Assembly (NCBI RefSeq): GCF_009914755.1
Contig: NC_060940.1
Direction: 5' to 3' (one strand)
From: the human T2T-CHM13v2.0 reference genome, Homo sapiens
Length of the DNA stretch: 64,000 nt
The translations under genes and the position numbers were made by a program. Position 1 is the stretch's first letter. Each line of letters starts with the position of its first letter. Positions 1 to 64,000 of this stretch are shown piece after piece. The notes below the pieces were generated by a model. The model worked only from the letters and a program-made list of their open reading frames with translations. It was not told the DNA's origin and searched no databases.

Positions 1-278
1 ACAACCCGAATGCATCACTCGAGTATTGATTAAGAAACTAGAGCATATCCATACCGCGGAAGCTCATAGTGCCGCTAATGTCTGTGCAGTAAGGTCTCAT
101 TTATGTAGAAACACATCAAGCACCTTTTCTCCCCGCTATGGATGACTTTTTTAGTAAAAGCACAGGAAAAGGTCTGGGACGTCATTTGTCAGACTGTTAA
201 GTCGGGGGGTACAATGGCATTGAGGAAGGGAGAGTTTTACAGATTTCTATATTGTTTGAATCTTCCCTTTTTTATTAA

Positions 279-593
<315 letters not shown>

Positions 594-904
594 TAAGCCA
601 CCAAGCCCGGCCAGTTTGTATTTTTATTGTTGAAACAAAAAATCGATTACTGAAAATTGCATAATACACTTTTCAGTAGAGAGTAACAATGTAAGGTATA
701 AATGTGTCATACATTTATATGTACCTGTGGATAAATGGCTTTGGATGGTGTCTGTAAGCCCTTCTGTGACACCTCAGGGCCAGATGTGTTTTGGAATTCA
801 GAGGTTTTCAAATTTGAGAAAGATAATATAGTGCACAGACGATATATCAAGCACATCTCCAGAGGGATCTGGGGCAACACTAAATAATGAAACATATCAG
901 TTAA

Positions 905-1221
<317 letters not shown>

Positions 1222-1761
1222 TTAATTGATGTATAATGTGCAATACAGAAAAACACACGAGTGGGTATAGCTCAATGAAATTTTATAAACTGAAGATATA
1301 TGTTATTAATATTTCCACCATAATTTTGAACATTTACATTTAGTGGAATAAATTGAGATTATAAATATGCTTATATCAGGTCAGGTGGTGCTGCCAAATG
1401 AATGACATTGGGTTTTGCTGTCAAAGAGTTATGAAACACCCGGGTTTTGGATTTCTGGCTTTGGGATGAGAGCTTGTGGGCCTGTGTTAATAGGAGAGAC
1501 AGTCACATGAGCAAGGCATTACAGTAAAGCCTAGAAAAGGCTTCAGGGCCATGAAAGGATGGGGACTGGATGGCTCTTCAGCCTGGGGTTTGCTCGTGTA
1601 TTCCACATCCTTCCTCCTCAGTCCTGCCATTTTGCTCTTTCCCCAGGAGTACACATCCAGATGCCAGCCCAGCTACCACAGGGGATCCCTCTGGGAGACT
1701 GAAAGTACAGGTTCTGGGGCCCAGGTTGAAGCCGACCAACCCTGAGCCTCAGGCCAGGGGA

Positions 1762-5838
<4,077 letters not shown>

Positions 5839-6609
5839 GCAGCTGACTTGGCCGGAAACCCGGGGGAGGCCCAGCCACGGCACATCCTGCTTTGTTCACC
5901 ACTGGGACTCTCCTTCCATCTGTGGCCACCTCCCGGGCTGTCCGAGGGACCCCAGGGTACCTCACACTCGGAGCTCGCCTGCCCTGCTTGGCTCTGAGGA
6001 CCTGCCCAGCGCTCAAAGGGAACGGAAGCCTTCCCCTCCCGCCCCCGATCTTGTCCTCTTTCCCCCTTCTGCGCCTAGCGTTCCTCTTCCCCTCTAGTTT
6101 CCTGGAGCCCCAACACATTCCTGGCAGGGACAGCAGGGTGGCAAGGACTCAGGTCTAGGTCCCTTCCCAGAAGCCCCCGAGCCTCATTTGACTGTGTGGC
6201 TCTTTGGCCCCCACCCTGTGGGGTGGGTCCATGGGTCAGGCCTCTGCCCTACCAACCTGTGCCTTTCAGTGGGCGTGGAGGACTGGCCTTGGCCCCCCAG
6301 GGGGCTGCTGGACTTTGGGAGAGACAGCCCACACCTGTGGGACCGCGGGTCTTAGTCACGGCGGCAGGGGCTTTCTGGCCCCCTCCCACTCCCGTTTCCA
6401 GGCCATGACCACTCTGCCCTGTCCTGGCCATACGGACTCGGCCTGCCTTTGCCCTCGGCCTACTTGCCCTAGCATGAGGCTCTGAGAGCCACCTGCCCAC
6501 CAATCTGGTGAGGATAATGGTGGCTCCAGCGACAGGAGGCCAACCCTGGAGACCAAGAACAGGGCGCCTGGCTGCCATCTTTTCCTCCAGAGGTGGGGCT
6601 GCACCAGAC

Positions 6610-7300
6610 TCAGCACTAGCACTCCATCAGCACTAGCACCTCACTCCATCAGCACTAGCACCTCACTCCATCGGCCCCGGCACCCTGCTCCATCGGCACT
6701 GGCGCCCTGCTCCATCGGCACTAATGCTCCACTCGGCGCCCCACTCCATCGGCCCCGCTCCATCGGCACTAATGCCCCACTCGGCGCCCCACTCCATCAG
6801 CACTAATGCTCCACTCCATTGGCACTAACGCCCCAACTCCAGCGGCACTAATGCCCCACTCGGCGCCCCACTCCATCAGCACTAATGCTCCACTCCATTG
6901 GCACTAACGCCCCAACTCCAGCGGCACTAATGACCCGCTCCTTTGACATTGGTGCCCCACTCCATCAGCACTAACGCCCTGCTCCATCGGCACTGGTGTC
7001 CCACTCCATTGTCACTAACGTCCGGCTCCATCGGCACTACCACCCCGCTCCATCATCACTATGTCCAGCTCCGTCGGCACTACCACCCCGCTCCATCATC
7101 ACTATGTCCAGCTCCGTCGGCACTACCACCCTGCTCCATCATCACTACGTCCAGCTCCAACGGCACTGGTGCCCCATTCCATCGGCACTAACGCCCCGCT
7201 CCACCGGCACCAGTGCCTCGCTCCATTGGCACCAACGCCCAGCTCCACCGGTACTGGCTCCCCGCTCCATCGGCACTAACGCCCCGCTTCATTGGCACTT
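6610..7300 (+). repeat. Imperfect minisatellite in ZNF213 3'UTR (CTCCATCGGCACTAAYGCCCC-type, with 79-bp and 43-bp higher-order units)
   Basis: Repeated CTCCATCRGCACTA cores; 79-bp period at 6781/6860; ~3 x 43-bp at ~7020-7150. Confidence 0.9.
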
Positions 7301-7399
7301 TGCTGCTGCCTCCTGAGCACTGCCTTCCATGAACAGGGACAGACCAGAGGCCGTGCAAGGACTCCCCCTCAGACCTCCAAAGGGCAACAGAAGAGTATT

Positions 7400-7405
7400 A
7401 ATAAA
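7400..7405 (+). terminator. ZNF213 polyadenylation signal
   Basis: AATAAA ~1.56 kb after the stop, followed by GT/T-rich TGTTCTGTTCTTT. Confidence 0.75.
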
Positions 7406-8627
7406 CGTGAAAACTTACCTCCAGGCTGTTCTGTTCTTTCGGTAGCTGGAGGGTGGGGATACCTGGAATATATGCCCCTTGCCCTGGCCTTGTGTCCTGG
7501 TGGCACATGCTGCTGCACCGTGACCAGGCAGAGCTGCGTCCTTGGCGTCCAGGTCGGCTGGGCCCCAATGGGCAGCCGTGTCCCCTGGGACTCTTGTCCC
7601 CCTGTGTCAGCTAGTGCCTGCCCTGCTCTGGGAGCACCGTCGGTGCTCCAGCAGAACGGGGAGCTGAGCAGGACTCAGGGTCTTCACCAGGCCACTCCTC
7701 TCCCACAACTGTGAAAGGAAGAAGGGCCCATAGACGCTGCTTGGTCAGTGGTGGGACCCTCTTGCTGCGTGTTGGGGATCTGGAACTCAAGGCTGCCCCA
7801 GGCTGAGTCCCTTGGAGGAGGGGCTGACGGCGGGCTTGCCCTTCCCACCAGCCCCTGACATCCAACTTCTCCCTACCAGGAGCCCCAGGCCGGGACCCAC
7901 CAAGGGCTGGTGGGTGCGTGGTCAAAACTAGTGATCATCCAGGCACGACCCCTCCTTCCACCCATGCTGGTTCCTTCTCTTTCACCTGCTAGTGGCCTCA
8001 GGGCCCCTGGCTGAGGGGAGGCGGGGGCCGGTGGACAAGACGCTCTGGTCCCTTGGTAACAGGTGTGCATGTACCAGCCCTCTCTGCCCCTAGGCCTTTC
8101 TTAGCCAACCTTCCATGCACACATCATCCTGCGGTCACTGTCATGGTCTCCGTTTCCCGTAAGAAGCAAGCAAGGTCTCGCTGTGGTCAAGGCTGATTCC
8201 AGTTGGTGATTTTTACCTCTGGGGGCCTGGTGCTGTGTGCATGCGTGTGGCGGGTGGCCGGGATGGTACAAGGACTTCTTGGTGGCGGTGGCTGGCTCCA
8301 AATGGAGACACTCGGGTGTAACGAGATCAGATAAGCACGTAGGCCAGGAGCTAAGAATAGGATTGAGCACAGGTTCCTGGCTCGGGTAGGGGCATGTCAG
8401 TGCCAGCAAAGAAGTCACCAGCAGGAGCCAGAGAATGAAGCCCAGGCTGGGAGAGCGGGGCCAGGACCCAGGGTTCCAGGGATGGGGCAGAGTCCAGCTC
8501 AGCTCATAAGCAGAGCTGATAGTACTCGTTAGGGTAGAGGGCAAGGGTTAGGACCCAGGGCACTGAGAGCCCAGGGCCAGGAGGTGAGCTCCGAGCTTGG
8601 TGCTTGGAGGAAGCCCCGTCTCGCCCT

Positions 8628-14422
<5,795 letters not shown>

Positions 14423-14553
14423 GGGTGCGGCGGCCACGGGGGCGCTGCTGAGACGGTGGCCAGATCCCAGCGCCATTCTTGCCTCCATCCACCCCCCATC
14501 CCCCCGGTTTCCTCATCTGAGAGCGAGGCGTGGCAGCGTGGGGGTGGCCGTGC

Positions 14554-14559
14554 AATAAA
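14554..14559 (+). terminator. CASP16P polyadenylation signal
   Basis: AATAAA ~130 nt after the terminal TGA. Confidence 0.7.
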
Positions 14560-15287
14560 TATCTGCCGTGAACAGTGCCTGTTCTCAAGGACGTGTGAAA
14601 TAAGTGAGATAATGTGTGTAAAGCGCCTGGCACTGCATATGGACGCAATAGTGTCCATGGGAACCGAGTTGGGGCCTGTGCCCAGCTTCCGGGACTTAGG
14701 AACCCAACATGGGCTGGACTGGGCTGGGCTGGGTTGGCAGTTCGGTTATGGGAGCGTCCAGGGGGAGAGGGGTCCCAGGAAGAGGACGCATATCCCTCTC
14801 CCAGACATGTCCCTGTGTATGCGCGCCCCACCTCCACCCCGCGCTGGGCCATAGAAACTCAGGAGACACGGCCTCCGCTTTCCAGGCGGCCAGAATAAAG
14901 TCTGGGGCCAAAAGCCTCTGAAACACACCTTTGCAGGTTCACCGTGATGGAGCAAGCACAGGGGCTGGGCAAGCAGCTTGCAGCCCCTGACCCAAAGCGG
15001 CGGGAGGCACATGGGGGAAAGCGCTCCCAAACGGCGTCTCGGAGGGGCCTGCTGCGGGGAGGGTGGGGTAGGGCGGGCTCGCCAGGGCTCGAACTCACAG
15101 TCCCGGGCCCGCGGCGGCGGTTTCCACCCAGCAGCCTCAGCGGCCCGGCGCGGTGGCCCAGCTCGGAGTCCCGCCCACCGGGAGCCTCGGAAGGACCGGC
15201 CTCCCCTCACTCTAAGCATGCGCGTTAAAGCGACAGCATAGGCTATAGAAAGCTTTATGAGAATAGCTGGGAACCATACAGCCGCAG

Positions 15288-15360
15288 GGCCGCGTGGCCT
15301 AATGGATAAGGCGTCTGATTCCGGATCAGAAGATTGAGGGTTCGAGTCCCTTCGTGGTCG
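15288..15360 (+). tRNA. TRR-CCG1-3: tRNA-Arg(CCG)
   Basis: 73-nt cloverleaf; anticodon loop TT-CCG-GA; B box GTTCGAGTC; downstream TTTT. Confidence 0.97.
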
Positions 15361-15764
15361 TTGCCATGTTAACGTTTTCTTCCAGCTCCACTTAAAATTT
15401 CTTCACCTGGGACTGCACCCTGGGCGACTACGACACTCGAACTGAGTGCGCCGGTCGCTCTCCCCTCACCCCCGTAGGAACACTGGGACCTCGGCCTGCG
15501 CCTCCAGTCGCGAAGCTAAGGACCCAGGGCCAGAATAGCAGCGAGGGCGACTTAGAGAACGCCGGCAGGGCCCTGGCGGACTGCGGAGCTTGAAGCCAGA
15601 GAACGCAGGTCCTGGGATCTGGTAGGGGATTGACTTCACAAATTAACGTTCAGGTGATGGAAACCGTGACAGACGCGGGGCTGGGATTGCTTGCTGTGAG
15701 GAGTTGCCCCAAGGGATCAAAGGACACCTGTAGTTTTTTGTTTTTGTTTTTGTTTTTTTTTTGA

Positions 15765-16067
<303 letters not shown>

Positions 16068-16917
16068 TAGTTTAATTGATTATTGTGATGAAAAACTTTG
16101 TATCAACTGATCATGGGGTAACAAAGTAAAAAAGAAAACGATTATAGTGGTGATGAGCCGGGCGCGGTGGCTCACGCCTCTAATCCCAGCACTTTGGGAG
16201 GTCGAGGCGGGCGAATCATGAGGTCGGGAGTTCCAGACCAGCCTGACTCACATGGTAAAACCCCGTTTCTACTGAAAATACAAAAATTAGCGGGACGTGG
16301 TGGCGCGCGCCTGTACTCCCAGCTACTCAGGAGGCTGAGGCAGGAGAATCGCTTGAACCCGGGAGGCCGGAGGCTGCAGTGAGCCAAGATCGCGCCACTG
16401 CACTCCAGCCTGGGCGACAGAGCGAGACTCCGTCTCAAAATAGAAAATAAATAAAATAAAATAAAATAAAATAAAATAAAATAAAATAAAATTCAAAGAG
16501 TGTCTCCAGGATTGAGTTAATATTTCACCGAGGGGAAAAAAAAATGTCTACCAGCGGAACCCGAGTTTAGTCCGGGTGCCGAGCAGCGCCTCTTGGGGTA
16601 TCCTTCCACGGGGTGGGGTATCCTTCCACGGGGTGAAGGCTGCGGAGAGTCGCAGCTGCAGGCATGGCCTCCGGTCGGCGGACGCTGGTGACCTGGCGTC
16701 GTGCAGGGTGTCACTTTCTCCTTTAATTTTTTTTGATGTTTCAGTGGTTTACGAAGGTATTTGTTTTTGGTAGAGACGGGGCGCTCACTATTTTGCCCAT
16801 GATGGTCTCGAACTCCTGGACTGAAGCGTTTACTAGGTATTAAAGGAAAAGAACGTCATTAAAATACAGATTTTTTTAAAAAGGAAAATAACACACGTGT
16901 TGGGGCAGGAAAGTAAA

Positions 16918-16955
16918 CACCCAACGTGGCGATCCTGAGATTAACACCTAGCCAG
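16918..16955 (-). pseudogene. Internally deleted tRNA-Lys(CTT) relic
   Basis: CCCAACGTGG..GATCCTGAGATTAA..CTAGCC are colinear pieces of the reverse-complement Lys-CTT gene, with two deletions. Confidence 0.5.
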
Positions 16956-17207
16956 CTGGGGATGTAGAGGGCGGATTTTGGAGGGTCATTATTAAGAGGC
17001 TTCCGACCACTGGGCGGCACCCTTGGTCTAACGGACAATGCGGGGGAGGAGGACGAAGACCGACACTTCCAGAAGCGGCGGGCTCGGGATGAGGAGCCAG
17101 TTGCTGAGCTGGCATCGCGTGCCCCTTCCCATACACTCTACCCATCGCAAGTGCATCATTCGCTACTAATTACCCCTAGACTTGGGTTGTCTCCTGAGTG
17201 GAGACGA

Positions 17208-17279
17208 CGGCTTGTGAAGGAGTTGATCCAGGCACCTCTCGCACCCTAAGCGAAGATCATACCCCTAGACCAAAGAGCG
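17208..17279 (-). pseudogene. Degenerate tRNA-Pro(AGG)
   Basis: ACCTCTCGCACCCTAAGCGA..ATCATACCCCTAGACCAA retained; T-arm/B box and acceptor stem heavily mutated. Confidence 0.8.
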
Positions 17280-17500
17280 GAGCCAAAAAATCTGACGTTC
17301 GGTGTCTTTCAGGTCCCTCTGCACGTGCGCCGTCTCTTTGGGGTCCCGAGGATGCTCAGGAGCGGACGAGATCTGAACCGAAGCTTGGATTGCAGTGGAG
17401 GGGCGGGAGAAAGGCCAGGGTAGGACGGGCAGGCTGTGCAGGAACCACCGCGGAGTGATGGAGAAACTGGTCTAAGACAAGCGACAGCGTTTTGTTATCC

Positions 17501-17573
17501 GCCCCGGTGGCCTAATGGATAAGGCATTGGCCTCCTAAGCCAGGGATTGTGGGTTCGAGTCCCACCCGGGGTA
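17501..17573 (+). tRNA. TRR-CCT3-1: tRNA-Arg(CCT)
   Basis: 73 nt; CT-CCT-AA loop; intact A/B boxes. Confidence 0.97.
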
Positions 17574-18455
17574 AAGAAAGGCCGAATTTTAGTGTTCCTT
17601 ATCGGGCAGAAGAGTTAGAATGCGGTATACTCCAGTGGAGGTGCGGAGTTTCCGAAGGGTTACCAAAAAGGCTCTAAATCAGAAACCTCTACCTGTTTTC
17701 AAGGAAGACGAGCACAATTTCACGTTACAGAAAAAAGGAGCCGAATCTTTTACAGGATGTTAAGTACCATCCATTTAACTTGATAGAAAGGAATGATTGT
17801 TTATTTTTCCAGGTTTGTTAATTCTATTATGGTTACAAATATTTTTTAAATCCTTTTTTTAATAAACACAATTATTTACAGATTAAATTACAGGACAACT
17901 GGTTTGTTTTAAAAATCATAAAACTGAGGCCAGGCGCGCTGGCTTAAACTTGTAATCCCAGCCTGTAATCTCCGTTTCAAAAAAAAAAAAAAAGAAATCA
18001 TAAGATGGATGGCGGTATAGATGAAACTACTTATCCATGAGTAGATAATGGGGGACATGAGGGGACATTGCACTATTTTCTCTCTTTTAATACATATTTG
18101 AAATAGTCCATAGTATTCTTTTTTTAAATCCATGCAATATATGATGCCATCTTCAAGGTAAAAATTTCCCGAACTACAGGACATGGTGTAAAGTAAAATC
18201 AGAAGCCGCTCTGATGGGGACCACTGCTGGAGTTTTGTCATAAATATGTATAAAAACATGGTTGGCTTTTGCCTTTAAAACCAATAATTGGCCCGGGCGC
18301 AGTGGCTGCCGCCTGTAATCCCAGCACTTTGGGAGGCCGAGGCGGGCGGATCACGATCACGCACCAGCCTGACCAACACGGTGAAACCCCGTCTCTACTA
18401 AAAATAGAAAAATTAGCCGGGCGTGGGGGCACGCGCCTGTAATCCCAGCTCCTCA

Positions 18456-19103
<648 letters not shown>

Positions 19104-19207
19104 CCATCATAGGCCACCTGTAGAGAATGGCCACCACAGAGCTACTTAAGGAAGCTGATGCTTCAGTGATGGATTTTTTCGGGAGGCCTTGTGAAAGGGA
19201 GTGTCCT

Positions 19208-19649
<442 letters not shown>

Positions 19650-20436
19650 TCATTAAACATAGGCCACCACTGAGTTCAATTTTCAGCCAACCAACCAAGA
19701 AACCTGGTAGGGCCATGGTCAGCTGCATGAGATAACATATTAACTATAGGCTCTTTGGGATATGCACCCAGATGGATAAATTCACCAGATACAAAATCAT
19801 ATCCCATCCTCCTTATGATGGCTTAAAGTAGCCAAACTTGTTTTGTTTCTGTTTTGTTTTGTCATGTAGGCTGTTTTCTCCAAGGTCAACCTTTGTAGTT
19901 CAAGATTCTCAATTTTGAGTCCAATCTGATGTCACCACTTCTTCCTAATCAATGCTGTATCTTTCACACCAAAGATTTCCTAAGGCTGTGAATTCAATTT
20001 ACATTGCCATTCTGCAACATGCCTAGTTAAATGACATGTTTGATTTTTAGCAATGTCAGCCTTGTGGCTTTAAGGTTATTGTATGGTTGCCATAAATTGT
20101 CCCTGCGTCTCTGAACTTGACTTAGTCTAAAAGTTTAGAGACCTGATCTTGTCATCTTCTTTCTGTAAGCAAACCAGGGCCTTCAGAAGACTTCTTTCCA
20201 CGCCATGAACTAACGAAAGTCTGTGTGGTCACCTGTGCTGCAACAATCAGGCACAGCAGCCACTGGTCACCCAGGGCACTTGCTTCAGCCTGCAACTCCT
20301 CATAATCAACCAGGCCACGCATTGCCTGATCACGATGCTGTTGTATACTGTGAATTATGTCATCTCACGTTCCATTGGTAAGGACCTCAGCACTGCATTG
20401 AAGCCAAAATTTGTTACCAAACCAATGTCCAGGTAG

Positions 20437-20601
<165 letters not shown>

Positions 20602-20604
20602 TGA

Positions 20605-20760
<156 letters not shown>

Positions 20761-21013
20761 TAGCTATTTTCACAGAATATTTAATATGACAGTTATTAGA
20801 GAGGTATAAATACTTGTTCTGGTTTTTGGAGATAGGGTCTCACTGTGTTGCCCAGGCTGCAGTGGCACGATCATGGGTCACTGCACCCGCAAATTCCTGG
20901 GCTCAAGTGATGTTCCTGCCTTGGCCTCCCTAAATGCTGGGATTACAGGCCTGAGTCATGGTACCTAGCCTAGAACCAGATTATAAGGGTGAAATTCTAA
21001 ATTTGACTCCCCT

Positions 21014-21048
<35 letters not shown>

Positions 21049-21162
21049 ATGAGGACCACGTCCCTGATGGTAGGTGAGAGTCCCTGGTGTGCTGTAGCGT
21101 GCAATTATAAGAATTTTTGCCAGTGTTAAACTGGGGTGAAATAGAAGGAGAATTCCTCTTAA

Positions 21163-21438
<276 letters not shown>

Positions 21439-21541
21439 TAGTAGAGACGGGGTTTCACCATGTTAGCCAGGATGGTCTCGATCTCTTGACCTCGTGATCC
21501 GCCCGCCTCGACCTCCCAAAGTGCTGGGATTACAGGCGTGA

Positions 21542-21880
<339 letters not shown>

Positions 21881-22023
21881 TGAAGCCAGTTGGTTGGTGG
21901 AGCGTTTTGCGTTTGCCTGACCAACAATTCCCGATTTGCAAGGTATACGGAGTCACTTCCACGTTTTCTTATTTAGTTTACTTTCTTCCAAGTTGCAAGT
22001 CTAATCCATCCGACAAAATCTCA

Positions 22024-22096
22024 CGCCCAACGTGGGGCTCGAACCCACGACCCTGAGATTAAGAGTCTCATGCTCTACCGACTGAGCTAGCCGGGC
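22024..22096 (-). tRNA. TRK-CTT3-1: tRNA-Lys(CTT)
   Basis: Reverse complement equals canonical GCCCGGCTAGCTCAGTCGG...CTCTTAA...TTGGGCG. Confidence 0.97.
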
Positions 22097-22266
22097 GGCT
22101 ATGAGGAAAATGGTTTCCCACACCTCTGTTGGAGCTCTCCCGAACTTCCCTATTCTATATAAAATTGGTGGGGATGAGTCCTGGATCCGAGACATGAGAC
22201 ATGCTACATCCTGAGCGCTAGAGCCCTAAGCTCGGCGCGGACCGAGGACGCCGCCAGGCCCGTGCG

Positions 22267-22613
22267 GTCTGCCGTCCTTCGCGGGTGTGTGTCATATCCG
22301 CCGACCCTCGTGGGGGTGTATCCTGTCTGCCGACCCTCGTGGGCGTGTGTCCCGTCTGCCGTCCCTCGCGGGCGTGTGTCCCGTCTGCGGTCCCTTGTGG
22401 GGGTGTGTCCTGTCTGCCGACCCTCGTGGGGGTGTGTCCTGCCTGCCGTCCCTCGCGGGTGTGTTTACTGTCTGCCGTCCCTCGCGGGTGTGTGTCCTGT
22501 CCGCCGTCCCTCGCGGGTGTGTGTCCTCTCTGCTGTCCCTCGAGGGTGTGTGTTTCCTGTCTGCCGTCCCTTGCGGTGTGTGTCCCCTGTCTGCCGTCCC
22601 TCATGGGTGTGTG
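22267..22613. repeat. 29-bp CpG-rich minisatellite, ~12 copies
   Basis: Unit ~GTCTGCCGTCCCTCGCGGGYGTGTGTCCY. Confidence 0.9.
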
Positions 22614-23569
22614 CGGCACCTGCAGCTCCCGGGAGCGGGAACGTCGGGGACAAGAGCTGAAGGGACGAAGGACACTGGAGATGGCCAGGGGGAAACTCGG
22701 CGTGACTCTCTCTTAGGGCTGTGTGAGGGTTTTCAAACCCTCATCCCTGTTTAGGGCCGGCAGCGAGGCCTCACCACAGGGACAAGCCCGGTAGACCTTT
22801 CTCCTCCTTAGGCTCCCAGTAAAATGCTGGGTCCCTTGCCAGTGGAAAACGGAAGAAAAGTTTGGAGCGTTTCTGGAGCCGCCCGTTTGGGAAGAAATGA
22901 ACTCTGACCCCAGCTCCGGCCCGTGTATCGGAGGTCCCAGGGCTGCGAGGGTCGCCTGGGCAGAGCTCAGGCCAAGAAGGAGCTCGGCTGAGGACAGGAG
23001 CCCGGGGTCTGTGTGGGAGACGGGATCCCTTCCTAGGATGCCCGGGCTGGCCTGCTGGGAGGCGGCGGGGTCTCCTCCTCAGGGTCCTGCACTCGGGTTT
23101 CACATCGGGTGAAATTTCTGGGCTGGGGCTCAGCACGCGAGACCGCTGCCTCACGCGGGCCACACAGACCACCTCCCCGCGGGCCGCAGCCCCTGGTCAC
23201 CGGCCCTCCTCTCGGTGCTGGGGCCGCCTGGAGCCGCTGGGAGCCGAGTGGCCCTCGGGGAGGCGGCGCCGCGGTGCCCAGGGTGCGGGGTCCGCCTCTG
23301 TGCGCCTGAGGGCGGGGGTCGTACAGGAGCTCTTCCCGGGGCTGGTCCCCGAGGCGCTGCACCTCCTACCAGCTTCCTGTGATCGAAACCGAAACCTCCA
23401 CCTGCGCAACCCTCCCAGATGGGCTTGAGGTTGGGGTGTGGCCGGGACCCGGGCGGGGAGGGGTAGGGGTGGAGTGAAGGCGGGGACTGGGGGGGTGCGC
23501 GTGGACGGGGAGAGTGGAACCGCGGGTGTGGACCTCCAAGTATAGACGTCAGAGAACATTTGTCGTCCT

Positions 23570-23641
23570 GGCTCGTTGGTCTAGGGGTATGATTCTCGCT
23601 TTGGGTGCGAGAGGTCCCGGGTTCAAATCCCGGACGAGCCC
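23570..23641 (+). tRNA. TRP-TGG3-3: tRNA-Pro(TGG)
   Basis: 72-nt canonical Pro body; TT-TGG-GT; long T-run terminator. Confidence 0.97.
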
Positions 23642-24036
23642 CCTTTTTTTTTTTTTTCTGAACACCATCATTTTCTCGCGGTGAAGATTGAGGAGCTTCA
23701 CGGAGTCTCGGCCGCAGGGAACTTGGTCTCTCCGTGGCAGCTGCAGGCGCCGGGGCCGATCCGACTTCCCGCTTCCGTCCGGCTTGCGGCCCCTCGCCTT
23801 GCCCGGCTACAGGAAGGACTCGCCTGCGCCTCCTGACTGGAGCCTTCCACCTGGGAGTTCTGAGTGCGCCTAAGGCCTGGCGCTGAGGCAGTGGACCCCA
23901 GATCCGGGACCCGAAAGGAGGGCAAACACCTCCACCGCCGCGTCTGCCTCTGCGGACGTGGCCCTAGATCCCGGGTGGCCATGGAACTTGGTCTGGGCGT
24001 GTAGTTTTCCTTTGAGTGGGTCGGTTCTAAGTTTAA

Positions 24037-24591
<555 letters not shown>

Positions 24592-24998
24592 TGAGGTCGC
24601 AGCGGCGCGTCCCTCCGGTACATGGCGGGGAAGCGGTGCGGTTCCGGGAGCCTGCGACGCCTCTGGGGAGTCCAAGCCCGGCTCCTAGCCCTTTGCCCGA
24701 GGACGGAGGAGGACCTGGGGGGCTTCCCCTAGCTGATGGTCTCAGTTCTCCAGGGGCGGCGGAGACAGCAGGAAGCCCCAAAACCCGAGCTGGGTTTCCT
24801 GCTTGGAGTCGCAGGGTGTGGCAATGTTGAAGTTCGCCGTGCCCCTGCTCCCTATGGGAATTAGAATCCGGTCCAGGACAAGCATCGGGAAAGGGGGACA
24901 GTTTGTGACCGAGGAAACTAGGACTGATCCAGAACAGCGCAGGCAGAGACGCGCTGGGCTCATGAAGCGCGACAAAGGCCCCGACCCCTCTTCCGCTT

Positions 24999-25093
24999 GG
25001 CTCGTTGGTCTAGGGGTGTGGTTCTCGCTTAGGGACCACAGGGACAAGCCCGGGAGACCCAAGAGGTCCCGGGTTCAAATCCCGGACGAGCCC
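24999..25093 (+). tRNA. TRP-AGG3-1: tRNA-Pro(AGG)-derived gene with insertion after G37 (probable pseudogene)
   Basis: Pro 5' and 3' halves present; TGCG replaced by 27 nt (25035-61); two A>G changes in the D arm. Confidence 0.85.
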
Positions 25094-25133
25094 ACACTTT
25101 AAGAACCCAGCAGGGGCTGGGCGCGGTCGCTCA

Positions 25134-25484
<351 letters not shown>

Positions 25485-25487
25485 CTA

Positions 25488-25788
<301 letters not shown>

Positions 25789-27309
25789 TCAGGGTGGATC
25801 TTGTCCTGAGGGACTCCTCCGAGTGACTGGAGTGGTGGTTGCATCCCGGAATGAGTGAGGCTTGTGACCTGGAGCTCCCAGACAAAACCTACTCACTCAA
25901 TGGAGCGTGTCCCGCATAAGGTGAGCTTTTTACGACTGCAGATTTGCTCTCCTGCCGAGGCAAGGCTGATAGCAGTGGCTCACTTCGTTGACTAAACTAA
26001 GGAAAACTGTGGGTGGCTTTGTCTGGTAACTGGGTTCACATCCCTCATAGGACTGATTCTAAAGTTGCCTTGCTCAGAGAGAAATGAAACGGGGCCGGGA
26101 TCCAGTGTAGAGAGAGCTTTGGCTGGCTGGCGGCGCGCAAGGCCGGACTGCACAGGTGGCAGGGGCGTGGTTGTCAAATAATCAAAATGATCAGGCACTT
26201 CAGGTCCCCGGGAAAGCGGGCACAGAGGTGGCCACCCCTGTTCCCCTCCTGGCACCATGATGGTCAGGACCGCCGGGAGCCCATGCCCACCTCCCTCAGC
26301 TCCCGTGGTGCGCCCGGGGGAAATGTGGTTGGAAATCGCGGCGGCCGGGCATGGTGGCTCACGCATGTAATCCCAGCACTTTGGGAGGCCGAAGTGGGAA
26401 TCGCTTGAGCCCAAGGAGTTCAAGCCCAGCCTGGACAACGTAGTGAAACCCCACCTCTGCAAAACAATTTTAAAAGTTAGCAGGGCGTGGTGGTGCGCGC
26501 CTGTGATCCAAGCTACTCCTGTGTCTGAGGCAGGAGGATCGCTTGAGCCTGTCTCAAATAAACAAAGGGCGGGGCGCGGTGGCTCACTCCTGTAATCCTA
26601 GCACTTTGGGAGGCCGAGGCGGGTGGATCACTTGAGGTCAGGAGTTCGAGACCAGCCTGGCCAAGATGGTGAAACCCCATTTCTACTAAAAATACAAAAA
26701 TTAGCCAGGCGCGGTGGCGGGCGCCTGTAATCCCAGCTACTCGGGAGGCTGAGGCAGGAGAATCGCTTGAACCCGGGAGGTGCCCCTGGCGACAGGGCAA
26801 GACTCTGTCTCAAAAGCAAACAAACAAATAAAAAACAGAAACGTACATGGGAATGGGGGAGGTTGTGTGCCTGTGGGGGCAGAGGAAAATTTGCAACTCT
26901 GCACTTCCCACCCAATTTTTCTGAGAACCTAAAACTGCTCTTAAGCTGTTTTTGTGTGTGTGTGGTTTTTTTTTTGTTTTTTTGTTTGTTTGTTTTTTCT
27001 GAGATGGAGTCTGGCTCTGTCGCCCAGGCTGGAGTGCAGAGGCGAGATCTCGGATCACTGCAACCTCTGCCTCCTGGGTTCAAGCAATTCTCTACCTCAG
27101 CTTCCTGAGTAGCTGGGATTACAGGCGCCTGCCACCATGCCCAGCTATTTTTTTTTTTTTTTTTTTTTTTTTGTATTTTTAGTAGAGACGGGGTTTCACC
27201 ATCTTGGCCAGGCTGGTCTTGAACTCCTGACCTCGTGATCCACCTGCCTTGTCCTCCTAAAGTGCTGGGATTACAGGTGTGAGCCACTGTATCTGGCCTG
27301 CTTTCGTTT

Positions 27310-27964
<655 letters not shown>

Positions 27965-28229
27965 TGATTCACCCACCTCGGCCTCCCAAAGTGCTGGGAT
28001 TACAGGCGTGAGCCCCCGCGCCTGCGCGCCTGGCCTGATTGACATTTTCAAGCTGGGATTTTCCAGCCTTTTAGAATGACCAGGTCTGCGCTGACAATCC
28101 CTGGCTGGGAGCAGGAGGGACTCCTGGGACTGCTCCCCTTGTGGACAAAGAGGAAGTTGGGCCGATGGCCGATGGCCGATGACGGCCAGGCCGCGAGGCT
28201 GCTGCTGGGCCCTGGGTCACAGGTCGAGG

Positions 28230-28701
28230 TGTCAGGCCTCTGAGCCTAAAGCTCAACCATTATAACCCCTGTGACCTGCACATATACGTGCAGATGGCCT
28301 GCAGGAGCCAAGAAGTCTGAAGAAGCCAAAAAAACCACAAAGAAGTATAACAGCCGGTTCCTGCCTTAAGTGATTAACCAACATTACAACATTCTACCAC
28401 TGTGACTTGTCCCTGCCCTACCTTGGCTGATCAATCGACTTTGTGACATTCTTCTTTTGGACAATAAATCTTATGACCTCCCTACCACATACCTTGTGAC
28501 CCCCTCCTCTGCTAACAATAGATAACCACCTTTTACTGTAATTTTCCATTACCTACCCAACTCCTACAAAGCAACCCCTTCCCCATCTCCCTTCGCTGAC
28601 TCCTTTTTCGGACTCAGTCCGCCTGCACCCAGGTGATTAAAAAAGTTTTACTGCTTACACAAAGCCTGTTTGGTGGTCTCTTCTCACAGATGTGCTTGAC
28701 A
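28230..28701 (+). mobile_element. Solo LTR7-family (HERV-H; LTR7C-like)
   Basis: Starts TGTCAGGCCTCTGAGCC; contains GGACTCAGTCCGCCTGCACCCAGGTGATTAAA; ends ...TGACA; GAGG duplicated on both sides. Confidence 0.85.
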
Positions 28702-29557
28702 GAGGCCGCCCTGCAGTTCCTGTTCCGATCTAAGGAAGGGAAGGGGAGGCGAGGAAGAACTGGGTCCCAAGACAAGAGGGTCCATTTCGTGAGGCACACA
28801 CTCAGGACAGACCCTACCCCGCTGCTCTACTCTTTCGCTTCAGTCCCTCCTTCCCGGCCTCCGCTGGCCCCCTGACCCCGCACTGATCATTAATGCAGAA
28901 GCAGCGCAGACCAGCAGCCGGGATCGCCGGTAATCCCAGCACTTTGGGAGGCGGAGGCGGGCGGATCACCTGAGGTCGGCAGTTCTGAGGTCGGCAGTTC
29001 GAGACCAGCCTGACCAACATGGAGAAACCTCTGTCATGAGCCGCTTGCCTCCACCGTGCATGCAGATCTGCAGGGGAGTGGGAAGAGGCAGGTTCTTTGG
29101 GTCATTTGAAACGGTTTGGAGATATGCAGAGGCTGGGCTCAATATTAAGTAGGAATTGGGATTTATATTGGCAGCGAAGCGTGGACCCAGGCCCCTTCGG
29201 ATCCGCACTTGGGCCCCAGAGAGAGGTTGTTCCTTTCCTCCCCGCCTCCCACTCAGGACCACCCATGGCTAATGGTCCCTGACTACAAATTCCACCTGAC
29301 TGGAGGCTCGGGTTTGAGGTTACACAACTCGCTGAGAAGGGGAGGATAGGGGCTCCCAGATGTCCGGAGACCCCGGCAGGGACTGTGCACCCAGCTGTCT
29401 GAATGCCAGAGGCCGGCTCCGCGGGTAGCCATCCCTGCACCACCTCCTCGGGACTAGAGTCACCACAGCCTTTGTTTTTTTGTTTTTGTTTTTGTTTTTG
29501 CAGCGCCTGTTTTGAGGATTCTGAGTATTAGGGTGGGAAGCAAGTATTATTACATCA

Positions 29558-29630
29558 GCCTGGCTAGCTCAGTCGGCAAAGCGTGAGACTCTTAATCTCA
29601 GGGTCGTGGGCTCGAGCTCCATGTTGGGCG
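29558..29630 (+). tRNA. Divergent tRNA-Lys(CTT), likely pseudogene
   Basis: 73 nt; ~7 substitutions including T54C (GCTCGA) and D-arm changes. Confidence 0.8.
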
Positions 29631-30062
29631 GAGCTTTTACCATTCTTGGTACACAGAATTCAGCATCATCGCAGGTGACCCAGTTTCCGAAGCTTGGCCC
29701 CTAACTGGAAGGTAAAGTTTCATTGAGTCCCAACTCAATCTGTGTCCCCATCAGAGGTTTCAAGGCCTCCTCCCAAATTCATCAATCTGACCACTGGACT
29801 GCTGTGTTATCTCTCACAGCCGGTGTCCGAGAACCAGAGTCTCTTAGGGAAAAGGAATAGGAGATTTGCACCCCAGGAAGGTCTGTCTGCTCACCCTAGG
29901 CTGGGGTAGAGAACCTGGATCCCTTTACGTTAGCACAAGACCCAAAGTTTCCTTCCCTCCCCCAGGAGACTCAGTCCCAGGGCTGGAGGTGGATGTGCTG
30001 CTTCCAAGTTCAGCCAAGGGAGAAGGGCCCTCCCACCCAGTTCAGCTGAGACTGTGGGTCAA

Positions 30063-31050
30063 TGTAGGGGCCAGCCCTACAGGGTCTGTGGGGTTTTCTC
30101 CCCATGTATGTAGATGAGAGACCATAGAAATAAAGACACAAGACAAAGAGATAAAAGAAAAGACAGTTGGGCCCCAGGGGGACCACCACCACCAAGACGC
30201 GGAGACCGGTAGTGGCCCCGAATGCCAGGCTGCCCTGTTATTTATTGGATACAAGGCAAGGGGGCAGGGTAAGGAGTGTGAGCCATCTCCAGTGATAGGT
30301 GAGGTCACGTGGGTCACATGTCCACTGGACGGGGCCCTTCCCTGTATGGCACCCGAGGAGGAGAGAGAGAGAGGAAAGACAGCTTACGCCATTATTTCTG
30401 CATTTTAGAGGCTTTTAATACTTTCACTAATTCTGCTACTGCTATCTAGAAGGCAGAGCCAGGTGTACAGGATGGAACATGAAAGTGGACCAGGAGCGTG
30501 ACTGCTGAAGCACAGCATCACAGGGAGACGGTTAGGCCTCCAGACCTGACTAATGTCAGGCCCTCCACAGGAGATGGTGGAGTAGAGTCTTCTCTCTAAA
30601 CTCCCCCGGGGAAAGGGAGACTCCCTTTCCCGGTCTGCTAAATAGCGGGTGCTTTTCCTTGGCACTGACGCTATCACTAGACCACGGTCTGCTTGGTAAC
30701 TTCCGTCTTCCCAGACGCTGGCGTTACCGCTAGACCAAGGAGCCCTCTGGTGGCCCTGTCTGGGCATAACAGAAGGCTCACGCTTGTCTTCTGGTCACTT
30801 CTCACCATGTTCCTCCAGCTCCTATCTCTGTATGGCCTGGTTTTTCATAGGTTATGATTGTAGAGCGAGGATTATTATAATATTGGAATAAAGAGTAATT
30901 ACTACAAACTAATGATTAATCATACTTATATATAGTCATATCTATGATCTATATCTAGTATAACTCTTGTTATTTTATATATTTTATTATACTGGAACAG
31001 CTCGTGCCCTCGGTCTCTTGCCTCGGCACCTGGGTGGCTTGCCGCCCACT
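30063..31050 (-). mobile_element. Solo LTR13 (HERV-K/HML-4 type)
   Basis: Minus strand begins GTGGGCGGCAAGCCACCCAGGTGCCGAGG; 6-bp TSD GGTCAA at 30057-62 and 31051-56. Confidence 0.88.
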
Positions 31051-31188
31051 GGTCAACATGGAGAGACCACCTCCCACCTGCTCCACAATCCCCCGGCTAA
31101 CTCAGGCTCTTGGGAGAGACACCAGGGCCCCAGAAACCAGTATGACCCAGCCATTACTTATCTCTCTCACTGTTTGGATGGTGGCCCT

Positions 31189-31675
31189 TGTTATTAGGAG
31201 ACCAGGAGTGCAGCCACCCAGTCCCTCCAAAACATGCCTAACAGGTTTTTTGGAGGCGAAGGCAACCCTGTGTAGGATGTTAATCCACCATAAAGATTTC
31301 TCATTAATCCCACTTCTGGGACAGCCTCTAAGTATTCCAGTTCATCTATTGTTTCTTGTGTAAGACTAACCATAAATTCTGCCCTTAGGTCAAAACAACC
31401 TTGCTGCTATTGCATTTACCATAAATCTTGCCCTTAAGCAAGTGCCTTAAACATTCCTTGTGAAGCACATACACCCTTTCCCTGTGGTATGTAGACCCTG
31501 GGTCTGGGCGGTAAAGGCATGGAGACCCACTATCTTGTCTCCCTGCCACGAGAGACCCAGAAGTGGATTCTGTTCATAAGTCCCTAATAAATGTTTCTTT
31601 CCTAAGAAAGATGATTTGTCAGTGTTTTTCTTCAGCCTGGCACCTTCCTTGGACTCTGGGTGTAGGTTTGCATTA
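31189..31675 (+). mobile_element. ERV1 LTR (MER34/MER39-like)
   Basis: GGAGACCAG..GCCACC start; CCTTAGGTCAAAACAACCTTG; CCCTAATAAATGTTTC poly(A) region. Confidence 0.55.
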
Positions 31676-32231
31676 TGGTTGTAACCAGCCAAGGTGTGTC
31701 TTTGGAATGGGAGTCAAACCTTGATCTCTGGGCTTTAGAGTGGCTTTGGACACATTTCCCAGTGGGGGTGCTGAGGCAGTCTGGGGGCCCTGAGGAAGGC
31801 AGATCAGAGGCTGGGACAAAAGGCTACAGGCACCTCACCAGCGCAGGTCCCAATAATGCAGCACCATCGCCTCAGCCTCTGGTCAGAGTTCGAATCCCAC
31901 CTCGAGGATGTTGGCTCTTGGGGCCTTATAACCATGACCTTGTGTCACAGCGATACATGGGGAATGGGGTTGGGGTCACTTGTATCCTTGGCCTGTGAGG
32001 GTTGCAGAGCCAGGGGTGGATTGCGGACTGGTGCCCACTCTTCTGTCCGAAGCTATCAATCCTGGACATTTTTCAGGGAGGGGATAGGGCTATCCTGTGA
32101 TTGTCATTGAGTCTTTTTAGAAAGATTGGAGCTATCAGGCCGGGCGTGGTAGCTCACGCCTGTAATCCCAGCACTTTGGGAGGCCGAGGCGGGCGGATCA
32201 CGAGGTCAGGAGATCAAGACCATCCTGGCTA

Positions 32232-32543
<312 letters not shown>

Positions 32544-33531
32544 TCATCATATTAACAGAATAAAAAAGAAGCTATGTGGTGATCTTAATGTTTGGAAGGG
32601 CGCTTGATGCAATTCACACCTGCATTAATCGTTTGTTTGTTTTAGAGGCAGAATCTTGCTCTGTCACCCAGGCTGGAGTGCAGTGGTGCAATCTCCACTC
32701 ACTGCAACCTCCACCTGCCGGGTTCAAGCAATTCTCTCTGCCTCAGCCTCTCGAGTAGCTGGAGTAGCTAGGATTACAGGTGCCCACCACACCAGGCTAA
32801 TTTTTGTATTTTTAGTGGAGTTGGGGTTTCACTATGTTGGCCAGGCTTCTCTCGAACTCCTGACCTCAGGTGAGCCTCGGCCTCCCAAAATGCTGGGATT
32901 ACAGGCATGGGCCACCGTGACCAGCCAGAATCTTACTTTGTTACCCAGGCTGCAGCATGGTGGTGAGAACACAGCTCACTGCAGCCTCAACCTTCTCAGC
33001 TCAAGCAATACTCCCACCTCATGCACCAGCTAATTTTTTTGTGTGTTTTCTGTAGAGATGGGGCCTCACTATGTTGCTTAGGCTGGTCTCAAACTCCTGA
33101 GCTCAAGGGATCGTCTTGTGAGACATTGCGTCCAGCCAATTATTTTCCTTCTTTGCTTCAACTCCCATCAGTTACCAGTTCCTGGACTGGAATGCTGTTC
33201 TTCCTCCTCTTTCTTGACTGGCCCCGTATTTTCTCTCCTGTCTCAGCTTAAATGTCACTCCTAGACTCATTGTTCCCATGTCAGGAACTCATCTATATAT
33301 GACAACACCCTTATGACAGCCTGTAATTTTTGAAAGTCTATTCATTTTATTTTATTTTTCCAAGACAGGGTCTTGCTTTGTTGCCCAGGCTGGAGTGCAG
33401 TGGTGTGATCGTAGCTAACTGCAGTCTCAGCCTCCTGGACTCAGGAATTCTCCTACCTCAGATTTCCAAGTAGCTGAAACAACAGACTTGTGCCACCACA
33501 CCCAGCTAATTTTATTTATTTATTTAGATGA

Positions 33532-33726
<195 letters not shown>

Positions 33727-34301
33727 TAAGTCCTGACCTCTAGTGATCCACCCGCCTCAGCCTCCCAAAGTCCTGGGGTTACACGCATGAGCCACCGTAG
33801 CCGGCCTGATTGATTTATTTAAATTTAGCTACCGGGTCTTTCTATGTTGCCCAGGATGGTCTTGAGCTCCTGGGATCAAGTGATCCTCCCTCCTCGGCCT
33901 CCCAAAATGCTGGAATTACAGATGTGCATCATTGGGCCAGCCTATTTACTTTTTATTTTAAAACAATTATAGATTCACAGTAAGTGGTCAAAAAGAAAAA
34001 AAAAATACAGAAAACTCTTGTGTAGCATTCACCCAGTATCCCCTAAGACTTCCATAACTGTGGCTCAGCATCAATGCCAGAAAATGAACACTGGCTGTTT
34101 TTCAAAGGTATTTTTCTTGGTTATTGTCAATCTTCACTTTGAACTGTGTGCTCTTTATTTTGTGCCCACCAAAAAATTAGATGCATGCTTTAACACACGA
34201 CGCCTATGATCTTTGAGAATAAAAAATTTGACTCCATGTAGATAAATCTAGACCTGACTTGTTCTTTTTCATTTTATTTTATTTTATTTTAGTTTATTTG
34301 A

Positions 34302-34490
<189 letters not shown>

Positions 34491-35570
34491 TAGGTTGGTC
34501 TCATTCCCGACCTCAAATGATCTGCCCGCCTAGGCCTCCCAAAGTGCTGGGATTACAGGCATGAGCCACCCTGCCCAGCTTGACTTGTTCTTTTTTGTTT
34601 GTTTGTTTGTTTGTTTTTGAGACGAAGTCTTGCTCTGTCACCAGGCTGGAGTGCAGTGGCCCCATCTCAGCTCACTGCAACCACCACCTCCGGATTCAAG
34701 CGATTCCCCTGCTTCAGCCTCCCGAGTAGCTGAGACTACAGGCATGCACCACCATGCCTGGCTAATTTTTTGTATTTTTAGTAGAGATGGGGGTTTCACC
34801 ATGTTGGGCAGGCTGGTCTTGAACTCCTGACCTCGTGATCCGCCCGCCTCGGCCTCCCAAAGTGCTGGGATTACAGGCGTGAGCTACCGCGCCCGGCCGA
34901 CTTGTTCTTTTTTAAAGAATTAAAATATGGTCTGGGTCTTTTACTTTGGAAGAGGGGTGTTAACTTCAGAACTGTCCTAGGTTCAGTTCAGATCCCCGCG
35001 AGGGAAGGGGATTAAAGAGAGAAGGAAGTTGAGCCTCTGAGCCCATTGCGCCCCGGAATCTGGGAGGCGGCGTGACCAGGTGCCCGGGTTCCATCCGCTG
35101 GGGCTGGGCAGCCCCCCTGCCCCCGCCCAGTACAGAGGCTCCTGCCGGGGGAGGCGTCCATCGCGTTCGCTTACTTCTCTAGACCAACAAGCGAGGGACG
35201 CGGAGACTGAGTTGGCTGCGGCCACCGGGTCCCCGGACACCGTCTTCATTCACTCCCACCCTCAGTCAAGCACCTGTACCCGCAGTCCTTTCCTAAAAGA
35301 AGAAAAACGGCCGGTCGCGCGCTGTCCAGAGTACTCAGTCCTGGATCCAGGAGGTGGCTGGCGGTGAGCTGATTTCCGGGTTCTTAAACCCGGGCCCGGG
35401 GCCCAAGGCCCCGCCTGGTGGGGTCTCATCCTGCAGTTTGAGAAACCGAAGAAGGTAGGAGAGGGAGGAAGCGCCGGCTTTGCCTGTGAAAGATTCTTTC
35501 ATTCGCTCCATTCTTGTTCTTGCGCGCTGGATTTACCAGGCTAACAAACAACAGCTGATCACGGCAGGCT

Positions 35571-35641
35571 GGGCTCCTCTGGGACTCGCACCGGGGCCTC
35601 TCGCACCCAAAGCGAGAATCATACCTCTAGACCAACAGGCC
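35571..35641 (-). pseudogene. Degenerate tRNA-Pro(TGG)
   Basis: 71 nt; anticodon arm intact; T loop GGTGCGAGTC and acceptor stem mutated. Confidence 0.85.
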
Positions 35642-36659
35642 TCGGTGGCGGGAAGCACCATCTTTGCTCCTCCACTCCCTCACCCCCCTCCCGCCCCGCG
35701 CCTTATCTTTCTGGAACCCAAGACTTCGTATTCTCCGCTCTCCATAAACGTCGATGCCAGCTCTAGGAGCGTGGCCGGGAGCCCACGATCGCGGCAGCGA
35801 GAAGCCCAACCAGAGGGGAGGAGGGAGTCCCCGGAGTGGGACAGCGCTCAGGTCTGGGGTGGGGTTGATCTAGGGCAAAATAGGGCGGGCGGCCTGTGGC
35901 GATGGGCAGGACCCTCTCGCCCACCACACGCGGAACTCGCTGGATCCTCTCCACATCCAGGCCGCGTCCACTGGCTTTCCAACCTGCTCAGGTCCTTAAA
36001 GAAGGATTCAAAAGGTGTTGCGGTATTGGCCCAACAGGATTTGACCCTGAGGCCCACTCTCACCCTAATCATAACCGCAAAACCACCAGCGCCTGGAGAG
36101 AGAGTGAGAGAGAAACAGAAACGGAGCGAGTGTGTGTCGCTGTGATGCCCTTTGCCGTCGCTGCTCATCCCCAGTGACCTCCTGGAACTTTTTCAGCTCT
36201 TGCTGACAGAGGAAGACACGGGGGCAGAGCTAACGTCTGAGTCAGGGCAGAGGCGCTGGGCTCCATCCGAGGGAGGCTATGGGGGCGCCTCTGGGATGGA
36301 GCCAACCACCGGCGCAGTCGGATGAAAGGTGGGCTGGCCGCTCAGCCATCCTCCTAGGGCAAGGCCTTGGGTATGAGTCAGCAGCCCCAGGTGTGAGCGC
36401 AGACCCGGTAACCCCGGCGCAGGGGAAAATACAGCGGGGAGCCCCAGGCTGCAGGCCTGACCCTGAGCATCCCCTACCAAGCCCAGTGTGGATGGGCTCT
36501 GTCTCCAAGGGGCTGGTTCACCAGGGTCTCCCCGCAGCGACCCCAGAATTCTGCCAATCACTTGGGGACGGCGATGAGCTCTATCCACTTCGGAATCAGC
36601 CGATTTGTGCCGGATTGGTGGCAGGTGTCTGAAATGTCAGCGGAAATACACGCACGGGA

Positions 36660-36731
36660 GGCTCGTTGGTCTAGGGGTATGATTCTCGCTTCGGGTGCGA
36701 GAGGTCCCGGGTTCAAATCCCGGACGAGCCC
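36660..36731 (+). tRNA. TRP-CGG1-2: tRNA-Pro(CGG)
   Basis: Canonical 72 nt; TT-CGG-GT; TTTT downstream. Confidence 0.97.
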
Positions 36732-38964
36732 TAGAAGTGGTTACTTTTCCCTTGTCATTTTAGAGAATATAGAGCTAGAAAATCGGGGACCGAGCCTGAA
36801 GCCTCAACTACCAGTCGCGTTGCTCCGCTTCAGGTCGGTCCAGGTCTGTGCCTCAGCTACAAGGGACAAGGATGCTCCTGAGGCTGGCCTGGTCGGCACT
36901 TGCCTCAGCCTCGAGGGAGCCCCGCGCCCTTCTCCTTCCCAACCCCAGACCAGAGAAGCTGTACCCTCTGCAGCCCGGGTCGCTCAGCTCCACATGGGCT
37001 CCGGGTATGGTGGAGGCCGGTGGTTGGGTTCTGAGTGATCGAGTAGTGTGCACGGTCTGGGCGGGCCCTGGAGAGCTACTCGTTCCTCGACCTCCCCTCC
37101 CCGCCCTAGAAACCCACATCTCTGCAGGCCAAGGCGGAGTCACAGATGAAGCTCGTTGAGAGCAGGTCAAAGCTGCCTGACCCGATGGCCCCCTGCTGCG
37201 CTAGCCAGGAAGGTGCCCAGGAGCCACATATGGCTCTTAAACACTTGAAATATGGCTGGTCCCCTTGAGATGTGCTGCTGTGAGTACAAAATACACATCG
37301 GGATTTTGAAGACTTCGTACCAAAAAAATAAGATATCTCATTCTCTCATTACACATGGAAATTAGATTTCGTGTCTACAGTATTGAATAATATACACACA
37401 TATGAAAAACATATGTTTTATATCTAAACATATATATTTTATATGTGTTTATATATTATATGTAGTATATATGTATCATATAATTATATTAATAATATGA
37501 TTATATCATAATAATATAATTGTATTATATAATTATACTTTTCTTTGAGAAGGTGTCGCTCTGTTGCCAGGCTGGAGTGCATTGGCACCATCTCGGCTCA
37601 CTGCAACCTGTGCCTCCAGGGTTCAAGAGATTCTCCTTCCTCAGCTTCTGAGTAGCTGGGAGTATAGGTGGGTGCCACCACGCCTGGCTAAATTTTTTTT
37701 TTTTGAGACGGACTCTCACTGTGTCTCCCAGGCTGGAGTGCAGCAGTGCGATCTTGGTTGGCTCACTGTAACCTCCGCCTCCTGGGTTCAAGTGATTCTC
37801 CTGCCTCAGCCTCCTGAGTAGCCGGGATTACAGGCGCCCGCCACCACACCTGGCTAATGTTTTGTACTTTTAGCAGAGACAGGGTTTCACCACATTGACC
37901 AGGCTGGTCTCAAACTTCTGACCTCGTGATCTGCCCACCTCGGCCTCCCAAAGTGCTGGGATTACAGGCGTGAGCCACCGCGCCCAGCTATTTTATTATT
38001 ATTATTATTATTTGAGACAGAGTCCCTGTCACCCAGGCTGGAGTGCAATGGTGTGATCTTGGCTCACTGAAACCTCTGCCTCCCGGGTTCAAGTGATTCA
38101 CGTGCCTCAGGCTCCCGAGTAGCTGGGACTACAGGGACTCAACAGCACTCCCGGCTAATTTTTTGTATTTTTAGTAGAGACAGGGTTTCACCATGTTGGC
38201 CAGGCTGGTCTCGAACTTCTGACCTCAGGTGATCCGCCAGCCTCGGCCTCCCAAAGTGCTGGGATTACACGTATGAGCCGCTGCTCCCGGCCTCGGACAG
38301 TTCTTTTAGGGGTAGAGGGAAAGATGACAGGACCAGGCTCCCCATCCCTCATCTGCACCCCACAAACATGGACCCACAAAATTGAGGCTCTCAAAGGCCC
38401 CAGCTTACACATCTGTAATGTGAGGATAATGGCAATTAAAAGATTAATTCGAGTATTAAAATTTCTTCATGTTTTGGTAAAGCATGTAGAACAGTGCTTG
38501 AAGACTTCCACATTAACTCTTGGCTGCCCAGCCTATACATTTCAGACTTGCCCGATCACATGTGCCAATTCATTTAAATAAATCTAGTAAAAATAGCAAC
38601 ACATCCATGCACGTGTACACATAAGCGTCATCCGTCTCAAGTATCTCTTCTAATGGTTTTGTTTCTTCTTTCCAGAGCCTAGCTGATACAGCAAATCCTC
38701 CAGGTGTTTGGTATGGTGATTCACCAGCCCAAGAAGAAGTAAAAAAACGGAAAGCCCAGGTCGAAGCCCCAGTGCTGGGGCTGAACGTGAGGGGTCACCC
38801 CATACACACTCCCCTCTCGCTGCTGGAAAAACCTGCTGAGGTTAGAGCTGCCCTCAGCCCCTCCCACTTTTTCTTTTCTTTTTTAAACTGCTCGTTTCCT
38901 GTCCGGATAGCCTTCCTCCGGGCGGCAAGGCCCGACCACCACGGCAGCATAACAGCCTGCCCCA

Positions 38965-39045
38965 GTCTGGCTAGCTAGGTGGGTCGAGATGAGACTCCAC
39001 TCCCCCCACCCCTTACTCTCAGGCATGTGACTTGAGCCCTCTCAG
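38965..39045 (+). pseudogene. tRNA-Lys relic with C-rich insertion in the anticodon loop
   Basis: GTCTGGCTAGCT..ATGAGACT[CCACTCCCCCCACCC]CTTACTCTCAGG..TTGAGCCC. Confidence 0.5.
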
Positions 39046-40302
39046 GCATCTCCCTTAAACCTTGGACGTAGGGTTTGAGGGGCGCCCCCTCCTGGCTGAA
39101 CTCTGGGGTCCTGGAAGAAATAGGACCTCAGCGTGGAGTGAGAACAGAAGAGCCAGGAAAAACAGAGTCCACGGAGCGCCTGAAGCCGCCGCCCGCACAG
39201 CCCTGCCAAGGAGGAGACTCGAACCTGGGGAGATGCAAGTGCTGAGGGCTCAGGGGGGGATTCTTTTTTTTTTTTTTAATTTTTATTTTTTCTGAGACAG
39301 GGTCTTGCCCTGTTGCCGAAGCTGGAGTGCGATGGTGCAATCATAGCTCACTGCAGCCTCAGCTTCCCGAGTAACTGGGACTCCAGGCGCGCGCCACCAC
39401 GCCCGTCTAATGTTTAAATTTTTATTTTTTGTAGAGACGGGTGTCTCGCTATATTGCCCAGGCTGGTCCCCAACCCCTGGGCTCAAGCGATCCTACCCCC
39501 TCGGCCTTCCAAAGTACTGGGATCACAGGCGTGAGCCACCGAACCTGGCTAGGGAATTCTTCTTCAGCCGAACAGCAGCGGCAAAGGCTAAGGGTCCTAG
39601 AAAGGAACGGGAAACCGTCACCTGCCCAGGTGGGACGCGAGGCAAGGAACCCAGCGCAGGAGGCCGCTGGGTCACGGAGGTTTCCTGTCTGCTTCCCGCC
39701 GTCACTGCCGGCCGCCTCCCACCTTCTCCCGGCCCCCTGCAACCCAGCCCACCCCAGCCCACCTCCCCCTGGTGGGGACACGGTTTTCTTTCCGGGGTGC
39801 CTCGCAGTTCCTGCAGTCCCTCCCTCTTCCCCACCCCCACCCCCATCCTTTGGGCAGGAGTCACAACAATTTCTTGCTCCAGTTTGGCAGCTGCGGCTCT
39901 GTGCCACACCCTCCAACGGGGCTGGATGCCCAGGGTCTGCTGCCTCCATGGGATCTGGCTGGGCTCGAAGTCGGGGCTCAGCAAAGGTATTTCGTGTGAA
40001 CGAGGAATCCACGGGTCAGACCCGCTTCCACAGCCCTGAGTCGGGGCGGGTGCCAGGGCCAGTCACCCTGACACTCAGGAGGTGCCGGCCTGTGGGGCGT
40101 CCGCGGGTGGGCCTCTGACGCAGAGAAAGACCCAGATCCAGCTACCTCGGGGGCCTCCTGCTGCGCCTCGCCTTTGGGGCAGGCCTGAGGGCAACGCTTA
40201 CTGCGGAGCAACTGTGTTCTACAGTGTAGTCCCGACACTGAAGACTCCTGGTCCTGGACTCTGCTGTAATCTAGAAATCCACTAAGGTAACGTTGGCGTG
40301 TC

Positions 40303-40375
40303 GCCCGGCTAGCTCAGTCGGTAGAGCATGAGACTCTTAATCTCAGGGTCGTGGGTTCGAGCCCCACGTTGGGCG
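40303..40375 (+). tRNA. TRK-CTT2-5: tRNA-Lys(CTT)
   Basis: Canonical 73 nt; T5 terminator. Confidence 0.97.
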
Positions 40376-40616
40376 ATTCCTTTTTACTGCGAGCCTCACC
40401 CGCAAGGATAGCATTGTGAGTTTCTGTTCCAACTGGGTCAATTTTCTTCTCTCAGCCATCTGCCCCTGGCGATGCAAGACTTGGTGAAAGCAGATGCCTG
40501 CTCATCCCAGGAAACCATCCTGGAGTGGGGTTTCACTACTCCTGACCTCAGGTGATCTACCTGACTCAGCCTCCCAAAGTGCTGGGATTAAAGACGTGAG
40601 CCACCGCGCCTGCCCT

Positions 40617-40961
40617 GAATTTCCTCTTCTTGTAAGGACTCCAGTCATATTGGATTAAGGCCCATCCTAATAACCTCATTTTGTCTTAATTACCTCTTTA
40701 AATACCCAGTCTCCAAATACAGCCACATTCTGAGGGACTGAGAGTTAGAACTTCAACATATGGATGGTGGACAGTCACAACTCAGCTCATTAAAGTGAAC
40801 ATTGTGTACATGGTTTAGTATGAACATATGTCTTAAATTTCCTTGAGCATAGGAGTGGAATTCCACTTAGGAATGGAATTTTGGGGTCATTTGGTAGTTC
40901 TGTGTTTAACATTTTGAGGCTATTATTCACAGTGGCTGGATTATTTTATATTCCCACCAGC
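40617..40961 (-). mobile_element. 5' half of MLT1(B-like) LTR plus upstream L1M fragment
   Basis: Minus strand: L1 ...TGTACACAATGTTCA, then MLT1 ...CCTTACAAGAAGAGGAAATT, then an Alu head. Confidence 0.75.
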
Positions 40962-41050
40962 CTGACTGAGGGCTCGTGTCCTAGAAAAGTAGTAATAGAT
41001 TTACATAGATATTTTGCATCAAAAAATATTTATTCTGAGATTATACTTAA

Positions 41051-41239
<189 letters not shown>

Positions 41240-41513
41240 TGAGGCAGAAAAATCGCTTGAACCCGGAAGGTGAAGGTTGCAGTGAGCCGAGATCGCGCGC
41301 CACTGCACAGCAGCCTGGGCAACAGAGCGAGACTCCGTCTCAAAAAACAAAACAAAACACAACAAAAAACAAATGGAAACAATCTACTTGCCCCAAAATA
41401 GGGCATAGATTAAATGAAATTATCATAAATCCAAAATGGAGGATAATGTCATAAAAAATAATGTTATATAATGATGATCCCATGTGTGTAAAACTCTAGA
41501 AAATGCAAAATAA

Positions 41514-42232
<719 letters not shown>

Positions 42233-42922
42233 AACTCCTGACCTCAAGTGATTCGCCCACCTCCGTCTCCTGAAGTGTTGGGATTACAGGTGTGAACCAC
42301 CGTGCCGGGCCTACAACCGGCAATTCTTGATCCTTCACACCGACTCTCGCTGTCCTCCAAGATTTTTCCTCTTTACCTATAGAGTCTCCAGGACTCGATC
42401 CCCAATCCCTTGCAAGCCCTGCAGGGAAACTGGAGGGCACTGGCTTCCCCACCTTTACTCCCCACAGTTGCTCCTCAGGACCACAGGAACGGAAGGGACC
42501 AAGCCCCTAACCTAGAATGTTAGTGATTTTAGAAGGAAAAAACTTTGGGCTTATTCAGGACTAGAACCTGAGATCTCTTACGCCTTATGTGAAAAGCATG
42601 CCTGAATCAGGCTTGACGGCACATTCCTATAATCCCAGAACTTGGGTAGTCTGAGAAGGGAGGATTACTTGAGCCCAGGAGTTCAAGACCAGGCTGGGCA
42701 ACCAAGAGGGACCCCATCTCTACTATTGCTACTGCTACTACAAAAAATAAATTGCCAAGAATTGTGGCTCAGCCTGTAGTCTCAGCTACCTGAGAGGCTG
42801 AAGTGGAAGGACTACTCGAGCCCAGAAGGTCGAGGCTACAGTAAGCTGTGACTGCATCACTGCACTCCAGCCTGGGTGACAAAGTGAGACTCTATCTCAA
42901 AATTTCAGAAAAAGCAAAATAG

Positions 42923-43361
<439 letters not shown>

Positions 43362-45165
43362 TGAGTGGTGTTCCTTGCAGCAGCATTAAGGAGCACACCC
43401 GAGGAGTTGTGCCAATGTATTTTTCATTATAAACTATCCTAAATAGGCTGAGTGAGGTGGCTCACACCTGTAATCCCAGCGCTTTGGGAGACCAAGGCAG
43501 GCAGATCACCTGGAGGTCGAGAGTTTGCGACCAACCTGACCAACACGGAGAAACTGCATCTGTACTAAAAATACAAAATTAGCCGGGCGTGGTGGTGCAT
43601 GCCTGTAATCCCAGCTACTTGGGAGGTGAAGGCAGGAAAATCGCTTCAACCCGGGAGGCGGAGGTTGTGGTGAGCCAGGAAGGTGCTATTGCACTCCAGC
43701 CTGGGCAACAAGAGCAAAACTCCATCTCAAAAAAAAAAAAAAAAAAAAAAAAACTATTCTGATAAACCGGCCGGGCGCGGTGGCTCTCGCCTGTAATCCC
43801 AGCACTTTAGGAGGCAGAGGCAGGCAGATCACCTGAGGCCAGGAGTTCGAGACCAGCCTGGCCAACATGGTGAAACCCCATGTCTACTAAAAACATACAA
43901 AAATTAGCCGGCCGTGGTGGCGCGTTCCTGCAATCATAGCTACTCAAGGGAGGCTGAGCAGGAGAATTCCTTGAACCCGGGAGGCAGAGGTTGCAGTGAG
44001 CGGATATCCCATCACCACACTCCAGCCTGCGTGACAGAGCGAGACTCATCTCAATCAGTAAATCAATCAGTCAATAAACCTCACTGCCCCAGGAATGCCG
44101 ACACCAAGTCAAGCAGACCTTCTCTTCCCTGCCGTCCGCTTCCCTGACCTGCTGGGGTTGGGAGGGCACATTCTGTGGCAGGTTGACTGGGTTTCCATGT
44201 TTCCATCCCAGCTCCTCAATTTTGTCTGAAAATGCAATAATAAGAGTATAGTAGTGAAGATTAAACGAGTTTAGATAAGTAAAGAGCTTACAAGAGTGTT
44301 AGGCATGGTGAGCCTAATAAGCATTAGCTACGTCTACTGCTAATGTTGAACATCCTAATCTCTGCCCCCTGGGTCACCGTCACCAGCCTCACAACTCTGC
44401 AAGCAGGTACCAGCAGCACCACGCTGGCCGTACAAGCAGAGATCCAGTGAAATCTTGTATGCACCCAGAGGGTCCGGGTGGAGGGAGGTTGGGTAACTCA
44501 GGAGACCACAGCTGCTCCCTCCGGCTGCACTGGGCACTTCTGGGAGGATCCGGCACCCACCTCCCTGGGCTGGAGGCCTCTAATCAGAGAGGAAGGCAGG
44601 AAAGCCAGACACTGGGACTGTCAAACTAGTGAACATTGGGATCTCTATCCCCCTCTACTTGATGGGACCTGAGTCAAACTCTACCTGACATGACCCCCTG
44701 GGGATCAGCATCTGGGCAGTGTTGCTGGACAAGGGTGGAGCCAGGCATAAGGACGATGGGAGATAAGCAGAGAAAGGTTTTGTAGGTGGCTCCTTGTCCA
44801 GGCTATGATTGTTGCTTAGGGTACAAGAGAGTCCAATCCTGTACAAGCTAAGGTTCTCAGACTTTCTTCTGTTTTAATGAGGACAGCCCTGTTGGGATCC
44901 CAGAAAAGGAAAACCCTAGTGGGGGTCTTCCCCAGGGCCTCTGCTATCAAGGAGCGAGGAATTACTGTTCTCCTGGTCTTCCAGGTAGGAACCGCATCCA
45001 TGGGGCAGGAGCCAGGATGGCTTTCTGGAATAAGCAGGGGAGGGCATAACCAGACATTGGTCACTTTAAATCTTCTGCTTGAGTTTCTTCTTTCACCAAG
45101 TCTTGCATTGCCAGGGGCAGAAAGCTGGGAGAAAAAGATGTACCTTCATGGTACAGCAAAAGGCA

Positions 45166-45238
45166 CGCCCAACGTGCGGCTCGAACCCACGACCCTGAGA
45201 TTAAGAGTCTCATGCTCTATCGACTGAGCTAGCCGGGC
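45166..45238 (-). tRNA. TRK-CTT5-1: tRNA-Lys(CTT) variant (G19A, T-stem C>G)
   Basis: ..CAGTCGATAGAG..GTGGGTTCGAGCCGCAC.. Confidence 0.9.
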
Positions 45239-46814
45239 TTCCTTATAGGATCTTTTCCATATCTACAAATGGGCCGAGTGGCCTAAGGGTGGTGGAAACA
45301 AAGGGAGGTAATGAATCACCCCGGGAAACCAGGGCGCGCTTGGGGTCCCCCACAACAGACTCAGTTCGCCACCGACGTCCCCGCTAGTGCAGGATTTCCC
45401 TCACCACCCCGCAATCTCCCATAAATGGGGGTGACCTGCCAGAGTCTCCTTCGTCACCGCGCCGGCATATATCTGTGTTCTCCCAGTCCGTGCCCTCCGC
45501 TGAAAAGGCCTTCTTTCAGAAAGAGAAAAAACATTCTCAGACTGCGACTGCACGCACTTAAAGAGTCAATGACAACCTTGGCAACCCTTTTTTTTTTTTT
45601 TTTTTTTTTTGAGGCCACTTGAGTTACAGGGACAGGAGAGTTCTGCTGTGTATGGGCCATCCTTGCAGCTGCAGACAGAAAGCCCAAAGCTCACTGGGAC
45701 TCACAGAAGCCCTCGCAGGTGCTGCTCCGCACTGTAACCTACTGTGGCGTGCATCTAGTTGTTCCCTTTCCATTACCGTGTGCTTCTATATCTAGAACTA
45801 TTTGGTTCTTTTTTCAATCAAGAAGGTTGGAGGTCCTGATGTCAAAGATATTTTCTTTATTGCCTTTCATTTCTTTAGACACAGTAGGGACAGTTGTATT
45901 ATAAGTCGGATACACTTTGCATCTGAAATATTTGCAATATTGTTTCTGTTCCTGTTAATGAGTTGTTGCTCCTGGTACCTTCTTTCCTTGTTAATTTTTA
46001 GGGTGCAATGTCCATTTTCCTTGCAAATTTCTTTGTGTAGGAAATTCTGTGAGATCTGGAATACAAATGTATTTGTCCACACACACACAAAATTATTGTT
46101 TGCTTCTGCAGGGGCTCAAGGGCATAACCAGACATTGGTCACTTTAAATCTGCTTGAGTTTCTTTCCACTTGGTCCTCAAGCGCTCAAAATTGGATTAGT
46201 CACGACTCTTGGTTCCCGGCATGTTCTCAAACCCAGCATCCCAAACAAAAAGGAAGACTCTGCCAATAGATTCTGTCCTCAGAGTAGATGTGAGGAGGCC
46301 CCAGTCCTGGTGGGCGCTGGGACTCAGGACGCAGATACCCGGGTTCCTGGGTTCAGTCTGTACCCCTTCCAGAACTAGGATAGGGGAGCAGAGGAGCCCC
46401 AGAAGGCTACACGCAGGTGAGGAGTGTCGGGATGTGGGGAGGGAGAGGACTCTAGACCCCAGATACAAACGCCCATAGCCCATCTCCTCTGCTCAAGTGC
46501 CCGGCTTTCTCTCCTTAAGGCTCTAGCCGCCGGAGCCAGGGACACTGGGTGGGAATCCCAGTGTAGAGCTTTTAAGGTGTCTGACAGTGAAGACTCGGCT
46601 CTTACTGTATATAGGAAGGACTTATCTCTTCTTCAGTGCCTCGAATGAATTCCTACTGACAAAAGTAGCTCATAAATAAAAATAATAATAAAAGCAGAAA
46701 ACAAAAATAGCAAAATATCAAACAAAAATATTAGGGAATAGGGCTCTGACGACAGTGGTGAGAAAACTCCAAATAAATTTTAAATGTGGCACTGGGTGGT
46801 GTCAGACAGCTTTA

Positions 46815-47200
<386 letters not shown>

Positions 47201-47244
47201 CTAAAGTAGGAAAGGGTAGAAACCGATATTTTGGACCAAAAACC

Positions 47245-47316
47245 GGGCTCGTCCGGGATTTGAACCCGGGACCTCTCGCACCCTAAGCGAGAATCATACC
47301 CCTAGACCAACGAGCC
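47245..47316 (-). tRNA. TRP-AGG2-7: tRNA-Pro(AGG)
   Basis: Canonical 72 nt on the minus strand; T5 terminator. Confidence 0.97.
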
Positions 47317-48742
47317 ACACGCCCCGTAGCCTCCGGCTTGTCTTTGTGGCCTTCGTGGAGTCCTCGTGGCCAGAGGTGGGGACCCAGCAGAGCAGAGCTA
47401 GGAGGAGACTCCGATTTCCTGAAGTCTGGAAGAGACAAGTTCAAGCGCGGGTGGACGCGGAGGGAGCCCTGAGCCCCCGCTTCTCCCTGCGCCGCACAAA
47501 ATGGGGAGCATCCCCTGTGCCCCCACAATCCGGGGCCCCCCGGGCCCTCGCCCGCCTCCGCCTCTCAGCCCTGGGCTGGGGATCCGCGCGTCACGCCGCG
47601 TCGCGTAGTGAGGAGCTCCAGCTCCGGCGGGACATGGGAACCTCTCAAGAGCTGGCAGCGGCTGCGCGGAGGGTCCGCGAACCGCGACCACTGGACGCCC
47701 GCCTTGGAAACGCTGCAGCCCGGCGGCGTGGTGCAGATGGGTGGTCAGTAGAGGCCTCGCCAGTGCACCAGGAACCAGCCACCAGGCCCCCTACCTCGAC
47801 GCGCCCCACGCTTCTCCCGCTCCGGTCCTCTCTTCTCCCCCAGGGAAGCCAAAACCCAGAAGGTGAGCTTCCCACGTGGAACCTCAATTCAAGAGGCTGA
47901 CACTGAGCGTCGCTTCGCTCCACCAGACCCGCGGCGCCCGCCGGAGTCAGCGATGTACCCCCTTCCCTTTCACTGGGGGAACTGGCGGAACCTCCGGTCA
48001 CCAGGACGTGGGGAAGCAGAGGCCGCTTGGGGCAGCAGAGGCCGCGTCCAGGTGTCGGTTCCGGGGCACCTTTTACTGTCACTCTGTCCTTCTCTGTGTC
48101 CAAATTTCACCCGGAGCCCGAGAATTCGGCAGGTCTGGACTGAAAACGTCTCCCCATCCCCTCCGGATCCAAGCCTCGAATTTCCTGGCTCAGTGGGAAG
48201 GCCTCGGGGTCTGGGCGTGGAGACGGGGCCCGAGACCCCCACCCCGCCAGGGCCCACTAAAGTGCTGCCAGCTGAGCCCCGGCCTTCGCCCCTCCTTCGT
48301 CTCTCCCTCATTCCCCTCCCTCTGACACCCCGCCACATACATTACTCCCCGCAATACCATGCAATTTTAAGCTAGGGTAGGGCTCACCTGAGACTGGAGC
48401 CGCCATACCGTCGAACCCTACGAAAAATTTATGCCCGTAAATAAACAAGCCCGGCGCATTCTTCCTTATTCTAAATAACTTCTTCCTGCTGCACGGGGTC
48501 GTCTCCTTTAACCACGGCTACCGCAGTTGGTAGTGCTGGATCCCATTTCAGGGTGATGGGATGCTGGATCCCATTTCAGGGTGATAGGACCGACCGCAAG
48601 GCGAACGATTCAGGCCCGTCCGTCTGCGTCCCGGGACCCCGGGAGGTCTCCACTGACGCCCTGCCAGCAGCAGGCTCCCTCCGCCTTCCTAGTCTCCTGT
48701 CCTTGCTGAAAATGCGAAATGGGAAAAAAGAGAAGGAAAAGG

Positions 48743-48814
48743 GGGCTCGTCCGGGATTTGAACCCGGGACCTCTCGCACCCAAAGCGAGAATCATACCCC
48801 TAGACCAACGAGCC
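48743..48814 (-). tRNA. TRP-TGG3-4: tRNA-Pro(TGG)
   Basis: Canonical 72 nt on the minus strand. Confidence 0.97.
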
Positions 48815-49199
48815 GCCGCTTCCCCTCTGTTTTGTTGTTGTTGTTGTTGTTTTTTGACACGTCCTTCCGCCCCTGACGCAGAGCGAGACTCTCTCCATCG
48901 CCCCAATAGCTCAGTCCTTAGCGCGCGCACCTGCGAATCTGGGCTTTTGGGTTCGCGGCCACCCTCAGATTTGCGAGGCAGGCTTTACTGCTGCTGGATA
49001 AACCAACCAGGTTATCCGTTGAGGTTATGAGCTGGTGGTTTCAATGTCGTCCTGATATGAAATATAAGTGCATTTGCCTATCACTAAGGTAAAAGGATTT
49101 CCAGGCAGGATAGTGATGTCAGAAATCACAAAGGAAATGTACAGATTTTACCCAAGTTTTTAAAACGGCAAATGACAATCCAAAGAAAATACAATCTGA

Positions 49200-49469
<270 letters not shown>

Positions 49470-49517
49470 TGACCTCAAGTGATCTACCCACCTCGGCCTC
49501 CCAAAGTGCTGGGATTA

Positions 49518-49850
<333 letters not shown>

Positions 49851-50065
49851 CTAGGCGACAGAGCAAAACTCCGTCTCAAAAAAAAAAAAAAAAAAAAAAA
49901 GTTAGTTGAGTGTGGTGGCAATCACCCATAGTCCCAGCTACTCAGGAGGCTGAAGTAGGAGGATCTCTTGAGCCCTGGAGGTGGAGGCTTGCAGTGAGCC
50001 ATGTTCATGCCACTGTCCTCCAGCCTGGGTAACAAACCCTGTCTCAAAATTATAATAATAATAAT

Positions 50066-50660
50066 AATTTGGATCTTGGATAGAGGCATACACAAAGGGA
50101 AGATGGTATGAAGGCCCAGGGAGAAGATGGCTGTCCCCAAGCCAAGGAAGGAGGTCTCAGCACCAACCAACCCTGCCCATACTTAGTCTCAGACTCCAGC
50201 CTCCAGAATAGTGAGAAAATAAATTTCTGTTATTTCATCCACTCAGCCTATGGTACTGTTATGGCGACCCTAGCAAACTAATACAGTATTATTCAATAAT
50301 ACTAAATATTATTCTGTCATAATTAGGAATGAATTATTGACATATGCAACAAGGATGAACCTTGAATACATTATGTTAAGTGAGAGAAGCCAGACATGAA
50401 AGACTGCTATTGTATAATTCCATTTATATCAAATGTAGAGAACAGGCAAATGCGTGGAGACAGAAAGCATACTAGTGGTTGCCAGAAGATTGGAGGAGGG
50501 AGGAACAGGGAGGACTGCTAATGGGTACTGCATCTGTTTTGGGCTGATGAAAACATTCTAGAACTAGATAGTAGTGACTGTTGCACAATCACATGAATAT
50601 ATAAAAACCACTCAATTACACACTTTAGTGAATTTTATGGTATGTGTAGTATATCTCAAT
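50066..50660 (+). mobile_element. 3' half of MLT1(B-like) LTR (to 50285) followed by L1M 3' end
   Basis: ...CAGCCTCCAGAATAGTGAGAAAATAAATTTCTG...GCAAACTAATACA, then L1 GGATGAACCTTGAATACATTATGTTAAGTGA. Confidence 0.8.
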
Positions 50661-50996
50661 TATCAATATACTGAGTCAAAGCATATGCCAAAATTGGAGA
50701 ATTCAGACATATAGCTATTCCCCACTGGCTTCTGTGGTAAGGCTATGAGATAAACTAGGCCTAGAATGGAATTGATGCAGCGGGCAGTTCAGAAAGTGGG
50801 GAAAGAAACTTTGCTAGTGAGGTGAGTGGTTTTTCATGTTTATTGGCCATCTGTGTGTGTGTGTGTATGTGTGTGTGTGTTTGCTTTCCTTTTTCTGTGA
50901 ATTACCTGTTGGTGTGCAAAGACAGCTGTTTACGTGGTTCTCTAGCCAGACTTTCCAGGGCACTTCCTGGCTGTGTGAACTTGAACTAATTCCTTA

Positions 50997-51390
<394 letters not shown>

Positions 51391-52703
51391 TTAGTTCATG
51401 GAAACCAGCAGAGTCTAGTCCCTATTCAGTAACTGACGAGAATGAGCAGTTGGACTCTATTCTGTTTCCTTTTTTTTTTTCTTTCTTTCTTTTTTTTTAG
51501 ACAGGGTCTCACCCTGTCAGGCTGAAGGGCAGTGGCGCAGTCTGGGCTCACTCTAAACTCCATCTCCCGGGTTCAAGCGATTCTCGTGCCTCAGCTTCCT
51601 GAGTAGCTGGGACTACAGGCACGCGCCACCATACCAGGCTGATTTTTGTATTTTTAGTAGAGACAGCGGTCTGGCATGTTGGCCAGGCTGGTTTCGCATT
51701 CCTGGCTTCAAGTGATCACCCGCCTTGGCCTCCCAAAGTGCTGGGAATACCGGCGGGAGGTACCGCGCCCAGCCTCCTTCACTTTTCTGTGACTTCCAGA
51801 GCAGACAATACATAAGACACCGGGAGAGATGCCTGCAGGTGAGTAGACAGGGTTCTCCTTGGCTTCCTTTGAGTCTCAAGGAAGTCACTGAAGCAGCGGG
51901 CCCAGCTGCCTTTTACGCCTCACGCCAGCCTCCAGACACACCCATTGCACCATGTACTGCTACTTGGCAAACTTTGTCACGGAAATCCAATGTTTCCAGT
52001 TTCTGGGTCCCGAAACTCTTCCCATGCAAGCTCTAGGACAATCTCTTTTTCTCCAGTCTCCACTTCAAGGCTCAGTTGTTTTCCACCTATGGCCCTTAGG
52101 GCCAGCCCGAGGCTACACTTGCCAGCCAGAGAGGCTGCGGCAAGCAGCGTTTATGCTCCATAGTCCCAGGTGAGGAAGACGAAGCCTTTTTTGTCATAGA
52201 TCTTCATTTCTTTTCTTAAATGTCTTTTAAAAATATGCCTATGTAATTTTTTAAAGGATTCGAAATCTATGTAGCCCAGTAATAAGCCCTTAGTTTGTAA
52301 CTTCGATTGTATTTTCTTTGGATTATCATTTGCCGTTTTAAAACCTTGGATAAAATCTGTGTATTTCCTTTATGATTTCTGACATCTCTATCCTGCCTGG
52401 AAATCCTTTTACCTTAGTAATAGGCAAATGCACCTATATATCATACCAGCACGACATTGAAACCACCAGCTCATAACCTCAGCGGGTAACCTTGTTGGTT
52501 TACCCAGCAGGAGTAAAGCCTGCCTCGGAAATCTGAGGGTGGCCGCGAACCCACAAGTCAAGATTCGCAGGTGCGCGCGCTAAGGACTGAGCTATTGGGG
52601 CGATGGAGAGAGTCTCGCTCTGCGTCAGGGACGGAAGGACGTGTCCCCCACCAGAAAAAGGAAAAAAAAAAAAAAAAAAAGAAAAAAGAAAAAAGGAAGC
52701 GGC

Positions 52704-52775
52704 GGCTCGTTGGTCTAGGGGTATGATTCTCGCTTTGGGTGCGAGAGGTCCCGGGTTCAAATCCCGGACGAGCCC
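52704..52775 (+). tRNA. TRP-TGG3-5: tRNA-Pro(TGG)
   Basis: Canonical 72 nt; TTTT downstream. Confidence 0.97.
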
Positions 52776-54243
52776 CCTTTTCCTTCTCTTTTTTCCCATT
52801 TCGCATTTTCAGCAAGGACAGGAGACTAGGAAGGCGGAGGGAGGCTGCTATTGGCAGGGCCTCAGTGGAGACCTCCCGGGGTCCCGGGACGCAGACGGAC
52901 GGGCCTGAATCGCTCGCCTTGGTGAAATGGGATCCAGCGCTGCCAACTGCGGCAACTGCGGTTAAAGGAGACGACCCCGTGCAGCAGGAGGAGGTTATTT
53001 AGAATAAGGAAGAATGCGCCGGGCTCATTGGTCGCTACAGGGGCATAAATTTTTTCTAGGATTCCAGAGTATGGCTGCTCCAGTCCCAGGTGAGCCCTCC
53101 TCCGCTTAAAATTCCAGTTTATTCGGAGAAGGGGAGAATACCGGAAGCGGGGGAGAAGGGAGGGGAGTGAGTGAGAGGAGGGAGGCGGGGAAGACCGGGC
53201 ATCCGCGGGCAGCACTTCAGTCGGCCCTGGCGGGGTGGGGGTCTCGGCCCTTGTCCCCACCCCCAGACCCCGGGGCCTTCCCACTGAGAGCGAGGGAATT
53301 CGCGGCTTTGATCTGGAGGGGACAGGGAGCCCCTTTTAGCCCAGATCTGCTGGATTCTCGGGAGTCAGGTGAAATCTGGATACAGGGAAGGGCAGAGTGA
53401 CAGTAAAGGGTGCCCCGGAACCGATGCCCGACGCCTGCTGCCCCACGGCCTTCATTCTTGCTCCTCCTCACGTCCTGGGGACTGGAGGTCCCGCCAGCTC
53501 CCCCCAGTGAAGGGCAAGGGGGCGCATCGCAGAATCGCCCCTGGTGCGCAGCGTAGTTGGTGGCCTAAGCCGTCTTCTCCGAGAGCTCAGCCATCCTGGG
53601 CACTTGAGGCCAGGCAGGCGCTGCGGGGCTGGTTCAGTCGATGGAGAAAAGAGACTCTCAGCGTCAGCCTTTAGGGTTCGAGGCCCACGTGGGAAACTCG
53701 CTTTCTGGGTTTTGGCTTCCCTGGGGAGAAGGGAGGACCGGAGCCGGAGAAGCGTGAGGTGCGGCGAGGTAGGGTGCCTGGTAGCTGGTGTCTCGTGCAC
53801 TCCGTCAGGCCTTTATTGAACACCCATTGGTGCCACGCTGAGGGACTGCAGCGTTTCCAAGGCGAGCTTGCAGTGATCGAGGCTCGCAGACCCTCAGCGC
53901 AGCCGCTGCCTGCTATTGGGAGGTTCCCATGTCCTGCGGAAGCTGGAGCTCCTCACTGCGCGCCTCGGAGACGCCGAATCCCCAACTCAAGGCCGAGTGG
54001 CGGTGGCGGGCGAGGACCCAGGGCCCTTCTGGATTGTGGTAGCGCCAGGGCTGCTCCCCATTTTGTGCGTCGCGGAGGAGGGGCCGGGGCTCTGGGCTTC
54101 CGCCACACCCATCCTCACTTGAAATTGCCCCTTCCAGGCGGGTCTGAAATAAGATTCTACTCACTGGGTCCTGCTGGGTCCGCCCCAGCCGCCCCCAGGA
54201 TGCTAGGACGCCCACAAAGATAACCTTAATGCGTAAATCGTGT

Positions 54244-54315
54244 GGCTCGTTGGTCTAGGGGTATGATTCTCGCTTAGGGTGCGAGAGGTCCCGGGTTCAA
54301 ATCCCGGACGAGCCC
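54244..54315 (+). tRNA. TRP-AGG2-8: tRNA-Pro(AGG)
   Basis: Canonical 72 nt; TTTT downstream. Confidence 0.97.
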
Positions 54316-55137
54316 GGCTTTTGGTGCAGGGTAAAAGTCGTTTCCTGCTCTTTTTTAGATTCGGCTCGACTTACAGACCTCAGCGCAGGACGTGGACGCC
54401 CTGCAAAGGTAATTTGTACAAAGGTCTCAAGCTATGTTGACGCCGCCTGCTATCCCACTACCTCTTCTTAAAATTCATCTAGAGTCCTGTCACCAGTGTT
54501 GCCAGAGCCCTTTTGACAAGCTATTTTTTTTGTCGTTTGTTTGGTTTTTGGTGGTTTTTGTTTTGTTTTGTTTTGTTTTTTGTTACTTCTGGCAGTGCAA
54601 ACTCGAGGCACCGAAGAAGAGACAAGTCCCTATATACAATAAGAGCCGAATCTTCACAGTCAGACGCCTTAAAAGGTCCAGCCTGGGACTCCCACCCACT
54701 ATCCCCGGTTCTAGCAGTCGCAGTCTTAATGAGAGAGTGAGCCAGGCACTCGAGCAGTGGAGATAGGCTATGGGTGTTTGCGTCTGGGGTCCAGAGACCT
54801 CTCCCTCCCCACATCCCGTCACTCCTCACCTGCGTGTAGCCTCTTGGGGCTCCTCTGCTCCCCCGTCCTGGTTTTGGAAGGAGTACGGACTGAACCCTGG
54901 AACCCGGGTACCCCGTCCTGAGTCCCAGCGCCCACCAGGACTGGGGCCTCCTCTGGTCTACTCTGAGGACAGATTCTATTGGCAGGGACTTCATTTTTGT
55001 TTGGGACGCTGGGTTTGAGAACGTGCTATGAATCAAGAATCAAAGAAATTTACAAGGAAAATGGACCCAGCACAAGGAGGCAGGGAGGCAGGGCTCACGC
55101 CTGCAATCCCAGCACTTTGGGAGGCTGAGGCAGGTTA

Positions 55138-55357
<220 letters not shown>

Positions 55358-56110
55358 CTAAAAAAAAAAAAAAAAAAAGACCGCAAAACAAGGTATCATG
55401 AACAACAAGTCATCAACAGTAGGCAACAGAAACAAAATTGCAAACATTTTGGATGCAGACTATTGGGAAGTCTGTAATACAATTATCCTTAGGAAAGGCA
55501 ATAAAGAAAATATCTTTGACAACGGGACCTGTGTAAAATGCTCTCCTTTGAACCTTCTAGATTGAAAAAACAACCAAATAGTTCTAGATATAAAAGCACA
55601 CAGTAATGGAAACGGAACAGCTACATGCACGTCACAGTAGGTTACAGTGCGGAGCGACACCTGCGAGGACTTCTGTGAGCTCCCAGTGAGCTTCAGACAT
55701 TCTGTCTGCAGCTCCAAAGATGGGTTAATTTGCCCGATACACAGCAGAACTCTCCTGTTCCTGTAATTCGAGTGGCCTCCAAAAAGAGGTTGTCGTTGAC
55801 TCTTTTAGGTGCGTGCAGTGTGGGTATGTTTTTTCTCTTTCTGAAAGGAGGACATTTCAGCGGACGGCAGAGAATACAGATTTATGCCAGCGCCCTGCGG
55901 AAGGAGCCTCTGGCGGGTCATCTCCATTTATGGGAGATCGCAGAGCGGTGAGCAAAGTCTTGCACCAGCGGGGATGTCGGGGTGGAACTGAACCTGTTGT
56001 AGGGGACCCCCAGTGTGCCCTGGTTTCTGGGGCTGATTCATTACGTCACTTAGTTTCTACTATTCTCATGCCACCCCGCCAATTACTAGACATAAAACGT
56101 TCCCAGGGAA

Positions 56111-56183
56111 GCCCGGCTAGCTCAGTCGGTAGAGCATGGGACTCTTAATCTCAGGGTCGTGGGTTCGAGCCCCACGTTGGGCG
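56111..56183 (+). tRNA. TRK-CTT4-1: tRNA-Lys(CTT) (G:U pair in anticodon stem)
   Basis: TGGGA-CTCTTAA-TCTCA; otherwise canonical. Confidence 0.95.
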
Positions 56184-56598
56184 ACTTGTTTTCTTCCTTG
56201 CTACCTTGGAGTTCTGGAAACAGCCAGCATTTAATGAACACTACCAGGTGCCACATCGCGCTCTGTGATGGTATCCCCTCAATGATTGAATTTTGGTCTC
56301 CGCGCGCTCCCAGCAGCAAGGATTGTCAGTGAAATGACCAAAGGCAGCACCGGGACGGGCTGGTTGCCAGCCAGGGGCAGAGGGGCGGGGGCGGGTGAGA
56401 ACTGAGGGGCCACAGGATGGGTGTGAGGGGTGCAGGGGCCTCTCCCCACTTTGTGCGGTGCGGAGAGGGGCCGGGGCGCTGGCCCACCCACTGAGTCTGC
56501 AATCCCAGTCTCCTGTCACTTTGCTTTCGCAGGCTTGAGCTTTATCGCTCCAAGTACTCCACGGCTGCCACAAAGAAAAGTAAAGGGCCTGCTGCTGT

Positions 56599-56670
56599 GG
56601 CTCGTTGGTCTAGGGGTATGATTCTCGCTTAGGATGCGAGAGGTCCCGGGTTCAAATCCCGGACGAGCCC
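56599..56670 (+). tRNA. TRP-AGG1-1: tRNA-Pro(AGG) with A37
   Basis: Loop TT-AGG-AT; rest identical to sister Pro genes. Confidence 0.95.
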
Positions 56671-57529
56671 CTCTTCTTATTTTTGAGACAGAGTCTCGCT
56701 CGGTCGCCCAGGCTGGAGTGCAGTGGCGCTATCTCAACTCGGTTGAAGCTCCTTCTCCTGGGTTCACGCCATTCTCCTGCCTCAGCCTCCTGAGTAGCTG
56801 GGACTACAGGTGCCCGCCACCACGCCCGATTAATTTTTTGTATTTTTAGTAGAGATGGGGTTTCACCGTGTTAGCCAGGATGGTCTTGATCTGACCTCGT
56901 GATCCGCCCGCCTCGGCCTCCCAAAGTGCGGGGATGACAGGCGTGAGCCACTGCGCCCGGCCAACAGCCATGCACTTTCAAGGGCTCAAGTCCAGGGTTT
57001 ACTCCAGTGAGACTCAACCCCTCGGTCCTGGATTTCTCTGCTTCAATTTATAAAATATAAAGTTACTGGGGGAATTTAGAATATGGATTGTATATTAGAT
57101 CGCCTTGTCGCATGAGTGTCTGAGGTCCCGGAAGCCTCATTGGTGGGATGAGTATCTTGAGCAGCTCCAACACTGCTGAATTTTTACCACTAGGTAAATG
57201 ACAGTCACAGCGGATTCCAGGGGTTGTGTCCACGATCCCGGGGGGCGTCGGCTTTGAGCAGCCTCAAGGGGAGGGTTTTGTCTGGCTCCTTGCTTCCTCT
57301 CGCGCCGAGCCTGGAAAAGCGAGGTGCAGGGTAGAATCTCCCGGGCCGCCTCCGTGTCCCGGACGTTGGCCCAGCTCTGAGTCGCGGCGCTCGGCCCTGG
57401 GGTGCGGCCCGGGAGGCTGCTAAGAGGGCGCTGACTTGGGCTTGCAGTTGAGCTTTTGGCGGTCCGGTGGGGTGTCTGACTCGCGCCGTCTGCAATCTTC
57501 CTCCCGGGTACTGTGCCCCGCGGGATTAA

Positions 57530-57700
<171 letters not shown>

Positions 57701-58226
57701 TAATTTTTGTATTTTTAGTAGAGACGGGGTTTCGCCATGTTGGCCAGGCTGGCCTCGAACTCCTGACCTCAAGTGATCCACCGCCTTGGCCTCCCAAAGT
57801 GCTGAGATTACTGGCGCGAGCCTCCACGCCCGGCCCCTGCAGGATCTTTTGTCATGCCCTGGACCCCAGGAGGACCTGACCTTTATTAAACACAGTGGGG
57901 CTGTCAAGGGCCTCGCGTCAAGGCTCAGCGCTTCACCGACGCACCCAGCCCGAGACCCTCCGTTGCTCTCTGACTCCGAAGGAAAATCTAGTTCCTTCGG
58001 GCGCCTGGGACTCCTTTCTGGAGGATCAGACGAGTCGGGCTCCGCGAAGCCCATGCGGGCTGGAGGATCGGAAACCACGCGGGAGAGGATAGCGCCGGTG
58101 GCGCGAGGACGCAGACTGCAGAGCTCTACGGGGAATGGGAGTTTTCTCTCGTTCACTATGGCGTCCCCGGCGACCCGAATGGAGGCTGCTGCGTTGCAAG
58201 AACTGGGCTAAGACTATTTTTTTTGA

Positions 58227-58388
<162 letters not shown>

Positions 58389-58527
58389 TAGAGACGGGGT
58401 CTCGCTATGTTGCTCAAGCTGGCATACTTCCTTGAATAAATGCCCAAACCAATTCTAGGGTCATTTTCTAGCCACCCGCGATAAGTTATTCTGTCTTTTA
58501 ATATTCTCAGTAGGGCACGTGGTAACT

Positions 58528-58600
58528 GCCCCAGTGGCCTGATGGATAAGGTACTGGCCTCCTAAGCCAGGGATTGTGGGTTCGAGTTCCACCTGGGGTA
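58528..58600 (+). tRNA. TRR-CCT5-1: tRNA-Arg(CCT) variant (A14G, C61T)
   Basis: GCCTGATGG and GTTCGAGTT deviate from the 17501 copy. Confidence 0.9.
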
Positions 58601-60128
58601 AGACAACACCGACCGTAGGTGACTTGGGGTAAGGTATCACGCCTTTTAAAAAGGACAAAGCATGGAGACACATAAGTAGAAAAACTTTGCAAGAATAAGA
58701 AGAAACGGCATGAATTTGGAAGAAAAACAGGGCATTAAACAAGACACACAATCTCCTCTCTCTCTAGGATGAGAAGAGTGAAGATTTTACTTACCTCTCT
58801 CCACATCAAAGGGACAAGAAAAAGCAATGTACAGCTTTTGTATATATCAAAGTGGGAAAATGTTGGAGGCTGGTTTTCTGTTTTGGTTTGTTTGTTTGGT
58901 TTGGTTTGTCTTTCTGTTTTAGAAAGCACCCCTTGTATACACACCTCTTTGGCCCACACGTTCCATTTCATAGAAATAAGAGTACCATGTATGTACAAGG
59001 ATGTTTTATTGCAGTAATTTTGTTCAAAAACGGGAAGGGAGATGACCATGAATAGGGGATGAATTGAATACAGTTTGTTTCATTAATGTTGCTCAACCTC
59101 AGAAAAGAACGTTCAATCTATCCTGGTTGACTTGGATATCCCCCACGGGAGAGATGTATGACACTTTACAAAACAAGCAGCGACTCTGAGGCCCCAGATG
59201 TTTGTGTATGATCAGTGCCAAAGGCTCTTGGCACTCGGGCCAGAGGAGAGGAGGGGAGAAAAAAGATTCTAGTAAAATGGAAAAATATGCAGATCAAAAG
59301 TAAACAGGAACAGGAGAAAACAGAGGTCTCTTTTGGAATTTAAGGGGGGCACTTGCGGAATTGGAAGTGAGGTGGGCAGATGATCATGTGGACTTAATGT
59401 GGTTTATGATCGTGAGTGATTTAGGTCTCGCTATGTTGTTCAGGCTGGTCTGGAACTCCTGTGCTCAAGTTATCTTCCTGCCTCGGCCTCCCAAAATGCT
59501 GGGATTACAGGCGTGAGCCACCGCCCTTCTTCTGTGACTTCTGATAGTGACTCCTGGGCATGAAAGACCTCGAGGGTGGAGTCTTGGCATCGGTCCAGGA
59601 TTTGGGGTCCAGCAAGTGCTGTCCAGATTGGCGTGTCACTCAGTGAGCACTCTGGTGGCGGAAGGCCCCGTGTCCCCCGGAGCACAATGCCAGCCGTGCT
59701 CCGGGAAGCGCATCCCGGCCCAGGAGGGTGCTTCTTGCTCAGAGCCCGGGTCCTGGACCCAATCTCAGACCCTGCGCCTCCGGCGCTCTCCCCCCAACCG
59801 TTCCTTCTCTTCCTGCCGCTACGGAAACAGGAGAGAATCCTCCCTAAAAAGACAGGTAACTCATTGTGCTAATTGCGTTTACTATTAAAAAAAGAAAAGA
59901 AAAGAAAACAGAAAAAAAGGCAAAAAACAAAACAACAAACAAACCAAAACAGCTACCGCGACTTGTGTGCGGGTTAAACGACGCACTAGCTTCAAATGCG
60001 GGCGTCCATCCCAGTGAGAAAGGAAACAGGGCCCGGCGCGGTGGCTCAGAGAGGCAAGGCCGGGAGATTACCTGAGGTCAGGAGTTCGAGACCAGCCTGG
60101 CTAACATGGTGAAACCCTGTCTCTACTA

Positions 60129-60257
<129 letters not shown>

Positions 60258-60762
60258 TTACAAGCCCGGGGGACAGAGTGGAACTCAAAAAAAAAAAAAA
60301 AAAAGAAGTGAAGACCAGCAACTACCTCTGATACAGAATCCACCCTCTTTCTTTTTCTGTTTTGAAAGTCCATTTTGTTAACTGCTATATCCCCAGTGCC
60401 TGGCACACAGAGGTGCTCAATACATATTTGAGAGCATGAATTACTTTATTGGGCAATGTGGCCCCCAGTACATCTGGGCACACCTTGGGACTGAGAACAT
60501 AGGGTGGGATGTACCCTCCCACCTGGGTGCGCAGCCCCACCAGGTGGGTTTGGTCACTGAGCCCCTGCCTGGGGCTTCCAGGACCCCAGAGTCTCTGTGC
60601 CACCCGCCAGCAGGACGCGTGGGTCACGTCTCTCCTGGTGGACTTTCTCTTCTCCTGGGAAGGGCAGGACCCAGCGAGCAGTTGGTGGCACTGCCTGATT
60701 CATCCTCACGTTCATGTCAAGTGGTGAGCACACACTCCATTATCAGAAAACCTTGCAGTTAT

Positions 60763-60835
60763 GCCCAGCTAGCTCAGCCGGTAGAGCACAAGACTCTTAA
60801 TCTCAGGGTCGTGGGTTTGAGCCCTGTGTTGAGCA
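60763..60835 (+). pseudogene. Degenerate tRNA-Lys(CTT)
   Basis: 73 nt; C56T (GTTTGAG); anticodon-stem and T-stem mismatches. Confidence 0.85.
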
Positions 60836-61181
60836 CATGTTTCCTTTTCCTTTGCAGCCCTAGGCTGCAGAGAAGGTTGAGACATGGAGTACTCTCAGGT
60901 CTTTGCCCAGTGAAAGTTTTTGGATGAAGGTTAGTAACGTTTAGCAAGACTTAGGAGATGCTAATCGGGGCCATTAAAGTTTTAAAGTAAAAATATTATT
61001 ATTATTATTTTGAGATGGGGTCTCCCTCTGTTGCCCAGGCTGGAGGGCAGTGGTACGATTACAGCTCACTGCATCCTTGACCTCCCAGGCTGAGGATATC
61101 TTCCCACCTCAGCCTCCTAAGTAGCTGGCACCACAGGCACGCACTACGACACCCAGCTAATTTTTAAAATTATTTTTGTAG

Positions 61182-61298
<117 letters not shown>

Positions 61299-61436
61299 TG
61301 AAATTAATCTTTTTTTTTTTTTTTTTTTGAAATGGAGTTTCGCTGTTGTTGCCCAGGCTGGAGTGCAATGGCGTCCTGCAACCTCCGCATCCTGGGTTCA
61401 AGCAAGTCTCCAGCCTCACCTCAGCCTCCCAAGTAG

Positions 61437-61646
<210 letters not shown>

Positions 61647-61934
61647 TAATTTTTGTATTTTTTTCAGTAGAGACAGAGTTTCACCATGTTGGCCAGGCTA
61701 GTCTCGAACTCCTGACCTCAGGTGATCCGCTCTCCTCAGCCTCCCACAGTGCTGAGATTACAGGCATGAGCCATCACACCTGGCATTTTTTTTTTTTTTT
61801 GTATTTTTAGTAGAGACGGGGTTTCACCATGTTGGCCAGGCTGGTCTGAAACTCTTGACCTCAGGTGGTCCACCTGCCTCGGCCTCCCAAAGTGCTGGGA
61901 TTACAGGTGTGAGCCACTGTGCCCAGCCCAAAAC

Positions 61935-62160
61935 TAATCTTAATAATACATTTTATTTGAACAAATGTTTTATGTCACAAGTAATCAATATATACATTAT
62001 CAATGAGATAGGTTATGTCGTTGTTGGTTTTTTTTTCTCTCATTCTAAACCTTCAAACTCTGGCATGCTTTCCTCTAAGGCACATCTCAACTTGCACAGG
62101 CCACATGTCAAGGGCTCCAGAGCCACCTGCTGCTGGGGGCCAGTTCCTCAGACAGCGCAG
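61935..62160. mobile_element. MER3-like hAT-Charlie DNA transposon remnant (similar fragment at ~37210-37400)
   Basis: GCACATCTCAA..GCCACATGTCAAG..GACAGCGCAG terminal motif. Confidence 0.6.
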
Positions 62161-62192
62161 TCCTACATCTGACTACAAGCTTAAATGTGGCT

Positions 62193-63172
62193 GGGGAGAG
62201 AGGGAGAGGGAGAGGGAGAGGGAGAAGGAGAGGGAGAGGGAGAAGGAGAGGGAGAGGGAGAAGGAGAGGGAGAGGGAGAAGGAGAAAGAGAGGGAGAAGG
62301 AGGGAGAGGGAGAAGGAGAGGGAGAGGGAGAAGGAGAGGGAGAAGGAGAGGGAGAGGGAGAAGGAGAGGGAGAAGGAGAGGGAGAGGGAGAAGGAGAGGG
62401 AGAAGGAGAGGGAGAGGGAGAAGGAGAGGGAGAGGGAGAAGGAGAGGGAGAGGGAGAAGGAGAGGGAGAGGGAGAAGGAGAGGGAGAGGGAGAAGGAGAG
62501 GGAGAGGGAGAAGGAGAGGGAGAAGGAGAGGGAGAGGGAGAAGGAGAGGGAGAGGGAGAAGGAGAGGGAGAGGGAGAAGGAGAAGGAGAGGGAGAAGGAG
62601 AGGGAGAGGGAGAAGGAGAGGGAGAGGGAGAAGGAGAGGGAGAAGGAGAGGGAGAGGGAGAAGGAGAGGGAGAAGGAGAGGGAGAGGGAGAAGGAGAGGG
62701 AGAGGGAGAAGGAGAGGGAGAAGGAGAGGGAGAGGGAGAAGGAGAGGGAGAAGGAGAGGGAGAGGGAGAAGGAGAGGGAGAGGGAGAAGGAGAGGGAGAA
62801 GGAGAGGGAGAGGGAGAAGGAGAGGGAGAAGGAGAGGGAGAGGGAGAAGGAGAGGGAGAGGGAGAAGGAGAGGGAGAGGGAGAAGGAGAGGGAGAGGGAG
62901 AAGGAGAGGGAGAGGGAGAAGGAGAGGGAGAGGGAGAAGGAGAGGGAGAAGGAGAGGGAGAGGGAGAAGGAGAGGGAGAGGGAGAAGGAGAGGGAGAGGG
63001 AGAAGGAGAAGGAGAGGGAGAAGGAGAGGGAGAGGGAGAAGGAGAGGGAGAGGGAGAAGGAGAGGGAGAGGGAGAAGGAGAGGGAGAGGGAGAAGGAGAG
63101 GGAGAAGGAGAGGGAGAGGGAGAAGGAGGGAGAGAGAGGGAGAGAGAGGGAGAGAGAGAGACAGAGAGAGAG
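62193..63172. repeat. ~970-bp polypurine tract of GGAGAG/GGAGAA hexamers
   Basis: No pyrimidine on the + strand from 62193 to 63161. Confidence 0.98.
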
Positions 63173-63378
63173 ATTATAAGGAATTGGCTCACGCAGATGG
63201 AGGCTAACAGGTCCCCAAGTATGCAGGGTGAGTTGGCAAACTGGAGACCCAGCAGAGCTGATGGTGTGGTTCTAATCCGGAGGCTAGCAGGCAGGAGGCC
63301 CAGGAAGAGCGGGTGTTTTCATGGGATTCTGAAGGCACAAAATAGCTGGTGTGCCATCTGGCTGAGGCAAGTAGGCTG
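63172..63378 (-). mobile_element. MLT2 (ERV-L LTR) fragment
   Basis: TTATAAGGAATTGGCTCAC..GGAGGCT..GGCAAACTGGAGACCCAG..GCTGATGGTGT. Confidence 0.7.
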
Positions 63379-64000
63379 ACATGTTTCCCCTGTTGGTGGT
63401 GGGGATGACACATGCAGAGAGAGGACAGGCTTAACCCCTTAAGCAGGGGAAATGCCTGATGAACATGGGTGTTTTAGGGGAATCAACACAGTTCTGTACA
63501 GATATGCAAGCGGGGACAGGGAACAGGTAGCTCTCCTGGGCCTGGTCTATGTTGGACCTGATGGTGGCAGCTGGCAGGAGATGAAACAAAACAACAGTGA
63601 GACTTTGTACTTCAGGTGAAAGGGTAGTGGCGAGGTCCTGCCTGGTAGAAACCATGAGGTCTTCTGACCCTTTTTGTTTACCCTTAAGAAATCACAGCGG
63701 TGGACGCGGTGGCTCACGCCTGGAATCCCAGCATTTTGAGAGGCGAGGCAGGAGGATCACTTAAGCCCAAGCGTTCAAGATCAGCTTGAGCAATATGGCA
63801 AAACCCCGGCTCTACAAAAAATACAAAAATTAGCTGGGCTTGGAGGCTGTGATGGGAGGATCGCTTGAGCCCAGGAGCTTGAGGCTGCAGTGAGCTGTGT
63901 TCACTCCTCGGCACTCCAGCTTAGGTGACAGAGCAAGATCTTGTCACAAAAAACGAAAACAAAAACAAAATCAAAACCCATTAAAGAAGGTGAGGATGGT

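What the first reader, a model, noticed from the sequence alone, without database searches (positions are those of the whole stretch)
24999..25093. tRNA-Pro 'intron' is a templated copy of DNA 2.26 kb upstream
Seen: the insert ACCACAGGGACAAGCCCGGGAGACC (25035-59) matches 22773-22797 (ACCACAGGGACAAGCCCGGTAGACC) at 24/25 positions, in the same orientation. It sits exactly after G37, the canonical intron position, and replaces TGCG, which breaks the anticodon stem. TTAGGG precedes the insert and also lies 16 nt upstream of the donor (22751-56). Established: human tRNA-Pro genes are normally intronless. Inference: a repair or template-switch insertion mimics an intron, either a scanner false positive or a snapshot of how tRNA introns can arise.
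Basis: partly seen in the sequence, partly recalled or inferred. Interest (0 to 1): 0.7.

Follow-up and report, generated by a model that had tools for sequence, protein, structure and literature searches.

The report
Copied DNA patch in dead tRNA-Pro gene
A decayed human proline tRNA gene copy carries, at the spot where tRNA introns normally sit, a 25-base patch copied from DNA 2.26 kb upstream, which looks like the scar of an old break repair and not a working intron.

Summary
Window 24999-25093 (+) is a 95-nt tRNA-Pro(AGG)-like sequence. Its extra 25 nt (25035-25059) match 22773-22797 at 24/25 on the same strand, 2262 nt upstream. This is neither chance nor a repeat. 0 of 100 shuffles gave two hits. 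In the whole assembly only these two copies and one unrelated chr7 near-match exist at up to 3 mismatches, and the donor's 401-nt surroundings are single copy.

The host is a pseudogene:
- The anticodon stem is 3/5 paired.
- There are two D-arm substitutions.
- There is no Pol III terminator (first TTTT at +680, against +3 to +14 in seven annotated genes).
- The Rfam score is 31.4 bits against a cut-off of 29.
- It is absent from the RefSeq table.

Both junctions are blunt and two bases are lost. The best reading is a germline break in the anticodon-loop DNA sealed by end joining around a copied patch. That is a known kind of event (templated insertion, class 2 TSIP).

The intron likeness is positional only. 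A pre-tRNA-like fold costs about 23 kcal/mol against the best fold. Polarity and age need primate orthologues, which were not available.

The parts
24999..25034 (+). 5' part of the tRNA-Pro(AGG)-like pseudogene (tRNA positions 1-37). It has two lineage-specific A>G changes, at 25018 (A21G) and 25021 (A24G).
   Evidence: Alignment with 9 Pro genes of the window; 94.6% identity over 37 nt to AGG2-7 and AGG2-8; differences listed.
25035..25059 (+). 25-nt templated insert. G25054 is the one mismatch to the donor.
   Evidence: 24/25 match to 22773-22797; absent from all other Pro genes.
25060..25093 (+). 3' part of the pseudogene (tRNA positions 40-73). 25061 is A where the family has the G of a CpG. 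25062-25093 is identical to six intact Pro genes.
   Evidence: 32/32 identity to six genes.
22773..22797 (+). Template (donor) of the insert, lying in single-copy DNA.
   Evidence: The 401-nt surroundings match only themselves in the whole assembly. No similarity beyond the 25 nt.
22751..22756 (+). TTAGGG hexamer 16 nt before the donor, identical to the six bases before the insert. Its role is unproven.
   Evidence: TTAGGG occurs 19 times on the + strand of the 64-kb window, so about a 0.5-1% chance of one within 16-30 nt.
22703..22740 (+). Decayed tRNA-Pro relic (tRNA positions 21-61), ending 33 nt before the donor.
   Evidence: Local alignment score 31.5; 0 of 500 shuffles and 9 of 1528 window tiles reach it.
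25007..25022 (+). D-arm segment GGTCTA-GGGG-TGTGGT. Its two hexamers are reverse complements of the last six bases (donor version TAGACC) and the first six bases (ACCACA) of the 25-mer. Significance is uncertain.
25101..25731 (+). Two Alu elements that start 8-20 nt after the pseudogene. No TTTT occurs before +680.
   Evidence: repeat mask in the hub table.

Best explanation
A tRNA-Pro(AGG) gene copy in the chr16p13.3 tRNA cluster suffered a DNA break in the stretch that encodes the anticodon loop, in the germline of an ancestor. The break was sealed by end joining. Two bases (T38 G39) were lost, and a 25-nt patch copied from unique DNA 2262 nt upstream on the same strand was put between the ends. 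The donor stayed intact, so this was a copy and not a move.

The patch destroys the 3' strand of the anticodon stem. The gene is dead, killed either by this event or before it. It has since picked up, or already carried, two D-arm substitutions and one CpG transition, and it lacks a terminator. The insert is not an intron, and the resemblance is one of position only.

Shown: the copy, its uniqueness, the blunt junctions, and the pseudogene features. Inferred: the direction donor to tRNA (from paralogues only), a break as the trigger, and end joining of a ready-made patch in preference to microhomology-primed template switching.
For: - Copy: 24/25 identity on the same strand, and 0 of 100 shuffles give two hits.
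- Uniqueness: only 3 places genome-wide at up to 3 mismatches, with 0 for the reversed control. The chr7 place shares nothing beyond 26 nt. The donor surroundings are single copy.
- Direction: all 9 other Pro genes and pseudogenes in the window lack the insert, as do the 25 other places matched genome-wide. This locus is the only genome-wide hit to a Pro pattern with a 6-36 nt gap.
- Junctions: no base is shared between the donor flanks (..CTC| and |TTTC) and the target flanks (..GGG| and |CGAG/CAAG), read directly. There is no target-site duplication and no poly(A), and 2 nt are lost. The class 2 TSIP review lists microdeletion and the lack of a duplication or poly(A) tract among the marks of break repair with a DNA patch (PMC5110952, passages).
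- No second patch: outside the 25-mer, with its 19-nt exact core, the two neighbourhoods share only 8-mers.
- Pseudogene: Rfam tRNA scores 31.4 bits against a cut-off of 29, with neighbours at 56.7 and 65.1. ARAGORN by default does not call it. The first TTTT is at +680, against +3 to +14 in 7 annotated genes and +264 and +320 in the 2 annotated pseudogenes. The anticodon stem is 3/5 paired, and the cloverleaf-plus-intron fold is -22.3 against an MFE of -45.9 kcal/mol.
- Context: tRNA loci mutate 7-10 times faster than the genome average (PMC6130373, abstract and passages).
Against: - No outgroup was available, so polarity rests on paralogues alone. The donor locus could in principle have received the 25-mer.
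- Blunt junctions do not exclude polymerase theta or a replicative switch, and later substitutions could have erased 1-2 nt of microhomology.
- Three non-random-looking features remain unexplained by simple patch capture. (1) TTAGGG lies 16 nt before the donor (about 0.5-1% by chance). (2) Both ends of the 25-mer are reverse complements of hexamers in this gene's own D arm. That holds for 68 of 127,952 random window 25-mers against this target, for 470 of 127,952 against any of four targets, and for 1919 of 127,952 at the looser 4+6 level if the unmutated family sequence is used. (3) A decayed tRNA-Pro relic ends 33 nt before the donor.
- The one mismatch may be polymerase error or later mutation, so it does not date the event.
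Confidence: 0.6

Rival explanations
1. Replicative template switching (FoSTeS/MMBIR-type). A stalled nascent strand left the tRNA gene, copied 25 nt from the locus 2.26 kb upstream, and returned, skipping 2 nt.
For: tRNA genes are heavily transcribed and hypermutable (PMC6130373). Germline templated insertions of 25 bp or more attributed to MMBIR number about 100 per person (103 and 99 events in two individuals; PMC8421209, passages). The donor and the copy are on the same strand, and the donor is nearby and lies next to paralogous tRNA-Pro-derived DNA. The TTAGGG hexamer near the donor and the D-arm complementarity hint at base-pairing in donor choice.
Against: There is no microhomology at either junction. 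In that study 138 of 155 and 135 of 148 resolvable germline junctions had at least 1 bp. Priming at TTAGGG predicts that the 16 intervening bases are copied too, and they are absent. A hairpin that could loop them out is not supported: the donor DNA folds are no better than 38 of 200 and 59 of 200 shuffles.
Confidence: 0.22
2. RNA-derived patch. A fragment of a transcript running through 22773-22797, for instance a Pol III read-through trailer of the neighbouring tRNA-Pro relic, was reverse-transcribed or used directly as a template to patch the break (class 2 templated sequence insertion).
For: Class 2 TSIPs are proposed to come from reverse-transcribed RNA used as a patch (PMC5110952, passages). 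The donor starts about 22 nt after the inferred 3' end of the relic at 22703-22740 and ends exactly where a TTT run begins (22798-22800), where a Pol III transcript could stop. The copy has the sense orientation of that putative transcript.
Against: There is no evidence that the relic was ever transcribed. It is too decayed for Rfam to report it at E up to 1. TTT is not a canonical terminator. The 5' end of the patch matches no known processing site. A boundary next to a TTT run is expected by chance in a few per cent of cases.
Confidence: 0.1
3. Reverse polarity or a third source. The 25-mer arose in the tRNA gene, or elsewhere, and was copied to 22773.
For: No outgroup was examined. The 25-mer contains GGACAAGCCC, 9/10 identical to the 3' end of tRNA-Pro. 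Its ends pair with the D arm, so a tRNA-related origin is conceivable.
Against: None of the other Pro genes has it. The similarity of the 25-mer and its surroundings to tRNA-Pro is not significant: 95 of 2000 shuffles for the 25-mer, and 169 of 2000 shuffles and 400 of 3766 tiles for 22745-22810. No third copy exists in the assembly.
Confidence: 0.05
4. A real, spliced tRNA intron, or a new structured Pol III RNA under selection. On this reading the lineage-specific changes A21G, A24G and T>G in the insert are compensatory.
For: The insert sits at 37/38. The sequences that I take, from recalled consensus motifs, to be the A and B boxes are unchanged relative to the other Pro genes. All three changes strengthen predicted helices: the inferred ancestor folds at -41.3 and the present sequence at -45.9 kcal/mol. 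The present fold has z = -2.87, with 3 of 200 shuffles as good.
Against: With substitutions of the same types placed at random, 176 of 2500 four-change sets and 223 of 2500 three-change sets stabilise as much, so the effect is not significant. The anticodon stem is 3/5 paired and the pre-tRNA fold costs about 23 kcal/mol. There is no terminator for 680 nt. The locus is absent from the RefSeq tRNA table.
Confidence: 0.02
5. A chance match, or a shared fragment of a common repeat.
For: One further near-match exists on chr7, at 2 mismatches to the insert version.
Against: 0 of 100 shuffles give two hits. Only 3 places exist genome-wide at up to 3 mismatches, and the reversed control gives 0. The chr7 locus shares only 26 nt with the donor locus. 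The donor region is single copy.
Confidence: 0.01

Closest known systems
Class 2 templated sequence insertion polymorphisms (TSIP; break repaired with a patch copied from elsewhere in the genome)
   Same: The insert is a copy of another locus that stays intact. There is no target-site duplication and no poly(A). A microdeletion is present at the target. The event is germline-fixed or at least assembled (PMC5110952, passages).
   Different: I did not check the size range or donor distance reported for TSIPs against this 25-nt, same-chromosome, 2.26-kb case. Polymorphism was not tested. An RNA origin is unproven.
MMBIR/FoSTeS templated insertions (MMB-TI)
   Same: A short templated insertion with replacement of a few bases, found as a germline variant. 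In size it meets the 25 bp or more used in that survey (PMC8421209, passages).
   Different: Neither junction has microhomology, whereas about 90% of their junctions do. The template is 2262 nt away, and their search covered only 100 bp.
Canonical eukaryotic tRNA intron (between positions 37 and 38, cut by TSEN using the ruler mechanism)
   Same: The position in the gene. The length is similar to what I recall for human tRNA introns (not checked).
   Different: It is confined to one decayed copy. The exon sequence is damaged, so the anticodon stem cannot re-form. The predicted fold is not a pre-tRNA, and there is no terminator.
Short-range template-switch mutations that create or perfect hairpins (PMC5453318 and PMC8794818; search listing and abstract starts only)
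   Same: The two clustered D-arm changes turn TATGAT into TGTGGT, the exact reverse complement of the first six bases of the insert 12 nt downstream.
   Different: The insert itself is a direct copy from a distance, not an inverted local one. The hairpin-perfecting pattern did not pass a type-matched control.

Membership tests
Canonical eukaryotic tRNA intron | Intervening sequence lies between tRNA positions 37 and 38 | tested here: met
   Alignment with 9 Pro genes. The insert starts right after TTAGGG. The numbering is my mapping.
Canonical eukaryotic tRNA intron | Removal restores a tRNA with an intact anticodon stem, and the pre-tRNA keeps the mature-domain fold that the endonuclease measures from | tested here: not met
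   With a 23-nt excision the stem has 3 of 5 pairs (C-A and C-C mismatches). The cloverleaf-with-intron fold is -22.3 against an MFE of -45.9 kcal/mol.
Canonical eukaryotic tRNA intron | Shared by the genes of the isodecoder family (the review notes that genes for an isodecoder tend to be all with or all without an intron; PMC4090602, section 18) | tested here: not met
   Absent from all other Pro genes. The gap pattern hits only this locus.
Canonical eukaryotic tRNA intron | Transcribed and spliced | not testable with these tools
   No expression data were available. There is no TTTT for 680 nt downstream.
Templated insertion at a repaired break (class 2 TSIP type) | Insert matches another genomic locus that remains in place | tested here: met
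   24/25 identity to 22773-22797, with the donor still present in single-copy DNA.
Templated insertion at a repaired break (class 2 TSIP type) | No target-site duplication and no poly(A) tract | tested here: met
   Read directly.
Templated insertion at a repaired break (class 2 TSIP type) | End-joining marks at the junctions (microdeletion, microhomology or untemplated bases) | tested here: met
   A 2-nt deletion and 0 nt of microhomology at both junctions. The alternative parse gives 2 untemplated bases (CA).
Templated insertion at a repaired break (class 2 TSIP type) | Empty site in an ancestral or alternative allele | not testable with these tools
   No primate or other human assemblies were available. 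Only paralogues show the uninterrupted state.
MMBIR/FoSTeS templated insertion | Microhomology at the switch points | tested here: not met
   0 nt at both junctions. In PMC8421209, 138 of 155 and 135 of 148 junctions had at least 1 bp.
tRNA pseudogene | Recognisable tRNA-derived sequence that fails structural and transcription-signal checks | tested here: met
   Rfam scores 31.4 bits against 56.7 for the neighbouring Pro gene. ARAGORN by default finds nothing. The anticodon stem is broken. There is no terminator. The locus is not in the RefSeq table.

The most novel reading that the evidence does not exclude
Breaks in the anticodon-loop DNA of transcribed tRNA genes, sealed with short patches copied from nearby DNA, are a recurrent DNA-level route by which eukaryotic tRNA genes gain sequence at position 37/38. 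This locus would be a failed attempt, because two exon bases were lost. An attempt without exon loss would be spliceable at once, since the eukaryotic endonuclease measures distance and does not read a motif. The two D-arm changes and the T>G change would then be later hairpin-templated corrections.
Probability: 0.05. Interest if true: 0.7.

Novelty: new member of a known kind. Interest (0 to 1): 0.3.

Why it matters
How a eukaryotic tRNA gene can gain an intron at the canonical position is an acknowledged open question. One review says it is hard to imagine a DNA-level mechanism and proposes an RNA and reverse-transcription route instead (PMC4090602, section 18). This locus shows that ordinary break repair can place foreign DNA exactly at 37/38 of a tRNA gene. 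That suggests a concrete census: look for nearby templates of lineage-specific tRNA interruptions. On its own it is a single scar in a dead gene and belongs to a well-known class of mutation. It is also a practical warning that intron-tolerant tRNA scanners can turn such scars into false intron-bearing genes.

Tried and rejected
1. Common repeat: rejected.
2. Longer homology between the donor and acceptor neighbourhoods, or a second patch: none. Outside the 25-mer, with its 19-nt exact core, only nine 8-mers are shared. 289 random windows share a mean of 3.75 words of 8 nt or more.
3. Hairpin-perfecting or compensatory substitutions: the inferred ancestor folds at -41.3 and the present sequence at -45.9 kcal/mol. 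Unrestricted random changes match this in 36 of 2500 four-change sets and 21 of 2500 three-change sets. Type-matched changes match it in 176 of 2500 and 223 of 2500, so the effect is not significant.
4. Loop-out of the 16 nt between TTAGGG and the donor: the donor DNA folds are unremarkable, equalled by 38 of 200 and 59 of 200 shuffles. The small GGCC hairpin does not give the observed junction.
5. The donor as the 3' part of a second tRNA-Pro relic (22746-22789): not significant, with 169 of 2000 shuffles and 400 of 3766 tiles as good.
6. Genome-wide census of interrupted tRNAs with RF00005: the tool scored only 63 of 187,059 candidates, so no census was possible.
8. Literature: no paper describing this locus turned up in one full-text search on tRNA-Pro, intron, pseudogene, human and tRNAscan-SE (listing and abstract starts only). 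That is weak evidence that it is unpublished.
9. Two other truncated Pro copies were fetched. The chr4 copy covers tRNA positions 1-38 and then runs into unrelated DNA. The chrX copy covers positions 1-56. Neither carries an insert.

Full report
**Observation.** Window 24999-25093 (+) reads as a tRNA-Pro(AGG) gene with 23 extra bases. Aligned with the nine other Pro genes and pseudogenes of the window, it matches the family up to ..CGCTTAGGG (25034). It then carries ACCACAGGGACAAGCCCGGGAGACC (25035-25059) and resumes with CAAGAGGTCCCGGG.. (25060 onward). The 25 bases match 22773-22797 at 24/25 on the same strand, 2262 nt upstream. The one difference is G25054 against T22792. TTAGGG precedes the insert and also lies 16 nt before the donor (22751-22756).

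**Not chance, not a repeat.** In the window the 25-mer has two matches at up to 3 mismatches, and none of 100 dinucleotide shuffles gave two. In the whole assembly (3.1 Gb) there are three places at up to 2 mismatches to the insert version and the same three at up to 3 mismatches to the donor version. The reversed-pattern control gave none. The third place, on chr7, shares only 26 nt with the donor locus apart from Alu elements. I treat it as unrelated, although a 23/25 match is somewhat unexpected. The 401 nt around the donor match only themselves genome-wide. BLAST with 7-nt words found no similarity between the two neighbourhoods beyond the 25 nt. A k-mer comparison found only nine shared 8-mers outside the 25-mer, whose longest exact run is 19 nt. 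289 random windows share a mean of 3.75 words of 8 nt or more.

**What the host is.** It is a pseudogene.
- The Rfam tRNA model scores it at 31.4 bits against a cut-off of 29. The model treats the anticodon arm and part of the D arm as insertions. The neighbouring Pro and Lys genes score 56.7 and 65.1 bits.
- ARAGORN by default lists 16 tRNA genes in the window and not this one. The RefSeq table supplied with the finding has no gene here.
- Relative to the family it has A>G at 25018 and 25021 (A21G and A24G in my numbering) and A for G at 25061, the G of a CpG.
- If 23 nt are removed to restore a 72-nt tRNA, the anticodon stem has only 3 of 5 pairs.
- The first TTTT downstream is at +680. It is at +3 to +14 in the seven annotated Pro genes of the window, and at +264 and +320 in the two annotated pseudogenes.
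- Two Alu elements begin 8-20 nt after the gene.
- The cluster also holds at least eight further unannotated, decayed tRNA-Pro relics, so gene death is common here.

**Direction of copying.** No primate or other human assembly was available, so polarity rests on paralogues. None of the other Pro genes in the window carries the insert, nor does any of the 25 other places matched genome-wide. A pattern that allows 6-36 nt between the two Pro halves hits only this locus. The parsimonious reading is donor to tRNA gene.

**Junctions and mechanism.** The simplest parse is loss of T38 G39, gain of 25 nt, and a separate CpG transition. The donor flanks (..CTC| and |TTTC) and the target flanks (..GGG| and |CGAG) share no base at either junction. 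There is no target-site duplication and no poly(A).

Microdeletion, and the lack of a target-site duplication or poly(A) tract, are among the marks reviewed for class 2 templated sequence insertions, in which a break is repaired with a patch copied from elsewhere (PMC5110952, passages). Germline templated insertions ascribed to microhomology-mediated template switching mostly show microhomology: 138 of 155 and 135 of 148 junctions had at least 1 bp. That survey looked only within 100 bp for templates (PMC8421209, passages).

I therefore favour end joining around a ready-made copied patch, with a replicative switch as the main rival. tRNA loci are known to mutate 7-10 times faster than average, which is attributed to transcription (PMC6130373, abstract and passages). 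That makes a break there plausible, but it is not shown.

**Patterns that simple capture does not explain.**
- The TTAGGG hexamer 16 nt before the donor has roughly a 0.5-1% chance, given 19 occurrences per 64 kb strand. Priming there would also copy the 16 intervening bases, which are absent. The donor DNA folds offer no convincing loop-out, being equalled by 38 of 200 and 59 of 200 shuffles.
- The first six bases of the 25-mer (ACCACA) and the last six of the donor version (TAGACC) are reverse complements of TGTGGT (25017-22) and GGTCTA (25007-12) in this gene's D arm. Among 127,952 random 25-mers of the window, 68 do as well against this target and 470 against any of four targets. The first match depends on the two lineage-specific A>G changes. 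With the family sequence only 4+6 bases match, a level reached by 1919 of 127,952.
- A decayed tRNA-Pro relic lies at 22703-22740, ending 33 nt before the donor. Its alignment score is 31.5, reached by 0 of 500 shuffles and 9 of 1528 tiles. A second relic covering the donor itself is not supported: 169 of 2000 shuffles and 400 of 3766 tiles do as well.

Together these features hint that donor choice was not random. Base-pairing, or the proximity of paralogous tRNA-derived DNA, may have played a part. None of them is decisive.

**Hairpin idea, tested and not upheld.** All three non-CpG lineage-specific changes strengthen predicted helices. TGTGGT pairs with ACCACA, and the G in the insert completes AGCCCGGGA against UCCCGGGUU of the T arm. 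An inferred earlier state folds at -41.3 kcal/mol and the present sequence at -45.9. Unrestricted random changes do as well in 36 of 2500 four-change sets and 21 of 2500 three-change sets. Changes of the same types do as well in 176 of 2500 and 223 of 2500. The pattern is therefore compatible with chance. Template-switch correction, as in PMC5453318 and PMC8794818 (search listing and abstract starts only), remains a possibility and nothing more.

**Is it an intron?** Only in position. A fold that keeps the acceptor, D, T and residual anticodon stems with the insert looped out has -22.3 kcal/mol against an MFE of -45.9. In the best fold the insert sequesters the 5' strand of the T stem. With intron search switched on, ARAGORN reports a shifted and spurious tRNA-Leu(TAG) with a 16-nt intron, which shows how a scanner can be misled. 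A review states that the way eukaryotic tRNA genes gain introns at the canonical position is unknown, and that a DNA-level mechanism is hard to imagine (PMC4090602, section 18 part 1). This locus shows that such an insertion can happen at the DNA level. It is one case, in a dead gene, with exon bases lost.

**Age.** One difference in 25 nt and three in 70 exon bases suggest an age of the order of ten million years, using a recalled neutral rate near 1e-9 per site per year. The uncertainty runs from almost zero to about 1e8 years, and the mismatch may be a copying error.

**Limits.** There were no outgroups, no population data and no expression data, and tRNAscan-SE was not available. The RF00005 genome search scored only 63 of 187,059 candidates, so no census of similar scars was possible. 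Supplementary files of the cited papers were not consulted.

Noticed in passing
window 22703-22740 (+); 23988-24051 (+); 30725-30744 (-); 36037-36090 (-); 42547-42602 (-); 44788-44848 (+); 48380-48451 (-); 53022-53097 (+): At least eight decayed tRNA-Pro-like relics that are not in the RefSeq table supplied with the finding. The cluster seems to evolve by repeated birth and death of Pro gene copies.
   Followed up: partly
window 58527-58601 (+): ARAGORN calls a 75-nt tRNA-Arg(CCT) here. The supplied RefSeq table lists no gene at this place.
   Followed up: no
window 22233-22609: A minisatellite with a 29-nt period and nine overlapping register copies of a 145-nt reference (family D2). It ends about 165 nt before the donor 25-mer.
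   Followed up: no
window 25101-25113 and 25418-25430: AAGAACCCAGCAG is repeated on both sides of the first Alu. It looks like the target-site duplication of a younger Alu inserted into an older, 5'-truncated Alu that begins about 10 nt after the pseudogene.
   Followed up: partly
L015 (G000:C4:19039850-19040350), locus positions 184-221: A copy of tRNA-Pro positions 1-38 only, ending in the anticodon loop and followed by unrelated DNA. This is a second Pro-derived sequence whose boundary lies in the anticodon loop.
   Followed up: partly
L016 (G000:C23:65475650-65476150), minus strand, positions 240-295: A Pro-like copy covering tRNA positions 1-56 and truncated in the T loop.
   Followed up: partly
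L003 (G000:C7:131109971-131109995): A 23/25 match to the insert with no similarity beyond 26 nt. That is rarer than a uniform random model predicts (my estimate is about 0.02 expected), and it is unexplained.
   Followed up: partly
window 24999-25093: ARAGORN with intron search parses the locus as tRNA-Leu(TAG) with a 16-nt intron and a long variable arm. This is an example of a repair scar producing a false intron-bearing tRNA call.
   Followed up: yes
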